The notes under the pieces: model-generated
Databases searched by the model: none
The model's input: only the letters and a program-made list of their open reading frames with translations
What the model was told of the DNA's origin: nothing
In this document: positions 1 through 64,000 of the stretch, piece by piece
How positions within the stretch are numbered: position 1 is the first letter of the stretch
How the letters are laid out: every line of letters begins with the position of its first letter
Translations under genes and position numbers: made by a program
DNA from: a virus
Taxonomy: Duplodnaviria; Caudoviricetes
DNA length: 64,000 nucleotides
Virus record (IMG/VR): IMGVR_UViG_3300032332_001510
Span: 1-64,000 of that record
Reading direction: 5' to 3' (one strand)

Positions 1-2
1 GT

Positions 3-92
3 CCGAATGATGGTAACCGATATCGTTGGGATGAGTCTATAACTGCTTGGGTTGAAATACCGCAATCAATTAGAAAAGAAAATAATGGTTAA
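3..92 (+). CDS. 3' end of an upstream CDS (partial), tail-fibre-assembly-like C-terminus
   Basis: Hand translation PNDGNRYRWDESITAWVEIPQSIRKENNG*; the P.DG..Y.WDE...WVE pattern is typical of small phage tail-associated proteins. Confidence 0.5.
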   Translation, partial: PNDGNRYRWDESITAWVEIPQSIRKENNG

Positions 93-447
93 CGATATTA
101 AAATAGTAGTCAGTATCATTATATTTATTGCAGTAGCCATAAGCGGATTTTTTATTTACAATAAAATTTATACTCGCGGCTATGAGCAAGCACACCTAGA
201 GTGTGTGGAGGCTAAACAACAATATGAACTAGAACTACAACAAAAAATTACACAATTGGAGGGTAGTTTAACCGCTGCTCAACAACAAGCAGCACAAAAA
301 CAGCAAAAATTAAGCAAACAAATCATTAGTATTAGTGAACAACTAAAACTGCAGCCGGTTACTATTATAAAAAACGGTGAGTGTTTACCATCACCCACTT
401 TTGTAAATAGTATCAGCGAGGCAATTATGCGAGCCAACGAAAAATGA
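85..447 (+). CDS. i-spanin (Rz-like)
   Basis: N-terminal TM helix then long coiled coil, directly upstream of a lipoprotein gene; ATG at 85 is a more likely start than the track start at 52. Confidence 0.7.
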   Translation: MVNDIKIVVSIIIFIAVAISGFFIYNKIYTRGYEQAHLECVEAKQQYELELQQKITQLEGSLTAAQQQAAQKQQKLSKQIISISEQLKLQPVTIIKNGECLPSPTFVNSISEAIMRANEK

Positions 448-737
448 AAACACAAACAATACTCAGCTTTTGTCTTGTTGCCGCGCTTACAGGATGTGGA
501 ATTTTTTCTAAAAAATCTGTGGAAACACCAGCGATTGCAGCAACACAAAAACATATAGTAATAGAGCCGCAGCTATTAATTGGTTGTGAGCTATTACCAC
601 AATTGCCTCAAAATCCCACATATGAACATATAGCCCAACACTATATTACAATAATTGGACTATATGGTCAGTGTGCATTAAAACAAACAGCAAGTATAGA
701 AACTATTCGTAAACTTGCTAACCTGGACAACCCATGA
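444..737 (+). CDS. o-spanin lipoprotein (Rz1-like)
   Basis: Signal peptide with lipobox LTG-C; Pro-rich body; follows the i-spanin. Confidence 0.7.
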   Translation: MKTQTILSFCLVAALTGCGIFSKKSVETPAIAATQKHIVIEPQLLIGCELLPQLPQNPTYEHIAQHYITIIGLYGQCALKQTASIETIRKLANLDNP

Positions 738-1153
738 AAGAACACTTACGCTTCCGTAATATTTTTATGATTGGCGGCACCATTATTGTTATGCTGTATC
801 TTTTTATCAGCGACCCTAATGGTGGTAATATGACCATTCCATTTTTAGCTAAGCTGGCTACACCCATTATAGCGGTATGGTTTGCACACCTTGCACGTCG
901 TGCACTATTTGACTATGCAGATATGGAATCACTGCTGAAAAAAGCACGCGAAACTGCCACTGGCGCAGGTTTAGCTTTTGTTGGTCTTTGTATTATTATC
1001 TACGGCTTGCTTGGCCTTTTTGGCTCGCAAGTCTACGCACAACCAGTTGCTACCTATATTCCTAAGCAAGCATATGAGCACCTGCCTACTGTGCAGCAAG
1101 AAAAAGACAAGGTTTGGGCCACACACCCAAAGCCGCATACCTTGCTAGTCTAA
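734..1153 (+). CDS. holin-like 3-TM membrane protein; N-terminal part of a probable holin/endolysin fusion
   Basis: Three hydrophobic segments; the C-terminal ~30 aa look like the start of a transglycosylase that continues in the -1 frame. Confidence 0.55.
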   Translation: MKEHLRFRNIFMIGGTIIVMLYLFISDPNGGNMTIPFLAKLATPIIAVWFAHLARRALFDYADMESLLKKARETATGAGLAFVGLCIIIYGLLGLFGSQVYAQPVATYIPKQAYEHLPTVQQEKDKVWATHPKPHTLLV

Positions 1154-1689
1154 TAGAGCATGAGTCCTGCATCTCCTTAACACACAGTAAGTGTTGGAAT
1201 TCACGCTCACGCCTACGTAGCGATCGTGAGGAAGGTGCAGGACTTGGTCAGATTACCAGGGCTTTTAAAGCGGATGGAAGTATTAGGTTTGATGCTCTAT
1301 CAGACTTAAAACATAAGTATAATAAGGAATTATACGACTTAAACTGGCAAGTAGTTTATGACAGACCAGACCTACAAATTCGTGCATTAGCATTGATGAT
1401 GCGCAATAATTATCAGTATTTTAACCGACATGTTAAAGATCCCTATCAAGCATATGCTTTTGCTGATGCCGCTTATAACGGTGGTGCTGGTGGAGTTGAC
1501 CATGAGCGCAGAGCATGTAAACTGGCTAGTTGGTGTGATCCCGACAAGTGGTTTGATAACGTAGAAAAACTTTGTTTAAAATCTAAGGTGGCACTTTACG
1601 GTAATCGTAGTGCTTGTGATATTAACCGCCATCATGTAGAGGATGTAATTAACACACGTAGCAATAAGTATACAAAGTTTCTTCATTAA
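1114..1689 (+). CDS. lytic transglycosylase (SLT-like) endolysin domain
   Basis: LIEHES catalytic Glu, GAGLGQIT and AAYNGG motifs; only a TTG start with no clear RBS. Confidence 0.8.
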   Translation: MGHTPKAAYLASLIEHESCISLTHSKCWNSRSRLRSDREEGAGLGQITRAFKADGSIRFDALSDLKHKYNKELYDLNWQVVYDRPDLQIRALALMMRNNYQYFNRHVKDPYQAYAFADAAYNGGAGGVDHERRACKLASWCDPDKWFDNVEKLCLKSKVALYGNRSACDINRHHVEDVINTRSNKYTKFLH

Positions 1690-1706
1690 CCTATTAAAGG
1701 GTTTGT

Positions 1707-2399
1707 ATGGGTAATCAACCGTCTGGAAAACAAGTTCGTAAAGCTATATTACTTGAAAATAAAAATCCTATTGAAAACGGCTTTAAAGAAATTAAACCAC
1801 TAAATGAAATTCAAAGTATCTACCTAGAAGCAATTAAAGAAAATGATATTGTTTTTGGCATAGGCAGTGCTGGCACTGGAAAAACTTATGTAGCTGCTAG
1901 TTATGCGGCAGGCTTATTATTTCACCGCAAAATTTCAAAAATTATCTTAACCAGACCTAATGTAGAAACTGGTCGAGGCATGGGGTTTCTACCAGGTAAA
2001 ATTGATGATAAATATGCCCCCTACTTACAACCATTTGATGCAGTGTTTACAAAAACATTAGGTCGTGGATTCTACGAATATGCTGTTAAAAACAAAGACA
2101 TTGATCCTAGGCCTATTGGGTTTATGCGAGGTAGTAGCTTTGAATATGCAGTTGTATTAGTAGATGAAGCGCAAAATTTAACTAAAACTGAATTAAAAAT
2201 GTTATTAAGCAGAATTGGTAAAGGTTGTAAAATTATCCTAAGTGGTGATCCTAAACAAGTAGATATTTTAGACAGTGGATTAGAAGATAGCGTTCGTAGG
2301 CTTGATGGTATTCCTGGAGTTGAAATTGTTAAATTCTTAGACGAAGATATTGTACGCAGTAAAATGTGCAAACAAATTATCTTAGCATACAACGATTAA
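1707..2399 (+). CDS. phoH: PhoH-like ATPase
   Basis: GSAGTGKT P-loop, RGSSF, VDEAQN, GDPKQVD motifs. Confidence 0.95.
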   Translation: MGNQPSGKQVRKAILLENKNPIENGFKEIKPLNEIQSIYLEAIKENDIVFGIGSAGTGKTYVAASYAAGLLFHRKISKIILTRPNVETGRGMGFLPGKIDDKYAPYLQPFDAVFTKTLGRGFYEYAVKNKDIDPRPIGFMRGSSFEYAVVLVDEAQNLTKTELKMLLSRIGKGCKIILSGDPKQVDILDSGLEDSVRRLDGIPGVEIVKFLDEDIVRSKMCKQIILAYND

Positions 2400-2400
2400 T

Positions 2401-2439
2401 AAAAAAGCCCCTAAGTAGCAATACTTAGGGGCTTTTTTT
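2401..2439. terminator. bidirectional intrinsic terminator
   Basis: AAAAAAGCCCCTAAGTA-GCAA-TACTTAGGGGCTTTTTTT between convergent operons. Confidence 0.9.
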
Positions 2440-2635
2440 AACCTATCATGCGTTCATCTACAGCAACATTTTCATCAATTGTATGATGAATTATTTTGCC
2501 CTCTAGTTGTGCTAGAGCTTGTTCTCGCAGTTTTTCACTTAGCGGATTACAGATCTTTCCTGGAAGTTCTTGTAGAGCTACTAAAATTACATTTGCTTCG
2601 TCTTTAGTTAGTGTAAAAGTAAATTCTTGTGACAT
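2438..2635 (-). CDS. small hypothetical protein
   Basis: 65-aa ORF directly after nrdJ, same strand. Confidence 0.65.
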   Translation of the reverse strand: MSQEFTFTLTKDEANVILVALQELPGKICNPLSEKLREQALAQLEGKIIHHTIDENVAVDERMIG

Positions 2636-2639
2636 ATTA

Positions 2640-4601
2640 TTACCTAATAGGACAGGCTCCAGTTGAGCAATCTTGATCTACAATTTCGTCAAAACTATTA
2701 GCATCGTCTAAAATGACTTGTCGTAATTGAGCTGCATAATCTTTGTAAGTACGCTCGTCTACGACTTCTTGCGGCAAGTAGAGATAGCCTAGATCTTTAG
2801 CTGTTTTTGTTGGATCAGTTCTATAGATAAAACTTACACCTACATAACAATCCCAATTATCTAAGAGCCAACTAATAATTGCTGAAATTTCACCGGGATC
2901 ATAACTAATAGTAACACTAGTATTTTGTTGATTCCACGAAGTTTGTAGCAACTTATAACGTTCTAGCTGAGTAACTGCACTTTCCAAATTAACTTCTTTA
3001 CCATCAACTTTATCAAATACTACGCCGTCCCAACAAACCGGAAAAGTTACTAGCACACCGCTATCGTCAACTGGATGGTTGATAACTTTATAGTTTGCAT
3101 CACGCAGCTTTTCTACTACCGGATCATGCTTTGAAAACTGTACATTGTTGAAAATGTACTTGCCTAGTGGTTTGTGAACACCCTCGGTAGTATCCATGAT
3201 CTTGCTTAGTGTACCACTAGGCTTTACACAAGTTACATTTTTAGGACTTGGTAACCCTAACTCTTGAGCCATTCCTACTGCAGCACTAGTTGCTGTACGT
3301 TTTAAGTATTCATAGTCGTAGCTGCCCATATCTGGACGCATTGCAATGCCAGTTAAACCTACACCGCATAGTCGTAAAAAGTAGTTATTTAAATGCCAAG
3401 ACTCTTGCAAGATACCGTCCAACAAGTCAACACAAGTTTGACGATAATTGGCACGAGCAGCTAAACGAATAGCTGCATGTAGTCCAGCATTGTCGCCCTT
3501 AAACTTAGCTAAATCAGTTTCTGTTAGATTACAAAAACTCTTATTGCCTAATAGGATTTCTACACAAGGATTAGCACCTTTAAACCAAGGTGCGCGTCGT
3601 AGTGCCTCTACAGCATTAATAAATCCTGGCTCCGAACCACCAGCTTCTTGCATTAGTTGAAAAATCTTTTCTAAGTCTTCACGCTGTGGTTTTTCATTGA
3701 ATACTAGCGAGTTATTACTTTGAGTACGATGTTGATTATTGTGTAACCACCAGTCTTTTTTAGCTACCGCAAACTCTTCCCATTCAGGTTGACCATAGTC
3801 AAAAAGAGCGATTTCAGCACTTCGCCGACTGCTAAGAATAGTACCAAGATGATTAACAATGTCCAGAATATCCATCCTAGTAAGTAGACTATCAGCCCTG
3901 CCATTAAGAATATTGGCAATAGCAAGATATGCAGTACTAATTGCAGTGTCACCTGAAGAAATCCATCCATAACCTTTTAACCTTTCTCCTGCGGGACGTA
4001 GTTGACTAAAATCTAAAACTAGTGTATCGGCGGGATACTTTCCAGCCATGAGTTTGCCAATACTTTTAGCCCAAGCCTCTGCACTATCACCAATTTGTAG
4101 TGTCCAAGTTTTAGTTTCTAAGTCCCAAGTTTCTGTATTGTACTCATTACCGCCTTTTTGGGTACGAGTACTACGAATGGTTTTGATATTCTTAATTGGC
4201 TTTGAAAAACCATTAAGAGTACCTACAATAGGCTTAAAGCCTACGCCACAACCTTGTAGTAATAACCATAGTACATCTACTACATCATATACAGTTTCTA
4301 CATGAGTAAAGCTACAATTAAACTGACTAGCTTCACGCGTCTTGGCTACTTGTGTACCACCAAGCCATAAAGTTCTACCACTCATCAAAACTTTTCTGTC
4401 AAGCATTAGTTGTTCTAGGTCATATAGCTCTGCATATTCTTGATCATTAAGTTCGCGATTAAGTGCACGCTCCCATAGCCATGCTTGATGATCAATTACA
4501 CGGGCAACTGTTTCTTGCCAAGTTTCAAATTGTTTTCCGTCGTCTGAAGTCGGCCTGTTATAGGTACGACGTGTAATTACTTGTGCTCTTGTACTAACCA
4601 T
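2640..4601 (-). CDS. nrdJ: class II (B12-dependent) ribonucleotide reductase, monomeric RTPR type
   Basis: FNCSF, NPCVE..FCNLTE, KPSGTLS motifs and C-terminal CSTGACPIR redox pair. Confidence 0.92.
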   Translation of the reverse strand: MVSTRAQVITRRTYNRPTSDDGKQFETWQETVARVIDHQAWLWERALNRELNDQEYAELYDLEQLMLDRKVLMSGRTLWLGGTQVAKTREASQFNCSFTHVETVYDVVDVLWLLLQGCGVGFKPIVGTLNGFSKPIKNIKTIRSTRTQKGGNEYNTETWDLETKTWTLQIGDSAEAWAKSIGKLMAGKYPADTLVLDFSQLRPAGERLKGYGWISSGDTAISTAYLAIANILNGRADSLLTRMDILDIVNHLGTILSSRRSAEIALFDYGQPEWEEFAVAKKDWWLHNNQHRTQSNNSLVFNEKPQREDLEKIFQLMQEAGGSEPGFINAVEALRRAPWFKGANPCVEILLGNKSFCNLTETDLAKFKGDNAGLHAAIRLAARANYRQTCVDLLDGILQESWHLNNYFLRLCGVGLTGIAMRPDMGSYDYEYLKRTATSAAVGMAQELGLPSPKNVTCVKPSGTLSKIMDTTEGVHKPLGKYIFNNVQFSKHDPVVEKLRDANYKVINHPVDDSGVLVTFPVCWDGVVFDKVDGKEVNLESAVTQLERYKLLQTSWNQQNTSVTISYDPGEISAIISWLLDNWDCYVGVSFIYRTDPTKTAKDLGYLYLPQEVVDERTYKDYAAQLRQVILDDANSFDEIVDQDCSTGACPIR

Positions 4602-4602
4602 A

Positions 4603-4980
4603 TCAATCCTTGCTATACTCTTTTAAAAACGGTTTAAGATTAGGTGCTTGCCAACCTACTGGTTTAAGAACTTTGCCGTCTTCACGTTTACGCACCTTGC
4701 CAGTTTCTTTGTCAATTTTGGCAAAATTAGTACTCATAACTTCACGCCAGGCACTTTCGCCATCTGCGCCCATACTGTGAACAGCGCCAATAGTGACAAC
4801 CAAGATGTCAATAAGAGCGTCTAGTGTTTCTAATTGGTCGTGATTATTTACTGCTTCAGTAAGCTCTTTAAATTCTTCTTCAATCAAACCTACATACATG
4901 GCAAATTGTTGTTGATCAAATCTGCCTGTAACTTGATCACAAGCACGCATAAAGTTTTCTTGATCTCTAAATAAATTCAT
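4603..4980 (-). CDS. MazG-like nucleotide pyrophosphohydrolase
   Basis: IEEEFKEL, DALIDILVV, EVMSTNFAK, REDGKVLKP motifs. Confidence 0.85.
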   Translation of the reverse strand: MNLFRDQENFMRACDQVTGRFDQQQFAMYVGLIEEEFKELTEAVNNHDQLETLDALIDILVVTIGAVHSMGADGESAWREVMSTNFAKIDKETGKVRKREDGKVLKPVGWQAPNLKPFLKEYSKD

Positions 4981-4981
4981 T

Positions 4982-5827
4982 TTAATCCTTACAGTATTCT
5001 TTTAAGATTTCATCTATTTGTTTGGTATTTTCACCTAGTGCATCTTTACAAAAAGTGACCAGATCCATAAGCTGATAGTTGAGTAAAATCTTATCACCAC
5101 TTTCATTTAGTGATTTAATGTACTTTAGTTTACTTTGAATAGGTAGTTCAGCTACTATATCTATTGCAGTACCGTATTCACTAACTAATTGTTGTGCACG
5201 TTTTGGCCCAATACCCTCTACACCCCGTACATTATCTCCAGTATCTCCCATTAAGCACTTTATGCTAATATAATGCTCATGTGGAAAATCATAGTGCGTA
5301 TGCCAGTTATTAGCAGTAACTTCTTTGCGAGTTACATAGCTAAATCTACTTACCTTTTCACCTACTAGCAAGTCCCAATCTTTATCACTTGAAATCATCC
5401 AGATATGATCAATAGGCAATAAGTGATGAATACTAGCAATATATGCCGCAATGTCGTCAGCCTCAGTTTGCTTAAACTGTATAACTGGATAGTCAGTAGT
5501 CTCACGAATGTTGTCTAGACTGGCTTGATAATCTTCAAAGAATAATTCAAATGCAGCACGTTCAGCGTCAGTTTGTTCAGCAAATTTATCTTTGCGATTT
5601 TGTTTGTATTCAGGGTAAATTTCTTTACGATAGCTGCTTGATCCCTGATCTGCTGCAATCACGACCCACCTGGCTTTGTAACTTTTCTTTAGACTTTCTA
5701 TTGTGCGCTTGTAGTCTTCAGCAAAATCTGTAGCGCCACTGTGTTTCCAGCGAAAAGCTAAGTTTAGTGCATCTACTACTATTAAGCAGTTTTCTTGTTC
5801 TGTAACTTGTTGAAATGTTTTACTCAT
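4982..5827 (-). CDS. D15: 5'-3' flap exonuclease (T5 D15-like)
   Basis: VDALN, YKQNR, EADD, SSDKDW, GDTGDNVRGVEGIGPKRA (H3TH) motifs; T5 synteny. Confidence 0.92.
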   Translation of the reverse strand: MSKTFQQVTEQENCLIVVDALNLAFRWKHSGATDFAEDYKRTIESLKKSYKARWVVIAADQGSSSYRKEIYPEYKQNRKDKFAEQTDAERAAFELFFEDYQASLDNIRETTDYPVIQFKQTEADDIAAYIASIHHLLPIDHIWMISSDKDWDLLVGEKVSRFSYVTRKEVTANNWHTHYDFPHEHYISIKCLMGDTGDNVRGVEGIGPKRAQQLVSEYGTAIDIVAELPIQSKLKYIKSLNESGDKILLNYQLMDLVTFCKDALGENTKQIDEILKEYCKD

Positions 5828-6114
5828 GTTAACAGTCTTATTAGTCCTAGTGTATCAATGGAGACAAGCAGGAGGTAGTTAGCAAGCATACCAAATGAAC
5901 GGCGAGACCAAGCACACCAGGCATAAATAGCACAACCAGTAATCCAAGTGGGATAAAGAGCCATAAGTGGAGGATTTGGTACTGTTCCAGCCATGACAAC
6001 AGCACACCCAATACTAAGAGCCCAAGCAACCAGCTCCATAACAAACCTAATACGATTGGATTTGTAATCATTATATATCCAGTCTAGTGTTGGTTGTATT
6101 AAAATATTTTTCAT
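5824..6114 (-). CDS. 3-TM membrane protein
   Basis: Hydrophobic 96-aa ORF with its own sigma70-like promoter (TTGACT-17-TATAAT, about 6119-6147). Confidence 0.7.
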   Translation of the reverse strand: MKNILIQPTLDWIYNDYKSNRIRFVMELVAWALSIGCAVVMAGTVPNPPLMALYPTWITGCAIYAWCAWSRRSFGMLANYLLLVSIDTLGLIRLLT

Positions 6115-6144
6115 TTAATATTATACTAAATATTAGCCGTTAAG

Positions 6145-6603
6145 TCAATACACAAATTGTGGATGTTCTAATGTTAGCCAGTCTTCTAAAAGCGCAACAT
6201 AAAAACTGTGTGGTTGTCTATACACATAAAAGTGATGATAGTTTTCTGGTATACAGTAGTCACTGCTAAAAGCTACAAATACTTTACTGCGATCGTGTTT
6301 AAAAATTAACAACGGTAATTTATTAACCTGCCTAGCTTGACGAATAGTTTGTTGCCAAAATTCTAGTAATTGTGGAGTCTTAGATGTTAATACTGCGCTA
6401 GTTAAATGATCGTCTGCGTATCCTTTTGCTTCAACACAAAAAACGTTGTTGTAGTTAGGAACGTAAAGATCGCCTTTTAAACCATGTTTTTCATCTAATG
6501 CACCTGAACCAGGAACCCGCTCCCACCCTAATTTAGTGTGTTTTCTGAGAAGGTCCCTGATTACTGTTTCTGTTCTAGCGCCTTTAGCTCTAGAATCTAC
6601 CAT
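6145..6603 (-). CDS. D14: Holliday junction resolvase-like nuclease (T5 D14-like)
   Basis: SRAKGARTE..GDL..VEAK PD-(D/E)xK motif; synteny. Confidence 0.85.
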   Translation of the reverse strand: MVDSRAKGARTETVIRDLLRKHTKLGWERVPGSGALDEKHGLKGDLYVPNYNNVFCVEAKGYADDHLTSAVLTSKTPQLLEFWQQTIRQARQVNKLPLLIFKHDRSKVFVAFSSDYCIPENYHHFYVYRQPHSFYVALLEDWLTLEHPQFVY

Positions 6604-6881
6604 TACTTTGTAATAGTTGCATCGGTAATATCGGACATTACTACTGGAGTTTCTATAGGCTCTTGATAAACTACTGAAGGTTCTGGTAAAACTGCCTCAA
6701 CATCAATACCACAAATTTCTCCAGTACAATTTTGATCAATTCTATAGATCAACTTACTACCATATACCTTTATTGTAGTAAGTTGATCTTGAGTAAGTTC
6801 GTCACCTACAAATAGTTCTGTTTCTCTACCATTAATAACTGCAGTAGCTTTGGCATTAATTACGTGTTCGATTTTATACAT
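6603..6881 (-). CDS. hypothetical protein
   Basis: ATG (MYKIEH) just after the D13 stop codon. Confidence 0.6.
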   Translation of the reverse strand: MYKIEHVINAKATAVINGRETELFVGDELTQDQLTTIKVYGSKLIYRIDQNCTGEICGIDVEAVLPEPSVVYQEPIETPVVMSDITDATITK

Positions 6882-6885
6882 ATTA

Positions 6886-8682
6886 TTATCCCTCGATTTT
6901 AGAAATGTTGTTTTGTTTAACAACGTGTACCTTTTCCAATAAGGGGTGGCTGAATCCATGACTAACGAGTATTGTATTAAGAGATTCTTCTTTAAGCAAG
7001 ACTTCAATTAGTTTCTCCTTACCATCTACATCTAGTGCTTCAATAGTTTCGTCTAAAATTAACAAGTTAATTCTACTTTGACTTAGACTTTGCATTAGCT
7101 TTCTAATTGCTAATAGTGTTGCCACATTAACTCTGGCTCGCTCACCCCCGCTAAGAGCTAAGATATCAATATCTATTCCATTATCGGTAATAACAACATT
7201 TAATTTGTCACTACCACTAATTTGAAAACTGATTTGAAATCTACCACCGCTCAATTCGCCTAGATATTCATTACTAATGCCTTCTAGGTCTTTAACAAGA
7301 TTTTCAATTTTATACGCTACTAAACCTGTAGTACTAAAAGTTTTTACTAGTGTATTAATAGTGTTTAATTTTGCAGTTAATTGATTAGCTTTTGCAGTCC
7401 ACTCACCAAGTTCTACCTCCATTTCAACTATCTGTGATTTTATCAATTCTAGTCGATTATTGTGCGTGGTTACTTCTTGATTATGTTTTTCTGCATTAAC
7501 AATATCTTGTTTTATCTTTGCTATTTGCTGTTGCAAATCTTTTAATTGTTTTTGTAATTTTGCTTCATCCAATAGATTTTCGGGTAGATCTGTATCAATT
7601 AGTTGATGGTACTTTTCCCAATCTTCTTGATTGCGCTGTGCTTGTTTCCAAATAATAAGTTCATTATTATACTTTTTTATTTCCGCAGCTCTTAACTCGC
7701 TATTAAGTTTAGATATTGTAATAAGTTGATCTTGTTGTATAATCAACTTATTAGTTTTTTCTAAATCTATAGTTTGTAAACAAGTAGGACAATTACCATG
7801 TAGTGATGCCATTTTGTGTTTAAAAATTTCAGCATCTTGAATAGTTTTATCATATTCTGCTTTTTTAATCACCGCAACATCTATATCTAGTGTTGGTTTA
7901 TTTGGCATATCTACTAAACTTATTTTTTCTTTTAGCTGTTTATATGTATTATTTTGCCCAATCTTTTTATTAGTTTTTTCAATATCTTGAATAGTAGTTG
8001 CTAATTTACTAGCCTCTGCAACTAGACTATCATCTAGAACTGAAACCGGAGTATACCCCTTAGGTTCAAAACTTGTTTTATTATACTTGGCAATCCACTG
8101 CTGAATAGTACCTAATTTAGCTTGAGCTTCTGTTAGGTCTTTACCTACTTCTGCAGCTGCTTGCTTAAATACTTCTCCAGCTTGTGTATACTTGCCTAGG
8201 TTTAGCAATTCAATTAAAAACTTTTTTCTAGCAGTATCAGCGCTGGTTAAAAACTCTAGGCTGCCTGCATGACTTTGATATACAATCTGTGAAAAAGTTT
8301 TGTGATCTATACCTATAAGTTGCTCTATTAGTTTATAAGTAGTAGTAGCAGTGTGTCCACTAATATCTTCTAAACCTTTGTACAATTTTACTTGTTGTTG
8401 AGCACCCCGTTTGCTTTCAATTTTATATTCACATCCGTCTTTATCTAATACTAGTTCAATTTGATATTGTTTATCTTTTATATAGCGATTTAAAATATCG
8501 CCTTTTTTAATGCCTTTGCTATTTTTGTTAAATAAAACTTCTTCTAAGATTAATGCAATGCTGCTTTTACCGTGCCCATTTTTACCCACAAGTTGAATAA
8601 GTGGACTTTGAGTAAAATCAATCTTATTATTTAAACCGTAACTAAAAGCATTAGACCACGTTAGTTGTTTTAATACTATCAT
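6886..8682 (-). CDS. D13: SbcC/Rad50-like recombination ATPase (T5 D13-like)
   Basis: GKNGHGKS, CPTC zinc hook, LSGGE signature, LILDE Walker B. Confidence 0.93.
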   Translation of the reverse strand: MIVLKQLTWSNAFSYGLNNKIDFTQSPLIQLVGKNGHGKSSIALILEEVLFNKNSKGIKKGDILNRYIKDKQYQIELVLDKDGCEYKIESKRGAQQQVKLYKGLEDISGHTATTTYKLIEQLIGIDHKTFSQIVYQSHAGSLEFLTSADTARKKFLIELLNLGKYTQAGEVFKQAAAEVGKDLTEAQAKLGTIQQWIAKYNKTSFEPKGYTPVSVLDDSLVAEASKLATTIQDIEKTNKKIGQNNTYKQLKEKISLVDMPNKPTLDIDVAVIKKAEYDKTIQDAEIFKHKMASLHGNCPTCLQTIDLEKTNKLIIQQDQLITISKLNSELRAAEIKKYNNELIIWKQAQRNQEDWEKYHQLIDTDLPENLLDEAKLQKQLKDLQQQIAKIKQDIVNAEKHNQEVTTHNNRLELIKSQIVEMEVELGEWTAKANQLTAKLNTINTLVKTFSTTGLVAYKIENLVKDLEGISNEYLGELSGGRFQISFQISGSDKLNVVITDNGIDIDILALSGGERARVNVATLLAIRKLMQSLSQSRINLLILDETIEALDVDGKEKLIEVLLKEESLNTILVSHGFSHPLLEKVHVVKQNNISKIEG

Positions 8683-9632
8683 AGTTCTAGTTTATCCGAA
8701 TAGTTATAAAATTCTTTTAGTGTTTCAGCAACTGCTGTTTCATTAAGCTGTAGTATATACGTTAAATACTCTTTGACTTCTTCGCCCAGTGAAAGTTCTG
8801 GATCTAAAATTAGCTGAGTTTCTTGAGCACGTTTAACCACTTTTTTGTCGATTAAGTCGCTGTCCTCAAGCTGACCCAGTTCATGCAAGTCACCTTCAAT
8901 TTCATAAATTGTATGGTGAAAAGCTGTCTGCGGTTTAGGGTCATGCACCCCTATGGTTTGCTTAATTAATTGTGGCAACTCAAAAGGCATCCAGATATGT
9001 GTTAAATCTTCCCTGTTTAATAAAACAGCTCCAGTGTTAACCTCATTACGGTGAAAGCTAGTAGTATAAGGGCTGCCTGGATATATAATGTTTCGCTGTG
9101 AATTTTCATAACTATGTAGATCTCCTGCTAGTACCTGTTCCCAACGATCTAGTAGAGTTAAATCTATTTCAGGCTTAACGTGGGGCGGAATTTCGCCACG
9201 AACATGAGTACACAAGATTCTTCCATCAAAAGTGTACTTTGTTGTTTCCAGTTCTTTTAATTTATTGTATGGTATAAAATCAATACGATGACGAGTATAA
9301 AAATCGTCAATGATTGATACTAGCGGATTAATACGTGTAGTTGCTCGTTTTAAATATGTTAAAAAAGTACTATCTTTTTTAAGCATCTCATGATTGCCTG
9401 GATAGACAATGCACTCTACATCAATACTAGCCATTAGGTCAAAATATAATTCAACTTCGTCCATAGTAGGAAGTCGGTCAAATATATCACCACCTAAAAC
9501 TACTAGATCAGCATGCCGTTGCATTTTTTTGAATTGTTCAATAAATAACTGAAATCTGTTTTTAGCCCATTCGACTGGAACATTTTTTTGACCCAGTTTT
9601 ATATGTATATCTGCTGTGAATAGTATATTCAT
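8679..9632 (-). CDS. D12: SbcD/Mre11-like nuclease (T5 D12-like)
   Basis: ADIH, GDIFD, GNHE, GDLH metallophosphoesterase motifs. Confidence 0.92.
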   Translation of the reverse strand: MNILFTADIHIKLGQKNVPVEWAKNRFQLFIEQFKKMQRHADLVVLGGDIFDRLPTMDEVELYFDLMASIDVECIVYPGNHEMLKKDSTFLTYLKRATTRINPLVSIIDDFYTRHRIDFIPYNKLKELETTKYTFDGRILCTHVRGEIPPHVKPEIDLTLLDRWEQVLAGDLHSYENSQRNIIYPGSPYTTSFHRNEVNTGAVLLNREDLTHIWMPFELPQLIKQTIGVHDPKPQTAFHHTIYEIEGDLHELGQLEDSDLIDKKVVKRAQETQLILDPELSLGEEVKEYLTYILQLNETAVAETLKEFYNYSDKLEL

Positions 9633-9645
9633 TTTGTACCAGACA

Positions 9646-9685
9646 AAATAGCCCGCTAAAGTAAAGTACTCTAGCGGGCTTTGGT
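9646..9685 (-). terminator. intrinsic terminator after D11
   Basis: AGCCCGCTA...TAGCGGGCT hairpin followed by T-rich tract on the - strand. Confidence 0.75.
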
Positions 9686-10321
9686 TTAACCTAGCTCTTT
9701 TACGGCTTCTTGATCGCTTTGAGATTGTTCTTCTTCTACACCTGCTTGTAGCTTTTCAAGTAGTGCTTTGATTTCATCGGGGTTTGCACGAGGATATTTT
9801 TCATCAATAGGCAGTGCTTTTTCTGCTAATTCCGTTTCTTGTGCAGTTAGTTTACGTGGTTTGCAACGCAGTACTTGTAGTGTATATTCTACATTATAAG
9901 CAAGCGGGCCTGTTTTTACCCGTTTAAATACTACATCCCAACCTGTTTCTGGATCGGTAGGATCACCTAGATCTTCTGCTGCTGTAAGAATTTGTTCAAA
10001 TAGTTTCTTTTTAAGATTAAGAACTTTAACTTTACCCTCTTTAGGGTCAATACAGTTAACTGCATAACTCCAGCTACAGCGTAGGTCTTGATGGAACTCA
10101 GGAACCCAATCTTTTTCTAGATTGTCAAACTTTTCCTTTTCACGACTAAAGGCCAAGCATTCAATAGGAATGTCTTTGTTATTAGTACCTTTGACCCAGT
10201 AAACATAGCGTGGTAATACGCCGCCAATTAAACGAACAGTATTTTCGCCGTCTTTGTATTCATAGCTTTCAACTGAACTTTTTTGTGCGCGGCCTTTGGT
10301 TTGCTTAAAGCTTAGTGCCAT
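9686..10321 (-). CDS. D11: ssDNA-binding protein (T5 D11-like)
   Basis: Synteny; acidic tail; DLGDPTDPETGWDV motif. Confidence 0.8.
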   Translation of the reverse strand: MALSFKQTKGRAQKSSVESYEYKDGENTVRLIGGVLPRYVYWVKGTNNKDIPIECLAFSREKEKFDNLEKDWVPEFHQDLRCSWSYAVNCIDPKEGKVKVLNLKKKLFEQILTAAEDLGDPTDPETGWDVVFKRVKTGPLAYNVEYTLQVLRCKPRKLTAQETELAEKALPIDEKYPRANPDEIKALLEKLQAGVEEEQSQSDQEAVKELG

Positions 10322-10323
10322 TT

Positions 10324-10710
10324 TTAAACTTCCTCGTGTATAAATTTAATTTGTTTGTTAGCAATTATTAAAAGCGGGTTTGATTTTATATTGTTTAAAT
10401 CAATGTCAGGATATAGTGTTAAGTCTACAGATTTAATCTGATAGGTTTTATATAAACCGTAATTTCTTAATGCAGCTAATCTAATGTACTGTGCTCTATA
10501 TGCTGAGTCAATGCCCGTGTGTTTAAAAAACGGTTCAGGTTTTAGTAAAAAACTACTACCTGCCCGTAATCTCTGCAATGGCTTATATTTTTCATATTTG
10601 TTTTTTGGTATAGTTATGCCTTTATAGAATTTATGCAAGGCTTCAACCATATACTCAGGGTCACCTAGTGTGTCTCTGAGTAAAACATTAAAATTAAAAA
10701 ATAAAGTCAT
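10324..10710 (-). CDS. conserved T5-like hypothetical protein
   Basis: Position between D10 and D11 as in T5-like phages. Confidence 0.7.
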   Translation of the reverse strand: MTLFFNFNVLLRDTLGDPEYMVEALHKFYKGITIPKNKYEKYKPLQRLRAGSSFLLKPEPFFKHTGIDSAYRAQYIRLAALRNYGLYKTYQIKSVDLTLYPDIDLNNIKSNPLLIIANKQIKFIHEEV

Positions 10711-10768
10711 TTTTAGGATTTAAGAATATATTATAGCACAATGTGCGTGGATTTACAAGTGTAAATTT

Positions 10769-12064
10769 TTATACCAGTTCAATGTCCCAGCCTTTACGCA
10801 TATAAAATCCAAGTCTATCCCTATTTTGTTTTTTATCCATAAAACCTGAAAATTGCATATCTAATACTAGTGGAACTAGTTTATCCTCATGTTCACGTTG
10901 AATTCTGCCAACAATTTGCTCTAGTAAACTATCATTTGCAATAGGTACAGCTAAGATAACGCAACTAAGAGAATTTATGGAGATACCTTCACTAAAGATT
11001 TGTCTGCTACCAGCAATGCACATTTTTTCTTTTGTGAGCAGCTGTTGTTTAATTTGTTGACGTTGTTCAAAGTTGGTTTCACCAGTAACCAACACGCATG
11101 TTTCTCCAACATATTCTTTTACCTTTTGTAGAAATCCAACTCTATCTGCAATAACTAATACTTGATGCCCAAGCGCAACTTGAATTTTTGCTAGTCCAGC
11201 AATAAATGCCTGATAATCTTCATCTTCAGTAAGATCGTTAATTTTTTCTACCCAAGTAGCTCCAGGTTTTAATGTAATACCTGTTTGTACTAGTTTAACC
11301 TTAGGATTTAGTGTGTGTGATTGTGGCGGTTTGTAGATTTTACTGCCAAAAAAGTCAGAAAACATTATGTGTTTACCGTCTTTTCTGATCATAGTTCCAC
11401 TTAGTGCTATTCTATAACGAGCATGAAAATCATCTATTAATTGTGAAAAAGTACTAGCAGGGCAATGATGTGCTTCATCTAAGATTATAGTACCAAATTC
11501 TTTTGCCAGTTTAGCACTATGTTTTATTAGAGTTTGTACATTGGCTACAGTAATAGCATGATCTTCCCAGTTCATGCTACCACCACCTATAATGCCTGCT
11601 TGCATACCAAATAACACTTCAACTTCTTCGCGCCACTGATCTCGCAATGCAGTGGTGTGTGTAACTACTAGTGTTTTTTGACCTAATTTTTTAGCTACAT
11701 GCAGTGCAGTAAAAGTTTTGCCCCAACCTACTAGTGCGTTAATAAAACAAGTATCCGTAATTTCATCATAGACTACCTGTTGTGTGTCCCGTAATGCAAA
11801 TTTAGGACTAGGAAAAGGTGCTGGTACTTGTGTACGTTTATCTACAATTTCATAGCCTTTGGGTATTAGGTCTAGTCTGCCCTGTGGAATACTCAAGATA
11901 TTTTTAGGCAAAATTTTATAGTTTCTGATAGTTTCTACTGTACTAAACTGCTTACTGCCTGTGTCCTTGTGGATTTTATATGTAAGCGTTTTTATAATCT
12001 GCTTGGTTTCTTCTACGCCGGGATTATCCAAATAGATTCTGTTAGATATAATTGCTTTAGCCAC
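10769..12064 (-). CDS. D10: SF2 DNA helicase (T5 D10/UvsW-like)
   Basis: VGWGKT, DEAHH, LSGT, QIVGRIQR motifs. Confidence 0.92.
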   Translation of the reverse strand: MAKAIISNRIYLDNPGVEETKQIIKTLTYKIHKDTGSKQFSTVETIRNYKILPKNILSIPQGRLDLIPKGYEIVDKRTQVPAPFPSPKFALRDTQQVVYDEITDTCFINALVGWGKTFTALHVAKKLGQKTLVVTHTTALRDQWREEVEVLFGMQAGIIGGGSMNWEDHAITVANVQTLIKHSAKLAKEFGTIILDEAHHCPASTFSQLIDDFHARYRIALSGTMIRKDGKHIMFSDFFGSKIYKPPQSHTLNPKVKLVQTGITLKPGATWVEKINDLTEDEDYQAFIAGLAKIQVALGHQVLVIADRVGFLQKVKEYVGETCVLVTGETNFEQRQQIKQQLLTKEKMCIAGSRQIFSEGISINSLSCVILAVPIANDSLLEQIVGRIQREHEDKLVPLVLDMQFSGFMDKKQNRDRLGFYMRKGWDIELV

Positions 12065-12591
12065 TATACTAACCTATGCGTTGTTTTAAATGCTTCATTA
12101 TAAAATCCATATAATATATGACCCAAACCCCAGCGCAGTATACCAGCATAGTACTGATCTGGTTTAGGTGCATACATACACTTAAATCGCTGTGGTAGAC
12201 CTTGCACTTCTACTATAGCACCCATACCCTCAAGCGGCAAAACTTTTATAATCTTGTGCGCAGCCAGCTTGGCGCGGCTAGATTTTCTGTACTGAAATAC
12301 TTTTCCGGTGTTATCAATAAACCATGTAGTTTGTTTAGCTATTTTAATTAAGTCGCCTAAAAAGTATATGGCTTGATGTATAGGAAAAAGTTTAGCGCCT
12401 ACTATGGCTAATCTGCGCAGGCCTAGTGTAGTTCCCTGCACAGATTTATCATCAACAATACGCAAACCTATCTTAGTTTCTAGCGACTCCTTGTCTACAT
12501 ACTCTTTTGAGTAGTAGACAAGGTTTTCTTCTACAATGGGTTTATGTTCGCCCAATCTAAACACGGGCCAGCTTATCTCCAGTAAGTTCAT
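12064..12591 (-). CDS. conserved T5-like hypothetical protein
   Basis: ORF between pol and D10; start uncertain. Confidence 0.65.
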   Translation of the reverse strand: MNLLEISWPVFRLGEHKPIVEENLVYYSKEYVDKESLETKIGLRIVDDKSVQGTTLGLRRLAIVGAKLFPIHQAIYFLGDLIKIAKQTTWFIDNTGKVFQYRKSSRAKLAAHKIIKVLPLEGMGAIVEVQGLPQRFKCMYAPKPDQYYAGILRWGLGHILYGFYNEAFKTTHRLV

Positions 12592-14839
12592 ACTGCACCT
12601 CAAAATCTCCAAAGCTGTAGTCATCGCCTACGTCTTGGTCAACACCAATAGGTGTACTTGGAATACTGCAGCCGTGATCATGCTGAGTATTTAATTTAAG
12701 TATTTGGCAGTAATTTTCAACGTGTTCGGCTTTTACTACAGCCACAATAGAGTCATGTACAAGCATAAAGATTTTTGCATCTAGGCCTTCTTGCACAATA
12801 TGCCTAGCAGTACGCATAGCGGCTAATAAGTTTACATCACTGGCTAGTGATTGAACTTCGGCATTAATACCACTGCGTACTTCATGTGCTGCAATACCCT
12901 TGTCACTGCTAAACACATTAGGCAGTCTACGTTTACGGCCAAAAAATGAATAAGTAAACCCATTTTGCTCAATAAAACTTTTACGTTCATCTAGCCAGCG
13001 TTTTAGTTTGCTAAATTTAGTAAAGTACGCCTTAATATCTTCACGGGCTTGCTCTACAGGATAAACTTCGCCAGTTGCCTTACTTACTGTCTGCGAAACT
13101 TTATTAGCACCACTACCATAAAGAATACCGAATGAGATTGCTTTAGCACTTTGACGCATACTGCCGTATTCTTTTTTAACCGCCTCTACAGGACACGGCA
13201 AACTAAAAACCATTTTAGCAATTGTGCTGTGAAAATCACCACCACTACTAAAAACTTGCTGTAAGTTTTTATCGCCGCTGAGTACAGCAGCATAATACAT
13301 CTCAGCAGTTGCTAAGTCTTGTGAGACTATTTTGTATCCAGCTGGTGCACGGATACAACCTTTGATGATTGGATTGTCACGTGGAATCTGCTGAGCGTTG
13401 AATTTGCCACTACTAGACAACCGGCCACTAGTGGTAAAAATAAGATTAAAATTTGTACGAATTCGCCCATCTTTGTCTAGCTCCGGTAGGATTTTTTGAA
13501 TATAGGTATTTTGAATTTTACTAAGCTGTCGCACTTTTAAGATCGCACCTGGCAGCTCGTGTTCTTCAGCAAGTTGTGCTAAAACCTCAGCATCAGTTGA
13601 AATTGCACCAGTACCAGTTTTCTTGCCAGTTGGCTCTAGACCCAAGTAGTCAAACAACACTTCGCGCAATTGCATTACACTATTAGGATTAAAGATTTTG
13701 CCACTAGCTTGCTCAAACTGTTTAACTGCATCAAAACCAAATACTACTTCTTTGGCAGTTTGAATCTGTTCGTCTAAGTATAGATTAGCTCTGGCCATAC
13801 GGTCTTTACAAATAGGAATACCTACTTCTTCCATATCCATTAGGAACAGTGTGCCATCCACCAGCAAGTTTTTATAAACCCAGCTAATTTTAGGGTTAGC
13901 CTGAACAAGCGGCCAAAACTTGTGAAACAGTTCGTAAGTTACTGCTGTGTCAATACTAGCATATTCACTGATAATATCAAATGGAATTAGGTCATAACTA
14001 AACTGCTCTTGTAGCAGGCCGTGCTGTGTGCAATAGTCACGTTTAAATTCATCTAGTGCACTATCATAGTCGCCGTAGTCCGTGTACTTTAGTGCTAATT
14101 GCTTTAGGCCATGACTGTCAGTTTCGTCTAGTGCATAGTGCATAACCATAGTGTCATGTACCTTGTCCCTAGGAAAATCAATAGCAAGATGGTATCTAAT
14201 CATTTTATAGTCAAATTTCATATTATGAAAAATGGTATAAAATTTATTGGCAATCTTTTGTAGGAGTTGGATACATTCCTCGTCCATGCAGTCTGTGGTA
14301 ATGTACCGGCCCTGTTTAGCCTTGTAGGTTAACGAGACTCCAAGTACGTATCCGTCCCGTGGGTATAGTGCAGTTGTTTCCGTGTCCCAAGCCACATAAC
14401 CTTGGGCATTGTCCAAGATTTCTTGTAAATAGGCTTTAGCTTGGTTTGTGTCATCAATACCAGCAAAATCACCAGTAGTAGGTGCAGCAACACTATCATT
14501 ATAATACTTGATTATCTTATCTACGGCTCGTTGAAAATCAGGCTTGCCTTCAGGTTTAAATGCCAACATAGCTGGATTTGTAATTGGCACAAACTTTTCC
14601 GCAACTAACTGACCAGCGTAGTTTGTTACACTGGTAACTTTAGCGTACTCTTTAGCAGCCTCAGCGCCTACTAGGATGATGAGATCATACGGCTTAGGGT
14701 CGAACTCTAGTGTAACGTCTTTTTTCAATAATTTTGTAATTGGCACCTGACTCATATGAAAATGTTCAAACTCAAACGGAAAATACTCCCTGTAGTTTGT
14801 ACGATTAGGTGCTTTATCAATTAGGGCGACTCGTTTCAT
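12557..14839 (-). CDS. pol: family A DNA polymerase with N-terminal UDG-like domain and 3'-5' exonuclease
   Basis: WDTET and FHNMKFD exonuclease motifs; SQDLATAEM motif A, RQSAKAISFGILYG motif B, LVHDS motif C. Confidence 0.96.
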   Translation of the reverse strand: MKRVALIDKAPNRTNYREYFPFEFEHFHMSQVPITKLLKKDVTLEFDPKPYDLIILVGAEAAKEYAKVTSVTNYAGQLVAEKFVPITNPAMLAFKPEGKPDFQRAVDKIIKYYNDSVAAPTTGDFAGIDDTNQAKAYLQEILDNAQGYVAWDTETTALYPRDGYVLGVSLTYKAKQGRYITTDCMDEECIQLLQKIANKFYTIFHNMKFDYKMIRYHLAIDFPRDKVHDTMVMHYALDETDSHGLKQLALKYTDYGDYDSALDEFKRDYCTQHGLLQEQFSYDLIPFDIISEYASIDTAVTYELFHKFWPLVQANPKISWVYKNLLVDGTLFLMDMEEVGIPICKDRMARANLYLDEQIQTAKEVVFGFDAVKQFEQASGKIFNPNSVMQLREVLFDYLGLEPTGKKTGTGAISTDAEVLAQLAEEHELPGAILKVRQLSKIQNTYIQKILPELDKDGRIRTNFNLIFTTSGRLSSSGKFNAQQIPRDNPIIKGCIRAPAGYKIVSQDLATAEMYYAAVLSGDKNLQQVFSSGGDFHSTIAKMVFSLPCPVEAVKKEYGSMRQSAKAISFGILYGSGANKVSQTVSKATGEVYPVEQAREDIKAYFTKFSKLKRWLDERKSFIEQNGFTYSFFGRKRRLPNVFSSDKGIAAHEVRSGINAEVQSLASDVNLLAAMRTARHIVQEGLDAKIFMLVHDSIVAVVKAEHVENYCQILKLNTQHDHGCSIPSTPIGVDQDVGDDYSFGDFEVQYELTGDKLARV

Positions 14840-14889
14840 TGATTCTCCAGTAATACTTTATTATAGCGTATTTGGCTAGTAAAGTCAAG

Positions 14890-15756
14890 TTATTTTTTAA
14901 TATATTCCGAAATGCTTTGCACATCAATCTGATCTAATTCGCCAGGATCTGTTCCGTCCGGCAATTTAATAATCTCTACTATAAACTCTAGTTCTTCAAG
15001 GGTTAGCTTTAAAGTTTCTGCTGCTTTTTCACCAGCACTATCGCCATCAAACAAAATATATATGTGCGTAACGCCTTGTACCTTATAAGGAAATAATTTT
15101 AACTTTGTATCTGCTTGTAGGGTATTTGTACCAAAGGTACACGCAACATTTTTTAAACCCTTGTCGTATAAGTTTAGCATATCAAATATTCCTTCCACTA
15201 ATACCAAGCTTTTATGTCCGCTGGGTATTTGTGGAGGAAATAGTGGAATTTGCACTTTACTAGGATAATTAATATATCTAGGATTACCATTGCTCAGTGT
15301 ATGCCTAGCAACATAAACTACGGTTTTACCAGTTATATCTTTTATAGGAAATATAATTCTGTCTTGTAGTTTTTCTACTTGGTGTGTGTAAAAAGCTTCA
15401 AAGTGCTTTAGTGTTTGCTGACTAATTCCACGAAAAGTTTTAGTATAGGGTGTAGCACCCGCAGGAAGATCTAATCCTACTGCCTGAGTTTTTAAATCTT
15501 GCAGTTTTTCTTTTAGTTTAGCTATTTTTATAGGTATAGGATTGGTAAAAACCCCATAATATTTAAATATATTGGTTTTAAAACCACAACTAAAACAGTG
15601 TGCTATTCCACTTATGCGATCTACACGAAAACTAGGATTTGTATCCGGGTGCTCTGGATTTAAACATTTGATTAAGTAATCTCGACCGGACACCTGGAAT
15701 TGCAATCCGTTTTTTTGAATCAAGTCTAAAACGGGATCCATCTCTATGCGTTCCAA
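14890..15756 (-). CDS. DNA primase (CHC2 zinc finger + TOPRIM)
   Basis: CLNPEH..CFSC zinc finger; VEGIFD and FDGDSAG TOPRIM motifs. Confidence 0.92.
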   Translation of the reverse strand: MERIEMDPVLDLIQKNGLQFQVSGRDYLIKCLNPEHPDTNPSFRVDRISGIAHCFSCGFKTNIFKYYGVFTNPIPIKIAKLKEKLQDLKTQAVGLDLPAGATPYTKTFRGISQQTLKHFEAFYTHQVEKLQDRIIFPIKDITGKTVVYVARHTLSNGNPRYINYPSKVQIPLFPPQIPSGHKSLVLVEGIFDMLNLYDKGLKNVACTFGTNTLQADTKLKLFPYKVQGVTHIYILFDGDSAGEKAAETLKLTLEELEFIVEIIKLPDGTDPGELDQIDVQSISEYIKK

Positions 15757-17126
15757 GGTAAATCAGTTGCGAGTTCTTGTGTTTGATTATCTTTTTTGCC
15801 CCCTGTTTTTTTAACAGGTTCTTTTTTAGATGGTTGATCAATACTTTGGGGGGATATTCTGAGTGTGTCCCAATCAATAGGGCAAGTAAATGCCATCTCT
15901 TTTCCCCCACGAATCTTTGTTGTTTCAAAACTAATTGCTTGTACGTCTTTTTCATGTGCTTCCATTACTAGCGCTATATCTGCTGCGTCTAAGATACCTT
16001 TAGCAAATCTTGCCTCACCACTAGCGTCAATTTGATATGGACTTACTATTACTACTTCGTATTTTCTGGCTAAGTTTTTTAATTTCTTTGAAACCTCAAT
16101 CTGGGGTTGCCAGTCATACTGACTATTGCCTTCTATAACAATCTGATTAATATAATCTACTACTACAACTGCTAGTTTATCGCCAAATTTTGCTTTAGTT
16201 TTACCAATATGCAGGTCAATAGCCCCTAGGGTCAAGTCTCTGTCATCAACAATAATCATCTGATTATCAGGCTTTAGTTTAAAATTTCTAATTAGTGTTT
16301 CTTCAAATTTAAATCTGTCACGATGTCGTAAAAACTCGTCTACTAAGCACTCTGCACCATCAAACATCTGTGATCTAACTTTAACTACTTGTAGCAATTC
16401 TTGATCTGTTAATCTATTTTGTTTTAAGTTTTGCAAGTTTACGTTAGCTAAGATTGCTAAGTTTCGTTGCATAGTCTCGTAAGCAGTCATCTCAATAGAA
16501 AAGTAAAGGCTACTATTTCCAGCCTGATACTGATTAACAAAAATATTGCTACTAGTAATACTTTTACCGCTACCTCGTTTACCCCCAATAAGAATAAGTT
16601 CTTGCCTAGCAACGCCGCCAAGAACAGCGTCAAAAGTATTGTTAAGGCCAAGATACACACGTTCTTTTTCCAAATCTTCTGGATGTTGAAACATCAACAT
16701 ATCAGCCATTGTAAAAACTTTTTCGCTAGTATGTGTTTTTTCTTCAATTGTAAGCGCAATTGTAGCTAAATTTTCTTTTATTTCATTGGAGTCGTAAAGC
16801 GGCAGTTTGTCTACAAATTTATCCAGTAATTTTACTGTTTCATTTTGTGTATAACTATCAATAAGTGCATCAAGTGCTATTTCTGCACTTACATCTGGTA
16901 TTTCAGTTAGCTTTAGCGTTGCTAGAGTTTTTGCTGCCGGACCTTCTCGCAGTGTAAGTTCTAAGTCATCAAAATTTGGTATAGCATTGTATTTTTCATA
17001 ATGCTTATTGATAACACTGTACAAGGACGAGTAAGCCGGATCTAAAAATACCAGCTTCAGCTTTGCCCAAATATCCAGGCTTTGCTCTTGAAGCAGTTTA
17101 TTTAAGACTACGGCTGAAACATCCAT
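15744..17126 (-). CDS. DnaB-like replicative helicase (T5 D6-like)
   Basis: GKRGSGKS, FSIEM, VVVDY motifs. Confidence 0.92.
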   Translation of the reverse strand: MDVSAVVLNKLLQEQSLDIWAKLKLVFLDPAYSSLYSVINKHYEKYNAIPNFDDLELTLREGPAAKTLATLKLTEIPDVSAEIALDALIDSYTQNETVKLLDKFVDKLPLYDSNEIKENLATIALTIEEKTHTSEKVFTMADMLMFQHPEDLEKERVYLGLNNTFDAVLGGVARQELILIGGKRGSGKSITSSNIFVNQYQAGNSSLYFSIEMTAYETMQRNLAILANVNLQNLKQNRLTDQELLQVVKVRSQMFDGAECLVDEFLRHRDRFKFEETLIRNFKLKPDNQMIIVDDRDLTLGAIDLHIGKTKAKFGDKLAVVVVDYINQIVIEGNSQYDWQPQIEVSKKLKNLARKYEVVIVSPYQIDASGEARFAKGILDAADIALVMEAHEKDVQAISFETTKIRGGKEMAFTCPIDWDTLRISPQSIDQPSKKEPVKKTGGKKDNQTQELATDLPWNA

Positions 17127-17127
17127 G

Positions 17128-17427
17128 TTAACCTACCTTAGATTCATTATCTATAAATACTTGGTCTACAATTTCTGTTACTTTATAAATAACTTGATCA
17201 CGCAAGCGTTTAATGTCTTGCTGATAGCTGCTGCCTTTATCAAATAGCATGCTTAATTGTTCATGCGTAATAAGCTGCTGTAAACCAAAATAGATATGAT
17301 CATAGGCCATTGTAGAATCAGGCATTACTTTAACCTGAGCTAAACGGCCATAGTTATGAACTGCTTGCTTTACTACTTCTTCCACAGTAAACGACTCTGA
17401 GTCGTGATAGGTAATTGTAACTTTCAT
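17128..17427 (-). CDS. hypothetical protein
   Basis: 99-aa ORF in operon with the helicase. Confidence 0.65.
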   Translation of the reverse strand: MKVTITYHDSESFTVEEVVKQAVHNYGRLAQVKVMPDSTMAYDHIYFGLQQLITHEQLSMLFDKGSSYQQDIKRLRDQVIYKVTEIVDQVFIDNESKVG

Positions 17428-17444
17428 TTACTGGTTTCCAAAGT

Positions 17445-17481
17445 AAAAAAGGCTGGGAGCCTATAAAAAACTCCCAGCCTT
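17445..17481 (-). terminator. intrinsic terminator after D5
   Basis: AAGGCTGGGAG...CTCCCAGCCTT hairpin plus T-run on the - strand. Confidence 0.85.
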
Positions 17482-17496
17482 ATTGCTTAACAACTA

Positions 17497-18243
17497 TTAA
17501 GCAGCAGCTTTTGCTTCTGCTTTGGCTTTTTTATCAGCGCCTTTATAGTCAGCAACGTTGATGCCACGACGGGTAAGTAGCGTACGAAGACCGCGCTCTG
17601 TTTTGTCAACTGCAGCTGCAATTTCTGCTACAGTCATACTGGCAATACGCTCGCCAAGGGCTACAACAGGATCAACCTGATCTTTAGCGTGTGATTCGCG
17701 CTGTGCAGGAATCTTTGCAATTTGGCCTTTGCGTGTAAGGCTAAGTGCCTTGCCACGAACTGAAGCAACAGTTTTACCAAGAGCTTGAGCAATATCTTCG
17801 ATAAACTGCCCGCGCTCAGCCATTTGTACAAATTTTGCTTCTTCGGCTTCTGTGTATGTGCGAGCAACTTCTACTTTTTCAGCAGGCTTTACTGAACCAG
17901 TTAGTTCAAGTGCAAGTAGTTTACCCTGAATTTGTTTAGCACTAAATTTGCCACTAGCAAATGTTTCGGCGATTTGCTTATAAGTAAACACGCCAGCGTT
18001 ATTAGTAACAAAGTTAAATAGTGAATGGCTTTCTTCATCGCTAAATGCGCTGACCTTTTCTTTAGCCATACTAACAACTTCGCGATCAAGTTGACGTAGT
18101 TTAGCAGCTACACTACGGGTGGAGATTTCCAGCGATTCAGCAGCCGCTTCGACTTTTTGAACCGACACAGGGGATTGATTTCCAACGATTTTTAGTAGTT
18201 CTGCTACGGCTTCGTCAGACCATTTTTTAAGTTTTTCAGTCAT
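17497..18243 (-). CDS. D5: T5 D5-like DNA-binding/transcription factor
   Basis: Repeated HTH-like units (STRSVAAKLRQL, TVASVRGKALSL, TERGLRTLLTRRG); start MTEKLKK overlaps the ligase B stop. Confidence 0.8.
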   Translation of the reverse strand: MTEKLKKWSDEAVAELLKIVGNQSPVSVQKVEAAAESLEISTRSVAAKLRQLDREVVSMAKEKVSAFSDEESHSLFNFVTNNAGVFTYKQIAETFASGKFSAKQIQGKLLALELTGSVKPAEKVEVARTYTEAEEAKFVQMAERGQFIEDIAQALGKTVASVRGKALSLTRKGQIAKIPAQRESHAKDQVDPVVALGERIASMTVAEIAAAVDKTERGLRTLLTRRGINVADYKGADKKAKAEAKAAA

Positions 18244-18997
18244 ATGTTTTCTCTTGTAAAAATTGTGATAAGTTTTCGATGATTGTAATACCAAGCTGAT
18301 CGGCTTTAGTACGTTTTGAGCTGCCTTTATTATCTTCATCAACTAAATAATTGGTTTGTTTGGTTACAGATTCAGTAACCTTAAATCCCATATTTTCTAG
18401 TGCTTTAGTGGCTTCCGCCTTAGTTTTAAATGAAGTTAGTTTACCAGTTATACAAACGGTTTTGCCGATTACATTGGCTACTGGTTTATTATCTGCCGTA
18501 AAGGAGAATGGCAAGAACTCCCTCATTTCCTGAAAATCTGTCTCTAGCCATGAGATTAGATTATTAGTAACTTTTTCTCCTAAACCTGCTTGTTTACACT
18601 GCTCCGGGGTAATCTCATCAATGTTGTTGACTACTTTTGCGAGTTTTTGTGCAGCTGTATTGCCTACTAGCGGAATACTAAAAGCAGGTAGGATGGTTGC
18701 TAAATCACTGTTGCGAGACTTATCAATTTCATCTAACAATTTTACTGCAATTTTTTCACTACCTAAAGATTCAATAATTTGATCTAGTTCGAGATAGTAA
18801 ATCTCAGTAACATCAGTTAGCTGAAGTTTCTCTAGTGTTTTAGCACCCATACCCTTGATGCCCAGTGTTTTACAAAAATGCTCTAACTTTTTACCCAGCT
18901 GTGCGCTACAGGCTTGATTACGACAAAAAAGTTGGTCGTTAACAAGCTCTAGGGTATAGTCGCAACACGGACAAGTAGTTGGAATTTTGATTTTCAT
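18236..18997 (-). CDS. ligB: NAD-dependent DNA ligase, C-terminal subunit (Zn finger, HhH, BRCT)
   Basis: CPCC...C..C zinc finger, HhH repeats, VCITGKL BRCT; split ligase as in T5. Confidence 0.88.
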   Translation of the reverse strand: MKIKIPTTCPCCDYTLELVNDQLFCRNQACSAQLGKKLEHFCKTLGIKGMGAKTLEKLQLTDVTEIYYLELDQIIESLGSEKIAVKLLDEIDKSRNSDLATILPAFSIPLVGNTAAQKLAKVVNNIDEITPEQCKQAGLGEKVTNNLISWLETDFQEMREFLPFSFTADNKPVANVIGKTVCITGKLTSFKTKAEATKALENMGFKVTESVTKQTNYLVDEDNKGSSKRTKADQLGITIIENLSQFLQEKTYD

Positions 18998-19063
18998 TGG
19001 GCGTTTTTCAAATTCAATAATGTATTATACAGTATAAGATGCTGTTTTGCAAGTCTAAATTTT

Positions 19064-20017
19064 CTATGCCTCTACCTTGTGCAATACGCAGGGAATAATT
19101 TCTCCTGCCCTGATAATAGCAACGGTATCTCCAATTTCCAGACCTAGGGCTTCAATGAATCCTGGGTTGTTAAGGGTAGCTCGGCTTACCATAGCATCAC
19201 CTACTAGCACAGGCTCAAGGATTGCTACTGGCGTTACTTTACCAGACTTACCCACTTGCCACTCAACATCCAGCAATTTAGTTTCTACATGGGCAGCACG
19301 CTCTTTGCGAGCATAGGCACCACGAGGATGTTTACTAGTATAGCCCAACTCTTCAAACTGGTGATTGTTATTGAGTCGAAAGACTACACCATCTGTGGGA
19401 TAGATTTTTTCTAAGTCAGTTTCTTGAACCGTATTAAAACCAAACTGCTTAAGCATACGCATATCTGCATCATAGGTTTGACCAACAAATGGCTGAACAC
19501 CGTATGCAAAGAAAGTAATTGCACGAGTGGAGAATTCACTAGTATCCTTAAGGTTAAGGGCACCAGCAGCATAGTTACGAGCATTGGCAATATGACTTGG
19601 AGCTACAATTTCACCAGTAACTTGTAGTACGCCAGTATACCTAATAAAGTGCGGAACTAGACTAGTGCTACTAAGCAGCTTGTCAGTAATTACTTGACCC
19701 TCTACTCCATCACCACGAGTCAATGCTTGCACTAGCTGACCGTCTACATATAGCAGGCTGATAGCAGCGCCGTCTAGTTTAACGCTCATGGTAACATCGC
19801 CCATGCCTGCTAAAGGATTAGGCTTGCCTTCATCCTCATAGTGCTTTTGCAGAGAATACATAGGATAGTAGTGCTTGCACTTAGTGCCTACAGCTTGTGC
19901 GCCTACGGCTGAATACTTTGCAGTTTCAGCTAGGCGATCAAACTGTTCGTCACTAATAATAGGAAAGCCTGTGTAGTAGGCTTGACTTGCTGCATCTAAA
20001 TACTGTTTAATACTCAT
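19064..20017 (-). CDS. ligA: NAD-dependent DNA ligase, adenylation/OB subunit
   Basis: KLDG, TRGDG.EG, DGVVFR, VGKSGKVTP motifs. Confidence 0.92.
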   Translation of the reverse strand: MSIKQYLDAASQAYYTGFPIISDEQFDRLAETAKYSAVGAQAVGTKCKHYYPMYSLQKHYEDEGKPNPLAGMGDVTMSVKLDGAAISLLYVDGQLVQALTRGDGVEGQVITDKLLSSTSLVPHFIRYTGVLQVTGEIVAPSHIANARNYAAGALNLKDTSEFSTRAITFFAYGVQPFVGQTYDADMRMLKQFGFNTVQETDLEKIYPTDGVVFRLNNNHQFEELGYTSKHPRGAYARKERAAHVETKLLDVEWQVGKSGKVTPVAILEPVLVGDAMVSRATLNNPGFIEALGLEIGDTVAIIRAGEIIPCVLHKVEA

Positions 20018-20646
20018 AGACCTTCCACAAATTCACACAAAAGTTCATTGTGACGACCACTATGCCAGCCTTCTAGTTCATCAAGATCATACCACCACTC
20101 TTCGCTTTCTGGATGACAGCCAATCAAACCTACACGATTTTGATAAACTGCCATTGCATCGCCATTGTCATAGGTAGCAACAATATCAGTAAAGGCTAAG
20201 TTACCAACAAAAGCACAACCATCGTAGAAATACATATCTTCTTCCTGACCATTCCAGTTTACGCGAGCAATGGTAGGCTCATCAGTAGTTACATCTGCAT
20301 CTAGTTGCGTAATATACTGTACTGGCTCAATGCCGTGAAGAATGTCAAAATAGTAGCTACCTGCCCAGTATGCTCCCATACAAATGCCTAAGTATCTGCC
20401 ACCATCGCTAACAAAGTTTCTAACTGCGTCAACGTGATCCGTATCAAAGATTTCGTCAAACTGGTCACTATCGCCAATGCCCCCAGGAAATGCTAGTACG
20501 TCTACGGTTGACAAAAATTTAGGGTCAAGGTCCTCAATGCCAAATAACTTTACTTTAAACTTGTGCTCTAGTGCAGCTTCCATAGCTAGTGCACACTCAA
20601 CTTCACACACAGGATCATGAACAAAAATAGCAACAGTTTCTTTCAT
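20014..20646 (-). CDS. class I glutamine amidotransferase-like (BPL_N-like) protein
   Basis: FPGG, GICMGAY nucleophile elbow, GCHPE triad motif. Confidence 0.75.
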   Translation of the reverse strand: MKETVAIFVHDPVCEVECALAMEAALEHKFKVKLFGIEDLDPKFLSTVDVLAFPGGIGDSDQFDEIFDTDHVDAVRNFVSDGGRYLGICMGAYWAGSYYFDILHGIEPVQYITQLDADVTTDEPTIARVNWNGQEEDMYFYDGCAFVGNLAFTDIVATYDNGDAMAVYQNRVGLIGCHPESEEWWYDLDELEGWHSGRHNELLCEFVEGL

Positions 20647-20696
20647 AATATTTCCTCAGTAGATATAATATATTATAGCAGATTAAATCAGTAAAA

Positions 20697-20984
20697 TCAA
20701 GTAGATTTTTCTAGTAACTGGCGTGCATAGGTTTCAATAATTTCATGACCCTCAGCAGTACTACAAATATCAAATAGTCCGTCTAGCAAACTATAAATGT
20801 TTTGTAGTGATGCAGGAATACTTACGCCCTCACGACTAGGAATCCACTCACCCTCATAGCTTAGAAAATATTTTCTAAGTTGTAGATAAGTAATTTCCTT
20901 AAAATCATTAACTACTAGTCTAATCTGAAAACCTTTGTCTAGATTTTCCTCTATTAGTTTTTCATATAGTATATTTGAGTCCAT
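20697..20984 (-). CDS. PC4-like ssDNA-binding/transcription coactivator
   Basis: YLQLRKYF..EGEWIPSREGVSIP motif. Confidence 0.75.
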   Translation of the reverse strand: MDSNILYEKLIEENLDKGFQIRLVVNDFKEITYLQLRKYFLSYEGEWIPSREGVSIPASLQNIYSLLDGLFDICSTAEGHEIIETYARQLLEKST

Positions 20985-21607
20985 TAGACTTTAACCCCTA
21001 GTTCGCGTAAATGTTTAAGGCTTGCTAATTCACACGCAGGTTGATACGCGCTTTGCAACCAACGTTCACTAAGAAGCCACACTCTGTAAATCCAACCATA
21101 GTCTGGGTGTGTTTGCTCTGCTTGTATTTTACACATGGAATCGTACCTGGCACTATATACCACTTCGCCTACAGCAAATTTATCCTGCATTGCGCCTTCA
21201 GGAATTAACTCAGGTTTAAAATAGTCTGGGCTGCTTTTACGAACAGGAACATTATACCGCTCTAATACTTGCTTAATAAGTTGCGTACCGCGGTAAGTAT
21301 TTTGACTAATTTCACTTATGGTTTCTCCGCTAAGATAGCTTTGAATTATAAATTGTACTTCGTCTAGTGTAACAGGCTTACCGCGTTTTTCAGCCCTGCG
21401 TTTAGCAGTCTTTTCTTTGCGATCTTTGTATGTTTGAATGATCTGATCAAGCCTGGTAGTATTATAGCTCATGCCCAAGATTTGACAAGCATCTTTTTTT
21501 GTAATAGGTTTAACGCCCTGCTCTTTGGGTTCAAGCAGATCAATGACTCGCTCAATATTAGCATCAGTCATACGTTCTTGTTCAAGCTCTGTGCGTTTAC
21601 GAGCCAT
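20984..21607 (-). CDS. T5-like HTH DNA-binding early protein
   Basis: TKKDACQILGMSYNTTRL and second HTH-like segment; T5 D2/D3-region synteny. Confidence 0.6.
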   Translation of the reverse strand: MARKRTELEQERMTDANIERVIDLLEPKEQGVKPITKKDACQILGMSYNTTRLDQIIQTYKDRKEKTAKRRAEKRGKPVTLDEVQFIIQSYLSGETISEISQNTYRGTQLIKQVLERYNVPVRKSSPDYFKPELIPEGAMQDKFAVGEVVYSARYDSMCKIQAEQTHPDYGWIYRVWLLSERWLQSAYQPACELASLKHLRELGVKV

Positions 21608-21651
21608 AATTACTCCACAAATAAGAAAAGGCAGCACTAGGCTGCCTGTTT

Positions 21652-22011
21652 TTATGCTTTAAGTACACTCAAAAAGTAAACTGCTGCTTTGCCAGTCAAC
21701 TTGCTTAGAATATCGTCATCTACTGGACCACCTTTAGCTTCAATTGCCGCTTTAAGATCAGCAATGCTAGACTCTTTGCTTACACGCTTAGGTGCATCAC
21801 CAGCAGGCTTTTTATCACCAGCGGGCTTAGCTGTGGCGTCTTTTTTAACATAAACACCTGCTTGAACCAAAACCATACGAACGCCGTTAGGCGAAGCTTC
21901 GATTTCTTCTGCAATGTCTTTGATAATTTCAGTACTGGATTCAGGCGTTGGCTCTGCCTCCTGATACATTTTAATTACATTAGCTTTGAGTTCGTCATTC
22001 CATTGTGTCAT
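21652..22011 (-). CDS. T5 D3-like DNA-binding protein
   Basis: W.DELK..VI..Y...PTPE..EI..A.E...SPNGVRM.L..AGVYVKK pattern; synteny. Confidence 0.6.
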   Translation of the reverse strand: MTQWNDELKANVIKMYQEAEPTPESSTEIIKDIAEEIEASPNGVRMVLVQAGVYVKKDATAKPAGDKKPAGDAPKRVSKESSIADLKAAIEAKGGPVDDDILSKLTGKAAVYFLSVLKA

Positions 22012-22020
22012 TATATTTCC

Positions 22021-22299
22021 TTAGATAAGTTCGGTAATTACATTGGTCATTTTACTGGGAGTAAACTGACGATAGTTATGTTTTAGATCGTGTTTAGCTA
22101 CAAGCTGCATTGTTTCTTCGTGTTGACGATTTTTTAATTCCCGCATTTCACGAGTAAATGCTTCAAATTCTACTTCAGGCAACTCACTAACATCAATACC
22201 TGCTACAAGTTGTGTAGGTTCTTGAGTGACAACTAGAGCACGCTCGCTTTGATCACCATTGGCTTTTGTGTACATAAATTGCATAAACTTCATTTGCAT
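22021..22299 (-). CDS. hypothetical protein
   Basis: 92-aa ORF with promoter at about 22324-22352. Confidence 0.6.
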   Translation of the reverse strand: MQMKFMQFMYTKANGDQSERALVVTQEPTQLVAGIDVSELPEVEFEAFTREMRELKNRQHEETMQLVAKHDLKHNYRQFTPSKMTNVITELI

Positions 22300-22353
22300 T
22301 CCTTTATTGCGACAGAAATAATATTATATCAATACTTGACTAAAGATTCAAGT

Positions 22354-22611
22354 TTATTTTTCTCTGACCGCTTTTGTAATGCCTAAAAATGCACCACTAA
22401 AAAGCGGCGGAAATACTAGCAACCAAACTACTGCTGGGGCCAGTACTGTGTTTACTATAAAAAAGATAAACAAACTTAGTAGTGGTGATCTAGTAAAATC
22501 GTTATCTATTCCATCCTTTCTAGCGTGTGCAATAATAGGCCAAAAAAGCTCATAAATAAGCGTTAGTGATGTTGCTAAGCAAAATATTGCGTAGTATTCA
22601 AATGCCCCCAT
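22354..22611 (-). CDS. 2-TM membrane protein
   Basis: Two hydrophobic helices. Confidence 0.65.
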   Translation of the reverse strand: MGAFEYYAIFCLATSLTLIYELFWPIIAHARKDGIDNDFTRSPLLSLFIFFIVNTVLAPAVVWLLVFPPLFSGAFLGITKAVREK

Positions 22612-22978
22612 GCAACCTATCCCCCAACTTAAAGCTAACTTTTAAATCGCCTAGAGTTTTAGGGTTAAAGGTTGAACGTAAACTAGCTAAAGTTTGATCA
22701 GCTATTTTTTGATTTGAACTAAAAATATCGTGTGGACAGCTACCACATACTTGTCGCATTAGCTGAGCAATCTTAATCTTTGTTTTATTCCAGGGGTTAG
22801 TTTTAGGAGTTTTTCTGCGATAAGTAATGTTTTTTATAGCTAACTCAATTTGTTTTGCATTGCCAGGATTTTTTTGTAATGCCCGCAACAATTTACGCTC
22901 ACGATTTGCTTTCCAAGTTTGTTTACTCTTGTAAAGATCGTACTGCGCTTGTTTACCCTTACTAGACGATTTCGCCAT
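22598..22978 (-). CDS. basic hypothetical protein
   Basis: Lys/Arg-rich 126-aa ORF in operon. Confidence 0.65.
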   Translation of the reverse strand: MAKSSSKGKQAQYDLYKSKQTWKANRERKLLRALQKNPGNAKQIELAIKNITYRRKTPKTNPWNKTKIKIAQLMRQVCGSCPHDIFSSNQKIADQTLASLRSTFNPKTLGDLKVSFKLGDRLHGGI

Positions 22979-23237
22979 AATTATATAGTCCAGTTATTAT
23001 ATAGTAATCATTATTGGTGTGTTTTGTAATCCTAACACAACCTGCTTCTTCTAAGTACTCTAAAAAGTTAAATGCACTTGTATAAGTTTTTAAATTAATG
23101 CCATATTTTAGCAATACTTGATTGACTTCAAACAGGTAGTCAAGAGTAATATCTTGACTACCAGTACCTAGTTCAAATAACAGTTCCTTGATAGGATTAT
23201 CAATCTTCAAAGATAATGGACTCTTCGTGGTCGTCAT
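22962..23237 (-). CDS. hypothetical protein
   Basis: ORF overlapping its neighbours in operon fashion. Confidence 0.55.
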   Translation of the reverse strand: MTTTKSPLSLKIDNPIKELLFELGTGSQDITLDYLFEVNQVLLKYGINLKTYTSAFNFLEYLEEAGCVRITKHTNNDYYIITGLYNYGEIV

Positions 23238-23511
23238 TTTCTAGATTTGCTTTTAGTTCTTCGGCTTCTTCAAGTTGATGGTGAATACCATAGCAACGTT
23301 GAAGTGCTTCAATAAATGCAGGAACAGATTCAATGTCAATAGGAACGCTACGCTCACAACCATCAAAAACCCTGACTTCGTTAAGACCGCCTGGATTGCT
23401 ACCAAACTCTACACCATAGTAAAAGTAGTAATCTGGCTCGCTAGAGGTATAAAACATACCGTCATCATCAAGTACTGTGTCTCGTTCTTGTGATCCAAAA
23501 TAAATTTTCAT
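23200..23511 (-). CDS. acidic hypothetical protein
   Basis: Start MKIYFG downstream of a sigma70-like promoter (about 23550-23580). Confidence 0.6.
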   Translation of the reverse strand: MKIYFGSQERDTVLDDDGMFYTSSEPDYYFYYGVEFGSNPGGLNEVRVFDGCERSVPIDIESVPAFIEALQRCYGIHHQLEEAEELKANLENDDHEESIIFED

Positions 23512-23596
23512 GTGCTTGGTCCTTTTTAAAAACAATTTTCGAGAACAAATATTATAGCAAATTAAATTGTGTTTTTCAAGAAAATAATTTTTGTGG

Positions 23597-23670
23597 TGGC
23601 AGGGATACTAGGGCTCGAACCTAGAATAACGAAATCAAAATCCGTGGTGTTACCATTACACTATATCCCA
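23597..23670 (-). tRNA. tRNA-Gln(UUG)
   Basis: Cloverleaf TGGGATA...TATCCCT-GCCA; anticodon loop TTTTGAT; T-loop GTTCGAG. Confidence 0.93.
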
Positions 23671-23675
23671 ACATT

Positions 23676-23750
23676 TGGCTCCCCAGCGTGGGATCGAACC
23701 ACGGACCAACAGATTAACAGTCTGCTGCTCTACCGCTGAGCTACTAGGGA
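23676..23750 (-). tRNA. tRNA-Asn(GUU)
   Basis: TCCCTAGTAGCTCAGCGGTAGAGC...CTGTTAA...GGTTCGATCC...GGGGAGCCA. Confidence 0.96.
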
Positions 23751-23754
23751 ATTT

Positions 23755-23831
<77 letters not shown>

Positions 23832-23835
23832 AGAA

Positions 23836-23877
23836 TAAAAAGTCCCCAGCAGTGCTCATCAGCACACATCTGGGGAC
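23836..23877 (-). terminator. intrinsic terminator
   Basis: GTCCCCAG...CTGGGGAC-TTTTT on the - strand. Confidence 0.7.
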
Positions 23878-23883
23878 ACAAAC

Positions 23884-24477
23884 TTAATCGTCGTTGCTGT
23901 CGTCTAGTTCCATAAATACGTCTACTAAAACATCTCGGTATGGTTGATCAACCATGTGCAAGTCTAGCAAGTAAGTATCTAGGTGACAATTGCGTAATAG
24001 CTGAGCATGATACATAAATTGACCATAAGCTTCTAAGTCTTGACTAATACTTTGATTGGCATAGTCTTCAATAGCTTGTGCAACCATGTCTAGTAGTGGT
24101 TCTGGCATTTGAGATTTAGTAGCGACTCTAACTAATTTTAGGGCTTTGCCTTCACGATCACGCATAATCTGATTACGTTTAGCTTCTGCCCAAGTCTGGC
24201 CCCCGTCACCGCCCCATAAATCCCAAGCTACTCGGCCTTTGCTAGGAAATCCCTCTTCACCACTGTTAAATCCTGTGGCACGCTTGTCAACTTCATGACG
24301 ACTAAAAAAGCTATGCATTCGCAATACAACACTAGCACTTAGTGGCTCACGATTTTTAAGTTGATTGGCACGAGCCAAGCCTACCAGCGTACCACCCGGG
24401 TTGCCTTCCTCATGCCACACTAATGCACGTTTAGCCGCACTTGCCATGCCGCTAGTGGGAGTATAAGTTTCTGCCAT
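23884..24477 (-). CDS. conserved phage protein of unknown function
   Basis: N-terminal GGT.VG.ARA.QL...RM.SFF.RHE..GFPS.GRVAW.LWGGD.G..W domain recognised from phage head-associated proteins. Confidence 0.65.
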   Translation of the reverse strand: MAETYTPTSGMASAAKRALVWHEEGNPGGTLVGLARANQLKNREPLSASVVLRMHSFFSRHEVDKRATGFNSGEEGFPSKGRVAWDLWGGDGGQTWAEAKRNQIMRDREGKALKLVRVATKSQMPEPLLDMVAQAIEDYANQSISQDLEAYGQFMYHAQLLRNCHLDTYLLDLHMVDQPYRDVLVDVFMELDDSNDD

Positions 24478-24485
24478 AATAACCT

Positions 24486-25049
24486 CTATGGATTAGCTAG
24501 GAAAAATGCAAAGGCAAATCCCAGCGGTGTCATTGATCGTAATTCTTTAGTCTTTTCCGATTTACCACCCAACTTCATTATCCACGAATTAGGGTCAGGC
24601 TCGACTGGACACTTAGGCAAATCACGATTAAACTTGCCCCATAATCCAGTTTTCTTGGTATAGGCATCACCAAACCAGTGTGGCTGAAAATACCAGGGTT
24701 CACCTAATTCAGGACGCAATTTATGCAGTCTGCCAACTGGATTTTCCAATGCCCAAAATTGTGGGTTGTAGTAGTCTACCATTTGCAAAACTTTGTCTAC
24801 TAGCTTTAAGCTTTGGTCAGTTCTGCCGTCTAGGTCTTTTTGTTTCCAGTATTGTGCACCACTGCCTGCAAAGTCTGTACATGGCGGAGCAGCTAAGATG
24901 CCGTGTATTTGATTGGGTAAATCTCTGGCTGATAGCTCTAGTATGTCAATACCGTATTTAATATCTACTTGTAGAACATTGTAACCGGCTTCTTTGTAAT
25001 ATTTAGGCCAATTACCGCTGTAGTCGAACAATGACAAAATCGTTTTCAT
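24486..25049 (-). CDS. small C5-cytosine DNA methyltransferase
   Basis: PPC catalytic motif IV, ENPVG motif VI, degenerate motif I (LSLFDYSG). Confidence 0.8.
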   Translation of the reverse strand: MKTILSLFDYSGNWPKYYKEAGYNVLQVDIKYGIDILELSARDLPNQIHGILAAPPCTDFAGSGAQYWKQKDLDGRTDQSLKLVDKVLQMVDYYNPQFWALENPVGRLHKLRPELGEPWYFQPHWFGDAYTKKTGLWGKFNRDLPKCPVEPDPNSWIMKLGGKSEKTKELRSMTPLGFAFAFFLANP

Positions 25050-25191
25050 AATATAGTCTCTGCATTACGTCAAGTCGTTGTTCGTCTGTATAGACTTGCC
25101 AGTCTGTGATTTCTTGCACTGTTCTGTGACAACCTACACATTGCTGTAGTTTAGGGTCAATTCGGCAAATTTGCTGACAAGGAGTCATCAT
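25012..25191 (-). CDS. DUF1289-like Cys-rich (Fe-S) protein
   Basis: TPCQQICRID....CVGCHRT..EI..W pattern. Confidence 0.8.
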   Translation of the reverse strand: MMTPCQQICRIDPKLQQCVGCHRTVQEITDWQVYTDEQRLDVMQRLYYENDFVIVRLQR

Positions 25192-25762
25192 GTTCTTTAC
25201 GCTTAGCCTCACAAAGTGTTTCTACACGATTGCTTACTTCTTCACTGTGTAACCACAAGTCTTTGTTTTCTAGCAAGCTGTCAATTTCCTTGCTAGTTAA
25301 AAAATCTTTGTAAATGTGTTGTAGGAATTGTCTAGACCACTCACGTTCAAAAACTGCTTGATCATAGATTTCACCACCCTTACCAAAGATTCCACCACTG
25401 TAGTTGTGAAACATAAATAAACTATGTGGAGTTACCTCAAACACATCGGCACATAAAAAGATCATTGTAGCAGCACTCATACAGCTGCCTTCAACACTAC
25501 ATACTACAGTAGCCGGTGTTTCAGCAAGTACGCGCATAAATTGTATTGCAGTGTTTAGGTCACCACCGCAACTATTGATATAAATTTTTACTACGTCTTG
25601 GTCACTAGCACTACGAATAGTATTAAACCATTCAATGTAATCCTCAGGACCAGTAATTAAACCACTTAAGTAAAATTCGTAAAGTGCACTAGTACATTTA
25701 CGAAACCCACGACTAATACCAGTGTCGAGGACAAAATCATCATCTGTTGCGTTTTTAGTCAT
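25157..25762 (-). CDS. clpP: ClpP-like serine protease
   Basis: YINSCGGD, GSCMSAA (Ser), MFHNYS (His), DLWL motifs. Confidence 0.85.
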   Translation of the reverse strand: MTKNATDDDFVLDTGISRGFRKCTSALYEFYLSGLITGPEDYIEWFNTIRSASDQDVVKIYINSCGGDLNTAIQFMRVLAETPATVVCSVEGSCMSAATMIFLCADVFEVTPHSLFMFHNYSGGIFGKGGEIYDQAVFEREWSRQFLQHIYKDFLTSKEIDSLLENKDLWLHSEEVSNRVETLCEAKRKEHDDSLSANLPN

Positions 25763-25774
25763 AGGAGTATTGTA

Positions 25775-25807
25775 TAAAAAAGCCCCCCTTGGTTACAAGG
25801 CGGGGGC
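25775..25807 (-). terminator. terminator at the 3' end of the tmRNA coding piece
   Basis: GCCCCCGCCTTGTAACCAAGGGGGGC-TTTTTT. Confidence 0.8.
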
Positions 25808-26075
25808 AGACCTCGGCACTAGCTTAAGCGGCTAGGGCAAATACCTCATCGTTGGCATTTATATAGTTTGCTTCTTTTGCGGAGATCGCCTACCGAGTTG
25901 TCCACTTGCATACTTATCACACTGTCGAAACCATGACTGGCCCATCAAAAGCACACCACACTTACAGAGGTAACACGTACCATGGCTATGCATCGCCTTA
26001 GTGTGCTTTTGGTGGACCAGGTGGGAGTCGAACCCACGTCCAGCGCGCCTTTCGGCTCGTTTCATACAACCATAT
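25780..26075 (-). ncRNA. ssrA: circularly permuted (two-piece) tmRNA: acceptor piece about 26075-26010, intervening segment 26009-25944, coding piece 25943 to about 25780
   Basis: T-arm GTGGGTTCGACTCCCAC then CTGGTCC-ACCA lies upstream of the GGGCCAG 5' end; stem has the G3-U70 Ala determinant; tag ORF 25856-25824 encodes ANDEVFALAA*. Confidence 0.93.
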
Positions 26076-26158
26076 AAAAATACTCTAGTTTGGATTCAAA
26101 CCTTGTCCTAGTATTGTCTACTTGCGTGTCTCACCACACCGACCAGAATATTTTTATA

Positions 26159-26232
26159 TGGTGCCCCTTGACAGAATCGAACTGCCAATTGATGATTACA
26201 AATCAACTGTTATACCATTTAACTAAAAGGGC
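26159..26232 (-). tRNA. tRNA-Thr(UGU)
   Basis: GCCCTTT...AAGGGGC-ACCA; anticodon loop TTTGTAA; GTTCGAT T-loop. Confidence 0.92.
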
Positions 26233-26239
26233 TACCCGT

Positions 26240-26455
26240 TTACAACTGTTTGCTGTGAACCAAGTCCTCAAACATTTTTTGAAGAATCTCAAACTTGACC
26301 TGGTACATCGTAAACAGACCAAGCAGGAGATTCTGCATTTCGTCTTCTGTTGTTTCGCGCAAGTCTTGGAGATGGTAGATGGTTTTAATATCATCTACCA
26401 CACCCCAGCAGTTCATCATTTGTTGCTCAAAATCAAATCGATTTGGTTTTTGCAT
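26240..26455 (-). CDS. hypothetical protein
   Basis: 71-aa ORF downstream of TTGAAA-17-TATAAT (26518-26490). Confidence 0.65.
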   Translation of the reverse strand: MQKPNRFDFEQQMMNCWGVVDDIKTIYHLQDLRETTEDEMQNLLLGLFTMYQVKFEILQKMFEDLVHSKQL

Positions 26456-26533
26456 AATTTTGTTTTGTGAAATTTCCCAGTGAATAAGTATTATACCCTA
26501 ATCATTAGCAAATTTCAAGACAAAAATTTTTGG

Positions 26534-26725
26534 CTATTTGCAGTTTGGTAATTCGCAGATTTTTGTAATTAGGTGCGCACGATCAGTTAAAAATGTGCGA
26601 TAACTTTGTCCGCCATTTTTAACAAAACTAGTAGCCGATTCAATTAAATCGTCTAGGGATTCTACTGCACTTGCAATTGCAGTAGCTTGTGTAGGATTTA
26701 AGGTAGATAGGTCGTAATTAAACAT
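26534..26725 (-). CDS. hypothetical protein
   Basis: 63-aa ORF ending the collagen cassette operon. Confidence 0.55.
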   Translation of the reverse strand: MFNYDLSTLNPTQATAIASAVESLDDLIESATSFVKNGGQSYRTFLTDRAHLITKICELPNCK

Positions 26726-26731
26726 TTTTGA

Positions 26732-27223
26732 TTAAAGAGATAGTAGGGTATCAGAACTATTTGTAGCAATAGACTGCCATTCAGTGCCGTCAAATATAAG
26801 CATTAAGGATTTATTAGTGCTTAATTTTTGTGAACTAGATCCGTCTATTTTTTGGCTAGCAGTACCAGTTACGGTAATTTCGCCATTTTCTTGATTTTTT
26901 ACAACATATACTTTACCAGTTACACCTTTAGGAAGTGTTACGGTAATTTCTTTTTTAATTGCGCCAATATAGTAATCATTGGCAGTAGGTGTATAATTTG
27001 CTGTAATTATTTTTACTGCAAATAAATCGCTACTATTAGTAGCACTTAATACTCCTTGTGGAGTAATTGATAGGCCACTACCTATTTGTACAACACCTAG
27101 TTGTGCAGTAGTGGCAACATCAGCATCTAATACAACAGGAATTATAGCCTGTGTTGAAGGAGCGGGCGTTTGTTTAAGCGCCCGTCCTGCAAGAGTAGAT
27201 GCTGGGGGTCTGGTATAACTCAT
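26732..27223 (-). CDS. fibre-like beta-domain protein (cassette gene 5)
   Basis: ATTAQLGVVQIGSGLSIT fibre repeat plus C-terminal DYYIG..ITVTLP.G..GKVY..IDG..FDGTEW domain. Confidence 0.7.
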   Translation of the reverse strand: MSYTRPPASTLAGRALKQTPAPSTQAIIPVVLDADVATTAQLGVVQIGSGLSITPQGVLSATNSSDLFAVKIITANYTPTANDYYIGAIKKEITVTLPKGVTGKVYVVKNQENGEITVTGTASQKIDGSSSQKLSTNKSLMLIFDGTEWQSIATNSSDTLLSL

Positions 27224-27239
27224 ACTAACCCCCGGTTAA

Positions 27240-27644
27240 TTAAACTGCGTTCCAGTTTGTTCCGCGGAAAATTAGCGTTACACTACCAGCAGTAGCTGCT
27301 AAAATTGAAAAGTTTGCTGCATTTTCAATTGTTTGTGCACCGTTAGGCACAATTGTAATGTCACTAGTATTAGTAGCCTCAGATTTAATTACCACTTCAC
27401 GACCATCTACGCCAGCCGTAAGATTAATGGTAATACCAGCACCAGTTCCTACAACACCAAGATAGTAGTTAGGTGTTGGGCCAGCACTGTCCAAGGTATA
27501 GGGACTAGCTGCGTTGTTTACTAGGTGAGTATTTACTTGACCATTAGGTGCAACCGAAATTACACCATTGGTTACTGAAATACCTGTACCGATTTCAACC
27601 ACACCATACGTGGTGGGCGATGCTAAGGGAGAATTAAAAGCCAT
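27240..27644 (-). CDS. fibre-like beta-domain protein (cassette gene 4)
   Basis: Same N-terminal repeat and paralogous C-terminal domain as 26732-27223. Confidence 0.7.
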   Translation of the reverse strand: MAFNSPLASPTTYGVVEIGTGISVTNGVISVAPNGQVNTHLVNNAASPYTLDSAGPTPNYYLGVVGTGAGITINLTAGVDGREVVIKSEATNTSDITIVPNGAQTIENAANFSILAATAGSVTLIFRGTNWNAV

Positions 27645-27668
27645 TTTATTATCCTTATTATTAGGCTA

Positions 27669-28223
27669 TTATAACTGAATGATAGTGCATCTAACACTAG
27701 GTGTTACAGGCCGTACAGGAGCTGCTTGTACGGGAACTGTTAGTAATCGCATAGCAGTATCTGCACTAGACCATGCTATTTGCATTTGATCTCCTGCAGT
27801 TAATGCTAAGGTAAAGTTCCAGTTTGCTACTAGCACACCAATAGTACCAATCACAACACTTTGTGAGTTTGTATCTGGATAATTTACACCGTTACGTCGT
27901 AACCAAAAATCTATTAAGTCATTGCCACCGTCTGTTTTATCAACCTGCGCAGTAAATTGAAAATTATAGTTAGCGGTTTTGCTAACAGTAATTTGAGTTC
28001 CGGCCACAAGTGTAATGCCTACGTTGATGGCTGCGTTATTAAATGTTACAATATTTTGTGTATTAGCTACAGGATTTGTTTGCGTTTGTGTACTATAAAA
28101 ATATGCTTGATTAAATAATCCAACGGGCTGATTTGATACTACACCATCGGTAACTTGCAGACCACTACCAACACGCATTGCACCATAGCTAGTAGTAGTT
28201 GCTAGTGGCTGATTGTAACTCAT
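27669..28223 (-). CDS. C1q/BclA-C-like jelly-roll protein with fibre repeat (cassette gene 3)
   Basis: ATTTSYGAMRVGSGLQVT repeat; alternating beta pattern (YNFQFTAQV, FWLRRNG, LALTAGDQM). Confidence 0.6.
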   Translation of the reverse strand: MSYNQPLATTTSYGAMRVGSGLQVTDGVVSNQPVGLFNQAYFYSTQTQTNPVANTQNIVTFNNAAINVGITLVAGTQITVSKTANYNFQFTAQVDKTDGGNDLIDFWLRRNGVNYPDTNSQSVVIGTIGVLVANWNFTLALTAGDQMQIAWSSADTAMRLLTVPVQAAPVRPVTPSVRCTIIQL

Positions 28224-28738
28224 GTTACATTCCACTCAATTCCATTGTAGATTAAACCAATAGAACCCCAAGGCGAATCAATTATGTAGCTTGCCTGACC
28301 ATCAATGGTACTAGCAAGCGCAACCACCGTAATCGGGTTGGCCAGTGCATCGCCCTGGCTATCTTTGATAATAAATATTTTACCAGTAGTACCCACTGGT
28401 AAGGTAATTGTAGCGGCACCATCAAAAATTACTCCAATAAAGTAGTCAGTGTTACTAGCAGCATAAGTTGCCGAATCTACTAATGTAACCGGCAAGTTCG
28501 CCAGTGAACCAGGGGGACCCTGTGTTCCAGGCGGGCCTGCGGGGCCTTCGGGTCCTGCTGGGCCTTGAGGCCCGGGCGGGCCCGGTGGTCCAGGTAGTCC
28601 TCCTGGAGCATAATTAATAAATACATCGTCTTCTGGAAACGGTGGAGGACACCAACCCGGAACTACTGGAGGCGGTGGAGCTATGTAGGGAACCATAGGA
28701 AAACCAAAAGGCATTCCTTGTCGTTGTCGTTGATTCAT
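28220..28738 (-). CDS. collagen-like protein (cassette gene 2)
   Basis: Pro-rich N-terminus, about 10 Gly-X-Y triplets (GLPGPPGPPGPQGPAGPEGPAGPPGTQGPPGS), C-terminal beta domain. Confidence 0.85.
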   Translation of the reverse strand: MNQRQRQGMPFGFPMVPYIAPPPPVVPGWCPPPFPEDDVFINYAPGGLPGPPGPPGPQGPAGPEGPAGPPGTQGPPGSLANLPVTLVDSATYAASNTDYFIGVIFDGAATITLPVGTTGKIFIIKDSQGDALANPITVVALASTIDGQASYIIDSPWGSIGLIYNGIEWNVT

Positions 28739-28751
28739 TTTGTAATCCCTA

Positions 28752-28786
28752 TAAAAAAGCCCCCACAGCTTTTGGCTCTGGGGGCT
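28752..28786 (-). terminator. terminator/attenuator after cassette gene 1
   Basis: AGCCCCCAGAGCCAAAAGCTGTGGGGGCT-TTTTT. Confidence 0.75.
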
Positions 28787-28803
28787 GTATACCTAGTTCA
28801 GGA

Positions 28804-29580
28804 TTACCGAATGTTTGTATTTGTGTTAGCTGGATTAGCAGTAAGTGTTCCGCTACCAACATTAATTGCTTCATTAGTACTACGAATGCTCTGGCTGAGG
28901 CCCCAGATTGCATTGTACAACTGGCCGTACTGTTGTTGTTGCTGGCTCTGTTGTTGCATTTGATTAACGGTAGTAGTTGTATTAACTTCAATACCGCGCG
29001 CACGCTCAGCATTTTCAAAACGATTTTGCAGGGCAATAACTGCTGCATTAGCGTCTGTAAGTTGACGATTAAGTGTAGCCTCATACTGCTGAGTAATCAG
29101 TGCACGAGTCTTATCACCATCATTGTTAATAAACGACTGAGTTTGGTTAAAACCAGTTAACAAGTTTGTGTTAACTGTGTTAAGTTGCTGCATTAATGCC
29201 ATAGCAGTACCATTGACTGCTTCTTTAACGCCATCAACACGAGTGGCTAATGAGCCTGTTGCAGCATTAAACTGATTGGTAATACCAATAGTTTGATTAG
29301 CCTGACTAGCTTCCATTGCAGCTGTACCAACTGCAACTGCTTTGTCAACTTGACCAATTGATTGCATAAGTTGCATATTAGCTGTTGATTGCTCAGGTGG
29401 AATGCGTCCAGCACCTAGTCCAACTGCATCGGTTCCATTATTACCAAATAGTCCGCCATTACCTTGACGTAACAAACTGCCTAGGATAAGACCACCAATA
29501 AGGCCACCACCACCGCCAAAACCTAGTCCACCGTCGCCACCACCCATCATCATTGTACCTGGGCTTAAAACTTCTGCCAT
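28804..29580 (-). CDS. Gly-rich TM plus long Gln/Asn-rich coiled-coil protein (cassette gene 1)
   Basis: GGGDGGLGFGGGGGLIGGLILGSLL segment then helical N/Q/T-rich body; RBS AAGGGGA. Confidence 0.75.
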   Translation of the reverse strand: MAEVLSPGTMMMGGGDGGLGFGGGGGLIGGLILGSLLRQGNGGLFGNNGTDAVGLGAGRIPPEQSTANMQLMQSIGQVDKAVAVGTAAMEASQANQTIGITNQFNAATGSLATRVDGVKEAVNGTAMALMQQLNTVNTNLLTGFNQTQSFINNDGDKTRALITQQYEATLNRQLTDANAAVIALQNRFENAERARGIEVNTTTTVNQMQQQSQQQQQYGQLYNAIWGLSQSIRSTNEAINVGSGTLTANPANTNTNIR

Positions 29581-29694
29581 AATATTCCCCTTGTTATTAT
29601 TATTTTTAGGGTTTAAAATAGCAAGTAATACTGGCAAGTATTACCCGCCTGTTAGCTAACTGCTGTAGTCAGCTTTATTTTTATAACTTTTAAT

Positions 29695-29723
29695 ATTATA
29701 CAGCGTTGGGCACTAAAAGTCAA
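29695..29723 (-). promoter_or_regulatory. sigma70-type promoter of the collagen cassette
   Basis: TTGACT-17-TATAAT with upstream A-rich element. Confidence 0.8.
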
Positions 29724-29845
29724 TACTCTAATTTTTTTACCAAAATTACACGTACTTTTGTGCGAATATTTTCTTAAAAATTACAATTTTATTTCTATAC
29801 GACAAAACTTGTCACATTACTAGTCATAAATTGAACGGACAAAAT

Positions 29846-29874
29846 AAAAGCGGCAAGGGGTTAGCTTGCCGCTT
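29846..29874 (-). terminator. terminator after rubredoxin
   Basis: AAGCGGCAAGC...CTTGCCGCTT-TTAT. Confidence 0.75.
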
Positions 29875-29878
29875 CATA

Positions 29879-30013
29879 TTACTCTACTAAAAAGTATTCG
29901 TCTTTGTGGCATCCGCATTCGGGGCACAAGTAGAACTGTGGTAACTCGTCCCACTTGCCATCTGTTGCCTCGTCATGTACATTACCACAAACTTCGCATT
30001 CATATTTGTTCAT
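29879..30013 (-). CDS. rubredoxin (44 aa; not in ORF track)
   Basis: MNKYECEVCGNVHDEATDGKWDELPQFYLCPECGCHKDEYFLVE: two CxxCG knuckles and the W..LP motif. Confidence 0.88.
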   Translation of the reverse strand: MNKYECEVCGNVHDEATDGKWDELPQFYLCPECGCHKDEYFLVE

Positions 30014-30022
30014 TGTATTATC

Positions 30023-30184
30023 TCAATAGCCGTTACGAAAATCCATGCCGCGCTGGTAACGATCCCAGTTACGCATACGAGACTCTAGTTCCATAATATC
30101 TTTAGGGTCGCAATCACGGATATAGTCGTTAAGATCATAAGGTTTAAACATTTGCTGTAGGTTACGCCACAATTCACTTAGCAT
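30023..30184 (-). CDS. DUF3563-like small protein (53 aa; not in ORF track)
   Basis: MLSELWRNLQQMFKPYDLNDYIRDCDPKDIMELESRMRNWDRYQRGMDFRNGY; Y...D..ELE.RMR..D pattern. Confidence 0.6.
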   Translation of the reverse strand: MLSELWRNLQQMFKPYDLNDYIRDCDPKDIMELESRMRNWDRYQRGMDFRNGY

Positions 30185-30401
30185 TGTTGACAAACCCGTA
30201 TAGTTTTTGTGCCTCGCTGACTACATCTTCAAAAGTATACATTTTAGGCATATACTTTTGATAGTCTTGTTGAATAGCTTGGCCTGTTTTAATCAGTTGC
30301 GAAAAACTTTCTTTGGCAAAGTCGCAGTTGATTTCATGTTGACGCTTTAAATGGTCTGTGGCCATCTCCAGCAATTTTGTTCGTAATTCAAAGGGATTCA
30401 T
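30174..30401 (-). CDS. conserved phage hypothetical protein
   Basis: MNPFELRTKLLEMA...PK.YT.EDVV..AQKLYGFVN. Confidence 0.7.
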   Translation of the reverse strand: MNPFELRTKLLEMATDHLKRQHEINCDFAKESFSQLIKTGQAIQQDYQKYMPKMYTFEDVVSEAQKLYGFVNNAK

Positions 30402-30442
30402 ATTATATCCTTGTGTGTGTTGTGTATGCAAATAATTAAGGC

Positions 30443-30646
30443 TTATTCGCTTTTGCCTAAGCGACCCATGTCGCCGTCGTGTGTGACACCGCCGCGATCA
30501 ACAATGTTGATTTGCATTGTTTCTGCGCCGCCAAGTGTAACATCACTGGAGTCTCGCCCTGTTTTAGGATCGATTTGATCGGCTTGGCCTTCTTCAAAAG
30601 GTGTACCCATAGGCTGTGCGTTTTCAGGTGCTAAAGGGTTTTTCAT
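30443..30646 (-). CDS. acidic low-complexity protein
   Basis: Start MKNPLAP right after the previous stop; G/D/P-rich. Confidence 0.6.
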   Translation of the reverse strand: MKNPLAPENAQPMGTPFEEGQADQIDPKTGRDSSDVTLGGAETMQINIVDRGGVTHDGDMGRLGKSE

Positions 30647-30647
30647 A

Positions 30648-30911
30648 TTAGTCCTGTACATCAGGTATATCGCCAACTTCAGTTGGTCCAACATCATTGC
30701 CTGCACGCGCAGTATCAACATTAACCATTTCTGAACTAACACCACTATCACTAAATCCTTCTGTAGCTGTGTAAGTAGCTCCAGCAGGGTTTGGCATTTG
30801 TGCGTTAGGAGTTTGTGTCATATAATCAGGCACGCCTTCAGTGCTAAAACCTGCTTGTGGTTTTACTGCAGGTTTGCTGACTGGGGGTTGCATATCAAAA
30901 GTTGTAGCCAT
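30648..30911 (-). CDS. acidic Pro/Thr-rich disordered protein
   Basis: 87-aa ORF with few hydrophobic residues. Confidence 0.65.
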   Translation of the reverse strand: MATTFDMQPPVSKPAVKPQAGFSTEGVPDYMTQTPNAQMPNPAGATYTATEGFSDSGVSSEMVNVDTARAGNDVGPTEVGDIPDVQD

Positions 30912-30929
30912 AATTTTTTCCTTGTAAGT

Positions 30930-31244
30930 TTAACCTAAATCTGCAATTTTGGTTAGGGTTTTTAATTTGTGGCCTACAATAGTATCTGTAGGCACGTACT
31001 TGTCGCCTTGTTTGGTGTACACTCTAACAAGTGCACCAGGATCTTCGGGGGTACCAGTAATCTTAAAACTACTATTAGGTACTTGTTCACTGCCACTAGT
31101 AATTACTTTGGTAATCTTACCGCGGGCAGTACCGCCACTGCTGTTCCAACTTACGCTATCACCGCGCTTTAAGTCACTGGCCTTTTCAATAATTTTATCT
31201 AGTGCAGCAATATACTCACTAAGTTTTTGCGTATAATGATCCAT
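30930..31244 (-). CDS. Tudor-like (DUF2945/HVA1-type) domain protein
   Basis: LKRGDSVSWNSSGGTARGKITKV...GTPEDP...VGHK pattern. Confidence 0.7.
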   Translation of the reverse strand: MDHYTQKLSEYIAALDKIIEKASDLKRGDSVSWNSSGGTARGKITKVITSGSEQVPNSSFKITGTPEDPGALVRVYTKQGDKYVPTDTIVGHKLKTLTKIADLG

Positions 31245-31248
31245 GATC

Positions 31249-31593
31249 TTACTTCATTGGATATGTAGGGTACAGGCCTTTGCAGGCGGTACACTGACAA
31301 GTTGGATCATGAAATGGGTTTATTGGTAGTGCAGGTTGAACTGGTTGTACTGGTGTCATGTCTTTTCCTTCGGGAATTGGACCGTGTGGCCCAGGCTCAA
31401 CAATATTAATTCCGTTTGGGCCAACGGGTTTCTTTTTTGGCTTTTTACTATCCACAACAGGCTCCTTTAAGTTTGGATTGTTAATGTGAATAGCTGCCGC
31501 TGCTGCCTCACATTTAGCTAGTGTATCAAATTGGCAGTTGCCATGCTGGCCATATTTATATTTACCATTACTGCATTGCATACATGGCATCAT
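31249..31593 (-). CDS. Cys/Pro-rich hypothetical protein
   Basis: PC..C.NGKYKYG..G.C.F..L..C N-terminus; Pro-rich tail with CQCTAC. Confidence 0.6.
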   Translation of the reverse strand: MMPCMQCSNGKYKYGQHGNCQFDTLAKCEAAAAAIHINNPNLKEPVVDSKKPKKKPVGPNGINIVEPGPHGPIPEGKDMTPVQPVQPALPINPFHDPTCQCTACKGLYPTYPMK

Positions 31594-31599
31594 GCTCTC

Positions 31600-31911
31600 C
31601 TAGGTATGTTCTATGATTTTAATTGGTGTAGCACTAATAGCACTGCAACATATTTCACAGGGCTTGGCTAGGGTAGGATTGCCACTAGCGTCATATCTAG
31701 TAACAAATATTCTGTGTGCACGCGCAATGTCTGCGCAGCGGGTAATGGCTGCAATTTCTGCGTGTAAGTAAATATGATGTTCTTTACCAACACGTTTAGC
31801 GTGCTTAGCTTGGACAGGATGTGATTTTACATAACTGTTTTGTCCAACGCTAAGCACGCGCCCACGTTTGTCGTATATAATTGCTGTTACTTGTTGTCGT
31901 TTGCTGCTCAT
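31600..31911 (-). CDS. CMP/dCMP-type zinc deaminase
   Basis: HAE and PCEIC zinc motifs. Confidence 0.85.
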   Translation of the reverse strand: MSSKRQQVTAIIYDKRGRVLSVGQNSYVKSHPVQAKHAKRVGKEHHIYLHAEIAAITRCADIARAHRIFVTRYDASGNPTLAKPCEICCSAISATPIKIIEHT

Positions 31912-31922
31912 ATTCTTTTTAG

Positions 31923-32014
31923 TGGCAGAGAGTGTGGGATTCGAACCCACGGTACACATCACTGCATACGACGGTTTAGCAAACCGCTGCCTTCGGCCAC
32001 TCAGCCAACTCTCT
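31923..32014 (-). tRNA. tRNA-Ser(GCU)
   Basis: AGAGAGT...ACTCTCT-GCCA; anticodon loop TTGCTAA; long variable arm. Confidence 0.95.
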
Positions 32015-33161
32015 ATTTCAATAAGTCTTGTAGTCTAACAATAACCATTCTACTAGTTATTTTTTTACTGCACTCAAAATGTCTGGCAGTATCCTTGTGG
32101 TCAGGACACCACATCCAGTCTCCGCGATCAAATATGTGTCTGTTATAACATCCAGTACAACTATTTTTAGGAGCTTTAATTCGTTTGCAATTACTTTGCA
32201 TTTCAGTAATAGGATTACTAAATCCGCTAATTAAAATCATAGGCGTATTTGTTGCCCAAGCTAACCAGCTTAATCCACTACCAATTCCAATAAATGCTGC
32301 TGAATGTCTAAGTTCTTCTATAGCTATTTCAATATTACCATTAGACTCTACTGGAATAGTGCCTTTGGGTATATAATTACCCATAAATCCATTTTGTTCT
32401 TTGCCTAATAGTTTAACCTCGTATCCTTCTTTATTTAACCAATCAACAACTTCTTGCCAGCCTGTAGAGTTATTCCAAAACTTGGCTTGAGCAGTACTAA
32501 ATATACTAATACAAACTTGTTTTTTAGGCTGCGGTCTGGGCCGTTCATCTATTAGAGGTCGTATTTCTTTAAAAGGCAGTCCTAGTATATCACTAGCAAT
32601 TTGCTGATGCGGCACACCTAAAAAAGTATCTCTGTGATAGTCTGGATTAAATCCGACACTAGTTTTATTATAGTAAACACCTATTTTATATTTAGCAAAT
32701 ATAGCGGAAGTTTCTTGTACTGCTCCTGAATCGGTGATATGTAAATTAGGATAATACTCTTTTTTAAAGAAATTCTCGCTATAAACTGCGCCGTAACTTC
32801 CAGCATATACTATACAATTGTGCTTTTTTCTAAACTCTTCCATATAAGGAAACCAGCCTAAATTATCGCCCAATGATCCGCTATCTATTTCAATTACTAC
32901 ATTTTTATTTTCAAGGTTAAGTTTATACTCCCAGAATAATACGCCGGTTTTATGTACAGTAATATGCCAATTTACAAAATATTGTACACTACATTTACAC
33001 CAACTATTGCCATCAATAGTTGTTGTGTAATAAGTTTCGCCAGTATCAGCATCATCAAAATTAATAGTATATTCAGCATTTGTTAAACTTTCTAATTTAA
33101 CAAATGCGCCGCTAATAAAATTATAGCTAATTAATACGTCTTCTACAGTTTCATATTGCAT
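32013..33161 (-). CDS. Aah/TibC-family (autotransporter strand-loop-strand) O-heptosyltransferase-like protein
   Basis: SLGDNLGWFPY, TAQAKFWNN..GW, FIGIGSGLSWLAW, ISGFS motifs and four C-terminal Cys (CTGC, WCP, FECS). Confidence 0.82.
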   Translation of the reverse strand: MQYETVEDVLISYNFISGAFVKLESLTNAEYTINFDDADTGETYYTTTIDGNSWCKCSVQYFVNWHITVHKTGVLFWEYKLNLENKNVVIEIDSGSLGDNLGWFPYMEEFRKKHNCIVYAGSYGAVYSENFFKKEYYPNLHITDSGAVQETSAIFAKYKIGVYYNKTSVGFNPDYHRDTFLGVPHQQIASDILGLPFKEIRPLIDERPRPQPKKQVCISIFSTAQAKFWNNSTGWQEVVDWLNKEGYEVKLLGKEQNGFMGNYIPKGTIPVESNGNIEIAIEELRHSAAFIGIGSGLSWLAWATNTPMILISGFSNPITEMQSNCKRIKAPKNSCTGCYNRHIFDRGDWMWCPDHKDTARHFECSKKITSRMVIVRLQDLLK

Positions 33162-33164
33162 TTT

Positions 33165-33488
33165 TTACCAATAATATATATGAGGCTTGTGTCCTACTCC
33201 AGGCGGATCACAATTTTCTAAGTCTGTTTGTTTAAGCACTTCATGTTCCCAGACACGACCAGCTCTGCGCTGTGGACGATTCATTACTAATCTTGTCCAC
33301 CAACTAGGACTGTTGCTTATCCAATGCCAATCCATGTCTACATCTTTGCGCTTTTTAGTTTTTACACCGGGAAGTTTAATATAACGAATACTATAGCTAT
33401 TATCACCAGTAATTTTTAATGAGTCAAAGTCCCAGCTTGTTTCAGGAAATTTAAGTTTCCAATGCCTATCTTTTAATGTTCTACTCAT
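33165..33488 (-). CDS. hypothetical protein
   Basis: 107-aa basic, Trp-rich ORF. Confidence 0.65.
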   Translation of the reverse strand: MSRTLKDRHWKLKFPETSWDFDSLKITGDNSYSIRYIKLPGVKTKKRKDVDMDWHWISNSPSWWTRLVMNRPQRRAGRVWEHEVLKQTDLENCDPPGVGHKPHIYYW

Positions 33489-33503
33489 TTAAATACGTTC
33501 CTA

Positions 33504-34184
33504 TTATTGTTTTGTTAACCACCAACAATGACTAAGATTTTTCATTTGTGTTGCATAGTCTGCTTCTTTGGGAGGTTCTGTATCAGATTCACCCCAACGA
33601 TCGCCGTAAAAATCTTTTACTATATTAGTAAAAGGCAAATAATTTTCTGCTAATTTATTGTGATAGTTTCCTAAATAAGGAATTTTTTTATTATTCCACT
33701 TAAAAAATTCTTTAAGACTATCTCCTGCAATAACTTGAATGCAAGGTTCTGGAAAGTTATACTTAGGACACCAAAAAGTAGTCCAGCCTTCAGTTAAACT
33801 ATTTATGTATTTACTCATACGATCACTAATAACAAAACTGTCTGCTTCAATATGAACAATTTTATTGAATCCATATGTTTCAGCATAAGTTGCTGAATAC
33901 ATAAAACTTCTAAACCATCCAGGATAACAACTTATACTTTGACGCCCTAAACGTTTATCAAACGTATAAATTGTTGGTTTATTACTACAAATTGTAGGTA
34001 GTGGCCCTTGTTTTACTATAGCCACATCTTTCCAATCCGGAATAACTGGACTAGCATCATCAATAATTAATAGGTGCTCATAGTAAACTTTGCCAGTTTT
34101 AATACTATATACCCATATGCCGTATTTTTTATTCCAAGTTTCTAAGTCTGGAGAATATCCAGTACAAAACAGTAATGTATTCAT
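33504..34184 (-). CDS. putative GT-A-fold glycosyltransferase
   Basis: LLIIDDASP and HIEADSF (DxD-like) motifs. Confidence 0.55.
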   Translation of the reverse strand: MNTLLFCTGYSPDLETWNKKYGIWVYSIKTGKVYYEHLLIIDDASPVIPDWKDVAIVKQGPLPTICSNKPTIYTFDKRLGRQSISCYPGWFRSFMYSATYAETYGFNKIVHIEADSFVISDRMSKYINSLTEGWTTFWCPKYNFPEPCIQVIAGDSLKEFFKWNNKKIPYLGNYHNKLAENYLPFTNIVKDFYGDRWGESDTEPPKEADYATQMKNLSHCWWLTKQ

Positions 34185-34195
34185 GTTTATAGTTT

Positions 34196-34795
34196 TTATT
34201 TATACCAAAATCCAAGTCTAGCACCACAAGCATTTTCTATAAAACTAGTGCCTGCGGGTTGATTAATTTGTTGATCTTTCCATACGGGCCAGATTACACT
34301 ACTATTGTGTCCACTAAAATCATCATTGTATCTTAGGTGTACTTCAATAATCTTACCATCAATTAACTCAATGTTTAGCCACCGGCTAGCGTTGGCTACT
34401 TGTTGTAAACATTCTGGTAATTGATATGGGTACTCAATTTTTTCCCAATTATAAAATCTATTTAATGAACCAGTAAATTTTATACCCTCTGCAGCTAAAC
34501 CCTGCTGACCATAGTTATAATCAATAGTAATATGTCTGCCACTAAACCACTCACACCAAAAGTATCCATCAGGAATATTATCCTTGTCGGGCACTAACCA
34601 AGACTTATATGCGCCTAATCCCATCATACGACAATTAGTAATTGGTCGTACTACGTACCAATCTGCTTTAGGCACACAAACGCCTGCAGGACCTGCACTG
34701 TATCCCAGCTTTTTTGCTAAGATGAGTTTATCGTATATCCACAGGTGATCTACTGGGCAATTAACCCAAACATCACTATCGTTGATTAGTTCCAT
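34196..34795 (-). CDS. putative ATP-grasp-like protein
   Basis: DKL..., YVVRP, FWCEWFSGRHITIDY, LNIELIDGKIIEVHLR motifs. Confidence 0.5.
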   Translation of the reverse strand: MELINDSDVWVNCPVDHLWIYDKLILAKKLGYSAGPAGVCVPKADWYVVRPITNCRMMGLGAYKSWLVPDKDNIPDGYFWCEWFSGRHITIDYNYGQQGLAAEGIKFTGSLNRFYNWEKIEYPYQLPECLQQVANASRWLNIELIDGKIIEVHLRYNDDFSGHNSSVIWPVWKDQQINQPAGTSFIENACGARLGFWYK

Positions 34796-34913
34796 AAAAA
34801 TACTTTGTTAGTGGCAGTCTAAGGGTTTAACTGCCGTGTCTGGATGTGCCGCGAACTAATTGTTCGACCAGATTTTCCCTTGATCAAGGGGCATTGTTTT
34901 AATTATAGCAAAA

Positions 34914-35918
34914 TTAACCAGCAAAGTCAAGTGCAAATTTATGGCTGGCTAGATTTTTCTCCTTGCTCTCGCACATAATGTCAAAATCTGGTAGAAAGCT
35001 GCTGGCCCAAGCGTTAACAGCTTGATTCCAATAATAGTCGCTATGAGCCCGTAACTTGGCACTGGTAAATCCTTGTTGCTTTAGTTGAGTTAGGCAAGGC
35101 ATGGTATTGGGGTCATGATCTACCAGCACATCTTCACGGCTAACGCTGTAGTGTATAGTAGGTCTAACACCACGCCAGCTTTCCAAGACTTGTTGTACCT
35201 TAGGGTCGCTAGGCTCAATGTACTTACCGGTATTAATCCAGTGATGATGTATGTCAAGCACTAATGCACAGTCTTTGACTAGTTCAAGACTAGCGTCAAG
35301 ACCCCAAGTATACTCAGCGTTTTCGATGGTCAGGGTATTGCGGGCTTCGCGACTGAGTTTAGGCAATACAGCTTTGATACCTGCTGGGCCTAGTTTGCCG
35401 CCGATATGCACATTGCATTTAAAGTCTTGAAACTGCTTGCCGTAACCCATGTAGCGGATTATGTCACAGTGATACTCGAATTCTTGAATTGAATTTTCCA
35501 CCACATTAGGATTTTCACTAGCCAACACACAAAATTGGCCTGGATGAAAACTAATCTTAATATCGTGTTCGCGAGCAAGATCACCTACACTGGCAAAACC
35601 ACGGCTAAGCAAGTTAACCATGTCTTGATCAAAGTAGGCCCAGGTCCAGTCTTCGTGAGTATACGCTGGCAGCAGGTCGCTGCTCATTCTGAACATATGC
35701 AGGTGTTTAGGCTGCTTGGCAAGCCACAGCAGTTGACGCTTTAGTGCTTCGATATTGTGTTTGGCAATATCATGCAGTCGCTCAAGGGCAACGTGCTTGG
35801 TCTGCCGGTTAAGCCAAGTAAGTGTAGTAGTTTTGGTGTTTAGGTTAGGGTCGGCCTTGCCCTGAGATTCTTGAATCTTACAGGCAAAACCAACGCGCTT
35901 TACATTTTGATCAAACAT
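34914..35918 (-). CDS. uvsE: UV-damage endonuclease
   Basis: RMSSDLLP, SFHPGQF, IENAE, LDIHHH motifs. Confidence 0.93.
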   Translation of the reverse strand: MFDQNVKRVGFACKIQESQGKADPNLNTKTTTLTWLNRQTKHVALERLHDIAKHNIEALKRQLLWLAKQPKHLHMFRMSSDLLPAYTHEDWTWAYFDQDMVNLLSRGFASVGDLAREHDIKISFHPGQFCVLASENPNVVENSIQEFEYHCDIIRYMGYGKQFQDFKCNVHIGGKLGPAGIKAVLPKLSREARNTLTIENAEYTWGLDASLELVKDCALVLDIHHHWINTGKYIEPSDPKVQQVLESWRGVRPTIHYSVSREDVLVDHDPNTMPCLTQLKQQGFTSAKLRAHSDYYWNQAVNAWASSFLPDFDIMCESKEKNLASHKFALDFAG

Positions 35919-36103
35919 TTTTTAGTTTTGTATTGGCGGATTGCGTCGGCGTCTAGGCTGGCATAGGCACGAAACCTGTCTTTGCCGTGGGTATCATAGC
36001 ATTCAGCAGCTATTTTGTACAGGGACTCTACTGCTTCCAAGCCTAGTGATTCATAGCGGCTTATATAAGCATTGAGCAAAAAATCGCGGGTATAACCTGC
36101 CAT
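35900..36103 (-). CDS. hypothetical protein
   Basis: ORF with GGAGG RBS and promoter at about 36126-36154. Confidence 0.65.
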   Translation of the reverse strand: MAGYTRDFLLNAYISRYESLGLEAVESLYKIAAECYDTHGKDRFRAYASLDADAIRQYKTKKCLIKM

Positions 36104-36163
36104 AAAATCCTCCAAATGAAGTAATATTATAGCAAATTATACCCGCTGTGTCAAGACTAAGTT

Positions 36164-36580
36164 TTAGTTAATCTTGATTTGCTTTGGTTTTTTGTTTTCT
36201 GGAATTACGTGTAGGATTAGTATTTTAAGAATGCCATCTTCTAGGTTGGCATCTTTTATCACTAAATCGCTGTGCAGTGTAAACTGTCTGTGAAATCCAC
36301 GAGCACTCAGTCCGTGATAAATATATTGTGTCGTATCCACTTTCTGATCGCGCTTAACGCCACGAATACTAAGTACACCATTTTCTAATTCAATACCAAT
36401 TTCTTCACGTTTAAAACCAGCTACAGCCATTTCAATAATATAATCATTTTCGCCAAATTTGATTACATTGTATGGCGGATAATTAGTGTTAAGCTGATTG
36501 GCATGACGCCGCTCAAACTCGTAAAAAAAGTCGTCAAAACCAAGCAGGCCACGATTTAATAGTTTAAGATCAAAAGTCAT
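36164..36580 (-). CDS. hsp20: small heat-shock protein Hsp20
   Basis: YPPYNV, EMAVAGF, A.LEDGIL.I alpha-crystallin motifs. Confidence 0.93.
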   Translation of the reverse strand: MTFDLKLLNRGLLGFDDFFYEFERRHANQLNTNYPPYNVIKFGENDYIIEMAVAGFKREEIGIELENGVLSIRGVKRDQKVDTTQYIYHGLSARGFHRQFTLHSDLVIKDANLEDGILKILILHVIPENKKPKQIKIN

Positions 36581-36583
36581 TGA

Positions 36584-36603
36584 AATCTCCTAAAAGCAAG
36601 ATT
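36584..36603 (-). promoter_or_regulatory. ROSE-like RNA thermometer hairpin over the hsp20 RBS
   Basis: AAUCUU(G)CU-UUU-AGGAGAUU: UUGCU with bulged G pairs with the SD sequence. Confidence 0.65.
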
Positions 36604-36662
36604 GTGTTGTGGGCAACTAGCCCGAGTTGTGCGGCCCCTAGATAGGCAACCGCAAAAATCTT

Positions 36663-36893
36663 TTACATACCCTCAATGTCTCTGCAATATTTACAGATTG
36701 GGTTATTATCTAAGTCTGGAACTAATTTATATTCCCAGCGGCCGCAATGCGTACACTGTGGAATTCCAGGGCCGCCATGCTTAGTTAACTCCTGAAAACT
36801 AATTCCAAGATCTTCACAAGTAGCGGCTAAGTCTTTTCGTGTGCCCAATAGCTCACGAACAAGTTTATTTGTCAGTTGGTTTGAAACGATCAT
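36663..36893 (-). CDS. HTH plus zinc-ribbon hypothetical protein
   Basis: CTHC...CKYC motifs. Confidence 0.65.
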   Translation of the reverse strand: MIVSNQLTNKLVRELLGTRKDLAATCEDLGISFQELTKHGGPGIPQCTHCGRWEYKLVPDLDNNPICKYCRDIEGM

Positions 36894-37329
36894 CTAAGTG
36901 TTGGTGAGTTTTCTCAAATTCCAGTAGGAACATAATACAGCAAGCTGCGTGGGCTAAATGTGATAAGCCAGACTCAGGGTCTTTATCTTCACCATCATTA
37001 AATGCCATCAAGTGTCGCATTGCTGCGCTTAGGGGACGCGACCATTGAAAGCCTTTACGCCAGTTATGTGCTGCGTATTTTTCCTTGCCAAATGCCATTA
37101 CCATAGCTGTTTGCTCTAAGGCCTCACGGCTAAGTAAGTTCATAGGGGCTTTGCCACTGTCGTGTTTTACTGCACTAAGTTTAATATCAGCGTCCATGTT
37201 TAAATATGTATTAATTAATTTTTCTCGTTCAGCCAAGGGCATTTCTGGTATTTTAGTTGGAATATAAGTACCAGCAAACTCTTTAAGGGCTTGTATATTT
37301 TGAACGTCTAGTGTAAAAGTATTTTTCAT
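36865..37329 (-). CDS. dATP/dGTP diphosphohydrolase-domain (DUF5664-like) protein
   Basis: K.DSGK.P..LL, FGKEKY..HNW.KG, AAMRH, DPESGLSHLAHA motifs. Confidence 0.85.
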   Translation of the reverse strand: MKNTFTLDVQNIQALKEFAGTYIPTKIPEMPLAEREKLINTYLNMDADIKLSAVKHDSGKAPMNLLSREALEQTAMVMAFGKEKYAAHNWRKGFQWSRPLSAAMRHLMAFNDGEDKDPESGLSHLAHAACCIMFLLEFEKTHQHLDDRFKPTDK

Positions 37330-37387
37330 ATTAGTTAATTAAAGTGCTATTTTTATATTATACACAAATTTGCATATTTCTTCAAGG

Positions 37388-37564
37388 TTAAATTTCTTTT
37401 GGTTTTAGCAAAGCAGGTATCTGCTGTTTTTTACGAATATTTTCTAGTAGAGTTTGTGGTAGTTCTACAGAGGCTATGCCATGTTCGCGATTATACCGCT
37501 CGTATACCGGCAGTAGGTCTCGGGCAATTAGCCGCTCTAGTTGTTGAACATAGTTGTCGCTCAT
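37388..37564 (-). CDS. small hypothetical protein (58 aa; not in ORF track)
   Basis: MSDNYVQQLERLIARDLLPVYERY...IPALLKPKEI*; GGAGGA RBS and promoter upstream. Confidence 0.65.
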   Translation of the reverse strand: MSDNYVQQLERLIARDLLPVYERYNREHGIASVELPQTLLENIRKKQQIPALLKPKEI

Positions 37565-37719
37565 AGAATCCTCCAGAATTTAACAATTATAGCACAGGTG
37601 CTCTTCACATACAATATAAAAATTTTTTTATCCTGGTCTAACAAAACTAACTTGATTTTGCTACCCCACTGTGCTATAATAAATAATGTCAAATTTGGCA
37701 AAAAATTTAGGGTATAACA

Positions 37720-38154
37720 ATGATAAAATTCCTAATATTTGGCCTGTTAGCGCTTCCACAATTACTAGATTCAGCACCTATTCCTAAAGACTGGGTATAC
37801 AACAACGAGACGGTTTGTTTGGCTAAAAACATATATCATGAAGCTCGTGGAGAATCACTGCGTGGAAAATTAGCAGTGGCTAAAGTTACACTAAATCGCG
37901 TAAACAGCGGTAAATTCAAAAACACAGTTTGTGGCGTAGTATATCAGCGCGGGCAGTTTAGTTGGACTAATAGCAAGTATAAACCTATCTTAGATAAACA
38001 CGCTTGGACAGAAAGCTTACATTTGGCTAAACTGCTAATGCTAAATCCTGAATTAAGCAAAACCCCTGCTATGTACTACCATAACCTTAGGGTCAAACCT
38101 AAGTGGCAACTAGAACGCACAGATAAAATTGGCAATCACGTATTTTACACCTAA
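37720..38154 (+). CDS. cell wall hydrolase (SleB/Hydrolase_2 family)
   Basis: CLAKNIYHEARGE, AVAKVTLNRV, GQFSW, IGNHVFY. Confidence 0.92.
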   Translation: MIKFLIFGLLALPQLLDSAPIPKDWVYNNETVCLAKNIYHEARGESLRGKLAVAKVTLNRVNSGKFKNTVCGVVYQRGQFSWTNSKYKPILDKHAWTESLHLAKLLMLNPELSKTPAMYYHNLRVKPKWQLERTDKIGNHVFYT

Positions 38155-38166
38155 CCTGGAACAAAG

Positions 38167-38847
38167 ATGCAACAAGTTAAACTAATGTGGATGACACCTG
38201 ATATTGACGAGCAAATTGCCTACATTGCCCGTGTAAGCAATCCTAAAAATCAGGATAATAAAAATATTACTGGATTGTTGCAGTATATGATCAAACACGG
38301 ACACGTTTCACCGTTTGAAATGGCTAATGTGTGCTTAGAGATCTCCACCACTCGTGATATTGCACGTCAAATTTTACGGCATCGCAGCTTCTCTTTCCAA
38401 GAGTTTTCACAGCGGTATGCAGACGTGAATAGCCTGGGCGAGTTGCAGCGGCGTGAGTGTAGGCTGCAGGACACCAAGAATCGTCAAAACTCCCTAGAGC
38501 CTGATTTAGCCGTAGACAAGCAGCGACAACTTGCCTATCAGTGGGAAGTGCTACAAGACGCACTAATTAAGAAAACTACTGAAGTGTATGCTTGGGCACT
38601 GGAGCAGGGCATAGCTAAGGAGCAGGCCCGGGCTATTCTGCCTGAGGGTCTGACGCCCAGCAAAATGTACATGAACGGTACGTTACGCAGTTGGATCTTT
38701 TACTTGCAACAACGTCTGGACGTGTCAACACAAAAAGAACATCGTGAACTTGCTGAAATGATTTTGACTAAATTACGTTTTGCTGCGCCTATCACTATTG
38801 GGGCTTTCTTTCCACAGTCTGTGACTGAAGAAGAATTTTCTATTTAA
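38167..38847 (+). CDS. thyX: FAD-dependent thymidylate synthase
   Basis: RHRSFSFQEFSQRY signature; HVSPFE; EQARAILP. Confidence 0.95.
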   Translation: MQQVKLMWMTPDIDEQIAYIARVSNPKNQDNKNITGLLQYMIKHGHVSPFEMANVCLEISTTRDIARQILRHRSFSFQEFSQRYADVNSLGELQRRECRLQDTKNRQNSLEPDLAVDKQRQLAYQWEVLQDALIKKTTEVYAWALEQGIAKEQARAILPEGLTPSKMYMNGTLRSWIFYLQQRLDVSTQKEHRELAEMILTKLRFAAPITIGAFFPQSVTEEEFSI

Positions 38848-38902
38848 TCTTGACTTTTATAGCTGGCCATGCTATAATATTATTATTCGCTGGGAGTTTA
38901 CC

Positions 38903-41697
38903 GTGAATGTTATCATATACACAACAGATTTTGAACCAATCACGGTTGTTGATCTTCCAAAATCTGTTTTAGATAAAATAGAACGACAAGGAGGAGCTAA
39001 ACTAGCATTAGGCCCACCAGAAGATGACGAAGGTAAGCCCGCTAATCCACCTATATGTACTATAGTAATGTGTAAATTACGCTGGTTTAATGGTGAAGAA
39101 AAGGTAGTCTTAGTCACTAAAGACGAAGAGTCTGCACTATTATTAAAACCTGAATGGCTACCGGGCCAACGTGGAGTATATAACCTTCTATACAATCATA
39201 TTAAAAAGCTTACTAAACAACTAATAAACCGAGATGATAATGCGTAAACGTCAAATACTACAACAAATGATGTCTGGTTTATCACAAAGATCTAGTCGTA
39301 ATAAGTCTTGGCATATGATGCAGCAACAAGCTGAGCCACCACAAGAGTATCTTGAAGACGATGGCCCACTAACTGATAGCCAGATCAAACAACTTAAAGA
39401 TAACGTGAGAACTAAATATGCATAATTGTCGTCGTTGTGATGAGCCAGTAGATCCACGTCGCTGGGCACTTAAACATACTAAAAAGTTGTGTATGCCTTG
39501 TGGCGAGGCGGCCAGTAAGCAGGTTACTCGTACCATAGTTCCACTACACAAAAGCAATTATTTTCCAGTATTCAACCTAAATGATCTTAAGGGTATTAAT
39601 AACAAAGGCGGCCTAGTTCGATGATTGATCAAGTATTACAACAACTGTTACCACAACAAAAACCACAGATTCCACAAATGCCTAAGCCTATGCAGGAAGC
39701 GGCATATAGCGCGCATATGCAGCTAAACAATCCACAACTTCAAAGGTTTTCAGAAGAACAAAAGATTGAGCTAATGCTAATGATATTTGGCGAAAATATT
39801 GTGCGTCAGTGCGCACTGCAAGCTAAGCTGGCACTACTAGATGAGGAAAAGGTTGATCAAGCAATTCTTAAACACTATGGACTACACTAAGCACTGTCCG
39901 CCCTGTAATCAGAACTGTAATCAGGGTAGAAATTGTCCAGCTAGAAAATAATTGGAGGGGTGCATGAAACCCAACACATTAAAACTACTAGAGCGTTGCA
40001 TTGAAGACGGTGTACAAACCGGCGTTTATCGCAGCTTTAAATACACAGATGAACCTAGTAGGGATCAAATTGTTGAGCAAGTATTACATAATGTAATGAA
40101 TGAACTGCACGAGTGGTTTGAGTTTGAACCGCTAGAAGATAAGTATCAGTAACACCACAGGGGCATTCAGCGGCAATATTTTGCAGTTGAATGCCCTTTG
40201 TGTTTGTGCTATAATATTATATAATTTGAAAAGGAATACAGCAATGTCAAAGGTATGGGTCGATCCGCCGGGCGGCTGGCGGTATGGGTTTCCGCAGATT
40301 TGGGACGACAGTAAAAATCCTGACGTATACAACTGGTTGTACTGGGCAGGCTATCCTGACGAAGTTCGTGAAAGTTATGGCAAACACTTTTATATGCGTA
40401 TGTGGGAAGTAGTGGAGGATAGCAATGCCTGATAATTTACAAGCATTTTATGCCTGGTTTTATGAGCTGGAAGGCTTTGGTTTTCGTGCTGAGCGACTGC
40501 TGGACGATTTGGGCAACAACGAAGAGCTGTACGATAAAATGCTGCCGTGGCTTAAAGCTGCATACGAAATTGGCAAACAAGAGGGGCTAGACAAATGAAC
40601 AAACAAGCACTAGAAGCAGTTATGGAATTGTATCAAGTAGACCGAGTAACTGCACTGCAGCTTTACTGGGATGAAATTGAGCATATGACGTGGCTGTTAA
40701 ATAAAAGCAAGGAGTCTGATGATGCGGAAGTTTGATGACGTTACTGAACCTGAAAACTTTGATCCTGAGCAGATGCAACTAGAATTTGCGCCAGGCTGCT
40801 TTGATGATTTTGAGGGTACACAGGAGGAACTGAATGCCCTAGTTGAACATATCAAGGAAATGTTTGCTGCTGGCAAGTTTCTTAGTGAAGGCCGTGAGTT
40901 AACTGACGAGGACTTTGACACACTAAGCGAGTCTACTAAGCAAAAGATTATTGGTTTAAATGATCCCGATCAACCTAAACGGAACCTAAACTAATGCAAA
41001 AATATATCCTAAACGGCGAAGTAGCCATTATCCACAGCGATGATTGGGGTACAGCCTGGGCTACTTGGTATCCTGAAACTATGTTTGATCGTGAACTAAT
41101 CAAACACTACTTGCGTTGGTTAGGGACTGATTGTGATACTAAACTAGAGCACGAGGCAGAGTACGCTGCCCGTTTATATCTTGAGCACGCACATCCAGAC
41201 GTGGTTTTTCGCGGATTTGATGGGCTTAAACTAACCTGGATTAAACAGGGCCAAGAATTTATTATCAAGGAGTATGATGGCATTGAAACCATTGTGCTCA
41301 AAGACAAAATTAAGTGGTTAGTAGCATGAAGGTTAAGTATTCTACAAACTGGATGGGTCCAGCTAGCATGGACTGGTATCGCCGGCGTGGTTTAACCACA
41401 CTAGAACATCATGTACAAGAACAGGACAATCCATATACTGGACGCAAAAGGGGTGAGCACTACAAAATGGAAATAATTAACCACAACTATAGTTGTGGTC
41501 GTATTGATGTAATGGGCACTGACGATCCACGCGGTGAGGAAATTGGTGTGCCGCCTATGCTTAGCCTAGACTGGTGTAGGTTTGGTCGCTGGCTAGATAC
41601 CTTTGAAACGGATGCACCGTGGACACTAGACCAACTAGTAGAACTATACGAACGTGCTAATCCTAAGATTACTTGGGATACTTATGAGGAACACTAA
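38903..41697 (+). other. run of about 10 small, closely packed early hypothetical ORFs (38903-39247, 39234-39425, 39418-39624 zinc finger, 39621-39890, 39964-40152, 40244-40432, 40425-40598, 40719-40994, 40994-41329, 41326-41697)
   Basis: Overlapping start/stop junctions on the + strand; sigma70-like promoters at about 38850 and 40187; no function recognised except a CxxC..CxxC in 39418-39624. Confidence 0.65.
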
Positions 41698-42321
41698 ATG
41701 CTAGAAACTATATGTGATGTGCTTAAACAGGGCTATGACAGGAACTGGAGTACTAGTCGTGACAGTAATGTTAGTATCCGACATTACGGTCGCGACTACT
41801 TTTTTATTACACCTACCGGTGTTCGTAAGCAAACCATGCAGCCTGATCAGTTTAAAAAGATTAGGGTGGCCGGGGATAGTTGGGAAGAGCTGGAGTATAC
41901 ACCTATTAGCCGCAACCTAAAGCCTAGTGGTGAACTTCCACTGCACTTTGGCCTACAAAAACACATGGGCCAGCACAGCGACGATACCCGAGTGGTAGTC
42001 CATCTTCATCCTACTTACACAGTAGCTGCTATGCACGCTGGCATTGAGTTAGCTGACCTGGTCAAAGACTTTCCTGAGCTTAGCCGATATACCAAAGTAG
42101 CTAAAAATGTTGGCGATCAACCGCCTATTAGCCAGGAATTGGCAACGGCTTGTCACCAGCAGCTGGAGGTTGATCCCTACAGTGGTTACGTTGCCTACGA
42201 CATTGTAGGTCTTAAGGGTCATGGAGTTGTAGCTATCGACCGTAGCCCTTGGCGGGCTTATGAACATATTGAGCGTTTAGAACATATTTGTAAGATTGTG
42301 CTGGTATCGGGGAATTACTAA
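41698..42321 (+). CDS. class II aldolase/adducin-family protein
   Basis: FFITPTGV.K, ELPLH, VVHLHP, GHGVV zinc-binding motifs. Confidence 0.85.
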   Translation: MLETICDVLKQGYDRNWSTSRDSNVSIRHYGRDYFFITPTGVRKQTMQPDQFKKIRVAGDSWEELEYTPISRNLKPSGELPLHFGLQKHMGQHSDDTRVVVHLHPTYTVAAMHAGIELADLVKDFPELSRYTKVAKNVGDQPPISQELATACHQQLEVDPYSGYVAYDIVGLKGHGVVAIDRSPWRAYEHIERLEHICKIVLVSGNY

Positions 42322-43045
42322 TGCAAGAGATCCTAAAAGACCGTTGCGATCAAATGCTGTTAGCTCTCTTAGGCCCTGAATTTGGCAAGTGCTGGTGGCA
42401 CAGTCCAAACAAAGCTTTTGGGGGTATGACGCCTGAGGGTCAATGGATGTTAAACCACACACTAGTATACAACTACTTAACTAAACACTGTAGTGGAGAC
42501 TACTAATGAATAAAAATATTAAAGAACTGGCCATGGAAGCAGGCTTTCCCGTGACCGGTTTTTACAAGGAAACAACACTCTTAGCTAACGAGTCCGCAAT
42601 TAACACATTTGCACAACTGCTACTCAAAGAGTGCGCAATGATTGCAGAACTCAACGGCGACATGAGCACTAGCTATCAAATCAAACATCATTTTGGAGAT
42701 TGCAAATGATGCAAACTATTGAACTAGACTTAAGAATGAGTGAGTTCTTGAAATTAGCAATGCTAGCACACCAGCAAGATATTACCCTAAATCAGTTAAT
42801 CAATAACTTGCTGCAAAGTGTAGTAGACAAGCACGAAGAAACTTTTAAAACAGCTGGTTTTGACAATGTTTACTGAGGCATTTAAACAGCTTCACCAAGA
42901 AGCCGGGTTTACTACTCAAGGTTTAAACGACGAAACCCTTACTAAATTTGGTAACCTAGTGGTTGAGCAATGCGTTAAGATCACACTGCATAGCATGACT
43001 ACATACACAGCAGCAGAACATATTAGGGAACACTTTAAACAATGA
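42321..43045 (+). other. four small hypothetical ORFs (42321-42506, 42506-42709, 42706-42876, 42866-43045)
   Basis: 42506 and 42866 are paralogues (IKELAMEAGF..FAQLLLKEC versus FKQLHQEAGF..FGNLVVEQC); 42706-42876 translated by hand. Confidence 0.6.
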
Positions 43046-43530
43046 CTAAAACACTGGACTTAGGTTGTGGCCTTCAACCTAAAAATCCTTATAGTTGCCA
43101 AGAAGTTTACGGTATAGATATTAGAACCTATGATAACCAAAACATTTTAGTAGCAGATCTTGCTACAGAGCAAATCCCACATAAAAACAATATGTTTGAT
43201 GTGGTTACTGCTTACGACTTCTTAGAGCACATACCTAGGATTATCTACAATCCCAATCGTAGATTTCCATTTGTAGAGCTAATGAATGAGATTTACCGTG
43301 TGCTAGTGCCTGGCGGCATATTTTACTCGCATACTCCTGCATTTCCAGCACCAGCCGTATTCAGAGACCCTACACACGTTAATATTATTACTGAAGAAAC
43401 TTTTACCTACTACTTTGACCAAAACTACTGCTGGGCTAGTATCTATGGATTTTATGGTAAGTTTCAAATAGAAGCACAAACCTGGCATCCAAATCAAATC
43501 AACTTAATTACCATTATGAAAAAAGTATGA
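43042..43530 (+). CDS. class I SAM-dependent methyltransferase
   Basis: LDLGCG motif I, FDVVTAYDFLEHI, EIYRVLVPGG. Confidence 0.88.
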   Translation: MTKTLDLGCGLQPKNPYSCQEVYGIDIRTYDNQNILVADLATEQIPHKNNMFDVVTAYDFLEHIPRIIYNPNRRFPFVELMNEIYRVLVPGGIFYSHTPAFPAPAVFRDPTHVNIITEETFTYYFDQNYCWASIYGFYGKFQIEAQTWHPNQINLITIMKKV

Positions 43531-43999
43531 CTATATTTGAACAAGCAGAACAGGTCAGGCAAACTGCTGCTAAACTACCACATAACATGCCTAACAGCCG
43601 CTGGTGGCTATTACAAATTAGCAGATATATGCTAGACCACAACCTTACATTCCAACAAGCAGCCCAATACACAACCACAGACTTACCTGAGGATCTCCTA
43701 TGGCATTAACCAAATTCTTAGTTGCTAAACAATACGCAGAAACAGTCCAGCAAGCACAACTAGTAGACCAAGAACTTACTAAAGCATTTAAGCTCTTAGA
43801 TCAAGACAACGAGGTCAACTACTACGGCCCCGTACACAAAGCATATGATCATCTAGTAGAACAACTACTTGGCCCAGAACTGTTTGAGCATACACTAAAC
43901 TGGATTTACGAACACGACTTGGGCAACAATATTGACCTAGACTTCTCAGAATATTTCGATAGCCACCAAGACTCACATAAAAATCTTAAGCACGACTAA
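43527..43999 (+). other. two small hypothetical ORFs (43527-43709, 43700-43999)
   Basis: Coupled ORFs ending the operon. Confidence 0.55.
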
Positions 44000-44237
44000 A
44001 AACACACCTTTACTAATTCAAAAATCCATGCTATAATATTGTTAAATCTAGTGAGGTTTAAACAAAGAAATTTTTTATAAGTAAACTAGAAAACACAAAA
44101 AAGTAAATTTTATAGCGTTTTCGCAGGCCTCGGTGTGAAACGCGTCGATAAAATTAACTTTTGCAGTTGACGAGTTTTTGAAGTTTATGCAATAGAAAAA
44201 ATTTCCTACAACTAAGGCAAATTGTTTCAAAAAATAT

Positions 44238-45035
44238 ATGCTAAAATTAAAATCTAATGAATTGAAATTGGTACCTTTTGAAGCTTACCACGACTTAAAA
44301 GGCGATGATTTGCTAAAGCAAGCAGAGGAGCATCAACTCAACCTGCTGGGATCATGGTTGCTGCCCCAAATTTGTGCATACTATGGTACTTGGCAGGCGG
44401 TCCCACTAGGCAACCACCCAACCCAACTAGACCCTAGGGCGACAGCAAAACAGAATATTCAAAGCAAGTGGGATCTAGGATTGTGGAGAGTATGTACCAA
44501 GCTAAAACGTGGAGCGCTAGTAAAAGTGCAGAGTAGTGAGCTGGGCAGAAACTATAGTCAACTTGTGCCACTCGTCATCGCCGGCATGAAACGCTATCAA
44601 AACATCCAGTACCAGCGTTGGGATTTAGGTGGATTAAACGGCCTAGTACACCAGGAACTATATGAAGTTATGGAGTATAGTGGCGAGTGTTTAAGTTTAG
44701 GGTCAGAGGAATTGCTCCAAATTCGCCAGCAAGGTTTGACTATTAGGTCAGGGGCTAAAGCTGGTGAGCAAAACAAGCCTACCAGCCAATGGAAGCTGCA
44801 CGGCCTAGCCACCACGGCCTTTCAGGGTACGCCAACACTGCTCAGCACCATTATGTGCCAGATCTGGGTTGCACATCCTAGTTTACGCACGGACATGATG
44901 ATCTTAGACCCTAGTGTATGGGACCATATGCCCAAGCCACTGGTCACCGGCGAAGCCTTTGCCGCTTTAGGGTCGAAAAAACAGGAAATTGTAACAATGC
45001 CCCAAACGGACGATAGAATGCCGTGGGAATACTAA
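44238..45035 (+). CDS. conserved T5-like hypothetical protein
   Basis: 265-aa ORF with typical phage codon usage. Confidence 0.7.
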   Translation: MLKLKSNELKLVPFEAYHDLKGDDLLKQAEEHQLNLLGSWLLPQICAYYGTWQAVPLGNHPTQLDPRATAKQNIQSKWDLGLWRVCTKLKRGALVKVQSSELGRNYSQLVPLVIAGMKRYQNIQYQRWDLGGLNGLVHQELYEVMEYSGECLSLGSEELLQIRQQGLTIRSGAKAGEQNKPTSQWKLHGLATTAFQGTPTLLSTIMCQIWVAHPSLRTDMMILDPSVWDHMPKPLVTGEAFAALGSKKQEIVTMPQTDDRMPWEY

Positions 45036-45047
45036 AAGGAGCAATAC

Positions 45048-45365
45048 TTGAAATATACTAAAGAAATTACTGACCGTTTAGTTGAACAATACAAAACAGG
45101 CACTCAAGTCCAAAAAATTGCGCAGGAGCTGGAGGTGCCGGAGCGTAGTGTAATTGCCAAGCTCAGCAGCTTGGGTGTTTACCAGAAAAAGCAGTACTTA
45201 AACAAACGCGGTGAAGTGCCTACAAAGAAGTCAGAGCACATAGAAAACATTGCTAAACTGCTCAAAATGGATGTAGAACTCCTAGAAAGTCTTGAAAAGG
45301 TCAATAAAGGTATCCTACAGGTCCTAGAAACCAAATTAAGTCACGAAAACTGTCAAAATCCATAA
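45048..45365 (+). CDS. A2-like HTH DNA-binding protein (paralogue 1)
   Basis: YT.E.T..L...Y..G......A..L....RSVIAKLS..GVY.KK.Y..K.GE pattern shared with three other ORFs. Confidence 0.7.
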   Translation: MKYTKEITDRLVEQYKTGTQVQKIAQELEVPERSVIAKLSSLGVYQKKQYLNKRGEVPTKKSEHIENIAKLLKMDVELLESLEKVNKGILQVLETKLSHENCQNP

Positions 45366-45376
45366 TCTGACCCTAA

Positions 45377-45412
45377 AGTGCCCCACGCAGCGCAAGTTGT
45401 GTGGGGCTTTTT
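45377..45412 (+). terminator. terminator of the + strand early operon
   Basis: GCCCCACGCAGC...GTTGTGTGGGGC-TTTTT. Confidence 0.8.
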
Positions 45413-45461
45413 ATTGGGTGACAACTTGCTGTGGTTTAGGGTCAGGCTTTAGAATTTGCAC

Positions 45462-45490
45462 TTGACAACATTGATTTTACACTGTATAAT
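45462..45490 (+). promoter_or_regulatory. perfect-consensus sigma70 promoter with no downstream ORF
   Basis: TTGACA (45462) -17- TATAAT (45485), followed by TTGGCGC as in the repeat elements. Confidence 0.75.
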
Positions 45491-45556
45491 ATTGGCGCAG
45501 CAGACTTAGTCAAAAAACAGACTACCTATTAAAATAGACTTTGTACTTAAACAGAC

Positions 45557-45596
45557 TAGTGAGTAAAACTATACAGCTATATAGTTTTACTCACTA
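45557..45596. repeat. perfect 17-bp inverted repeat
   Basis: TAGTGAGTAAAACTATA-cagcta-TATAGTTTTACTCACTA. Confidence 0.95.
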
Positions 45597-45654
45597 ATAA
45601 AATTTTAGTAATGTAAAAAATTGTTGCAATTTAGGGTCTGGTGTTTATTTCAGG

Positions 45655-46222
45655 CAAAACAAAACCCCGCTAAAGCCGTCGCCTTGCGGGGTTTTGAACT
45701 CTTACGAGTTTTTATGCGATATTGACTTAGTTTTCACAGAGATCGTCTGTTACGGTAACCTATCATTTCGCGGGGGAGTTTGCCATTATATGGTCTAGAA
45801 TGATATTTTGGCCAACTCGGTTCAGCCTATATTTTAACCAGCGGGCCTAACCGCTGGACAGCACTGCTCTAGTTGCACACCAGATTGAGGTTGCTTGGAT
45901 ACCGTCTAAGTTATTTACAAGTTCTAGACAACTTGGTAAGTTTGGGTATTTACAACCACCTGGGCTCCCAGAGGTAGCGAACCTTAGCAGTCCAGGATTT
46001 TAATTTTAGCTAAGGGCTGTGGCTCGGCTCTAACATAGATTCCCCACAATTAAGACGCTGCACCAAATGCGCGCCGCTGTCACCCATTCTTTCGACAGTC
46101 GTCAGTACTTGTACTTGGCACTACAGGTTGCTAGCTATACATTGGCTTGCTGGCGGGATAGTGGTACGTTGACTGGTATCTGCGCTTTGTCCTCTCGGAT
46201 AAGCTCTTTCCTAACTGTCTAT
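45655..46222 (-). ncRNA. candidate large structured non-coding RNA (about 560 nt)
   Basis: Own promoter (TTGAAA 46257 -17- TATAAT 46234) and terminator (45656-45695); no ORF of 60 aa or more on the - strand; many hairpins. Confidence 0.6.
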
Positions 46223-46282
46223 AATAATATTATACACTGTTGGGGAGAAGATTTCAAGACAAGATTTCTTCTCCCCGGTAGC

Positions 46283-46594
46283 TTAGGCCCCAAACTTCTC
46301 CACAAGCAGCTCCAGACCGCTCATGTTGCACTTCTCAAGGCTGGCAATTGCTTGAGGGTCAATATCAAACTTCGCTGCAATCTTGTTGATCAGGTCCATT
46401 TTAGTAACCCGGCCCTGACCCTTAGCCGCGGTTTTGGCCACATACACGCCTTCGCGTGAAAGCTTGGCCACAATCGACCGCACCGACTTGCCCATCTCTT
46501 CAGCAATCATTTCCACAGAATTGCCCGTGGTGTAAAGTCCGATAACGGTAGCGGTCTGCTCGGCGGTGTAGTTTACAGTTTTGTCAGTCATCAT
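46283..46594 (-). CDS. A2-like HTH DNA-binding protein (paralogue 2)
   Basis: KTVNYTAEQT...GKSVRSIVAKLSREGVY; T5 A2-like pattern. Confidence 0.75.
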   Translation of the reverse strand: MMTDKTVNYTAEQTATVIGLYTTGNSVEMIAEEMGKSVRSIVAKLSREGVYVAKTAAKGQGRVTKMDLINKIAAKFDIDPQAIASLEKCNMSGLELLVEKFGA

Positions 46595-46646
46595 ATGTCC
46601 TTTGTGTTTCGGTTTCTGCGCTGTTGAAGATTCTATTATACGCTGT

Positions 46647-46772
46647 TCAGAAGGGAATATCAAGATCAAAATTACTGGGGTCTGGCTCGGTTTGTGGATA
46701 CTGGGGATAATCGAAATGTTCGTTCCGCCAATCCTGCCACCATTCTTCTTGATCACTTTGAAAGTCATTCAT
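46647..46772 (-). CDS. 41-aa acidic peptide ending NFDLDIPF (not in ORF track)
   Basis: MNDFQSDQEEWWQDWRNEHFDYPQYPQTEPDPSNFDLDIPF*; GAGG RBS; dedicated TTGAAG-17-TATAAT promoter (46833-46805). Confidence 0.75.
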   Translation of the reverse strand: MNDFQSDQEEWWQDWRNEHFDYPQYPQTEPDPSNFDLDIPF

Positions 46773-46906
46773 TGTTTGGTTTCCCTCATCAATCTATAAA
46801 TAATATTATACAGACTCTAACCGGCCACTTCAACACTAAATTTATACACGTGGCACACCCAAGATTTTACACTAGTTTTCGCACTGGCGCGGGGGCTCCG
46901 CCCCCT

Positions 46907-46992
46907 GCACCAAGGTGGTGCATGGCCGCACCAAAGTGGTGCATGCCCCAACTTGGTGCGCCCCAAAATGGTGCATGCCCCAACTTGGTGCG
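46907..46992. repeat. GC-rich tandem repeat (2 x 32 bp plus a partial third copy)
   Basis: 46929-46960 and 46961-46992 differ at 2 positions; TGGTGCATG occurs three times. Confidence 0.9.
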
Positions 46993-47272
46993 CACCAGCG
47001 TGTTGCTCAGGGTTTACCCTATTAGGGAAAGTCCCTATGTTGTATTTTTGCCCGCACGCTTGACGCGGCCCCCAAAATTATGGTATAATTTTGGCGCCTG
47101 ATCGTTCTAAAATTTAGGATGACTCTAAGGGTTTACCCTAGTGTTGTATTTTCGCACCAGCCCTTGACACGCCGCCCATTATACTAGTATAATGGGCGCC
47201 ATTTTTCGTTTTATTTTTTATAATTATTTAATTAAAATAAAACCGGCAATTGCCGGTTTTATTAAACCTGGA

Positions 47273-47599
47273 TTAAATGGGTTTTGAATTTGCCAATGCG
47301 TCGAAAATTGCTTTTAGGGCAGATTTATTGCATTTGGTCAGGGATTCAATATCATTTTCTGGCAAACGCAGGATTGCGCCAATTGCATCAGCGTGCGCGT
47401 CTTTTTTAACGACCGGCTCGCCAGTTTTTGTTTTATAGGTTTTCTTTTCGTAAACCCCCTCGCGCGAGAGTTTAGCAACAATTGAGCGAACCGATTTGCC
47501 CATTTGAACGGCCAATTCTTCAACGGTAAAACCATTTTTGTAATCGGCAATCAGGTTAAGGGTTTGCTCAGGGGTATAGTTTACAGTCTTTTCAGCCAT
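47273..47599 (-). CDS. A2-like HTH DNA-binding protein (paralogue 3)
   Basis: Near-duplicate of 51794-52123. Confidence 0.8.
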   Translation of the reverse strand: MAEKTVNYTPEQTLNLIADYKNGFTVEELAVQMGKSVRSIVAKLSREGVYEKKTYKTKTGEPVVKKDAHADAIGAILRLPENDIESLTKCNKSALKAIFDALANSKPI

Positions 47600-47659
47600 T
47601 GCGTTTTCTCCAGTTAAGTTAATATTATACAGGGTTAGGATGGGTTAATCAAGTGCGAA

Positions 47660-48001
47660 TTATTCGTCGTCTAATTCGGCAAGGTAAATATTAGGCAAAT
47701 CAAATTTTTCGTCTAGTCTAATTGCCTGCAACACAAAATTAAACCCGTGAAATTCGCTGATATTATTTTCTTGTTGCCAAGCGTGAATCAATTCGTGCGC
47801 AATCAATTCGTCCAGCGTGCGCGGTGAATTAGCGTTTTGATTGCCCAGGAATACGGTAATTTTATGCGCTTTTAGATTACCTTTATTGGAAAATTTAGGA
47901 TAATAAACTGCGTCCATTGCTTTATGGGCTTTGGTTTTAAGTGTTAATTCTACGGGGCTTTTCAGCCCCAGGAATTCAATGTAATATGCTAAATTTTCCA
48001 T
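47660..48001 (-). CDS. SprT-like zinc metalloprotease domain protein
   Basis: AHELIHAWQ (HExxH) and downstream HG..F. Confidence 0.7.
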   Translation of the reverse strand: MENLAYYIEFLGLKSPVELTLKTKAHKAMDAVYYPKFSNKGNLKAHKITVFLGNQNANSPRTLDELIAHELIHAWQQENNISEFHGFNFVLQAIRLDEKFDLPNIYLAELDDE

Positions 48002-48002
48002 T

Positions 48003-48704
48003 TTAGATTGCCTTGTAAAAATCTTTGACTTGGAATTGCTTCCAGTTATGTGCAATGATATTGTCACGCCAATTGCGACGTTTTAGAATGTTTACCAGAA
48101 TTGGCAATTCAAAGTCTTGTGCATCCTCAAGCGCAGTATGTGGCTCTTCAACAAATTGACCATTCAAAAACGCAAAAACAGATTCGGCAGTAGTTTTAAT
48201 GGACATATTGCCATGCTTAGTCGGAGCATTGAATAGATGATTTTGCAATGCAAATTGACGATATGCTTTTTTGCAGATATTGCCAATAGCGGCTTGCCAA
48301 AGACAAAACGATTCTGCAAAACCCGACAAATCAATGCCGGTATTAGCACATTTTTGTTTATCAAAAGCCAGATTGTAAGCGGTTAATGTAGGATTGTATT
48401 TGCCAATGGCTTTTTGAATCCACGCATTGATTGCGGCAACAGAAGCCATTTGCCGCGAACCTGAATCAAGCATTGCAAAGTATTGAGTTTGCTTTTTGCT
48501 TGCGTATTCACGCGACCACATTTCCGAATTGGGTTTAGTTTTGTCATAGAATAGATCCATTGCATCAAAATGATTGCGAACCAATACCGCGCATTTTGCA
48601 TAGATGCGACCGTTACGATCGCAAATAACAATTGCAAAATCTGCAACGGTATCGTTGCAAGTGGTTTCAGTGTCGAGAATTGCGAAAAACTGCTTTTTAG
48701 CCAC
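48003..48704 (-). CDS. DEDDh 3'-5' exonuclease
   Basis: LDTETT, AYNLAFD, PHTALEDAQDFE motifs. Confidence 0.85.
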   Translation of the reverse strand: MAKKQFFAILDTETTCNDTVADFAIVICDRNGRIYAKCAVLVRNHFDAMDLFYDKTKPNSEMWSREYASKKQTQYFAMLDSGSRQMASVAAINAWIQKAIGKYNPTLTAYNLAFDKQKCANTGIDLSGFAESFCLWQAAIGNICKKAYRQFALQNHLFNAPTKHGNMSIKTTAESVFAFLNGQFVEEPHTALEDAQDFELPILVNILKRRNWRDNIIAHNWKQFQVKDFYKAI

Positions 48705-48965
48705 GATAGATAGGGGTTAGCCAGGGCACGTCGCCCAAGTCATAACTATACACGAATTTTTGGCTCATGCCAAGATTTGCAAAAATACAACATAGGGGTT
48801 TTCCCCTATTGACAAAAAAATTTTGCCGTGGTAAAATTTTGGCGCGTCAGCTGTTGTAAAAATACAACAGCACAAAAAATTTACGAAATTTTTCTTGACG
48901 CGGCCCAAAATTATATGTTATAATTTTGGCGCCATGTGTTGTAAAAATACAACACATTTCGTTAT

Positions 48966-49629
48966 TTAAGTTAAATACACCCGGAATTCAATGCCCATTG
49001 CAGAGCGAAAATGCAATTCGTCATATTCCTGGCTTAATTTCTTGCAATCTTTAATGCTAAAATAAGGGCCATCAATAATCTTAAAATCTAGCCCATTAAC
49101 CCAATCGTTCCAATTGGCCTTGCGGCCATAAGCACCACAACAATCTAAAATGTCATAATTCAAAAAATCCATGATCAATCCTAAAGTGTAAGTGAACCGT
49201 AGGGAATACCCAATTGGAATTCTAGGAAACCAATATCACCATCAGTACCCATTTCCTGGTCAATCCAATTAACAGCCTGATTCCAATCAAAACCATGCAT
49301 TTCTTGCAATTGCGTGATTCGAGCCTTTACATTCTCAAATTCGGCCAATTCCTCGCTCATGCGTTGTGCATTAGCACGATCGGCAATAATATACAATTGG
49401 TCAATTTCAGATTCAAATTGCTCAACTGTCCAGGTACTGGTATCAATACCACGCGGCCGCACATTGTGCGCATCCTTGTAAGCATCCCAGTAAACGCTAG
49501 CCAATTGTTCCAACTGGGTTAATTCATTCCATGCTTTCATTATACAGCCCCAATAAAGGTTAGGTAAGCAACAGCGCAAACGCTGGCAATCAGCGCATAA
49601 AAAACAATTTTGTCTGGATCATTAGTCAT
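48966..49629 (-). other. three small pre-early ORFs (48966-49178, 49181-49540, 49540-49629 single-TM)
   Basis: Coupled start/stop junctions downstream of the HAD gene. Confidence 0.6.
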
Positions 49630-49630
49630 T

Positions 49631-50110
49631 TTAGTGTCCTTGTTTGCTTGGAATATATTCACCGCGAATATTGAAATAATCGCATACCGCTTTAAGATAT
49701 TGCACGTTATCCTCATAGAAAACAACGTCATCCATCATTGCCAAGTTAATATTAGCAGTTTGAAAGCATTTAATCAAACCGTTAATTTTTAGCGTTGAGC
49801 CAGATTGAAAATCGTCGCTAGTACGCGAGATAACATAATCAGGAACCCCTAGTACGTCACGCATAAATTGCCAATCTGGATCATTCATTACACGCGCAGT
49901 AGCGATAATCGTGTAACATTCAGCGTCCATGCAATCGCGTTTATATTTATCAGCCAATGGCAATAAGCCATCCAGCATTGCCAAGTGCTGATTATCTCGC
50001 CAAAAGCCAATATCAATGCGCTCACCTGCGTCGGTGAGAACAGTGCGATAACGGTGGCTTGAATCCACGATAGTGCCGTCCATGTCATAAATTGCTACTC
50101 GCTTAATCAT
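49631..50110 (-). CDS. HAD-family phosphatase (possible dmp-like nucleotidase)
   Basis: YDMDGT motif I, TAR motif II, YEDN motif IV. Confidence 0.8.
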   Translation of the reverse strand: MIKRVAIYDMDGTIVDSSHRYRTVLTDAGERIDIGFWRDNQHLAMLDGLLPLADKYKRDCMDAECYTIIATARVMNDPDWQFMRDVLGVPDYVISRTSDDFQSGSTLKINGLIKCFQTANINLAMMDDVVFYEDNVQYLKAVCDYFNIRGEYIPSKQGH

Positions 50111-50279
50111 TTTGTTTGCCTGCGTTGTGTCCATGTAGAGAATTATACACGAAAAATCGGGTTGTGCCAGGAAGTGCAAAAATACAACAGTAGGGGAAAC
50201 CCCTATTGACACGCCCCAAAATTATGTGGTATAATTTTGGCGCCGCAGGTGTTGTAAAAATACAACACCTGCCCGTTAT

Positions 50280-50974
50280 TTATTCAATAACGAATTCCAA
50301 TTTACGTTTTACGGTAATTGGATCTACCTCAAACCATTCTAAATCATCAAAATCATCATCGGTCAATTCAAAACCAAATTGCAAGTCTTGCCAGACTTCC
50401 TCAATTGAATTACCCATTGAGGTGATAGTATCGTCATTAATGCTTTTAGCCATAAACATAATCATTCTCCTTTACCAAAAAATTGTGCAACGTCAACCAA
50501 GTGTTTAGCAGTACGCTCAATGCGTTTTACTAGTGCCTCATAATCCAATTCCATCATCTCATGCATTTTAACAGATTCCACAAAATAAATCAATTCGTCA
50601 CGCTTTAACTGCGACGTTTCGAATTTAGCGGCTTCCTCAATCAATTTGAATTTATTCACCTTCAAACCCCCAACCATTAAACAGTTTAGCCAATTTGCTA
50701 TGCTTTTTATTAGGAATAACCTTAGGCTTAAATGGGCTATTCACAAACAGTGGTTTATGCGCCCTAGCATCGGGCTTGCTGGCTTTTTGCATTGCCAATA
50801 CCAAGTGCAGTTTAGTTTTCATAATTGTGCCTCAACCCACAATTGCTGTTTCAGTTTATTATTCAAGTTATTAAATACCTTGAAAAAACTATTGCAAACC
50901 AAATCCTTTGGCTGAGTTTGCAATTGTTTTTTCAAGAGGCTAATAACGGCTAGTTGTGCGCGAGTAGTTTTCAT
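50280..50974 (-). other. four small pre-early ORFs (50280-50465, 50462-50659, 50652-50822, 50819-50974)
   Basis: Overlapping stop/start junctions; the last two were translated by hand; promoter TTGCAT-17-TATAAT at about 51005-51033. Confidence 0.6.
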
Positions 50975-51200
50975 CTGTTTGCTCTGCGTTGCGTCCATGT
51001 AGAGAATTATACACGCTTCAACAGACTATGCAAGCGACCAGGGTGCGACATATTGACGCAGGGATTTTAGTATGATTATAGATCCTAGTAGGGTAACCCC
51101 TAGTGTTGTATTTTTGCACGCGGCCTTGACACGGCCCCAAATTATATGCTATAATTTGGCGCCAGCGGTGTTGTTTTTTTTTTTGCAACACCTGATCGTT

Positions 51201-51407
51201 TTAAATTACATAATTAACAATGCCTATGCAATTGGCAATTAAGAATGCGCCATTTAATGTACCCAATGCTTTATCCCTACGCATTAGTGCAATTGTCAGC
51301 CAGGATATTGATCCGGTAATAAAGCAGATATATCCCCAATCCATTATGCCCATTGCAACCAGAAAAGATCCCGCTATGCTGGTGATAGTGCCAATCCATG
51401 CTAACAT
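51201..51407 (-). CDS. small 3-TM membrane protein
   Basis: 68 aa, almost fully hydrophobic. Confidence 0.7.
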   Translation of the reverse strand: MLAWIGTITSIAGSFLVAMGIMDWGYICFITGSISWLTIALMRRDKALGTLNGAFLIANCIGIVNYVI

Positions 51408-51769
51408 TATAATTCCATGTCGTGATAAGTATTAGGGGTCGCGCCATAGTTTAGCATAATATCTTGCCAAGATTTACCATGCCAACGATTACCTGCTGGT
51501 GTGCCATTAAGATTATAGTCAACCTGATGCGCTATTTCATGGACCATGATCTCAGCCAACATTCTATCATAATTGCGATTAAAAAATTTAGTACCAAGAT
51601 CTATTACGTTAGCTTCCATAAAGCAACGGCCCGCGGTCTTGGTCAGTCTGTTATTAAGTTTAATAACGGGCATTGGAAATAGTGTAAGCCTAGTGTAGAT
51701 GTTAGTATAACGAACCCATATCTTAGCCGCTTCAGCCTGAATCGTGGCATTTAATGTGTTGGCATTCAT
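51407..51769 (-). CDS. SprT-like zinc metalloprotease
   Basis: N.RLTKTAG.C, VHEIAHQV, HGKSWQ.IM...G motifs. Confidence 0.85.
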   Translation of the reverse strand: MNANTLNATIQAEAAKIWVRYTNIYTRLTLFPMPVIKLNNRLTKTAGRCFMEANVIDLGTKFFNRNYDRMLAEIMVHEIAHQVDYNLNGTPAGNRWHGKSWQDIMLNYGATPNTYHDMEL

Positions 51770-51793
51770 GGGTTCGTTATCCTACAAAATCAA

Positions 51794-52123
51794 TTACAGA
51801 GGTTTGCTATTAGCCAATGCTTCAAAGATCGCTTTTAATGCGCTCTTATTAGCCTTAGTTAGCGATTCTACGTCATTCTCAGGCAAGCGAAGGATCGCGC
51901 CAATTGCATCAGCGTGTGCATCCTTTTTAACAACGGGTTCTCCCGTTTTGGTTTTGTATTCTTTTTTCTGGTATACGCCCTCGCGGGAAAGTTTTGCAAC
52001 AATGCTACGAACGGATTTACCCATTGCCATAGCCAATGCTTCAACGCTAACACCAGACTGGTAGTCAGCGACCAGAGTCAGGGTTTGCTCTGGGGTATAG
52101 TTTACCATTTTTTCTGAGGCCAT
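51794..52123 (-). CDS. A2-like HTH DNA-binding protein (paralogue 4)
   Basis: SVRSIVAKLSREGVYQKK...KKDAHADAIG...DVESLTKANKSAL, matching the T5 A2 pattern. Confidence 0.8.
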   Translation of the reverse strand: MASEKMVNYTPEQTLTLVADYQSGVSVEALAMAMGKSVRSIVAKLSREGVYQKKEYKTKTGEPVVKKDAHADAIGAILRLPENDVESLTKANKSALKAIFEALANSKPL

Positions 52124-52463
52124 TTTGCGTACTCCTTAGTGCGCTGTTTCGATGTAGTAATTATAGGCTAGTCAGCCGCACAATGCAAGCCCAAAATCAC
52201 AAGCTCGTTAGACTATTTTGTTATAGACACAGACTGACTTATAACAAATGAGCATGAGCGACTTACTTGCGCGGGCCTAGAATTTTGTGGTATAATATCC
52301 TGCGCGGATTCCGTTCTCTTGCCGCAAATTATTATAATTTGTGATATAGTTATAGGCTATGATATGAATAGGGCGGTTATTAGACATTATATTTTGTATA
52401 ACGATATTGGCCCACCCACACGGCCAACTTTAAGAAAATCTCCACAAAACTTTCGGTGCCAAA

Positions 52464-52601
52464 CTACATCATAAGTATGCGCATTATACCTAAAAACGCC
52501 AACCATAACATAAATCCGTATACTAATACCGCTAACAACCAACCTTTTATAATTACTATTAATATTAAAATAGCTAATACTAAACCAATTAAAATTTGCA
52601 T
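52464..52601 (-). CDS. 45-aa fully hydrophobic membrane peptide (not in ORF track)
   Basis: MQILIGLVLAILILIVIIKGWLLAVLVYGFMLWLAFLGIMRILMM*. Confidence 0.6.
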   Translation of the reverse strand: MQILIGLVLAILILIVIIKGWLLAVLVYGFMLWLAFLGIMRILMM

Positions 52602-52605
52602 ATAA

Positions 52606-52755
52606 TTACCAATGATGTATTACACCCAGCACAATTACTAAATTTGTCAACAAATAGCTTAACACTATAAGGGTTCTAATCCAACAAACTACGTCAGCCT
52701 CACTATCAGTCAAACCATACTTGTCGCCTAATGCCTTTGCCCACAGTCTCCACAC
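52606..52755 (-). CDS. 49-aa membrane protein of a common aquatic-phage family (not in ORF track)
   Basis: MWRLWAKALGDKYGLTDSEADVVCWIRTLIVLSYLLTNLVIVLGVIHHW*; GGAG RBS; promoter TTGAAT-17-TATAAT (52804-52776). Confidence 0.75.
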   Translation of the reverse strand: MWRLWAKALGDKYGLTDSEADVVCWIRTLIVLSYLLTNLVIVLGVIHHW

Positions 52756-52839
52756 TATATTCTCCCAAAAACAATATTATATCACTAAAACTAAACAAAT
52801 TCAAGAAAATTTTTTCAAACACCACAAAATATTCGTAAC

Positions 52840-52868
52840 TTGACACTGCTGCCCTAAAGTGTTATACT
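52840..52868 (+). promoter_or_regulatory. sigma70-type promoter for the plcP/agt/terminase operon
   Basis: TTGACA-17-TATACT. Confidence 0.8.
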
Positions 52869-52890
52869 CTAGTAAACTGGAGGGGTAACC

Positions 52891-53043
52891 ATGGAAATTA
52901 TCGAACTAATGCTAAAAGCTTGGCCAGTATTTGTGGCCTTTATTATGATTGTGGTCCTTTTCGCCAAAGCAGACATGCGCCTAGGCGTGTTGGAAGACAA
53001 AGTAAAAACCCTATTCGACCTGTACAATAAGTCTGGCAAATAA
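52891..53043 (+). CDS. 50-aa TM plus coiled-coil protein (not in ORF track)
   Basis: MEIIELMLKAWPVFVAFIMIVVLFAKADMRLGVLEDKVKTLFDLYNKSGK*; GGAGGGG RBS. Confidence 0.75.
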   Translation: MEIIELMLKAWPVFVAFIMIVVLFAKADMRLGVLEDKVKTLFDLYNKSGK

Positions 53044-53045
53044 CT

Positions 53046-53834
53046 GTGGCACACTACCGCGCCATTTTTATCAGTGACGTGCACTTAGGTACCAAAGCTA
53101 GTAAAGCTGAGTATTTGAGTAGTTTCCTAAAAACCAATACCTGCGATGAACTTTACTTGGTAGGCGATATTATCGATGGTTGGAAGGTCAAGCAAAATAA
53201 GTTACGCTGGACTAATCAACACACCAATGTAGTCAGACACGTTTTAGCCAAAGCCAATCGTGAAAAGACCCGAGTAGTCTATGTAGCCGGTAATCACGAC
53301 GAGTTTCTTAGACCACTAATCACCTATGGATTACAATTTGGTCGTATAGAGGTGGTAAACCAGTGTGAATACGTAGACTTTAATGGTCGCCGCTGGTTAG
53401 TAACTCACGGCGATATGTTTGACGGCATTACACGCCTAGCACCTTGGTTAGCTTGGTTAGGTGACAGTGCTTATGACTTCGTACTAGGTTTAAACACACA
53501 CTTTAATCAGTGGCGGCATCGTTTAGGCTTTGGCTACTGGAGTCTATCACAGTGGCTAAAGTCTCGAGTAAAGCGCGCAGTAGATTTTATCTTTAAGTTC
53601 GAGCAAACTATTACCCAGTATGCACACAAGCGCAAGTTTTTTGGTGTAATCTGTGGTCATATTCATCAGGCTGAAATTAAACTGGTCGGTGATATTGGCT
53701 ATATGAATAGTGGCGATTGGGTTGAAAGCTGCACTGCACTGGTAGAGCATGAAAATGGTGTGTGGGAAATAATTACTTGGAGGCCTAAAGATGTGGTTAC
53801 TAATCATCTTAGCAGTACATCAGATGGACCCTAA
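53046..53834 (+). CDS. PlcP-like phospholipase C / LpxH-family metallophosphoesterase
   Basis: ISDVHLG, VGDIIDGW, GNHDE, HGDMFD, YWSLS, CGHIH, NSGDWVESCTALVE. Confidence 0.88.
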   Translation: MAHYRAIFISDVHLGTKASKAEYLSSFLKTNTCDELYLVGDIIDGWKVKQNKLRWTNQHTNVVRHVLAKANREKTRVVYVAGNHDEFLRPLITYGLQFGRIEVVNQCEYVDFNGRRWLVTHGDMFDGITRLAPWLAWLGDSAYDFVLGLNTHFNQWRHRLGFGYWSLSQWLKSRVKRAVDFIFKFEQTITQYAHKRKFFGVICGHIHQAEIKLVGDIGYMNSGDWVESCTALVEHENGVWEIITWRPKDVVTNHLSSTSDGP

Positions 53835-53964
53835 GGACGTGCCAGGCCGGGTAACCTTAGAATTCCGTACAGAACAGGAATGCTTGGCTGCACAACATAG
53901 CCTACAGTACCAGCTTAAGTTTCCACAATTTAGGGTTATAGCACAATGTCAAAAACAATATTAA
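53791..53964 (+). CDS. 57-aa exported peptide with two Cys (not in ORF track)
   Basis: MWLLIILAVHQMDPKDVPGRVTLEFRTEQECLAAQHSLQYQLKFPQFRVIAQCQKQY*; GGAGG RBS at 7 nt spacing. Confidence 0.7.
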   Translation: MWLLIILAVHQMDPKDVPGRVTLEFRTEQECLAAQHSLQYQLKFPQFRVIAQCQKQY

Positions 53965-54947
53965 TAGTAACTGATAATGAGCCCCAGCAAATTAACGGCG
54001 TGGTTACAACGTTCCACAACCTGGAACGTTGGGCAGATCGCCATGGCTACGAGTTTGTATATTGTGATCCCCGGCAGTTCCCTAATTGTGGCGCTCCTGG
54101 CTATGGCGATATTAGGCTATCGTGGCCTAGTAAAATTGGCCAAATACTTGAGGGGATAAACCCTGATTACGTACATATTGCGACGGAGGGGCCGCTGGGG
54201 CTAGCAGCCCGTTGCTGGATGGATCGGCATGGTTGGCGATATAATACCAGCTATCATACTAAAATACCAGAAGCCTTAAAACGCTACTATGGCATACCAG
54301 AATCTTGGACTTATCGTTACCTGCGCTGGTTTCACAAGCACAGTGGCAAGGTTTTAGCTACTACGGTCAGCATGGTAGACGAGCTTAAGCAACAGGGCTT
54401 TTCCGGAACTATTGTGCCCTGGACGCGTGGCGTAGATCGCCAGCAGTTTTATCCGCTGGAGCATGGGCGTAAAACACCATATCCAACACTCTTATGGGTT
54501 GGCAGAGTTGCCCCCGAAAAGTCTTGCGAAGACTTTTGCCAGCTAGACTACTTGGGTGCTAAAAAGATTGTGGTTGGTGATGGGCCACAACTAAAGTATT
54601 TAGCGGCAAAATATCCTGAAGTCCAATTTGTGGGTATGCAAACCGGCGATGCACTAGCCAGCTACTATCAACAAGCAGATTGCTTGGTTTTTACCAGTCG
54701 CTGGGATACTTTTGGTATAGTAATGTTAGAGGCCATGGCGTGTGGTACACCTGTGGCAGCTTACCCAGTTTGTGGTCCCAAAGACGTTATTGAACTAGAC
54801 AGAACTGGCTATACTAGTCCAGATCTTAAATTAGCCGTGGCACGTGCACTGGCAATTCCCCGTCACGTAGTAGTCGTAGCCAGCTATCGTTGGTCGTGGG
54901 AAAAATGCTGGCAGATATTTGAATATAATCTAGTAAGGAGACTGTAA
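53946..54947 (+). CDS. GT4 glycosyltransferase, Agt/MgdA-like glycolipid synthase
   Basis: ILIVTD..QINGVV.T, HIATEGPLG, SYHTK.PE, WTRGVD, GRVAPEK, DTFGIVMLEAMACGTPVAAYPV. Confidence 0.88.
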   Translation: MSKTILIVTDNEPQQINGVVTTFHNLERWADRHGYEFVYCDPRQFPNCGAPGYGDIRLSWPSKIGQILEGINPDYVHIATEGPLGLAARCWMDRHGWRYNTSYHTKIPEALKRYYGIPESWTYRYLRWFHKHSGKVLATTVSMVDELKQQGFSGTIVPWTRGVDRQQFYPLEHGRKTPYPTLLWVGRVAPEKSCEDFCQLDYLGAKKIVVGDGPQLKYLAAKYPEVQFVGMQTGDALASYYQQADCLVFTSRWDTFGIVMLEAMACGTPVAAYPVCGPKDVIELDRTGYTSPDLKLAVARALAIPRHVVVVASYRWSWEKCWQIFEYNLVRRL

Positions 54948-55267
54948 TGAGTGATGAAAAACTGCAAGAAGCACATGCCAAAGGTCAGCTAATTGAAAAG
55001 ATTAGCTTTGCACTGCTACCACTGTTATTTACCTGCGTAGTCTACTTAATGACTGCACTGCAAAACCTACAACACGACGTTACCATCTTAAACGGTAAAA
55101 TTAGCTTAGTGGTAACCAGCGATAATAAGCAGGCTACTAATACTGGTGCTGAATTAGCACGTGAAAAACTGCGCCAAGATTTAGAAAAAGAAATCCAGGC
55201 AAATCGTGACTTTATCCACTTAAATCGTGAACGTATTGTTATCCTAGAAGAAAAGACAAGAAAATGA
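54947..55267 (+). CDS. TM plus coiled-coil hypothetical protein
   Basis: One TM helix then a heptad-rich tail. Confidence 0.65.
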   Translation: MSDEKLQEAHAKGQLIEKISFALLPLLFTCVVYLMTALQNLQHDVTILNGKISLVVTSDNKQATNTGAELAREKLRQDLEKEIQANRDFIHLNRERIVILEEKTRK

Positions 55268-55746
55268 ACCTGACCCCAACCAGTGCACCTGCAGAGGTAC
55301 TGGAAATTTCACCAGAAGCACTGGAAGTAGCCAACTGTTACTTGCAGTGCCAAGATGCTCGTGCCGTAGCAGATAACCTATGTTTACCAGTTGAGTCGGT
55401 ATCAGGAATCCTTGCCCGCCGCGAGGTCAAAGCCTATATTAACCAGGTATTTTTTGACCTAGGCTTTAACAACCGTTTCAAGATGCGCAGTGCTATGGAC
55501 GCAGTCTTAAAACGCAAGTTTCAGGAAATGGAAGAGGCGGATGTAGGCTCAAACAAAGACATTGCTGAATTGCTAGCATTATCACATAAAATGTCAATGG
55601 AACTACTAGATCGCGAGATTCAACTGGAAAAGCTGCGTGCCGAGCGTGCTGGACCTAAATCGCAAGTAAATGTGCAGATCAATGAAGGCGGAGACGGAAC
55701 TAAATACGGAGCACTTATTTCACGGCTCCTAGGAGACAAACTATAA
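55264..55746 (+). CDS. terS: terminase small subunit (T5-like)
   Basis: Immediately precedes terL; ISPE.LEVAN.YL..., DI.ELL...HKM, QVNVQIN..Y..L..RL. Confidence 0.82.
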   Translation: MNLTPTSAPAEVLEISPEALEVANCYLQCQDARAVADNLCLPVESVSGILARREVKAYINQVFFDLGFNNRFKMRSAMDAVLKRKFQEMEEADVGSNKDIAELLALSHKMSMELLDREIQLEKLRAERAGPKSQVNVQINEGGDGTKYGALISRLLGDKL

Positions 55747-57035
55747 TGCTTAAAGTTTCTAGACCCGATGTAGACTGCGATGAAATCACAGAGTTTCCAC
55801 TTGAAAGCCGTTTTATTAAACTGCCTATTACTAACTACTTGAAGCTGTTAGGTGCTTGGGATTCAATGAATCGTCCACAGATTGCCCTAATCAACGCTAT
55901 TAACGACCCTAAATACCGCTTTGTTTGCGCTGCACTAGCCAGGCGACTAGGCAAAACCTATATCGCTAACATTATTGCACAACTAGTCTCCTTAGTCCCC
56001 AAGTGCAATGTTTTAATCATCTCGCCAAACTATAACTTGAGTTCGATTTCATTTGAGCTGCAACGTAAGTTTATCCGTCACTTTGATCTTGAAGTGGAGC
56101 GAGATAACTTAAAGGATAAAGTTGTAGAGCTGTCAAACGGCAGCACTATACGCATGGGTTCCTTATCGACAGTAGACAGCACAGTTGGCCGCAGTTATCA
56201 AATTATCTTATTTGACGAGGCTGCCCTAGGCAGTGACGGTGAGTCGGCATTTAATGTGCAGCTACGTCCAACTTTGGACAGACCTAATTCAAAAGCCATT
56301 TTTATTTCGACACCCCGCGGCCAACAAAACTGGTTTAGTAAATTTTATCAGCGTGGGTTTAGTGACGACTATCCTGAATGGTGTTCGATTACTGCTGACT
56401 ACACTGAAAACTCGCGTATGGCTGAATCGGATGTGCAGGAAGCACGTCGTAGTATGTCAAAAGCAGAATTTGAACAAGAATACTTAGCCAGCTTTACAGT
56501 GTTTGAGGGTCAAATCTATAATTTTAACCGTGAGGCAAGTATTTGTGAATACCAACACAAAGAAGGTTGTGAGTACATTGCTGGCTGTGATCCCGGCTAT
56601 CGTGATGCTACTGCTTTCGTGGTTATTAGTTATAATCCTGTTAGTGACCAGTTTCATATCGTAGATGAGTATTTGCGGAGTGAGGCTACCACAGACAAGC
56701 ATGCCCAAGCATTTCGCGAGTACTTAGACAAGTGGCAGGTAGAAGTAGTATTTATTGATAGTGCAGCAGCACAATTTGCTGGTGACCTTGCCTATACTTA
56801 CAACATTTCTACTACTAAAGCCAAAAAAGATGTCTTGCCCGGTATTGCCTATGTGCAAACATTAATAGAAACTAATAGGTTAAAAGTAGCACCACATTGC
56901 ATAAATGTCCTAGATGTAATGGACCAGTATCGTTGGGATAATCGTGAAAATACACAGCGTGAGCGCCCAGTACACGATAAATTCTCACACATGGCTGATG
57001 CTATCCGTTATGCACTTTACACATATACTATATAG
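55746..57035 (+). CDS. terL: terminase large subunit
   Basis: ARRLGKT, FDEAA, ISTPRG, GCDPG, SHMADAIRYA. Confidence 0.96.
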   Translation: MLKVSRPDVDCDEITEFPLESRFIKLPITNYLKLLGAWDSMNRPQIALINAINDPKYRFVCAALARRLGKTYIANIIAQLVSLVPKCNVLIISPNYNLSSISFELQRKFIRHFDLEVERDNLKDKVVELSNGSTIRMGSLSTVDSTVGRSYQIILFDEAALGSDGESAFNVQLRPTLDRPNSKAIFISTPRGQQNWFSKFYQRGFSDDYPEWCSITADYTENSRMAESDVQEARRSMSKAEFEQEYLASFTVFEGQIYNFNREASICEYQHKEGCEYIAGCDPGYRDATAFVVISYNPVSDQFHIVDEYLRSEATTDKHAQAFREYLDKWQVEVVFIDSAAAQFAGDLAYTYNISTTKAKKDVLPGIAYVQTLIETNRLKVAPHCINVLDVMDQYRWDNRENTQRERPVHDKFSHMADAIRYALYTYTI

Positions 57036-57114
57036 GTCATAAAAATTTTTACGTTGACTTATTAGTGCTAGTAGTGTACAATGGCTGTATTATAAAAAAT
57101 TATTGAGCTCTGGC

Positions 57115-57555
57115 ATGGAAAAATCACAATACTACCTAGAATTACAGCGTGTTTTTGCTAGTGAGTTTAGCTTTTATCTTAAAACAGCAAACTTTCACTG
57201 GAACGTAGAGGGTCAGCTGTTTTATGAGCTGCACTTAATGTTTGAGCGCATCTACAACGAAGTATTAGAGTCAATTGATACCTATGCTGAAGAGTTACGC
57301 GCACTACAAATTACTACACCAGCCAGCTTAAGTGCTTTTAGTCGATTAACCTATATCAGCGATGAAAATATGCCCGGCGACTGGAAGTCTATGGTACAAG
57401 AGCTGCTAATGGATTCAGATACAATGGCTATGAAGTTTCAGCAACTATTTATGGTTGCTGAAGAATTTGGTGATCACGGATTGTCAAACTTTTTAGCAGA
57501 TCGCCAGGATGCACACAAAAAGCATAGTTGGATGCTACGTGCTAGCCTAAAGTAA
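57115..57555 (+). CDS. dps: Dps / mini-ferritin
   Basis: FHWNVEG..FYELH.MFE.IY, IDTYAEELRAL, KH.WML. Confidence 0.92.
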   Translation: MEKSQYYLELQRVFASEFSFYLKTANFHWNVEGQLFYELHLMFERIYNEVLESIDTYAEELRALQITTPASLSAFSRLTYISDENMPGDWKSMVQELLMDSDTMAMKFQQLFMVAEEFGDHGLSNFLADRQDAHKKHSWMLRASLK

Positions 57556-57987
57556 ATGGCAAAAAACACAAACAAACGCATACCCGTTAAACACGTTAGA
57601 GATAAAGCCAAGTCGGCTTATGAAAAGCAAGATCATTGCTACATCTGCAACACAAGTCAGGACTTGGAATTACATCATTTGCACAGCGTTACCCTACTCT
57701 TAGAAGGCTGGGCTCAACGTATGGGCTATGATATTTCAACTGATGAGGGAATCTTAGCTGTTAGGGACGAGTTTATTAGTAGTCATCATACAGAGTTATA
57801 TGAACAGGTTTACACCCTATGTAATCCGCATCATATAGCGCTTCATGGTGTGTACGGTAAAACTCCCAAGCCTGGCAGCGAATCCAAACAAGCGCGTTGG
57901 ATTGAAATTCAACGCGACAAAGTTGCTGGTAGTGATCGTGCAGTTCCTAAGCAAAGCTATGGAAGTTTCTTTAGCGAATTTTGTTAG
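57556..57987 (+). CDS. HNH nicking endonuclease (T5-like)
   Basis: CYIC...LELHH...TLC..HH..LH. Confidence 0.82.
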   Translation: MAKNTNKRIPVKHVRDKAKSAYEKQDHCYICNTSQDLELHHLHSVTLLLEGWAQRMGYDISTDEGILAVRDEFISSHHTELYEQVYTLCNPHHIALHGVYGKTPKPGSESKQARWIEIQRDKVAGSDRAVPKQSYGSFFSEFC

Positions 57988-57995
57988 GAAAAAAC

Positions 57996-59183
57996 ATGGG
58001 TTTAATTACAGATAGCCTGCAGTGGATTCGCGAAAAGTTGAATCCTGCACAAGTTAGAATTGCACAGGCTGAGGGTACACATATCCCCTCAACCAGCAAA
58101 CTTACTTATCAACTAGCATTCAGAAACTTAGAAGTTGTTAATCGTGCTGTTAACATGGTGGTTAGCGCAGCTAGTTCACTAGATTATGATGTAAAAGATA
58201 AAGTAATGGAAGGCGTTGTTAGTGGTATTAGGCAAAAGCAGCTAGTAACTTTGCTTAATTTTAGACCTAATCCCTATCAAAGCGTACAAGAATTTCGTCA
58301 GGCCATTTTTACTGACCTGATCTTAGAAGGTAACGTATTTATACATTTTGATGGTGCATTTATGTACCACCTACCTGCTCAATATACAGAAATCCTAACA
58401 GATACTAAAACGTTTATACGTGGCTATCGTTATAATGGGTATATTGACTTTGAAGAAAAAGATGTATTTCATTTTCGCGACTTAAGTTCACAGAGTATTT
58501 ATCGCGGCGCTAGCAGATTAGAAAGTGCACAACACAGTATTGACTTGCTGGATTCAATGCATAAATTTCAAACACAGTTTTTTGAAAATGGTGCTACATT
58601 TGGTTTTGTACTTACTAGTGATAATACCTTATCGCAAATTGCTAAAGAAAAAACTATTCAGTACTGGATACAGCGATACAGTACTAAAAGCGGCGGTAAA
58701 CGACCAGTTATTCTTGATAGTGGATTAAAGCCGCACTCAATTAGCAATAATAGTTACAAAGATTTAGATTTTGATCAGGCAGTTAAAACACATAATGACT
58801 TGCTACTACAAGTAATCGGTGTTCCACCTATTCTTTTAGACGGCGGTAATAACGCTAATATTTCACCTAATTTGCGATTGTTTTACTTAGAAACAATTAT
58901 GCCTGTTATCAGAAAATTTATTAGCGCACTAGAACGTTACTATGGATATGACGTAGATGCAATTACTAGTAATGTAAGTGCTCTACAACCAGATTTAAAA
59001 GACATTGCTACATATCACCAAACACTCGTAAATGGTGGAATTATTACACCAAATGAAGCTAGAGTAGAATTGCGATATGCACCTAAAACAGGGTTTGATG
59101 ATTTACGTGTTCCTGCTAATATTGCTGGCAGTGCTGTAAATCCAGCACAAGGTGGTCGCCCACCAACTACTCCTACAGAATAA
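57996..59183 (+). CDS. portal protein (HK97/T5-like)
   Basis: RPNPYQS, GVPPILL, ITPNEAR motifs; synteny. Confidence 0.93.
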   Translation: MGLITDSLQWIREKLNPAQVRIAQAEGTHIPSTSKLTYQLAFRNLEVVNRAVNMVVSAASSLDYDVKDKVMEGVVSGIRQKQLVTLLNFRPNPYQSVQEFRQAIFTDLILEGNVFIHFDGAFMYHLPAQYTEILTDTKTFIRGYRYNGYIDFEEKDVFHFRDLSSQSIYRGASRLESAQHSIDLLDSMHKFQTQFFENGATFGFVLTSDNTLSQIAKEKTIQYWIQRYSTKSGGKRPVILDSGLKPHSISNNSYKDLDFDQAVKTHNDLLLQVIGVPPILLDGGNNANISPNLRLFYLETIMPVIRKFISALERYYGYDVDAITSNVSALQPDLKDIATYHQTLVNGGIITPNEARVELRYAPKTGFDDLRVPANIAGSAVNPAQGGRPPTTPTE

Positions 59184-59195
59184 TCAGGAGAATAT

Positions 59196-61127
59196 ATGGT
59201 AGATAAAAATAAAGTAATTACCCTAACCAGTACATTTACTAAGAGCAATCTACCTACCAAAGACATTAGCATTGATTCGATTATGATTGAAGGTTACGCA
59301 AGTACCATTGATACTGATCGTCAAGGCGATATTGTGCCTAGTACAGTATGGAAAAGTGGTGTGCAAAATTACTTGAAAAATCCAGTAATCTTAGCATATC
59401 ATGATCATAGTGAGCCTATTGGTAGAATGGTAGATCATAGAATTGATGGTAAAGGTTTATGGATTAAAGCACGAATTTCTGCAGCTGCAGGAGAGGTGTT
59501 TAATCTTATCAAAGACGGAGTACTTACTGCGTTTAGTATTGGTTTTCGTATCGCTGATGCGGAATATAATGCAGCCACAGAGCTGTTTGTTGTTAAAGAA
59601 CTGGAACTACATGAGATTTCAGTAGTGTCCGTACCTGCTAATCAAAACACACTATTTAGTTTGTCTAAGTCGTTTAAAACCGACGAAGAAGTTAAGTCTT
59701 TTAAACTGCAATTTGCGCCCAAGTTAGAATCAGCTAAAGGGCTAGAGTCCACAATGGAAGCAAATGGCGACACTACAAAGGAATGGAAAATGGATCCTAA
59801 AGACCTAGAAAAATTGCTTGCCGATACAGCTCGTCAAGCTGCTGTTGAAACAGCAAAAGCTCTTGCTGAACAGCAAGCCCAAGCTGCTGTTGAAAAAGCA
59901 GCACAAGATCGCGCTCAAGCAGAACTTGACGCAAAAATCAAAGCCGCTGTTGCACAGGTGCAAACAGTTGACACAGGTGCAGAGCGTCTACTTGCAGAAG
60001 TTGAAAAGCGTGTTGCTGAACAAGAGCAATCACACAAGTCAGTTATTGCTGGTCTAGAAGCTACACTCAAAGAAAAAGCTGCTGAACTCGAAGCCATTCA
60101 GAAGTCACGTATGCAATTTGCTGCTGATGGTAGCAACAATGCAATGACTTATGCTGAAAAAGAAAAAGCAGTTCTTTTAGCTAAAATGGCTAACAAGGGT
60201 CTTGAGGACACCAAGTTTGGTCGTGGAATGGTTGAAAAGTATGGTGCACATGTACCAAGTGCTACTTGGGAACTAGAAGTTAGCATGAGTATGGAAGCTG
60301 AGGTTCGTCGCCGCCTAGTTGTTGCACCATTATTCCGTCAGATTGCTATGCAAACTAACGTAATGAAGATTCCAGTTAATCCAGAAGCAGGTACAGCTCA
60401 GTGGATTGATAATGCTAATTTTGGTACATCAACAAGTGGCGGTAATAATGCTACTCATGCACTAAAAGAGATTACACTCAGCGCATATAAAATTGCTACC
60501 AACGAGTACACAGCTTATGAAGAAGAGGAAGATAGCCTTATCGCTATTATGCCTGTAATTCGTGATGGCATGATTCGTCGTGTTGCTCGGGGAGTTGACA
60601 AAGGATTCCTACGTGGAGCAGGTGCTACTAGCGGCGATCCTATCAGCGGTCTAGTAACACTAGCTGGTACTTCAGGTCAAGTTGCAAACTCTAGCAGTGG
60701 TGCAGCGTTTACTGTTGCTAACCTACGTAATCTACGTAAGGGCCTTGGAGTTTGGGGCCTTGATCCAGCAGATGTAGTTTATATTGTTGATACAACAACA
60801 TACTACAATCTACTTGAGGATTCAGTATTTCAAACAATGAACCAAGTTGGTCCACAAGCTACATTACTAACTGGTCAGATTGGTCAGATTGGTAATTCAC
60901 CAGTACTAGTTTCTGGTGAGTTTGTAGGAACTGGAGCAAGTGGTAGTATTGCTGGTGTTTGCGTTGCACCAGGTAACTTTATTGTTGGTAATCAGCGCGG
61001 TCTCCGCATTGATACACAAGAACTAGTTGAGACACAGCGTCGCGTTATGGTTGCTAGCTTACGTACAGGCTTTGCACAAGTTACAAGCAACTATGGTTCT
61101 GGCGTTACATCACTCAAGTATACTTGA
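59196..61127 (+). CDS. prohead protease-scaffold-major capsid protein fusion
   Basis: IEGYAST, HDHSEPIG, FSIGF, EISVVSVPAN protease motifs; Ala/Glu/Lys coiled coil; HK97-fold capsid half; single uninterrupted ORF. Confidence 0.92.
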   Translation: MVDKNKVITLTSTFTKSNLPTKDISIDSIMIEGYASTIDTDRQGDIVPSTVWKSGVQNYLKNPVILAYHDHSEPIGRMVDHRIDGKGLWIKARISAAAGEVFNLIKDGVLTAFSIGFRIADAEYNAATELFVVKELELHEISVVSVPANQNTLFSLSKSFKTDEEVKSFKLQFAPKLESAKGLESTMEANGDTTKEWKMDPKDLEKLLADTARQAAVETAKALAEQQAQAAVEKAAQDRAQAELDAKIKAAVAQVQTVDTGAERLLAEVEKRVAEQEQSHKSVIAGLEATLKEKAAELEAIQKSRMQFAADGSNNAMTYAEKEKAVLLAKMANKGLEDTKFGRGMVEKYGAHVPSATWELEVSMSMEAEVRRRLVVAPLFRQIAMQTNVMKIPVNPEAGTAQWIDNANFGTSTSGGNNATHALKEITLSAYKIATNEYTAYEEEEDSLIAIMPVIRDGMIRRVARGVDKGFLRGAGATSGDPISGLVTLAGTSGQVANSSSGAAFTVANLRNLRKGLGVWGLDPADVVYIVDTTTYYNLLEDSVFQTMNQVGPQATLLTGQIGQIGNSPVLVSGEFVGTGASGSIAGVCVAPGNFIVGNQRGLRIDTQELVETQRRVMVASLRTGFAQVTSNYGSGVTSLKYT

Positions 61128-61150
61128 TTTACTAATTTAATATTAGTACT

Positions 61151-61175
61151 GACAGGGCTGAAAAGCCCTGTCTTT
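61151..61175 (+). terminator. terminator after the capsid gene
   Basis: GACAGGGCT-GAAA-AGCCCTGTC-TTTT. Confidence 0.88.
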
Positions 61176-61220
61176 TAAATAAGCTTCTTGGAGTTTATTT
61201 AAAAGACATAGGGGAAATAG

Positions 61221-61817
61221 ATGGCATTAAATTTAATTACTATATCAGAATATAAAACTTATGCCGGAATCAAAAGCAATAATCATGATCAAGAGATTAG
61301 TGTACTTATTCCCCGCGTAAGTCAACTTGTTAAAAATTATTGTGGCAGGACTTTTGTAGATTATGTAGATACCGACAAAGTTGAGTACTTTGATGGTGGA
61401 CATGATAAACTTATTTTATCAGAAAATCCTGTACGTAGTGTCAGTAGTGTAGGCTATAGTATAGATTTTGGTCAAAATTATACCAATTTAACACAATATG
61501 TAGACTGGATCTTAGACAAAGATAATATTCGTAGTTTAAATACTCAGGCTATTACTGGTTTAATTCAAACAAATCGTGGATTTCCAGAAGTTATTCGTGG
61601 TTATAAAGTAGTCTATCGTGCTGGATATGATGATGTACCCACAGACGTAGGTTTAGCAATCATGGATTTACTAACCTATTATCGTAAAAGCGACTTTAGT
61701 ATTCATAGTGCAAAAGCACCTGGTACTAATAGTGTACAGATTGAGTATATCTCAACTACTAATTTACCTGCACATATTAAACGTATATTAGATATGTATA
61801 GGACTGACTATACATGA
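61221..61817 (+). CDS. head completion / head-tail connector
   Basis: LITISEYK.Y..., Y.AGY...P.DV.LA pattern; synteny. Confidence 0.8.
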   Translation: MALNLITISEYKTYAGIKSNNHDQEISVLIPRVSQLVKNYCGRTFVDYVDTDKVEYFDGGHDKLILSENPVRSVSSVGYSIDFGQNYTNLTQYVDWILDKDNIRSLNTQAITGLIQTNRGFPEVIRGYKVVYRAGYDDVPTDVGLAIMDLLTYYRKSDFSIHSAKAPGTNSVQIEYISTTNLPAHIKRILDMYRTDYT

Positions 61818-63457
61818 ACAATCCTTTTCGTAACATTCACTTTAGCAGGCTACTAGACATTGTTAGTGGCAGTGCTTTTGCAAGTGCTACTAATAAAGAA
61901 CAACATTCTGCAATATACAGAGATTTCGATCAGGCAAGATTAACTGATAAAAGATTTCGTGAAATTATAACTGCTAATTTACCAGTATTCTATGTAGTAG
62001 ATGCAGAACTTATTGCTGATGAAATTGTTAATAGTTTAGCCGCAGACCCAAATCGTTTTATTAGTAGTATACGTACTAGTGAAGGGCCAGTAGCTCCTGG
62101 TGAACAAGGTTTTGAAAATTTATTAGTTACTGTTAAAAACTGCAAACAAGATATTCAAAATTTAGTTATATCTACTCTAACCGGAAAATTACCTAAAAAG
62201 TCTTTTAGCGAAGTATATGATGAAATTGAAAAAATATACTTAAAAACCATTAATAGTTTAGCTCAAACTGGTAAAAGCTATCAAACTTATAGAAATGCAG
62301 CTATTCGCATGGGGTTTGATATACGCAGTAAGCTAAACAGTGTAGGAAATTTTATTGCGTCTGATGCTAGTTCTATAATTAATATTGGTTCAAATCAATT
62401 ATTAATAATTGGGCCAACATTTGATGGCGCTACAAGAAAAGTTAATGAAAGTTTATTGGCTCCTATTGAAAATTTATTTGAAACTAAGTATAATATAGTT
62501 GTTACTAAAGCTAATACTGGTTTTAAATTAGGTAATATTATTAATGCAGGACATACTAGTGCGGTAACCTCTTCTGGCACAACTATTGGCGTTAATATGC
62601 CAAGTGCTCAAGAAAAACAATTTTTATTGGCAGGCAATCCAAAAGCATTTGAGATTGAGCAAGAACTAGGTACAATATATGCAGGTATTGAGTACACCAT
62701 AACATTTAGTGAAAAATTTACGCCTAAAGCAGGTAACTTATTAGATATGCAATTTGCATTTGTAGTAAGTATGCCAGCGGCATTAAATACTAAAAGTTTA
62801 AATCAAGCTGAACAGGCTAGAATTAAAGCAGTTATTGCTAATGAAGTCCTACCTGCTTTAGAAGATCAGTTAAAAGCTAAAATGAAAGGTGGTTTAATTG
62901 AGCCACTAAATATTGGAGCAAGCCCCAGCTTTTTAGAATACCTTAACCAAGCAGTTATGGATTCGCTAAATGGAAAAGTTACTCCAACACAGTTAAAAAC
63001 TAGTAATGCTAGTAAAAGCACAAAATTACCGCTTCCAGCTAATTTAGTTTCAAAAACTGCTAGTAAATTAAAAGTTCAAACTAAAAAAGCAAACATAAAA
63101 GTTAAATTAGAGTCAAAAACTAATGTGCCTTTTAGTGTTGCTAATTTACAAGCACTACTAAATGCTCAGCTTGTACAAAAAGTTAAAGAGAATATGGGTA
63201 GCGGTAATCGCAAAGATATTTTAAATTTGCGTACTGGTAGATTTGCTGAAAGTGTAAAAGTAGAAAGAATTAGTGTTAGTCGAGAGGGAATGATTACTGC
63301 TTTTTATAACTATATGCGTAATCCTTATGCTACATTTAGTCAAGGTGGTAGACAACAAAATCCTCATAGCAGGGACCCTAAATTGTTGATAGCTAAATCA
63401 ATCAGAGAAATTGCCCAAGAAAAAACAATTAATCGACTAAGGGCGGTATTAGTATGA
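61814..63457 (+). CDS. tail completion protein with long N-terminal extension
   Basis: C-terminal ~100 aa (RTGRFA.SV, Y.YM..PY..F, RDP..LI..SIREIA) is T5-like; N-terminal ~400 aa unassigned. Confidence 0.7.
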   Translation: MNNPFRNIHFSRLLDIVSGSAFASATNKEQHSAIYRDFDQARLTDKRFREIITANLPVFYVVDAELIADEIVNSLAADPNRFISSIRTSEGPVAPGEQGFENLLVTVKNCKQDIQNLVISTLTGKLPKKSFSEVYDEIEKIYLKTINSLAQTGKSYQTYRNAAIRMGFDIRSKLNSVGNFIASDASSIINIGSNQLLIIGPTFDGATRKVNESLLAPIENLFETKYNIVVTKANTGFKLGNIINAGHTSAVTSSGTTIGVNMPSAQEKQFLLAGNPKAFEIEQELGTIYAGIEYTITFSEKFTPKAGNLLDMQFAFVVSMPAALNTKSLNQAEQARIKAVIANEVLPALEDQLKAKMKGGLIEPLNIGASPSFLEYLNQAVMDSLNGKVTPTQLKTSNASKSTKLPLPANLVSKTASKLKVQTKKANIKVKLESKTNVPFSVANLQALLNAQLVQKVKENMGSGNRKDILNLRTGRFAESVKVERISVSREGMITAFYNYMRNPYATFSQGGRQQNPHSRDPKLLIAKSIREIAQEKTINRLRAVLV

Positions 63458-63891
63458 GTAAACGAACACAAATTGTAAAAGCCCTGACTGCAAAACTTAA
63501 TTTAATTAATGGTAAAAGTCCTTATAGCGTAAATCTTTTTAAAAATGCTTATGCTAAGTTAAAGTTTTGGGATGAAGTAGACGATTTTCCCAGCGTGTAC
63601 TTAACGCCAGGCACAGAATTGCGCGAATATCATCCCAGTGATTTTACTTGGGCATATTTAGGTGTTACTATCAAAGTATATTGTCGCGGTGAATCAAGCA
63701 GTGAGCAACTAGAACTACTATTAACCGATATTGAAAATTGTGTAGACGATAACCGTCAGTTAGTGTACGATATTACTAACAATTATTCCACGACTGAAAT
63801 CTTAGTTCAGTCTATTACTACTGATGAGGGGCTGTTAGCGCCTTATGCAGTTGGAGAAATTAACTTACAAGTGCGATATGCCTTAATGTAA
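63454..63891 (+). CDS. tail terminator protein
   Basis: KFWDEV.DFP, I.TDEGLL.PY..GE; synteny. Confidence 0.8.
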   Translation: MSKRTQIVKALTAKLNLINGKSPYSVNLFKNAYAKLKFWDEVDDFPSVYLTPGTELREYHPSDFTWAYLGVTIKVYCRGESSSEQLELLLTDIENCVDDNRQLVYDITNNYSTTEILVQSITTDEGLLAPYAVGEINLQVRYALM

Positions 63892-63967
63892 GCAACCATG
63901 CTAAAGTGTTACAAACAGATAAATGTCTAGTTTATGCACTTAAGCATTAACAAAAAAGGAAATAGAA

Positions 63968-64000
63968 ATGGCATTTAATTTAATTCGTAATGCTAGAGTA
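63968..64000 (+). CDS. major tail tube protein, 5' end (partial)
   Basis: MAFNLIRNARV after an AAGGA RBS; T5 pb6-like start and position. Confidence 0.6.
   Translation, partial: MAFNLIRNARV

Follow-up and report, generated by a model that had tools for sequence, protein, structure and literature searches.

A lysis gene of uncultured tailed phages in which a conserved programmed -1 frameshift very probably yields a holin-like protein and a holin-like/lytic transglycosylase fusion

Introduction

Several described systems share parts of their organization with the locus reported here. Both the tail chaperone gene G/GT of phage lambda (G GGA AAG) and related genes of other tailed phages have a heptamer of the X XXA AAG type close to where the upstream ORF ends, and produce short and long products with a common N-terminal part in a ratio that is set translationally, as we propose for our locus. 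Frameshifting of the lambda G/GT type is not known to require a strong RNA stimulator. In contrast to these chaperone genes, with which it shows no homology, the gene in our window lies in a lysis cassette, the part common to both products is a polytopic membrane domain, and what the shift adds is an enzyme. Another precedent is dnaX of Escherichia coli (tau/gamma, A AAA AAG), in which tRNA-Lys slips by -1 on AAG and the products likewise have a common N-terminus; however, the shifted dnaX product is truncated and is accompanied by strong Shine-Dalgarno (SD) and stem-loop stimulators, whereas the shifted product proposed here is long and a stimulator was not found. The -1 frameshift of alphavirus 6K/TF is stimulated by membrane integration of an upstream transmembrane (TM) segment (bioRxiv 10.1101/790444; PMC8682741), although this occurs in an RNA virus at a eukaryotic translocon, with an RNA stem-loop contributing as well, and for a phage such stimulation is an idea only.

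Among lysis systems, the cassettes of YuA-like phages encode an Rz-like spanin (gp60), a holin (gp61, phrog_8226) and a signal-peptide endolysin (gp62, phrog_669), in the same gene order as here. The catalytic domain of the YuA endolysin is homologous to that in our window (~44% identity), and both have a conserved AxA-Q(D) and YIP/FVP segment following the hydrophobic segment. In YuA these are two independently initiated genes and the endolysin has its own signal peptide, whereas in the window the third TM segment (TM3) alone would fill both roles, and the parts are joined only via a change of frame. The anchors of SAR endolysins are uncleaved, weakly hydrophobic, rich in Gly and Ala, and able to leave the bilayer. 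In SAR and signal-peptide endolysins, including P1 Lyz, phage 21 R21, and Mu gp22 with its releasin gp25 (PMC9239132), an N-terminal hydrophobic segment exports a muralytic domain that is held at the inner membrane or released, which is similar to what we propose, but the enzyme in the window is preceded by three TM segments and would be accompanied by a second, membrane-only product from the same start codon. Phage phi-vML3 (1994, as cited in PMC3111421 and PMC10885494) resembles our case in that one lysis locus gives rise to a lysozyme-like and a small holin-like protein; PMC3111421 describes two proteins from one gene region, and no demonstrated X XXY YYZ frameshift.

Here we examine a window of 64,000 nucleotides (positions 1 to 64,000 of the IMG/VR record IMGVR_UViG_3300032332_001510, Caudoviricetes), for which an earlier reading of the letters alone, called here the original prediction, had proposed that two ORFs are joined by a -1 frameshift. 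Judging from comparison with related loci, positions 734-1689 very probably represent one lysis gene, in which a conserved programmed -1 frameshift would give a holin-like protein and a holin-like/transglycosylase fusion.

Results

Features of the cassette are listed in Table 1. PHROG searches linked the product of 52..447 weakly to families of Rz-like spanins (phrog_214 at E 3e-4, among others), and its gene occupies the position of the Rz gene in YuA-like cassettes, while 444..737 shares an ATGA overlap with its neighbor at each end. In relatives, the cassette has the order spanin, spanin, frame-broken gene, PhoH, with no separate holin near the gene. Among cultured phages, blastn with positions 1-2400 gave no match and the frame-broken form was present in none of the collection; the sole tblastn match to ORF1 was AgentSmith gp151.

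Table 1. Positions of lysis cassette features in the window.
Feature	Position	Strand	Description
Rz-like i-spanin candidate	52..447	+	131 aa (listed from TTG); N-terminal TM, coiled-coil-like
o-spanin candidate	444..737	+	97 aa; lipobox-like LTGC (direct reading); phrog_456 Rz-like spanin, E 8.5e-4
ORF1, 0 frame, holin-like, 3 TM	734..1153	+	ATG; 139 aa; C-terminus ...KVWATHPKPHTLLV, then stop
ORF2, -1 frame relative to ORF1	1114..1689	+	TTG; 191 aa; N-terminus MGHTPKAAYLASLIEHESC
TM3 (~residues 77-97) and V-Y-A (1031-1039), signal-anchor/signal-peptide-like, with AxA-Q motif	962..1039	+	
ORF1 tail (YIPKQAYEHLPTVQQEKDKVWATHPK), putative first helix of the lytic transglycosylase domain	1052..1132	+	upstream of shift
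TTG, apparent ORF2 start	1114..1116	+	
Slippery heptamer C CCA AAG	1126..1132	+	proposed tandem -1 slippage; Pro132 in P site, Lys133 in A site
-1 frame continuation, 185 codons and stop	1132..1689	+	joins 734-1132
0-frame TAA stop	1151..1153	+	
GAG, Glu of the E-S-C motif	1162..1164	+	ORF2 E17, fusion E144; putative catalytic acid

The coordinates and a hydropathy scan agree with the original prediction that a three-TM ORF1 is followed in the -1 frame by ORF2, with CCCAAAG correctly phased at 1126-1132. The two ORFs (734-1153 and 1114-1689) overlap in a -1 relation; CCA at 1127 is a codon of ORF1, the stops of the -1 and 0 frames lie on either side of the heptamer, and ORF1 terminates six codons past the slippery site. 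We dropped the mere presence of CCCAAAG as an argument, since its count in the window equals the chance expectation (7 observed, 7.2 expected). The remaining six copies are all out of slippery phase with respect to the gene in which they lie, a difference that is not significant at n=6. With the count itself at chance, what exceeds chance is the position of the heptamer at the junction, together with its conservation and covariation in relatives.

Hydrophobic segments were located at residues 7-25, 33-51 and 78-96 of ORF1, and a 139-aa protein with three TM segments, in a cassette ordered spanin, spanin, ORF1, catalytic domain, fits the layout of small holins. An hmmscan of ORF1 against PHROGs returned nothing, and the BLASTP alignment with YuA gp61 covered 42 residues at E 0.002; in profile-profile comparison, ORF1 matched the YuA-type holin family phrog_8226 over 67 columns (probability 88%, E 3.2e-6). 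By its size and layout ORF1 is holin-like, and by profile it is possibly related to the YuA-type family, whose own annotation was probably made by inference. TM3 (GAGLAFVGLCIIIYGLLGLFG), the last of the three TM segments, is Gly/Ala/Leu-rich and strongly hydrophobic (score 2.39). A conserved AxA-Q motif of the kind typical of cleaved signal peptides comes after it, in a region that aligns with the signal peptides and cleavage region of 230-aa homologues and of YuA gp62. The putative release between VYA and QP suggested by the original prediction fits this conserved motif.

A virtual fusion of 734-1132 with the -1 frame up to 1689 has 318 aa and comprises the three-TM domain and a predicted lytic transglycosylase domain. 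It is collinear, with no indel, with in-frame homologues that share the N-terminal domain (305-341 aa, typically ~315 aa), and the W-(11 aa)-LIE spacing is identical. These single-ORF homologues of ~315 aa come from Burkholderiales and Rhodocyclales genomes and from metagenomes, and match the fusion in domain order, length, and the motifs R.R..., DP.G, AHxARKALFDY, GAGLA, AxA, W..HP and LIEHESC. Being in frame and without a phased heptamer, they would make the full-length protein only. The original prediction had named single in-frame ORFs lacking the heptamer as evidence against a frameshift; such homologues were found among the more distant relatives only, and not among the close ones. The distant in-frame forms serve as a model of the shifted product, rather than as an argument against the shift.

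Sequence searches gave little indication of the catalytic fold. No Pfam family, the SLT profile included, matched ORF2 at E <= 0.1, a PDB sequence search had no match at E <= 1, and nothing useful was obtained when ORF1, ORF2 and the in-frame homologues were searched by sequence against Pfam, NCBIfam and PDB. ORF2 did match the endolysin family phrog_669. Evidence for the fold comes from an AlphaFold (AF2) model of one in-frame homologue, L067 (pLDDT 91), of which residues 100-316 aligned with the transglycosylase domain of MltF (Z 18.1, rmsd 2.7 A, 174 residues); the model also matched Slt (Slt70) at Z 16 and MltE at Z 15, and all top Foldseek matches were lytic transglycosylases. The "SLT" call of the original prediction is thus borne out by fold and by phrog_669, and not by Pfam. 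Helix 110-126 of the model (pLDDT ~98) lies within the range aligned to MltF and is therefore part of the fold, and the window encodes the equivalent helix upstream of the shift. The residues E17-S18-C19 of ORF2 were invariant in 34 aligned sequences, and E143 was invariant in a second alignment (A3). Family 1 lytic transglycosylases typically carry their catalytic Glu in an E-S motif at the end of the second helix, and E144 of the fusion is the likely catalytic acid. From the fold of the L067 model, the catalytic domain in the window is predicted to be a family-1-type lytic transglycosylase with a goose-type lysozyme-like fold, and would, if a transglycosylase rather than a hydrolase, form 1,6-anhydro-MurNAc.

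The frame break is widespread. It was present in ~30 independent phage or metagenome contigs, and more than 200 protein clusters, down to ~60% identity, retain it. In more than 100 clusters, the catalytic ORF was called at 189-193 aa with the N-terminus [MLV]xx[TSPA]PK; ORF1-like proteins formed 225 clusters of 128-152 aa, and in 119 of the best 120 of these the C-terminus was W..HP[KN] plus a short tail. The original prediction had raised the alternative of a single missing A, from assembly error or pseudogenization; the break would then be a 1-nt artefact, or a formerly single ORF would have been inactivated lately by a deletion. When compared with the in-frame sequences (HPKP/HPRP...), the break does resemble the loss of one base just after AAG, and a single contig would by itself be compatible with error. 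However, the contigs with the same break come from more than 20 different datasets and assemblers, and dN/dS downstream of the break is ~0.1 at dS ~1. Since the break and its phased heptamer are kept across independent contigs, and purifying selection acts on both halves, we regard assembly error or pseudogenization as excluded, or at most extremely improbable.

We read 29 unique frame-broken loci as DNA, and at the junction of every one there was an X XXY YYZ heptamer in the correct phase (CCCAAAG, CCCAAAA, CCCAAAC, CCCTTTT or AAAAAAG), compared with only 2 of 75 unique in-frame homologues, so that the conservation of heptamer and frame break that the original prediction had proposed to look for by alignment was indeed found. 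The heptamer lies at exactly the same position as in the window in 28 of the 29, and in the remaining locus, L114, AAAAAAG is located 3 nt downstream. Although the identity of the heptamer varies among relatives, its X XXY YYZ form and its phase are constant. Stops in both frames limit the shift to ~16 nt starting at the heptamer; in relatives, the distance from the heptamer to the 0-frame stop on its 3' side ranges from 10 to 46 nt (stop_rel -8 to +28, counted from the motif). Values of dN/dS were 0.067 for the TM domain, 0.168 for the tail and 0.118 for the catalytic domain, at dS ~1, indicating that both sides of the break are under purifying selection (0.07-0.17). Trees were quick IQ-TREE and FastTree reconstructions, in which the frame-broken loci group together (SH-aLRT 97); the relations among frame-broken lineages and the nearest in-frame forms are poorly resolved in these trees, consistent with one origin, or with two if L114 is separate. 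The conserved break, the phased heptamers and the purifying selection support the proposal that a programmed -1 shift may yield a short membrane protein and a membrane-tethered endolysin.

Gene callers list ORF1 and ORF2 separately, and overlaps between holin and endolysin genes are common (for example, 16 nt in YuA-like phages). The locus could accordingly be viewed as a holin gene (ORF1) that overlaps a separate gene for a soluble endolysin (ORF2), with ORF2 starting independently or by termination-reinitiation at the NTG at 1114, which has an equivalent in 20 of the 29 unique loci. This NTG, however, is made up of a wobble base and the TG of a conserved Trp codon (TGG at 1115, 0 frame), and the TTG at 1114 is a by-product of that codon. 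The equivalent position has CTG in 7 of 18 close viral loci and ATG in only 1 of the 29 unique loci, and in 9 of the 29 the catalytic frame contains no ATG, GTG or TTG upstream of the catalytic Glu; L007, for instance, has its first catalytic-frame start at ATG 2783 and none earlier, and in L058 a TAG stop lies directly 5' of the CCC of the heptamer. In the window, TTG 1114 is the sole start candidate and lacks a ribosome binding site, as originally noted: the AAGG upstream stops 2 nt short of it, and no further purine-rich sequence lies at a distance suitable for an SD. Translated alone, ORF2 would have no export signal and would be missing the helix with which the fold begins, as this is part of the ORF1 tail (dN/dS 0.17), and the conservation and covariation of the heptamer would be left unexplained. 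The catalytic ORF therefore appears to have no initiation site of its own, and we consider two separate genes very unlikely.

Discussion

The observations favor a single gene read in two ways. Most ribosomes would translate ORF1 to the TAA at 1151, giving a 139-aa inner-membrane protein with three TM segments, while a minority would move back one nucleotide on C CCA AAG, with tandem re-pairing of tRNA-Pro and tRNA-Lys. The slipped ribosomes would continue in the -1 frame to 1689 and produce a 318-aa protein, with the junction peptide ...VWATHPKAAYLASLIEHESC... and with the transglycosylase on the periplasmic side of TM3. Both the ribosomal nature of the shift and the heptamer as its site are deduced from sequence conservation. 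It is conceivable that the short product acts as a release factor or as a holin, which would open timed lesions in the inner membrane for lysis, that frameshifting keeps the membrane protein in large excess over the enzyme, and that TM3 tethers the enzyme or signal peptidase cuts it off after AxA.

C_CC.A_AA.G is among the three most efficient heptamers in E. coli, where the best V_VV.A_AA.G motifs without a stimulator nevertheless shift at only ~0.3% (PMC4066793), so that the yield of enzyme could be very low. The host may carry tRNA-Lys(CUU), which lowers slippage on AAG. We found no 3' stimulatory structure with RNAalifold across 21 loci (consensus -1.5 kcal/mol, 0 compensatory pairs), the single-sequence fold of the window was not unusually stable (z -0.76), and a by-eye reading of the aligned loci revealed no conserved upstream SD-like motif. 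Some proven frameshift sites likewise have no known stimulator (PMC4066793).

Slippage of RNA polymerase on the C/A run, producing an mRNA subpopulation with an in-frame fusion, would lead to the same protein. Homopolymers that support polymerase slippage are far longer than three C, three A or four T. Most of the loci, including that in the window, have runs of just this kind, three C and three A, or four T, although longer A runs do occur in some relatives (CCCAAAAAAT in L059, AACAAAAAAG in L114), and according to PMC5009743 some dnaX genes use transcriptional slippage in place of a ribosomal shift. What has been conserved, however, is a codon-phased X XXY YYZ, which is specific to tandem re-pairing of tRNAs, and a transcriptional origin of the fusion is very unlikely in our estimation.

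A more elaborate form of the frameshift proposal, which we advance as speculation with rather little chance of being correct, is that the locus works as a regulatory lysis device and is more than a tolerated indel: the 0-frame product would serve as the phage's holin or releasin and the shifted product, made rarely, as its sole source of endolysin, and the efficiency of slippage would fix their ratio, possibly with the pull of TM3 insertion as a stimulator. The distance from the end of TM3 to the slip site is ~36 residues. If force on TM3 does stimulate the slip, endolysin synthesis would be coupled to the state of the membrane-insertion machinery of the host, and this would represent a bacterial counterpart of the frameshift driven by TM force in alphaviruses.

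In the literature searched, there was no case of programmed frameshifting in a phage endolysin or holin gene, and the first 300,000 characters of a large recoding review contain none. The only recognizable endolysin of a large and diverse clade of uncultured phages seems to depend on a -1 shift. If confirmed, this would be a new way for phages to proportion their lysis proteins, and possibly to time them, and would account for the start-less 191-aa "hypothetical protein" annotated in hundreds of metagenomic contigs. The heptamer variants, together with the single-ORF and two-gene forms of the one lysis module, would then make up a natural series that could be used to study how recoding evolves from a single-base deletion. 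Programmed frameshifting in tailed phages is well documented mainly for tail chaperones, and for a few capsid and replication genes. The genome examined here also has a tail-chaperone-like pair of ORFs with a phased G GGA AAC.

Lysis cassette and proposed slip site

Comparison with related loci strongly supports a -1 frameshift in the lysis gene of the window, which we propose from sequence comparison. The window covers positions 1 to 64,000 of an IMG/VR phage record of 77.6 kb, with PHROG matches to DNA polymerase, DnaB-like helicase, ribonucleotide reductase, terminase, portal and a protease/capsid gene, and its first 1.7 kb holds the lysis cassette (Table). Re-reading of the coordinates and hydropathy analysis bore out the original prediction of two ORFs in a -1 relation, a phased CCCAAAG heptamer and three transmembrane (TM) segments in ORF1. 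The 643-aa ORF at 59196-61127 (+) matches PHROG families of two kinds, head-maturation protease and major head protein, suggesting that protease and capsid are fused in one gene.

Table. Features of the lysis cassette at the start of the window
Feature	Position	Remarks
Rz-like i-spanin candidate	52-447	
Lipoprotein o-spanin candidate	444-737	
ORF1, 139 aa	734-1153	Three hydrophobic segments
ORF2, 191 aa counted from TTG	1114-1689	-1 frame relative to ORF1
CCCAAAG heptamer	1126-1132	CCA read as codon in ORF1 frame
Shifted product, 318 aa	734-1132, then 1132-1689	Predicted; the two segments read in turn
PhoH gene		Next after ORF2

CCCAAAG occurs seven times in the window against 7.2 expected, neither rarer nor commoner than chance, and the whole case therefore depends on context and comparison. 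None of the other six copies (11857, 15844, 21523, 32363, 33566 (- strand), 54777 (+ strand)) is in slippery phase within its surrounding long ORF, where about two would be expected; this hints at avoidance, six copies being too few for significance.

Conservation and origin of the frame break

With ORF2 as query, more than 100 clusters (built at 90% identity) were recovered at 60-89% identity to it, nearly all called at 189-193 aa with the N-terminus [M/L/V]-x-x-[T/S/P/A]-P-K. ORF1 matched 225 clusters of 128-152 aa; among the best 120 of these, 114 end in W..HPK plus six residues, and five have W..HPN. DNA was collected for 44 viral, 80 metagenomic and 32 genomic loci, in each of which the catalytic motif LIEHES was found and all frames around it were read. 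The conservation of heptamer and frame break that the original prediction had proposed as a check is seen across these loci: all 29 unique frame-broken (two-frame) loci, from more than 20 datasets, keep an X XXY YYZ heptamer phased with the upstream frame. In all but L114 it lies where it does in the window, 24 nt 5' of LIEHES. The heptamer is CCCAAAG in the clade of the window and several others, CCCAAAA in L059 and L060, CCCAAAC in L062, CCCTTTT in L058 and L080, and AAAAAAG in L114, where it lies 3 nt further downstream with protein spacing unchanged. Flanking synonymous positions vary freely among the frame-broken loci, and the homologous site is slippery in just 2 of the 75 unique in-frame (single-ORF) homologues. 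A 'Pirellulales' MAG contains one frame-broken phage contig (L130), which shares 86% identity with the gene in the window, and a 'Woesearchaeota' MAG contains one in-frame relative (L149); the remaining genomic relatives are all Betaproteobacteria, and both placements look like contamination by phage contigs.

On sequence grounds, the catalytic ORF is unable to stand alone. Its apparent start at 1114 consists of a wobble base and the first two bases, TG, of a Trp codon that is conserved in the ORF1 frame, and the codon at this position among the frame-broken loci is TTG, GTG or CTG, and ATG once. In 9 of the 29 unique loci the catalytic frame has no ATG, GTG or TTG from the preceding stop to the catalytic Glu; in L007 the earliest start comes about 90 codons too late, and in L058 a TAG lies directly 5' of the heptamer's CCC. 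Taken together, the stops of both frames limit the frame change to about 16 nt starting with the heptamer.

Many in-frame homologues, of 305-341 aa, place the N-terminal domain of the shifted product ahead of the catalytic domain, and share with that product the motifs R.R..., [ST]DP.G, AHxARKALFDY, GAGLA, the third TM, AxA, YIP and W..HP, the residue count from Trp to LIE being identical in frame-broken and in-frame forms. Genomes of Duganella, Ideonella, Caenimonas, Parazoarcus, Pseudoduganella and other Betaproteobacteria carry them, an indication that the wider family, as distinct from the window's own phage, has betaproteobacterial hosts. A third form of about 230-250 aa, YuA gp62 included, has a signal peptide alone ahead of the same mature sequence. 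Set against in-frame HPKP/HPRP, the frame-broken form has the appearance of a single-base deletion immediately 3' of a C CCA AAG that was already in place. A quick tree placed the frame-broken loci and one in-frame member in a single supported group (SH-aLRT 97); that member, L067 (JGI contig Ga0116183_1074872, 797-1744; 316 aa), reads HPRPWYL without a heptamer, and has either reverted to a single ORF or kept the ancestral state. L114 may represent a separate origin of the frame break, tree support there being weak.

An assembly error or pseudogenisation had been raised as an alternative, in that a single missing base would look identical. Within the frame-broken clade (dS ~1), dN/dS was 0.067 in the TM domain, 0.168 from TM3 to the heptamer and 0.118 in the catalytic domain, and by this measure both halves are functional. 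Low values on both sides of the break rule out a pseudogene and, together with the number of independent assemblies, an assembly error.

Efficiency of the proposed frameshift

In E. coli, C_CC.A_AA.G is among the three most efficient -1 motifs, reaching 54% with a pseudoknot, and the best motifs without a stimulator reach only about 0.3% (PMC4066793). No conserved structure downstream of the heptamer was found by consensus folding of the aligned loci and folding of the junction sequence of the window, and no conserved SD-like element was found at frame-broken junctions. Either shift efficiency is low, or the stimulator is of another kind. Low efficiency would suit an enzyme required in small amounts beside an abundant membrane protein. 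More speculatively, tension from co-translational insertion of TM3 could act as stimulator; TM3 ends about 36 residues before the slip site, as against 44-52 residues for the upstream TM segment that stimulates the alphavirus frameshift (bioRxiv 10.1101/790444).

Our literature search for frameshifted endolysin or holin genes turned up tail-chaperone and capsid cases only, and the accessible portion of a 2016 recoding review (PMC5009743) yielded no endolysin or holin entry. According to PMC3111421, the phi-vML3 lysis locus yields two proteins from one region, an account that does not invoke slippery-site shifting. Outside the window but in the same genome, two tail-assembly-chaperone-like ORFs (L162:2275-3050; genome 65274-66049) immediately precede a tape-measure-like ORF of 2,588 aa. 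They overlap by 40 nt, the second being read in the -1 frame, and the overlap contains G GGA AAC in phase at L162:2658. The arrangement resembles the classical G/GT-type frameshift, giving the phage a further predicted X XXA AAN site in standard context.

Catalytic and membrane domains

The in-frame homologue L067 was modelled with AlphaFold from an alignment of 42 sequences (pLDDT 91). Residues 100-316 of the model align with three solved enzymes: MltF, in its lytic-transglycosylase domain (Z 18.1, rmsd 2.7 A, 174 residues), Slt (Z 16) and MltE (Z 15). The first aligned helix, at 110-126 (pLDDT about 98), has its counterpart in the ORF1 tail (YIPKQAYEHLPTVQQEKDKVW); the enzyme fold therefore begins upstream of the frame break, and on its own ORF2 would lack part of it. 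Catalytic-domain alignments show an invariant E-S-C motif; a Pfam search of ORF2 gave no match for the catalytic domain, which PHROGs assigns to phrog_669, endolysin. In Bacillus phage AgentSmith (MW749006.1 126145-128226; L002:1199-3280) the homologous transglycosylase gene appears split: gp119 (111 aa), a signal-proximal part with ALIEHESC, is followed by gp120, annotated as an endonuclease, and gp121 (308 aa), with the full catalytic domain, an arrangement that may reflect homing-endonuclease or intron insertion, or duplication.

YuA-like phages have the gene order spanin, 'holin' (phrog_8226, 111 aa), endolysin, and the profile of the 3-TM domain matched that of their holins (88% probability, E 3e-6, 67 columns) over the DP loop, TM2, cytoplasmic loop and start of TM3. 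Upstream sequence of 2.5 kb is available for one close relative; there a tail-fibre-like gene lies directly 5' of the spanins, and no other holin candidate was seen near the cassette. Given this match and the lack of another candidate nearby, we read ORF1 as holin-like, with hole formation itself a presumed activity; the in-frame proteins of 315 aa would then be natural fusions of a holin-like part and an endolysin. A conserved AxA-Q motif after TM3 lines up with the cleavage region in the forms that have a signal peptide, so the enzyme may be freed by signal peptidase rather than staying tethered. AgentSmith gp151 (L001:2501-2818), a stand-alone 105-aa protein with 40% identity to residues 5-83 of ORF1, which hold the first two TM segments, adjoins a DnaB helicase gene, distant from the lysis genes, and is annotated as 'putative lytic murein transglycosylase', a name presumably transferred from fused homologues.

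Follow-up and report, generated by a model that had tools for sequence, protein, structure and literature searches.

A probable modular non-coding RNA gene of an unclassified family in uncultured T5-related phages

What does a phage encode in a stretch of several hundred nucleotides that has a promoter and a terminator of its own and no sizeable gene between them? The question arises in the first 64 kb (64,000 nucleotides, hereafter the window) of a 77.6-kb IMG/VR virus record, which is estimated to be 73% complete and whose terminase is ~50% identical to Demerecviridae terminases, so that the label "T5-like" is a fair one. The first-pass annotation of the window had bracketed one such region on the minus strand; both of the signals it relied on are present, and both are conserved in homologues:

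46594-46283, minus strand: upstream small gene, with its stop codon at 46285-46283; the promoter begins 25 bases after this stop
46257-46229, minus strand: sigma-70-type promoter TTGAAA-17-TATAAT, near-consensus (11/12 matches)
near 46222, minus strand: candidate RNA start, placed from the promoter position
45695-45650, minus strand: intrinsic terminator, a 16-bp interrupted hairpin (45695-45656) followed by the U-run UUUUGUUUUG

The promoter and the first transcribed bases are kept in more than 30 related loci, as seen when the loci downstream of the upstream gene are aligned, and the terminator hairpin is kept in 12 homologues (helix 27 in the alignment described below, 100% paired, with a C-G to A-U exchange in three of them). 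A simple scanner had overlooked this terminator because its stem is long and interrupted. Between the two signals lie ~568 nt of the minus strand, whose longest open reading frames on that strand are 25 and 21 codons, and the annotation's statement that no minus-strand frame of 60 or more amino acids occurs there was thus borne out. With its own promoter, an intrinsic terminator and no conserved reading frame, the locus has the layout of an independent bacterial-type RNA gene. A 9-nt inverted repeat (GGGGAGAAG / CTTCTCCCC, 46276-46242, minus strand) encloses the promoter -35 box just past the upstream stop codon, and relatives carry another repeat, GGGTCAGA / TCTGACCC, at the equivalent place around the RNA promoter; such a repeat could be an operator or an attenuating hairpin.

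Herein we read the minus-strand segment 46222-45655 as probably a modular non-coding RNA gene of an unclassified family, carried by uncultured, mostly freshwater, T5-related phages and processed into tRNA-sized units. The RNA as a whole folds with an MFE z-score of -2.46, and none of 100 shuffles folds as well, while no single module has a significant MFE z-score. Metagenome pattern scans yielded 12 distinct near-full-length homologues, 78-83% identical to the window and alignable end-to-end (alignment A2). The structure of A2 is RNAalifold-based, with its module B part corrected with the wide family alignment; left at its defaults, RNAalifold joined the start of module B to a far segment. The structure comprises 141 pairs in 27 helices with 97.7% of cells paired. 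Both partners have changed at 22 of these pairs, where shuffles give 9.3 (0 of 500 reach the observed number) and slid-partner controls 1-5. The same was seen in all four of our alignments, where 0 of 500 shuffles reached the number of both-sided changes and the slid controls were far lower, as is found in a structured RNA family. The covariation that the first-pass annotation had named among the checks on its proposal is there, both in A2 and in module B (see below), and by these comparisons the RNA is a genuine structured non-coding RNA conserved along its whole length. The proposal itself, one large ornate RNA of ~560 nt, holds in so far as the RNA is real, structured and non-coding, but what it describes as one body consists of chained modules that are separate transcription units in most relatives.

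The seven stems that had been found by eye fared unequally. Three are among the supported helices, namely CCAGCGG/CCGCTGG, ACAGA/TCTGT and AACTC/GAGTT, all of which show compensatory changes in homologues, but the GNRA loop reported on the last is not conserved among them; the GAGUU/AACUC of the window also sits one column off the GGGUY/GACCC of its relatives, so that the tool scores the window as unpaired there. The remaining stems do not vary, belong to the window alone or lack support. CCTTAGC/GCTAAGG does occur but varies little, with a G.A mismatch in three sequences, and its loop (after module B) takes a ~65-nt insertion in six homologues, a tolerance expected of a hairpin loop. TATCATT/AATGATA with its enclosed CCAT/ATGG, as well as TGGG/CCCA, are specific to the window, and CTGTC/GACAG finds no support, its bases belonging to the closing helix of module A and to module B. 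The parts that replace this picture are:

46220-46093, minus strand: module A, ~128 nt, a closing 7-bp helix and inner helices
46219-46213 / 46100-46094, minus strand: closing helix of module A, GACAGUU / GACUGUC, with compensatory variation
46085-46014, minus strand: module B, 72 nt, a three-way junction with a pseudoknot
46085-46082 / 46017-46014, minus strand: P1 of module B, GGGU / GCCC
46081-46079 / 46056-46054, minus strand: P2 of module B, GAC / GUC, bearing a variable hairpin
46053-46049, minus strand: J2/3 of module B, junction strand UUAAU
46048-46044 / 46022-46018, minus strand: P3 of module B, UGUGG / CCACA
46076-46074 with 46027-46025, minus strand: 3-bp pseudoknot of module B, CGG (5' internal loop of P2) with CCG (loop 3)
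46013-45696, minus strand: domain C, ~318 nt with at least 15 helices (helices 12-26 of A2), window lineage only
45857-45838 and 45750-45736, minus strand: domain C helices CCAGCGG/CCGCUGG and ACAGA/UCUGU, respectively; AACUC/GAGUU is a further domain C helix

Module A varies in a compensatory manner both in its inner helices (2-6 of A2) and in its closing helix, where among 30 sequences the pair 2/142 is GC in 18, AU in six and GU in five, and the pair 8/136 is CG in 22, UG in six and UA in two. On a cross-clade MAFFT alignment RNAalifold returns the closing helix only, because the interior of the module aligns poorly. In distant relatives module A has its own promoter, and its 3' end, the closing stem plus a U-run, is terminator-like.

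Module B is the best-defined part of the RNA. All of its cells are paired (100%) across 39 sequences and 99.6% are paired across 65 distinct sequences; in the latter set both partners have changed at 12 of the 15 pairs, where shuffles give 4.2. Since the 65-sequence alignment was fitted to nested helices and the pseudoknot was absent from that model, the covariation of the pseudoknot is independent of the fit. Among the wider members P2 occurs as GUC/GAC, GGAC/GUUC, GAAC/GUUC, GGAA/UUCC and GUA/UAC, P3 as UGUAG/CUACA, UGUUG/CAACA, UGACA/UGUCA and AGCAG/CUGCU, and the pseudoknot as CAG/CUG and CGA/UCG. P1 is nearly invariant, with a single one-sided change (U.G to C-G, five sequences) and, as its sole both-sided change, G-C to U-A in one sequence of alignment A6, which was fitted to the model. 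The module ranges from 62 to 88 nt, its junction is recovered by single-sequence MFE folding, and its covariance model (R1) finds one copy in the window at 67.4 bits.

Pattern scans of IMG/VR added 61 module B loci; a loose scan gave mostly chance matches, only seven being real, and a second one yielded no further genuine copies. Among 51 loci of module B that were found by DNA pattern alone, 42 lie downstream of the same DNA-binding gene. When 185,579 species genomes were scanned for the exact pattern, one 2.9-kb contig from a Saccharibacteria MAG bin came up (68.9 bits with the covariance model), and since this short contig is the only one, the module is to be seen as a phage RNA. The model had no match in T5 or in Vibrio phage 234P1 (Demerecviridae).

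Domain C has an invariant core, CUUACCAAGUUGUCUAGAACUUGUAAAUAA, and several of its core helices never vary; nhmmer found the domain only in the 12 close homologues, and in distant relatives just the terminator-proximal 70 nt, weakly. As these 12 sequences are fairly close, shared ancestry could explain part of its covariation. A window-specific segment (~45740-45825) stands in place of a different hairpin in relatives, and within it lies a promoter-like site (TGGCCA-18-TATAAT, 10/12 matches, 45814-45785, minus strand) that could be the start of a shorter 3' RNA. One segment of domain C slightly resembles the module B paralogue described next, but it has neither P1 nor the pseudoknot and we did not call it a copy.

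How the parts belong together becomes clear from the relatives. The protein encoded upstream of the RNA has at least 591 relatives in IMG/VR (confirmed by tblastn), from which we took the best 80 loci, and ~43 of these 80 could be aligned as DNA downstream of the gene despite only ~50% protein identity. They show a conserved promoter and module A, mostly followed by a U-run and a second promoter, and then module B. In distant relatives the RNA island extends to ~1.1 kb. It opens with promoter 1 and module A, goes on with promoter 2 and module B, and then holds a large domain, a second copy of the junction fold (unit 2) and, in many cases, a tRNA-Glu(UUC); these are followed by a type I hammerhead, small hairpins that repeat, and a terminator resembling that of the window. 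The elements of these islands that the window lacks, along with tRNA-Glu, are:

L008:1884-1960 and 24 other loci (alignment A5): unit 2, a paralogue of module B
L012:5702-5803, L053:2529-2630 and 14 other loci: type I hammerheads, 16 distinct examples

Unit 2 matches module B in the order of its helices and in its junction motif, CUUAAU(U/G)G, and of its 19 pairs 16 covary; its pseudoknot, which occurs as GAG/CUC, AAG/CUU, AAC/GUU and AGG/CCU, is 100% paired, and a model built from module B alone detects it at 22-30 bits. The hammerheads, which often lie directly 3' of tRNA-Glu(UUC), have the full core; their stems I and II covary, stem III carries an insertion of ~60 nt, and they score below the Rfam thresholds. 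The order of the elements varies, with module B leading directly to the tRNA and then to unit 2 in locus L065. This variability speaks for A, B and unit 2 each being a functional unit of its own, and for a fusion of A and B in the window lineage through loss of the U-run and of promoter 2. Modules A and B are shown to be autonomous by the promoter that each has in most relatives. In the window lineage, where 7 nt (46092-46086) separate them and hold no promoter, the loss of both signals implies that A, B and C form one primary transcript.

Transcription of the locus has moderate support from RNA libraries. Contigs from four freshwater/lake metatranscriptome studies match relatives of positions 45726-46236, with summed contig depths, which give neither RNA ends, strand nor level and may include DNA contamination of the libraries, of up to 430, 17, 10 and 8 on this segment vs 0-7 on its flanks.

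Does the RNA belong to a known class? At gathering score, Rfam 15 matched nothing at the RNA locus and, elsewhere in the window, a tmRNA and five tRNAs:

25733-26129, minus strand: permuted two-piece tmRNA of betaproteobacterial type, tag ANDEVFALAA
23597-23831, 26159-26232 and 31923-32014: five tRNAs (Gln, Asn, Met, Thr, Ser)

With the limit relaxed to E ≤ 10, all that the segment 45300-46600 gave were short hits, far below threshold, in unrelated families such as miRNA precursors; no hit came from the models of ROOL, GOLLD, RNase P, tRNA, tmRNA, hammerhead and group I/II introns, and ARAGORN found no tRNA or tmRNA at the locus. The first-pass annotation, too, had found no hallmarks of RNase P, group I/II introns or tmRNA. 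Searches of 15 related loci (gathering score) and of the L008 island (E ≤ 1) returned tRNAs alone, with no GOLLD and no known ribozyme class model matching the RNA, and neither the RNA nor the island of one relative had a blastn match among 50,697 GenBank phage records. A scan of 45655-46222 for the hammerhead core (CUGANGA ... GAAA ... UH with three stems) found no match. The first-pass annotation had left the choice between a ROOL/GOLLD-type class and a new one; the lack of any Rfam match, which includes the ROOL and GOLLD models at E ≤ 10, decides for a new class. The RNA is a new family with a new small fold, within the phage-encoded structured RNAs near tRNA genes. It may be that module A or B is already among the unnamed candidates of a catalogue of 8495 structured RNAs of 29-151 nt drawn from the same IMG/VR collection, which comes without names, pseudoknots or multi-module context (Fremin and Bhatt 2023, PMC10690425).

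The closest known systems bear on whether the modules are units or domains. GOLLD (RF01998) is phage-encoded, large and helix-rich, lies by tRNA islands, sometimes with a tRNA inside, and is known from lake metagenomes, and ROOL (RF03087) is a phage/prophage RNA of ~600 nt with pseudoknots that is near tRNAs, abundant and without a known protein partner (PMC12286853). The RNA described here shares with GOLLD its phage origin, its wealth of helices and, in relatives, a tRNA-Glu within the island (the window's RNA locus has no tRNA, the nearest lying ~14 kb away), and with ROOL a comparable size class, a pseudoknot and, again in relatives, the proximity of tRNAs. It differs in that the GOLLD model rests on a conserved 3' half, whereas here conservation lies in the 5' modules and variation in the 3' domain, and in that most relatives have a promoter for each of the modules; ROOL comes from Firmicutes/rumen prophages, in contrast to the uncultured freshwater T5-like lytic phages considered here, and neither covariance model matches. 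One could nevertheless hold that the whole 570 nt (~1.1 kb in distant relatives) is a single GOLLD/ROOL-like architecture, possibly homo-oligomeric, with the modules as its domains. Helices throughout several hundred phage-encoded nucleotides would fit this, as would the tRNA inside the islands, which recalls the linker of some GOLLD RNAs (PMC12286853), a 13-bp stem that links module B to unit 2 across a ~140-nt domain in relatives, and the palindrome UCUAGA, which lies in an invariant loop and could make a kissing contact. We consider it unlikely, given that GOLLD and ROOL models stay without a match even at E ≤ 10, that in most relatives A and B are each preceded by a promoter and A ends in a terminator-like manner, that B, unit 2 and the tRNA change order and neighbours (as in L065), and that the 3' domain is unconserved between lineages.

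If the locus is instead the modular gene that we favour, a host-type RNA polymerase would read it from the sigma-70-type promoter, transcription would be strong and early, and the transcript would probably be abundant. A cut between A and B in the linker 46092-46086 would then yield stable, tRNA-sized particles. The 3' strand of P3 in module B runs straight into that of P1, so that both helices should stack, P1 on P3, with the pseudoknot predicted to tie the internal loop of P2 to loop 3; by analogy, stacking and pseudoknot together may shape the module into a compact L or Y, open to recognition by a protein or a processing enzyme. The tRNA elbow is formed by pairing of the D-loop with the T-loop. 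Module B resembles this elbow, and the tRNA-like domain of tmRNA, in that a terminal helix is stacked on a 3' hairpin and a long second arm is present, whose G-rich residues pair with the hairpin loop; it is also tRNA-sized and is arrayed with real tRNAs in relatives. The resemblance is one of shape only. Module B has a three-way rather than a four-way junction, a 4-bp terminal helix, no T-loop sequence and no CCA, and neither ARAGORN nor the Rfam tRNA model recognises it.

Such a fold could also be a device that frees its neighbours, and in this case module B (unit 2 in relatives) would be a new self-cleaving ribozyme or a tRNA-like RNase P signal, which here would release A from B. Its compact pseudoknotted fold with invariant junction nucleotides invites the idea, and so does its company, since hammerheads and tRNAs are settings in which other self-cleaving classes turned up. 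Hammerhead ribozymes have been reported from phage tRNA regions (PMC3088659); the relatives' islands carry type I hammerheads with a complete core, while the window RNA has none. In the window lineage only 7 nt and no promoter lie between A and B, and one 370-nt RNA-library contig starts exactly at the first G of module B (46085), a weak hint given that contig ends cannot show RNA ends. In most relatives, however, module B starts 2-15 nt past its own promoter, where cleavage is unneeded, and no known ribozyme model matches it, so that we judge this explanation improbable. The broader version, in which module B and unit 2 are a new catalytic or processing RNA class (a self-cleaving ribozyme or an RNase P-recruiting tRNA mimic) that, alongside hammerheads and tRNAs, punctuates the multi-RNA precursors of a large clade of uncultured T5-like phages, we likewise regard as rather improbable.

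The locus might also act as DNA, as an origin, iteron, operator or injection-stop-like region at which transcription is incidental or serves as primer only. TAGTCT arrays that repeat every 17 nt are found within and beside it, as are long palindromes, a dispersed motif, GACCCTAA, switches strand there, and it is flanked by paralogous DNA-binding proteins:

46283-46594 (minus strand), 47273-47599 (minus strand) and 45048-45365 (plus strand): three paralogous proteins of ~105 aa, PHROG DNA-binding families 1725 and 323

The first of these is the upstream protein, of DNA-binding type (phrog_1725/323); an "A2-like" label for it is unsupported, as it has no BLASTP similarity to T5 A2. A role as DNA is nonetheless very improbable, because the 22 compensatory positions and a pseudoknot that covaries over 65 sequences indicate selection on RNA pairing and not on duplex DNA, hairpins of variable length are inserted between invariant blocks, and RNA-library coverage is confined to the transcribed unit. 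That the region encodes a small protein, for which the first-pass annotation had named the 25-codon MGDSGAHL frame coinciding with module B, is scarcely credible: this frame is open in 9 of 12 close homologues, but across 39 sequences it is unconserved, with the distances that separate its conserved blocks falling in equal measure into all three classes modulo 3 and an in-frame stop in 23, which marks module B as non-coding, and neither frame nor start codon is conserved, the start codon being absent from many relatives and no Shine-Dalgarno sequence being visible.

What the modules of the favoured RNA gene might do is suggested by their surroundings. The company of tRNA-Glu, hammerheads, the phage tmRNA and a polynucleotide kinase favours a part in a tRNA- or translation-related takeover, or else a decoy for host RNA-targeting defences; by analogy either role is possible, and we put it forward tentatively. 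The kinase may be relevant to healing the ends left by ribozymes or nucleases:

49631-50212, minus strand: polynucleotide kinase homologue (phrog_415), 3.4 kb from the RNA locus

Large structured phage RNAs of the GOLLD and ROOL type are among the least understood abundant RNAs. With this locus comes another family, unrelated to these and carried by lytic T5-like phages, with comparative support that is unusually clear and a modular layout in which each part can be tested alone. Module B in particular is small, has a well-defined pseudoknot and recurs by ribozymes and tRNAs, which makes it a practical target for cleavage and RNase P assays, ligand screens and structure determination. If it were a decoy or a processing element, it would show how T5-like phages organise and deploy RNA at the start of infection.

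Several repeats accompany the locus. TAGTCT-core arrays occur on the strand of the RNA, in the window at 45514-45558, past the terminator, where a palindrome with 17-bp arms and a perfect plus-strand promoter (45462-45490) adjoin the array; in six close relatives the array lies inside the loop after module B (e.g., L003:5606-5661), and distant relatives such as L016 have two copies inside module A. The octamer GACCCTAA is present 19 times in the window against 1.1 expected, in coding and non-coding DNA. Up to 44.97 kb it is on the minus strand in 13 of 14 copies (the one on the plus strand is at 812), at 45.37-45.63 kb its orientation is mixed (45369 plus, 45436 minus, 45631 minus), and from 53.8 kb all copies are on the plus strand. 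Candidate roles include a nick site and a Chi-like site, among others; a nicking endonuclease is encoded beside the terminase in Demerecviridae relatives, and UUAGGGUC, the complement of GACCCTAA, is the cleavage-site strand of the relatives' hammerheads.

Follow-up and report, generated by a model that had tools for sequence, protein, structure and literature searches.

In the promoter-early stem-loop (PeSL) elements of T4-type phages, the promoter is followed by a ribosome-binding site and by the start of a co-oriented gene (PMC4122927). In phage lambda, the short antisense RNA made from the convergent promoter pO acts in an RNase III-dependent manner, and pO also reduces transcription from pR through collisions between polymerases (PMC3985674). 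The promoter classes of phage T5 are reportedly distinguished mainly by their discriminator (PMC7472727). The major single-strand interruptions of T5 DNA read R/GCGCRGG (PMC3517423; AY543070 features), and an 18-bp palindrome directly follows the nick located inside the terminal repeat (AY543070). Here, we compare a repeated promoter-hairpin (P-H) module with these systems.

The window, a stretch of 64,000 nucleotides, is part of a 77.6-kb IMG/VR contig from an uncultured T5-like phage of a lake. The module region contains a Dmp homologue and four A2-family paralogues and therefore matches the T5 pre-early region. Its genes had been described as leftward and some of their products as A2-like, and both descriptions hold; T5 A2 defines phrog_1725, to which the window paralogues are matched. 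The leftward genes and cassettes are as follows.

46283..46768, minus strand: A2-family paralogue, 161 aa (phrog_1725, phrog_323)
47273..48704, minus strand: cassette of three ORFs, given in the next three lines
47273-47599, minus strand: A2-family paralogue, first listed ORF of this cassette
47660-48001, minus strand: weak SprT-like ORF
48003-48704, minus strand: conserved 233-aa protein
48966..50110, minus strand: cassette of a 70-aa ORF, a 132-aa ORF and the Dmp homologue
49631-50110 (extended to 50212 in the ORF list), minus strand: Dmp homologue, 40% identity to T5 Dmp, E 2e-14
50107..50151, minus strand: repeated leftward -10 and 5′ leader module; second copy at 50971-51015, 84% identical
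50280..50998, minus strand: cassette of four small ORFs (61, 71, 56 and 59 aa), the 59-aa ORF being absent from four close relatives
51201..52123, minus strand: cassette of a 68-aa membrane-like protein, a 120-aa protein and an A2-family paralogue (51794-52123)

Six rightward modules are found at 47023-51192 and a seventh starts at 45462. Their layout consists of an A/T-rich upstream tract, TTGACA, an 18-nt spacer, TGnTATAAT, TTTGGCGC(C) and a perfect hairpin. The units and their parts are listed below.

45462..45499, plus strand: P0, the seventh unit, TTGACA-17-TATAAT-ATTGGCGCA; no -10 palindrome and no ORF behind; aimed at the 3′ end of a non-coding leftward transcription unit; conserved in close relatives
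47023..47049, plus strand: E1 upstream module, TAGGG..CCCTA hairpin and TGTTGTATTTTT, terminator-like for rightward transcripts
47060..47098, plus strand: E1 promoter; -35 47060-47065, palindrome 47072-47094, -10 47084-47089, GGCGCC 47093-47098
47126..47155, plus strand: E2 upstream module, TAAGGG..CCCTA hairpin and GTGTTGTATTTTCGC; about 30 nt downstream of the E1 start and thus a likely stop for the E1 transcript
47164..47200, plus strand: E2 promoter; -35 47164-47169, perfect 26-bp palindrome 47173-47198, -10 47188-47193, GGCGCC 47195-47200
47236..47263, either strand: bidirectional terminator-like palindrome (-17 kcal/mol, z -3.9) between E2 and the stop of the leftward A2-like gene 47273-47599
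48779..48808, minus strand: E3 upstream module, TAGGGG hairpin, then leftward TGTTGTATTTTTGC; minus-strand terminator-like site 48809..48792, with the shape of an intrinsic terminator for leftward mRNA; adjoins the next leftward promoter 48773..48745
48809..48871, plus strand: E3, TTGACA-17-TAAAAT, GGCGCG 48841-48846, hairpin 48850-48871; no -10 palindrome
48895..48957, plus strand: E4; -35 48895, palindrome 48905-48929, -10 48919-48924, GGCGCC 48928-48933, hairpin 48934-48957 with T-rich tail; convergent gene stop at 48966
50174..50205, minus strand: E5 upstream module, TAGGGG hairpin and T-rich tail, terminator-like for leftward mRNA; leftward promoter 50170..50142 directly after it
50206..50272, plus strand: E5, TTGACA-18-TATAAT, palindrome 50216-50240, GGCGCC 50239-50244, 12-bp hairpin 50245-50272 (z -6.9); convergent gene stop at 50280
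51089..51117, plus strand: E6 upstream module, TAGGG..CCCCTA and GTGTTGTATTTTTGC
51126..51192, plus strand: E6, TTGACA-18-TATAAT, palindrome 51137-51159 with both arms one base shorter, GGCGCC 51158-51163, hairpin 51165-51192; convergent gene stop at 51201

Every item of the first-pass annotation was recovered at its position, with some corrections to how the parts are assembled. It had counted six elements; these are present, and P0, a seventh unit of the class, lies outside the range that it covered. The rightward TTGAC(A/G)-18-TATAAT promoters of E1, E2, E4, E5 and E6 and the TTGACA-17-TAAAAT of E3 match 11-12 of the 12 consensus positions, and GGCGC(C/G) stands 2-3 nt after every -10. In the whole contig, GGCGCC itself has five occurrences, all of them at these units. 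Inverted repeats enclose the -10 in E1, E4, E5 and E6, as does the perfect palindrome in E2. The modules are repeated, as had been noticed, and conserved, although the set of shared parts is not complete in the unit at 48809, in which the -10 palindrome is missing. TGTTG..CAACA hairpins are located at 48850, 48934, 50245 and 51165. Of the TAGGG(G)..CCC(C)TA hairpins, which occur in both orientations, those at 47023, 51089 and 47126, the last with an additional A, point rightward and the two at 48793 and 50191 leftward. The 12-mer AAAAATACAACA has seven exact copies (47038 on the minus strand, 48781, 48858, 48943, 50178, 50256 and 51104 on the minus strand), the near copy already noticed at 47142 and another at 51169, and none elsewhere in the 64-kb window; shuffled sequences gave 2.3 matches on average and at least nine in 0/100. 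Its copies are real but do not form a single part, since the 12-mer is either the T-rich tail of the TAGGGG hairpin or the loop plus one arm of the downstream hairpin.

The six units are the best sigma-70 sites of the 77.6-kb contig, where only three other sites are of equal quality. These rightward promoters carry all sigma-70 signals and, as had been noticed, have no ORF and are aimed at the 3′ ends of leftward operons. Indeed, no ORF was found behind any unit in the window. The rightward ORFs listed behind two of the units only mirror genuine leftward genes in antisense, and those apparent downstream ORFs that we examined were artefacts or over-extended. The distance from GGCGC to the convergent stop is 32-72 nt in the window. 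The core is present in more than 119 IMG/VR contigs. We surveyed 78 related loci with 245 modules, using the conserved 233-aa gene as the orientation reference. All 245 units lie on the strand opposite this gene, a count that does not represent independent events because the relatives share ancestry. A convergent ORF is faced by 202 of the 245, with a median GGCGC-to-stop distance of 91 nt. In five complete relatives (99-124 kb), the units are restricted to one strand of a single region of 5-7 kb, apart from one exception with one mismatch. TG is found at -15/-14 in 166/175 units, the region upstream of the units is A-rich, and GGCGC is nearly invariant (117 of 118 units picked via the palindrome alone). 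The promoters of real genes in this genome have ATTA or ATAT after the -10, whereas the units have TTTGGCGC(C), showing that they form a separate promoter class.

The RNA that would follow P is predicted to fold strongly. The downstream hairpin is perfect, has 8-20 bp and begins about 4 nt after GGCGC; the 80 nt downstream of the units fold at -21.5 kcal/mol as compared to -11.1 in shuffles, and the window hairpins have z values of -2.5 to -6.9 and T-rich tails. On the other strand, the leftward RNA 50287-50172 across E5 has three hairpins and a terminator-shaped end (-48.8 kcal/mol, z -7.3).

Thus, the best host-type promoters of a T5 relative have a hairpin but no gene behind them and stand head-on to its earliest gene blocks. 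Judging from the sequence, we tentatively favour an explanation in which they are dead-end sigma-70 promoters that would fire short hairpin RNAs against the leftward operons and bracket the cassettes. P is a full-consensus host sigma-70 promoter with the nearly invariant TTTGGCGC(C) as its class-specific discriminator and start region, and the P-H module sits in the spacer between leftward early operons, always aimed against them. Host RNA polymerase would dock at P once this DNA enters the cell, and the only product would be a 35-70-nt hairpin RNA that does not reach the stop codon of the facing operon. Together with the hairpin and the neighbouring TAGGGG terminator, the polymerase, whether docked or firing, may form a bumper closing each leftward operon, possibly by transcriptional interference and antisense pairing to the three-hairpin 3′ end of the operon, in the manner of lambda pO/oop. 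The GC-rich discriminator could give the units a timing different from that of the ATTA-class gene promoters. The modules, being repeated homologous patches, would also favour gain, loss and reordering of cassettes. Against this explanation, the predicted RNA, in contrast to oop, has no overlap with the facing coding sequence, an ordinary terminator would suffice for ending an operon, and terminator-like tails are at least as common in the gene direction (59%) as in the P direction (35%). The bumper model leaves unaccounted for the invariance of GGCGC and the requirement that the -10 lie in a palindrome.

The palindromes bear on two other explanations. The -10 lies within a 10-11-bp inverted repeat, and a 24-bp inverted repeat spans -24 to -1, the classic position of a repressor site. 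With four A2-family genes in the same region, the palindrome could be an operator for one of these DNA-binding A2-family paralogues, much as the first-pass annotation had proposed; alternatively, the units could be polymerase-binding sinks, occupancy rather than the transcript being what matters. Full-consensus promoters tend to hold polymerase, which also speaks for such protein switches. We nevertheless regard them as unlikely. Five kinds of matched changes in both arms, including substitutions, deletions and insertions, preserve the palindrome, and differing, internally matched palindromes coexist in one genome (E2 and E6 versus E1, E4 and E5; likewise at locus L066), which argues for arm-to-arm pairing rather than a fixed half-site. 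The proteins are indeed of the A2 family, but their operator role is thereby weakened, even though arm-to-arm templated repair could produce matched changes in a true operator. Moreover, the palindrome is wholly absent from about a third of the units, and 6-19 sites per genome are too few to titrate the polymerase of a cell. The pairing of the arms also suits a somewhat less probable explanation at the DNA level. GGCGC would be a strand-specific nick site of the T5 type (R/GCGC), the two flanking palindromes would form snap-back hairpins or cruciforms that serve in the staged entry of DNA, in priming replication or in duplicating the terminal repeat, and the promoter would load polymerase or open the DNA. 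The sequence and palindrome of the T5 nicks, the invariance of GGCGC and the restriction of the units to the region matching the T5 terminal repeat all favour it. So do the hairpins, which show 2274 Watson-Crick pairs as compared to 10 G.T and 10 A.C mismatches, without strand bias, and have loops flipping orientation between close relatives. These features also count against the favoured explanation, since they do not single out the hairpin as P-strand RNA and a DNA-level role would fit it equally well. However, T5 nick sites are not promoter-like, are dispersed genome-wide and precede RGG, whereas the units are clustered and their GGCGC precedes C, G or A. Relative to the putative nick, the right arm of the palindrome ends at no fixed place, and the conserved -35, 18-nt spacing and TG motif would have no purpose in a pure nick/hairpin model.

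The predicted transcripts could also act otherwise than on the facing operon. Trans-acting 35-70-nt hairpin RNAs, made in abundance, might target a host factor, for example by decoying a defence nuclease or sponging up an RNA chaperone or RNase. Strong promoters without ORF, in multiple copies per genome, within a T5-like host-takeover gene region, would suit such RNAs, as would the conservation of hairpin stem sequences within clades. They are nonetheless improbable, as clades have different families of hairpin sequences, loops can flip freely, no Rfam family matches and nothing links the RNA to any target. More doubtful still is long rightward transcription, in which leaky or overridden hairpins would allow antisense RNA across the early cassettes into the rightward PlcP/Agt and terminase genes, turning early genes off and later ones on. 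All units aim toward the terminase side, and the three TAGGGG modules of the window oriented to stop rightward RNA suggest rightward read-through. In addition, a strong U tail in the P direction is missing from many hairpins. However, the rightward genes are served by a strong promoter of their own at 52840, and the position of the hairpin after GGCGC and the T-rich tails in the window better fit short RNAs. The only case in which a unit seemed to precede the terminase genes was not confirmed. The units could finally be mainly recombination modules, that is PeSL-like portable homology persisting by cassette shuffling with little regulatory role. Shuffling is clear, with breaks more frequent where a module sits, in line with the suspected recombination-prone boundaries. 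Gene order between modules varies among related phages, the 78 loci having 72 architectures. Adjacency is less conserved for gene pairs that have a module between them (0.42 versus 0.63, p 2e-11), and pairs never split form tight modules (g5-g2 0/49, g8-g4 0/38). Close relatives differ in unit number and in the small genes beside units, and contigs of co-occurring relatives have a common 41-nt core with differing flanks, a weak hint only. As a main role, recombination is just as doubtful as long transcription: homology alone requires neither a perfect -35, -10 and TG nor an invariant GGCGC or a fixed orientation against the genes, and some rearrangements have no unit at the junction. Relatives with proteins of only about 60% identity still share the conserved core, indicating purifying selection on the sequence itself.

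Overall, the favoured dead-end promoters resemble several known systems in part. Like the PeSLs of T4-type phages (PMC2839356, PMC4122927), they combine a repeated intergenic stem-loop with a near-consensus sigma-70 promoter in a plastic early region and are tied to gain, loss and reordering of small-gene cassettes; in E1, E2 and E6, a stem-loop even stands just upstream of the promoter in the same direction. However, PeSL phages are T4-like and this phage is T5-like, the -10 palindrome, invariant GGCGC and perfect downstream hairpin are features of the units only, and a Shine-Dalgarno sequence and start codon follow the PeSL promoter, whereas the units oppose genes. By that definition, the units are not PeSLs, as no co-oriented gene lies behind the promoter. 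In the T5 temporal promoter classes (PMC7472727), host sigma-70 also reads all promoters and a few bases after the -10 differ; the ATTA/ATAT gene promoters of this genome resemble the T5 early ATATT, as opposed to the TTTGGCGC of the units. The T5 classes all drive genes, and the annotation of the T5 stretches examined has no GC-rich class without ORFs. The T5 single-strand interruptions (R/GCGCRGG; AY543070, PMC3517423) belong to the same phage lineage, GGCGC fits R/GCGC, and a palindrome follows both the terminal-repeat nick and the GGCGC of the units. In contrast to the units, whose nick is only putative, the T5 sites are not promoters, are scattered genome-wide with two inside genes, and have a following RGG and a GTAA(T/C) motif about 35 nt upstream. 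The T5 first-step-transfer repeats (IRC/IRD, injection stop signal; Davison, bioRxiv 10.1101/866236) are likewise dispersed direct and inverted repeats and palindromes in untranslated pre-early DNA, better conserved than neighbouring ORFs, but they are based on DnaA boxes, are not promoter-like, form one inverted pair and have no sequence similarity to the units. Lambda pO/oop has no sequence relationship to the units either and is a single unit, whereas here there is one per operon and 6-7 in the genome; oop overlaps the 3′ end of the cII coding sequence, whereas the RNA predicted for the units stops before the stop codon. In both cases, a promoter stands head-on to an early operon, with a short, terminated, non-coding RNA as its product in lambda and as its predicted product here.

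Six rightward promoter-hairpin modules (units E1 to E6) occupy 47023-51192, and all motifs that the first-pass annotation had listed for them were found where it had placed them. The 12-mer AAAAATACAACA is present in seven exact copies plus two with one mismatch, all confined to 47038-51180; none of 100 shuffled sequences reached nine matches. Six rightward sigma-70 sites agree with the consensus at 11-12 of 12 positions. The whole contig contains just three more sites of such quality, one of which, at 45462, is a further member of the class. The 77.6-kb sequence has five GGCGCC sites, all located 2-3 nt past the -10 box of a unit.

Each unit can be described as an upstream hairpin (T), a promoter (P) and a downstream hairpin (H). 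The T module, a short hairpin rich in GC (TAGGGG/CCCCTA) with a TGTTGTATTTTTGC tail, is shaped like an intrinsic terminator. Two copies, at 48793 and 50191, are oriented leftward and abut the next leftward promoter; there they read as terminators for the operon on their right. In the copies at 47023, 47126 and 51089, this module of about 30 nt is inverted. Alignment of 204 unique copies of the P module gave a consensus consisting of an A-rich upstream tract, cTTGACac, a GC-rich stretch, ccaaaatt.TaTGg, TATAAT and TTTGGCGC. The spacer is 18 nt long in 165 of these copies, and a TG is found at -15/-14 in 166 out of 175. The H module is a perfect hairpin (median 12 bp, 6-nt loop) starting 4 nt past GGCGC. 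The 12-mer AAAAATACAACA plays two roles, as the tail of T and as the loop plus one arm of H. Inspection by eye found no match between it and DnaA boxes, a feature of the T5 injection stop signal.

Other repeats were seen near the units. Behind the unit at 45462, the segment 45500-45600 carries four (C/T)AGACT motifs spaced by about 17 bp and a palindrome with 20-bp arms (45557-45596); it has no ORF and an iteron-like look. Just left of E1, a cluster of GCACCA-N3-TGGTGC palindromes spans 46888-46997, with exact copies at 46907 and 46928 and degenerate ones up to 46990; it is unaligned in several close relatives. A degenerate unit-like site, CTTGCG-17-TATAAT with the TG and without GGCGC, is found at 52262-52296(+), in the spacer that precedes the A2-like gene 51794-52123.

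The window corresponds to bases 1-64000 of a linear IMG/VR virus contig measuring 77,645 bp, for which CheckV estimates 73% completeness. It contains a leftward replication block (RNR, SbcC-like, PolA, DnaB, helicase), tRNAs with a permuted tmRNA, and rightward packaging and head genes, the large terminase being 50% identical to TerL of T5-like vibriophages. Small leftward genes lie at 46.2-52.8 kb, between the replication and the packaging/head blocks. They include a Dmp homologue (40% identity to the T5 protein, E 2e-14) and three leftward paralogues of the T5 A2 family, a fourth being located at 45048(+). These paralogues match phrog_1725, the family defined by T5 A2, with E-values of 1e-6 to 2e-5. 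T5 likewise has dmp, A1 and A2 in leftward orientation within its left terminal repeat (AY543070). Dmp and A2 homologues are thus found inside leftward small-gene operons, a trait of T5-like pre-early (first-step-transfer) regions, and homology to the left terminal repeat of T5 makes the label "pre-early, A2-like" chosen in the first-pass annotation a reasonable one.

Further observations concern the gene content. For the Dmp homologue (49631-50212(-)), the ATG at 50110 is the probable start; the longer ORF, begun by a GTG, enters E5. A segment of about 565 nt without ORF or Rfam match (45656-46222(-)) separates a leftward promoter (46257..46229) from a bidirectional terminator (45650-45690). 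The tmRNA gene (25733-26102(-)) is of the permuted, two-piece type, encodes the tag ANDEVFALAA and adjoins phage tRNA genes; it could be a clue to the host group. At 59196-61127(+), one ORF of 643 aa has matches to head-maturation protease as well as major head protein families, as a fusion. In the run that probably yielded the contig of the window, a 337-nt contig corresponding to 47678-48014 is covered about twice as deeply as its neighbours (34.6 vs 16-17).

Relatives were retrieved with the conserved 233-aa leftward product of 48003-48704, giving 77 IMG/VR loci at 59-96% identity, hence 78 loci with the window. These loci hold 245 units, all of them opposite in strand to the gene for the 233-aa protein. 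In five complete relatives (99-124 kb), the unit core is present in 3-7 copies within a single region of 5-7 kb and on one strand, the only exception being a single copy with one mismatch. Searched alone, the core pattern was found in more than 119 IMG/VR contigs among the matches listed. Among the cultured phages of INPHARED, megablast, tblastn and blastn gave no match to the region, the 233-aa protein or the unit, beyond trivial 30-nt promoter-like hits. Overall, the element class is real and conserved; as far as we found, it is not described in the literature searched.

The units drive no recognizable gene. A convergent ORF is faced by 202 of the 245 units, the distance between GGCGC and the stop codon having a median of 91 nt, and none of the apparent unit-driven ORFs followed up among the exceptions held. 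In one related locus (L034), the last unit seemed to drive the terminase genes; the 322-aa ORF concerned is over-extended, and TerS corresponds to its last 164 aa only. In four others (L010-L013), the apparently driven family (g12) has low-complexity translations that look like antisense shadows of a leftward gene. In the window, ORF 51220-51435(+) is spurious, since the leftward 68-aa ORF that it overlaps has 44 homologues, and ORF 50206-50508(+), which covers leftward ORFs 50280-50465 and 50462-50677, is presumed spurious. An 11-codon ORF begins in the predicted E4 transcript and in that of no other unit. The idea that a unit boosts a divergent neighbouring leftward promoter was rejected, there being no such partner at 45462 or at the second units of doublets. 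Avoidance of GGCGCC outside the units was likewise discarded: its five copies in this contig are all in units, but 1-5 copies lie outside the region in the five complete relatives.

The sequence following the -10 box distinguishes the units from the promoters of genes. In this contig, gene-driving promoter-like sites have ATTA or ATAT directly after TATAAT, among them those of the replication block, the genes at 38-44 kb and several leftward cassettes.

Examples of gene-driving promoters with TATAAT followed by ATTA or ATAT
6148, (-) strand
10758, (-) strand
20700, (-) strand
36154, (-) strand
38850, (+) strand
40187, (+) strand
46833, (-) strand
47652, (-) strand

The units have TTTGGCGC in place of ATTA/ATAT, and GGCGC is present in 117 of 118 units chosen by their palindrome alone. 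The temporal classes of T5 promoters are reported to differ mainly in the discriminator, early promoters having ATATT after the -10 box (PMC7472727). The sequence TATAATATATT was seen in two annotated T5 early promoters. The gene-driving promoters of this contig have the discriminator type of T5 early promoters. The existence of a distinct discriminator class is the best argument for P being a working promoter type under its own control, and makes a chance or purely structural element unlikely. It also supplies a simple sequence rule, GGCGC versus ATTA, for sorting the promoters of this phage group. A third promoter type was seen in two cassettes (50107-50151 and 50971-51015), which share a leftward -10 and 5′ leader module (TATAAT-TCTCTACATGG...) that is 84% identical between them.

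About two thirds of the units carry a 10-11-bp inverted repeat, the right arm of which is formed by the -10 box plus TTTTGG. Changes in one arm are accompanied by changes in the other.

Changes in the arms of the inverted repeat around the -10 box
Right-arm TACAAT with left-arm ATTGT: 5/5 (Fisher p 1.6e-6)
Right-arm TTTCGG with left-arm CGAAA: 3/3 (Fisher p 1.1e-6)
One base lost in both arms: 11 matched vs 2 unmatched (Fisher p 1.7e-15)
One base gained in both arms: 5 matched vs 3 unmatched (Fisher p 4e-8)
Right-arm TATTGG with left-arm CCAATA: 16 matched; 1 with the left-arm change only

Variant and canonical palindromes can be found within a single genome. Together with the matched changes, this coexistence argues for pairing between the two arms, whether at the DNA or the RNA level. 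Such pairing could reflect selection of a hairpin or arm-to-arm templated repair. Conservation of the TG in the loop of the palindrome reveals promoter constraints on the same bases. The inverted repeat overlaps the core promoter, as a repressor operator does, and the first-pass annotation had proposed operators for the A2-like proteins. The same half-site is not found at all sites of a genome, and an operator with a fixed half-site is weakened by variant, internally matched palindromes within one genome.

The transcripts that P would produce were then considered. In the window, the predicted rightward RNAs consist of a single hairpin (z -2.5 to -6.9) with a T-rich tail, and at E4, E5 and E6 their predicted ends fall 7-9 nt short of the facing stop codon. 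Read leftward, the 3′ end of the operon mRNA is predicted to form three hairpins closed by the T terminator (-48.8 kcal/mol, z -7.3). Rfam covariance models gave nothing near the gathering score in 44000-54000. Over all H stems, 2274 Watson-Crick pairs were counted, and the mismatches comprise 10 G.T versus 10 A.C. Folding of the whole region is slightly better for the gene-direction strand (0.8 kcal/mol, p 0.004), yet the equal numbers of G.T and A.C assign H to neither strand. In the clade of the window, H loops are A-rich in 12 cases and T-rich in 13, and close relatives show the same stem with a flipped loop. T-rich tails occur in both directions and are commoner in the gene direction; across relatives, 35% of the units have at least six T in 8 nt in the P direction. 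Given the Watson-Crick stems, the flipping loops and the two-way tails, a role of the RNA on the P strand is not proven.

The first-pass annotation had also viewed the elements as recombination-prone cassette boundaries. Clustering of 1682 ORF products from the 78 loci gave 72 distinct architectures of the region. Some pairs of ORF families are never split by a unit (g5-g2, 0/49; g8-g4, 0/38; g6-g0, 0/28), and the order of such unsplit blocks varies between relatives. Conservation of neighbouring pairs is 0.42 when a unit splits them versus 0.63 when unsplit (Mann-Whitney p 2e-11, kinship being ignored). Between close relatives, which share about 80-85% DNA identity, the number of units varies, as do small genes adjoining them. 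The lower conservation of split pairs would fit the boundary proposal, and some indels terminate at units, but other indels terminate elsewhere. A PeSL-like shuffling role fits these data as a correlation, uncorrected for shared ancestry. Joints in metagenome contigs, which end in unit cores in 6 of the 15 listed, were not used as evidence; at 90% likeness they may reflect relatives or repeats.

We tentatively favour, at a little under even chance, a reading of the units as dead-end host promoters of a separate class. Transcription from P would yield a short hairpin RNA directed at the end of each leftward operon, and the units would serve as bumpers between cassettes, with shuffling as a by-product. 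This dead-end promoter model is without an account of the invariance of GGCGC or of the need for a palindrome at the -10 box. A T5-type nick motif is retained as a rival. The major single-strand interruptions of T5 occur at R/GCGCRGG (PMC3517423; AY543070 features), and the GGCGC of the units contains R/GCGC. Moreover, an 18-bp palindrome immediately follows the terminal-repeat nick of T5 (AY543070), which the succession of GGCGC and a hairpin resembles. However, GCGC is followed by RGG in T5 and by C, G or A in the units, and the T5 sites are dispersed over the genome whereas the units are confined to one region of 5-7 kb. The T5 sites are also not promoter-like. All four annotated major nick sites (AY543070) carry (C/T)GTAA(T/C) 34-36 nt upstream of R/GCGC(A/G)GG, an association that may already be known. 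A reading in which the modules are dual-use DNA sites appears improbable. Host polymerase would be loaded at a full-consensus promoter adjacent to the T5-type nick motif G/GCGC, the palindromes flanking this motif would form DNA hairpins, and these polymerase-marked stations, spread along the first-entering DNA, would control the stages of genome entry or serve as primers for duplicating the long terminal repeat. The nicks of T5-like phages, long unexplained, would acquire a mechanistic function if this reading were true.

In a widespread group of uncultured freshwater phages, the strongest promoters of host type lead into no gene and are directed against the earliest operons. If these promoters fire, dead-end convergent promoters would be used systematically, one per operon. 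To our knowledge, such a layout is known only from single cases, for instance lambda pO/oop. Two old puzzles of T5, the purpose of the nicks and the organisation of first-entering DNA, gain a testable handle from the connection with the T5 nick motif and with palindromes kept by matched changes.

Among known systems, the nearest structural analogue of the units is the PeSL of T4-type phages (PMC4122927). As in PeSLs, a near-consensus sigma-70 early promoter lies in an intergenic spacer, and a TAGGGG stem-loop of variable orientation is found just 5′ of the promoter in five of the six units. The likeness drawn in the first-pass annotation therefore holds for the promoter and the upstream stem-loop but fails for one defining feature, the downstream gene: the PeSL promoter is followed by the Shine-Dalgarno sequence and start codon of a co-oriented gene (PMC4122927), whereas no ORF follows P. 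The nearest working analogue is lambda pO/oop (PMC3985674). The oop RNA overlaps the coding 3′ end of its target whereas the unit hairpins end before the stop codon; as in the lambda system, the unit promoters are convergent on early operons.

Follow-up and report, generated by a model that had tools for sequence, protein, structure and literature searches.

The uncultured tailed lake phage analysed here encodes a predicted phospholipase C of the PlcP type and a predicted diacylglycerol glycosyltransferase of the Agt/GTcp type at the head of its packaging operon, and probably uses the two enzymes to strip phosphorus from the host membrane during infection. Together with a conserved 57-residue protein encoded between them, they form an accessory, mobile cassette that is under purifying selection in a real phage genome. 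In the mechanism we propose, the PlcP-type Mn-metallophosphoesterase would remove the phosphorylated head group from phosphatidyl lipids of the host to yield diacylglycerol, onto which the family GT4 enzyme (GT4) would add glucose or glucuronate from a host UDP-sugar. The membrane would stay closed, and its phosphorus would be freed for phage nucleotide and DNA synthesis. We consider this the best explanation of the cassette, with a probability of about 0.6.

The window, that is, the whole 64,000-nucleotide stretch of DNA that was analysed, belongs to a 77.6-kb IMG/VR virus record with a completeness rating of 73%. Its replication genes comprise ribonucleotide reductase, SbcCD, two helicases, a DNA polymerase, a primase, a ligase and ThyX, and it also encodes tRNAs and a tmRNA. 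The phoH gene, which the original prediction had reported in the window, was found on the plus strand at 1707–2399 (210 bits) and is taken here as context only. From position 52840 rightwards, all on the plus strand, the DNA forms a single close-packed unit, in which a promoter is followed by orf50, the esterase gene, the 57-codon gene (p57), the GT4 gene, a 106-codon ORF, terS and terL.

The promoter at 52840–52868 was identified by sequence match and by its conservation in relatives. It is of the sigma-70 consensus type (TTGACA, 17 nucleotides with TG, TATACT), matches 11 of 12 consensus positions and has the extended TG. It is conserved exactly, and in the same place, both in the relatives of the window's own group (group-1) and in relatives without the cassette, and it is the backbone promoter that the cassette is predicted to use in the window. 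The first gene behind it, orf50 (52891–53043), codes for a small hydrophobic protein of 50 residues, conserved at 86–98%. Because terS directly follows orf50 in L316, a relative without the cassette, we read orf50 as a backbone gene outside the cassette. The esterase gene (53046–53834, 262 residues) starts with a GTG codon 2 nucleotides past the stop codon of orf50. The p57 frame (53791–53964) overlaps the esterase gene by 44 nucleotides and the GT4 gene (53946–54947, 333 residues) by 19. All ORFs are present as had been described, both enzyme frames are intact and tightly coupled, and the promoter agrees with the earlier description of a strong promoter ahead of the terminase genes.

The next ORF (54947–55267) encodes a 106-residue membrane/coiled-coil protein. 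It overlaps the GT4 gene by 1 nucleotide and is translationally coupled to both the glycosyltransferase gene and terS, and it is a variable neighbour, missing in two relatives (L005 and L228) and adjoining orf50 in two others (L189 and L278). The terS and terL genes (55264–57035), assigned from context, are the downstream genes of the same unit, and a Dps-like gene, an HNH gene and the portal gene come after terL.

The esterase contains a Metallophos domain according to Pfam. All of the motifs previously quoted for it are present in the translation, with GDIIDGW at residue 40, HGDMFD at 121, YWSLS at 164 and GDWVESCTALVE at 223. In an alignment of 52 sequences, D11, H13, D41, N83, H84, H121, H205 and H207 are invariant, and the metal-binding motif set (DxH, GD, GNHD/E, H and GHxH) is complete; together with the glycosyltransferase described below, the esterase thus looks active, as far as its sequence tells. 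The AlphaFold model, built from 52 sequences (pLDDT 88.6), consists of a metallophosphoesterase core into which a helical segment is inserted at residues 127–195, and in a structure search with this model the top 23 PDB matches were all LpxH. Because the model contains this insertion and its best PDB matches are all LpxH, the protein is predicted to retain a lipid-holding architecture, composed of an LpxH-like fold and a helical lid.

Despite the shared core and lid, and although LpxH is the nearest solved structure, the window protein is set apart from LpxH in several respects. On the NCBIfam equivalog models used as tests for LpxH, it scored 41–43 bits with NF003743 (cut-off 134) and 30.6 bits with TIGR01854 (cut-off 190). 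Five bacterial genomes with a homologue, from two Pseudomonas, one Limnohabitans, one Burkholderiaceae and one Thiomicrorhabdus, were searched for paralogues. All of them encode a single true LpxH, with 227–335 bits on the LpxH model, alongside a second paralogue with 38–55 bits, and in all five the homologue of the window esterase is the second, non-LpxH paralogue. The same holds for all 13 genomes that were sampled within the genus of P. pseudonitroreducens, where the homologue, at 53–55% identity, is a single non-LpxH paralogue, whereas the LpxH of these genomes is only 24–25% identical to the window protein. At one locus (L059), an agt homologue lies directly downstream of the non-LpxH paralogue, in the same order as PA3219–PA3218. 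The maximum-likelihood tree separated the PlcP-type clade from the LpxH paralogues with a support of 100. Clustering with UDP-diacylglucosamine hydrolases had been named beforehand as the result that would speak against the assignment; the esterase groups instead with the PlcP-type paralogue, away from LpxH.

The cellular members of this clade appear, from their gene neighbourhoods, to behave as published for PlcP. A homologue of the window glycosyltransferase stands beside the esterase gene in 57 of 80 bacterial loci, nearly always directly downstream, and a Pho box with at most three mismatches occurs within 260 nucleotides upstream in 26 of 63 bacterial loci, as compared to 3 of 315 control windows. 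Linkage to agt and control by a Pho box are the traits reported for plcP in marine bacteria (PMC4796936) and in P. aeruginosa (PMC8528852). Since the second paralogue is both agt-linked and preceded by a Pho box, we read it as PlcP. Orthology of the window esterase to PlcP rests on these genus-level homologues, on synteny and on the Pho boxes, and is strongly indicated: the protein is assigned to the PlcP type, not to LpxH. In species-representative genomes, the bacterial homologues are 47–56% identical to the window esterase, and the close homologues that bear a name are all 'Betaproteobacteria bacterium' MAGs.

The cassette can be compared with the lipid-renovation operon of bacteria, known from S. 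meliloti (SMc00171), Phaeobacter (MED193_17359), SAR11 strain HTCC7211 (PB7211_983/PB7211_960), P. aeruginosa (PA3219–PA3218) and M. trichosporium OB3b. Both enzyme families, the gene order, the short or overlapping junction and the catalytic residues are alike (PMC4796936, PMC8528852, PMC8231724, PMC9239053). In contrast to the bacterial operon, the window cassette belongs to a tailed phage of lytic type, lies inside a packaging operon and bears the additional 57-codon gene between the two enzymes; and while Pho-box control belongs to the cellular homologues, the window cassette has no Pho box.

The second enzyme is composed of the domains Glyco_transf_4 and Glycos_transf_1 (Pfam), the GT-B pair of GT4 enzymes. 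Its residues G18, G82, G85, H104, R187, K191, D254, T255, F256, G257 and E262 correspond to those whose mutation kills the SAR11 GTcp (PMC8231724), every one of which is kept. The signature of the GTcp clade consists of a His-Asp dyad, GRVAxEK, F.S..DTFG, Gly16, Gly82 and Gly85 (PMC8231724). In the window protein, GRVAPEKS is located at residue 186 and D254 lies in FTSRWDTFG, and the dyad is formed by His104 and an Asp in place of the usual Glu. When whole genomes were searched with the window protein, the plcP-adjacent glycosyltransferase was the best match; in one of them (G001), it scored 240 bits, followed by a protein that is Agt2-like by rank (104 bits) and a third with 42 bits.

In the glycosyltransferase tree, the window protein groups with its close relatives in a clade (support 100) that is nested inside a freshwater viral and metagenomic clade (support 99) and, further out, inside the plcP-linked GT4s. 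A check against other GT4s, which the original prediction had left to phylogeny, thus placed the protein among the plcP-linked lipid enzymes with the GTcp catalytic residues retained. This tree is congruent with that of the esterase. Bacterial homologues in species-representative genomes are 38–47% identical. By its sequence, the protein is an Agt/GTcp-type GT4 and a predicted diacylglycerol glycosyltransferase; the sugar cannot be read from the sequence, and sugar specificity varies even among the characterised Agt/GTcp members (PMC8231724). Phage glycosyltransferases for O-antigen or DNA modification are likewise sugar transferases encoded by phages and modify the surface of the host or the phage, but they belong to another clade, whereas the window enzyme has the diacylglycerol-glycosyltransferase signature and is coupled to a phospholipase gene.

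The small protein between the two enzymes, p57, has two cysteines (C31 and C53), which are invariant among 39 sequences together with M1, W2, A8, D16, P18 and K43. It was detected at 85 loci of viral or metagenomic origin and at none of the 113 bacterial loci examined, and its neighbours in the Atlas are viral hypothetical proteins. The original prediction had called it an exported peptide; at its N-terminus, the hydrophobic stretch extends over only 9 residues and there is no basic n-region. A predicted complex of p57 with the esterase scored 0.01. The alternative that p57 is a shifted C-terminus of the esterase was rejected on account of its separate conserved frame, its own start and a dN/dS of about 0.19.

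The cassette is widespread among phages. About 15 contigs share the gene order of the window, with proteins 84–91% identical, and a profile scan of IMG/VR detected at least 479 contigs that carry the esterase. Among the best 80 of these, the GT4 gene follows the esterase gene directly in 34, its place is taken by a small family GT2 enzyme in 38, and the 57-codon gene is present in 39. A gene of the glycolipid synthase type, either GT4 or GT2, therefore lies directly downstream in 72 of these 80 viral loci, as it does in the window, and 80 metagenome contigs displayed the same patterns. The GT2 partner scored above the cut-off of no NCBIfam family. The carriers include three complete phages of 160–170 kb, with terminal repeats and terminase, and jumbo phages of 345 and 360 kb that are rated 99–100% complete and also have terminase. 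The congruent esterase and glycosyltransferase clades are dominated by freshwater phage contigs. A search of sequencing runs listed no RNA run, and the DNA runs listed were freshwater or lake metagenomes with small shares, which we take as evidence of neither habitat nor expression.

Homologues are also present in two cultured phages, Pelagibacter phage Mosig (Mosig_00120, 44% identical) and Synechococcus phage S-SRM01 (its 'LpxH', 35% identical). The tree places both on the side of PlcP, that of S-SRM01 on a very long branch. Unlike in the window, no glycosyltransferase was found adjacent to either, and PlcP is not recognised in their records. The Mosig homologue adjoins a gene annotated as a phosphate ABC transporter.

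The cassette is accessory, because L316, whose terL is 92% identical to that of the window, lacks it. Most of the relatives found by a terL-based search at 64–73% terL identity are also without the cassette. Among other relatives found through terL, some bear it upstream of terS, and another group has the esterase and a GT2 between terS and terL. For the window's group, we estimate dN/dS at about 0.08 (esterase), 0.19 (p57) and 0.13 (glycosyltransferase), which are rough values given that dS is near 1.

The regulation of the cassette differs among phages. Among 76 sister viral loci, 32 have a Pho-box-like direct repeat, TGT[AC]A[TC]-N5-TGT[AC]A[TC], 38–61 nucleotides ahead of the esterase, and the same repeat precedes the esterase in 25 of 76 metagenome loci, at a background rate of about 0.002 per 150 nucleotides. 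The repeat is absent from the whole window and from all 18 loci of group-1, and neither a consensus nor a relaxed Pho box was found near the module. The pair had been described as a phosphorus-saving module and linked to phosphorus starvation; the PlcP and Agt identities stood, whereas a response to starvation is at most conjectural in this phage, which has no Pho box. Placed behind a conserved sigma-70 promoter and lacking a Pho box, the cassette would thus be expressed at times set by the phage, independently of the phosphate status of the host.

The enzyme activities, timing and benefit, as we infer them, have to be weighed against other uses of the same genes, and several observations count against phosphorus release as the benefit. 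The window and the 18 loci of its group have no Pho box, though the sister phage cassettes have one, and a close relative manages without the cassette. Co-transcription with the terminase genes might come too late for much phosphorus to be reused. The product of PlcP is a phospho-head group, not phosphate, and a search of the phage record, at 73% completeness, turned up neither a phosphatase nor PstS nor a UDP-glucose dehydrogenase. The enzymes could act as predicted while the benefit lay in a changed envelope, through receptor display, a block to superinfection or perhaps protection from grazers and membrane-active agents until lysis. The missing Pho box and the constitutive type of expression in this lineage favour this explanation; moreover, lipid renovation alters membrane proteins and phage adsorption (PMC9804370) as well as susceptibility to grazers (PMC9457565), and surface modification is the usual interpretation of phage glycosyltransferases (PMC7029224). 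It is the main rival, yet we judge it unlikely: the sister cassettes have kept their Pho boxes and the Mosig copy sits beside the putative phosphate transporter gene, both of which point to phosphorus, and late exclusion would gain little for a lytic phage that is already co-producing its packaging proteins.

The remaining alternatives reassign one or both of the enzymes. As metallophosphoesterases and GT4s are both very versatile families, the esterase might act on a nucleotide signal or another phosphodiester and the glycosyltransferase on phage DNA, virion proteins or a polysaccharide, and many phage cassettes do pair the esterase with a small GT2 of unassigned specificity. Such targets outside the glycerolipids are improbable in view of the lipid-binding lid predicted for the esterase, the congruence of the two trees, a gene order that is that of the bacterial plcP-agt operon and the conservation of the residues tied to diacylglycerol-glycosyltransferase activity. 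It seems more doubtful still that the chief role of the esterase is to weaken the inner membrane and so to promote or time lysis, with the glycosyltransferase only buffering the accumulating diacylglycerol. The location of the cassette in a late packaging operon, flanked by two small membrane proteins, would suit such a role, but the cassette is missing in relatives that must lyse their hosts too and is under Pho-box control in other phages. Finally, we reject the database reading, by which the esterase is LpxH, the glycosyltransferase acts on LPS and the pair modifies lipid A or LPS. JGI, NCBI and phage records call the homologues LpxH, virome papers file viral 'lpxH' under LPS synthesis, and the nearest solved fold is LpxH; nevertheless, the scores far under both equivalog cut-offs, the grouping with the second paralogue in bacteria that also encode an LpxH and the diacylglycerol-glycosyltransferase signature of the partner leave this reading with hardly any probability.

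Phosphorus release from the membrane accordingly remains our preferred explanation for the cassette. Phage pstS, phoA and phoH, as found in cyanophages and pelagiphages, are host-derived, accessory, often controlled by a Pho box and thought to relieve phosphorus limitation, and the sister cassettes resemble them in their Pho boxes and in the phosphate-transporter-annotated neighbour of the Mosig copy. In contrast to these genes, which serve uptake from outside, the cassette would tap an internal pool, the membrane lipid.

In agreement with the remark in the original prediction that the pair is not known to have been described as a phage auxiliary pathway, our literature search found no paper that describes the pair in a phage, nor any that links PlcP to auxiliary metabolic genes or to lipid remodelling encoded by phages. 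The papers found list viral copies solely under 'lpxH, LPS biosynthesis', in tables of virome genes. On the present sequence comparisons, the placement of viral 'LpxH' under LPS synthesis is a systematic mis-annotation, which the PlcP assignment corrects.

A bolder and more tentative proposal can be built on these observations. The PlcP-p57-glycosyltransferase set may be an ancient cassette, kept up by phages and passed between unrelated freshwater phages of about 100 kb, 160–170 kb and about 350 kb, and p57 may be its third, virus-specific member, serving to target or regulate the enzymes. In the lineage of the window, the cassette may have escaped PhoB control and may force the lipid swap whatever the phosphate supply. 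Phage infection might then be a sizeable but so far overlooked force behind the lipid composition and the phosphorus turnover of lakes.

Phosphorus often limits the productivity of lakes and oceans as well as phage DNA synthesis, and to our knowledge, the known phage phosphorus genes act on uptake. The cassette is common and tightly defined, and natural variants, which differ in whether they have the cassette and in whether they have a Pho box, provide ready-made comparisons. If our reading is true, some of the glycolipid signal, and some of the metagenomic reads assigned to 'plcP' and 'lpxH', would be viral, and a lipid swap run by the phage would open an internal phosphorus reserve, the membrane of the host.

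The cassette, composed of the PlcP-type esterase, the small p57 gene and the GT4 glycosyltransferase, is flanked on each side by a gene for a small membrane/coiled-coil protein, orf50 (50 residues; 52891-53043) and p106 (106 residues; 54947-55267). In two of the compared contigs, L189 and L278, the homologues of these two proteins adjoin each other, and therefore the cassette looks inserted between the two small-protein genes. In an IMG/VR relative (L316), whose terL is 92% identical, the region 4228-4859 contains orf50 followed directly by terS, with none of the esterase, p57, glycosyltransferase and p106 genes between them. L316 is a natural genotype without the cassette.

The esterase also occurs at a different position in the packaging region. 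In a second group of related phages, with a terL about 75% identical (L019, L021, L030, L221, L237 and L268), it is located between terS and terL (L019, 3977-6086), and its partner is a GT2 of 237 residues. A class II aldolase gene comes after the esterase and GT2 genes in L019; the window has its own class II aldolase at 41698-42321, away from the cassette. The terS and terL genes overlap in the window, and about 570 bp are inserted between them in several close relatives (L006, L007, L013 and L018). In the window, terL is followed by a gene for a Dps/ferritin-like protein (57103-57555), which precedes the HNH and portal genes and is kept in the relatives.

The 345-kb jumbo phage record L023, rated 99% complete and bearing a terminase, has the cassette with its neighbours at 5200-10675. 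The cassette follows closely on a fatty-acid desaturase gene, and downstream of it come genes for a solute-binding protein and for a sodium:dicarboxylate symporter; homologues of this desaturase are repeatedly found near the cassette in many loci. In L211, a UDP-glucose dehydrogenase gene (1180-2418) is located a few kilobases upstream of the esterase-GT4 pair. The product of this enzyme, UDP-glucuronate, is the sugar donor for glucuronosyl-diacylglycerol.

Pelagibacter phage Mosig (L001, 3903-5738) has a gene that shares 44% identity with the window esterase and carries the annotation 'UDP-2,3-diacylglucosamine hydrolase'. A neighbouring gene, for which the annotation is phosphate ABC transporter, is oriented divergently from it, and no glycosyltransferase was found beside the esterase homologue. 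In sister-clade loci, such as L257, L236, L252, L273 and L298, a direct repeat that resembles a Pho box, TGT[AC]A[TC]-N5-TGT[AC]A[TC], precedes the esterase by 38-61 nt. The repeat stands at a fixed distance from the esterase in 57 of 152 viral and metagenome loci; it is absent from the window's group.

The window also encodes a tmRNA (25733-26102), whose tag, ANDEVFALAA, might help to name the host.
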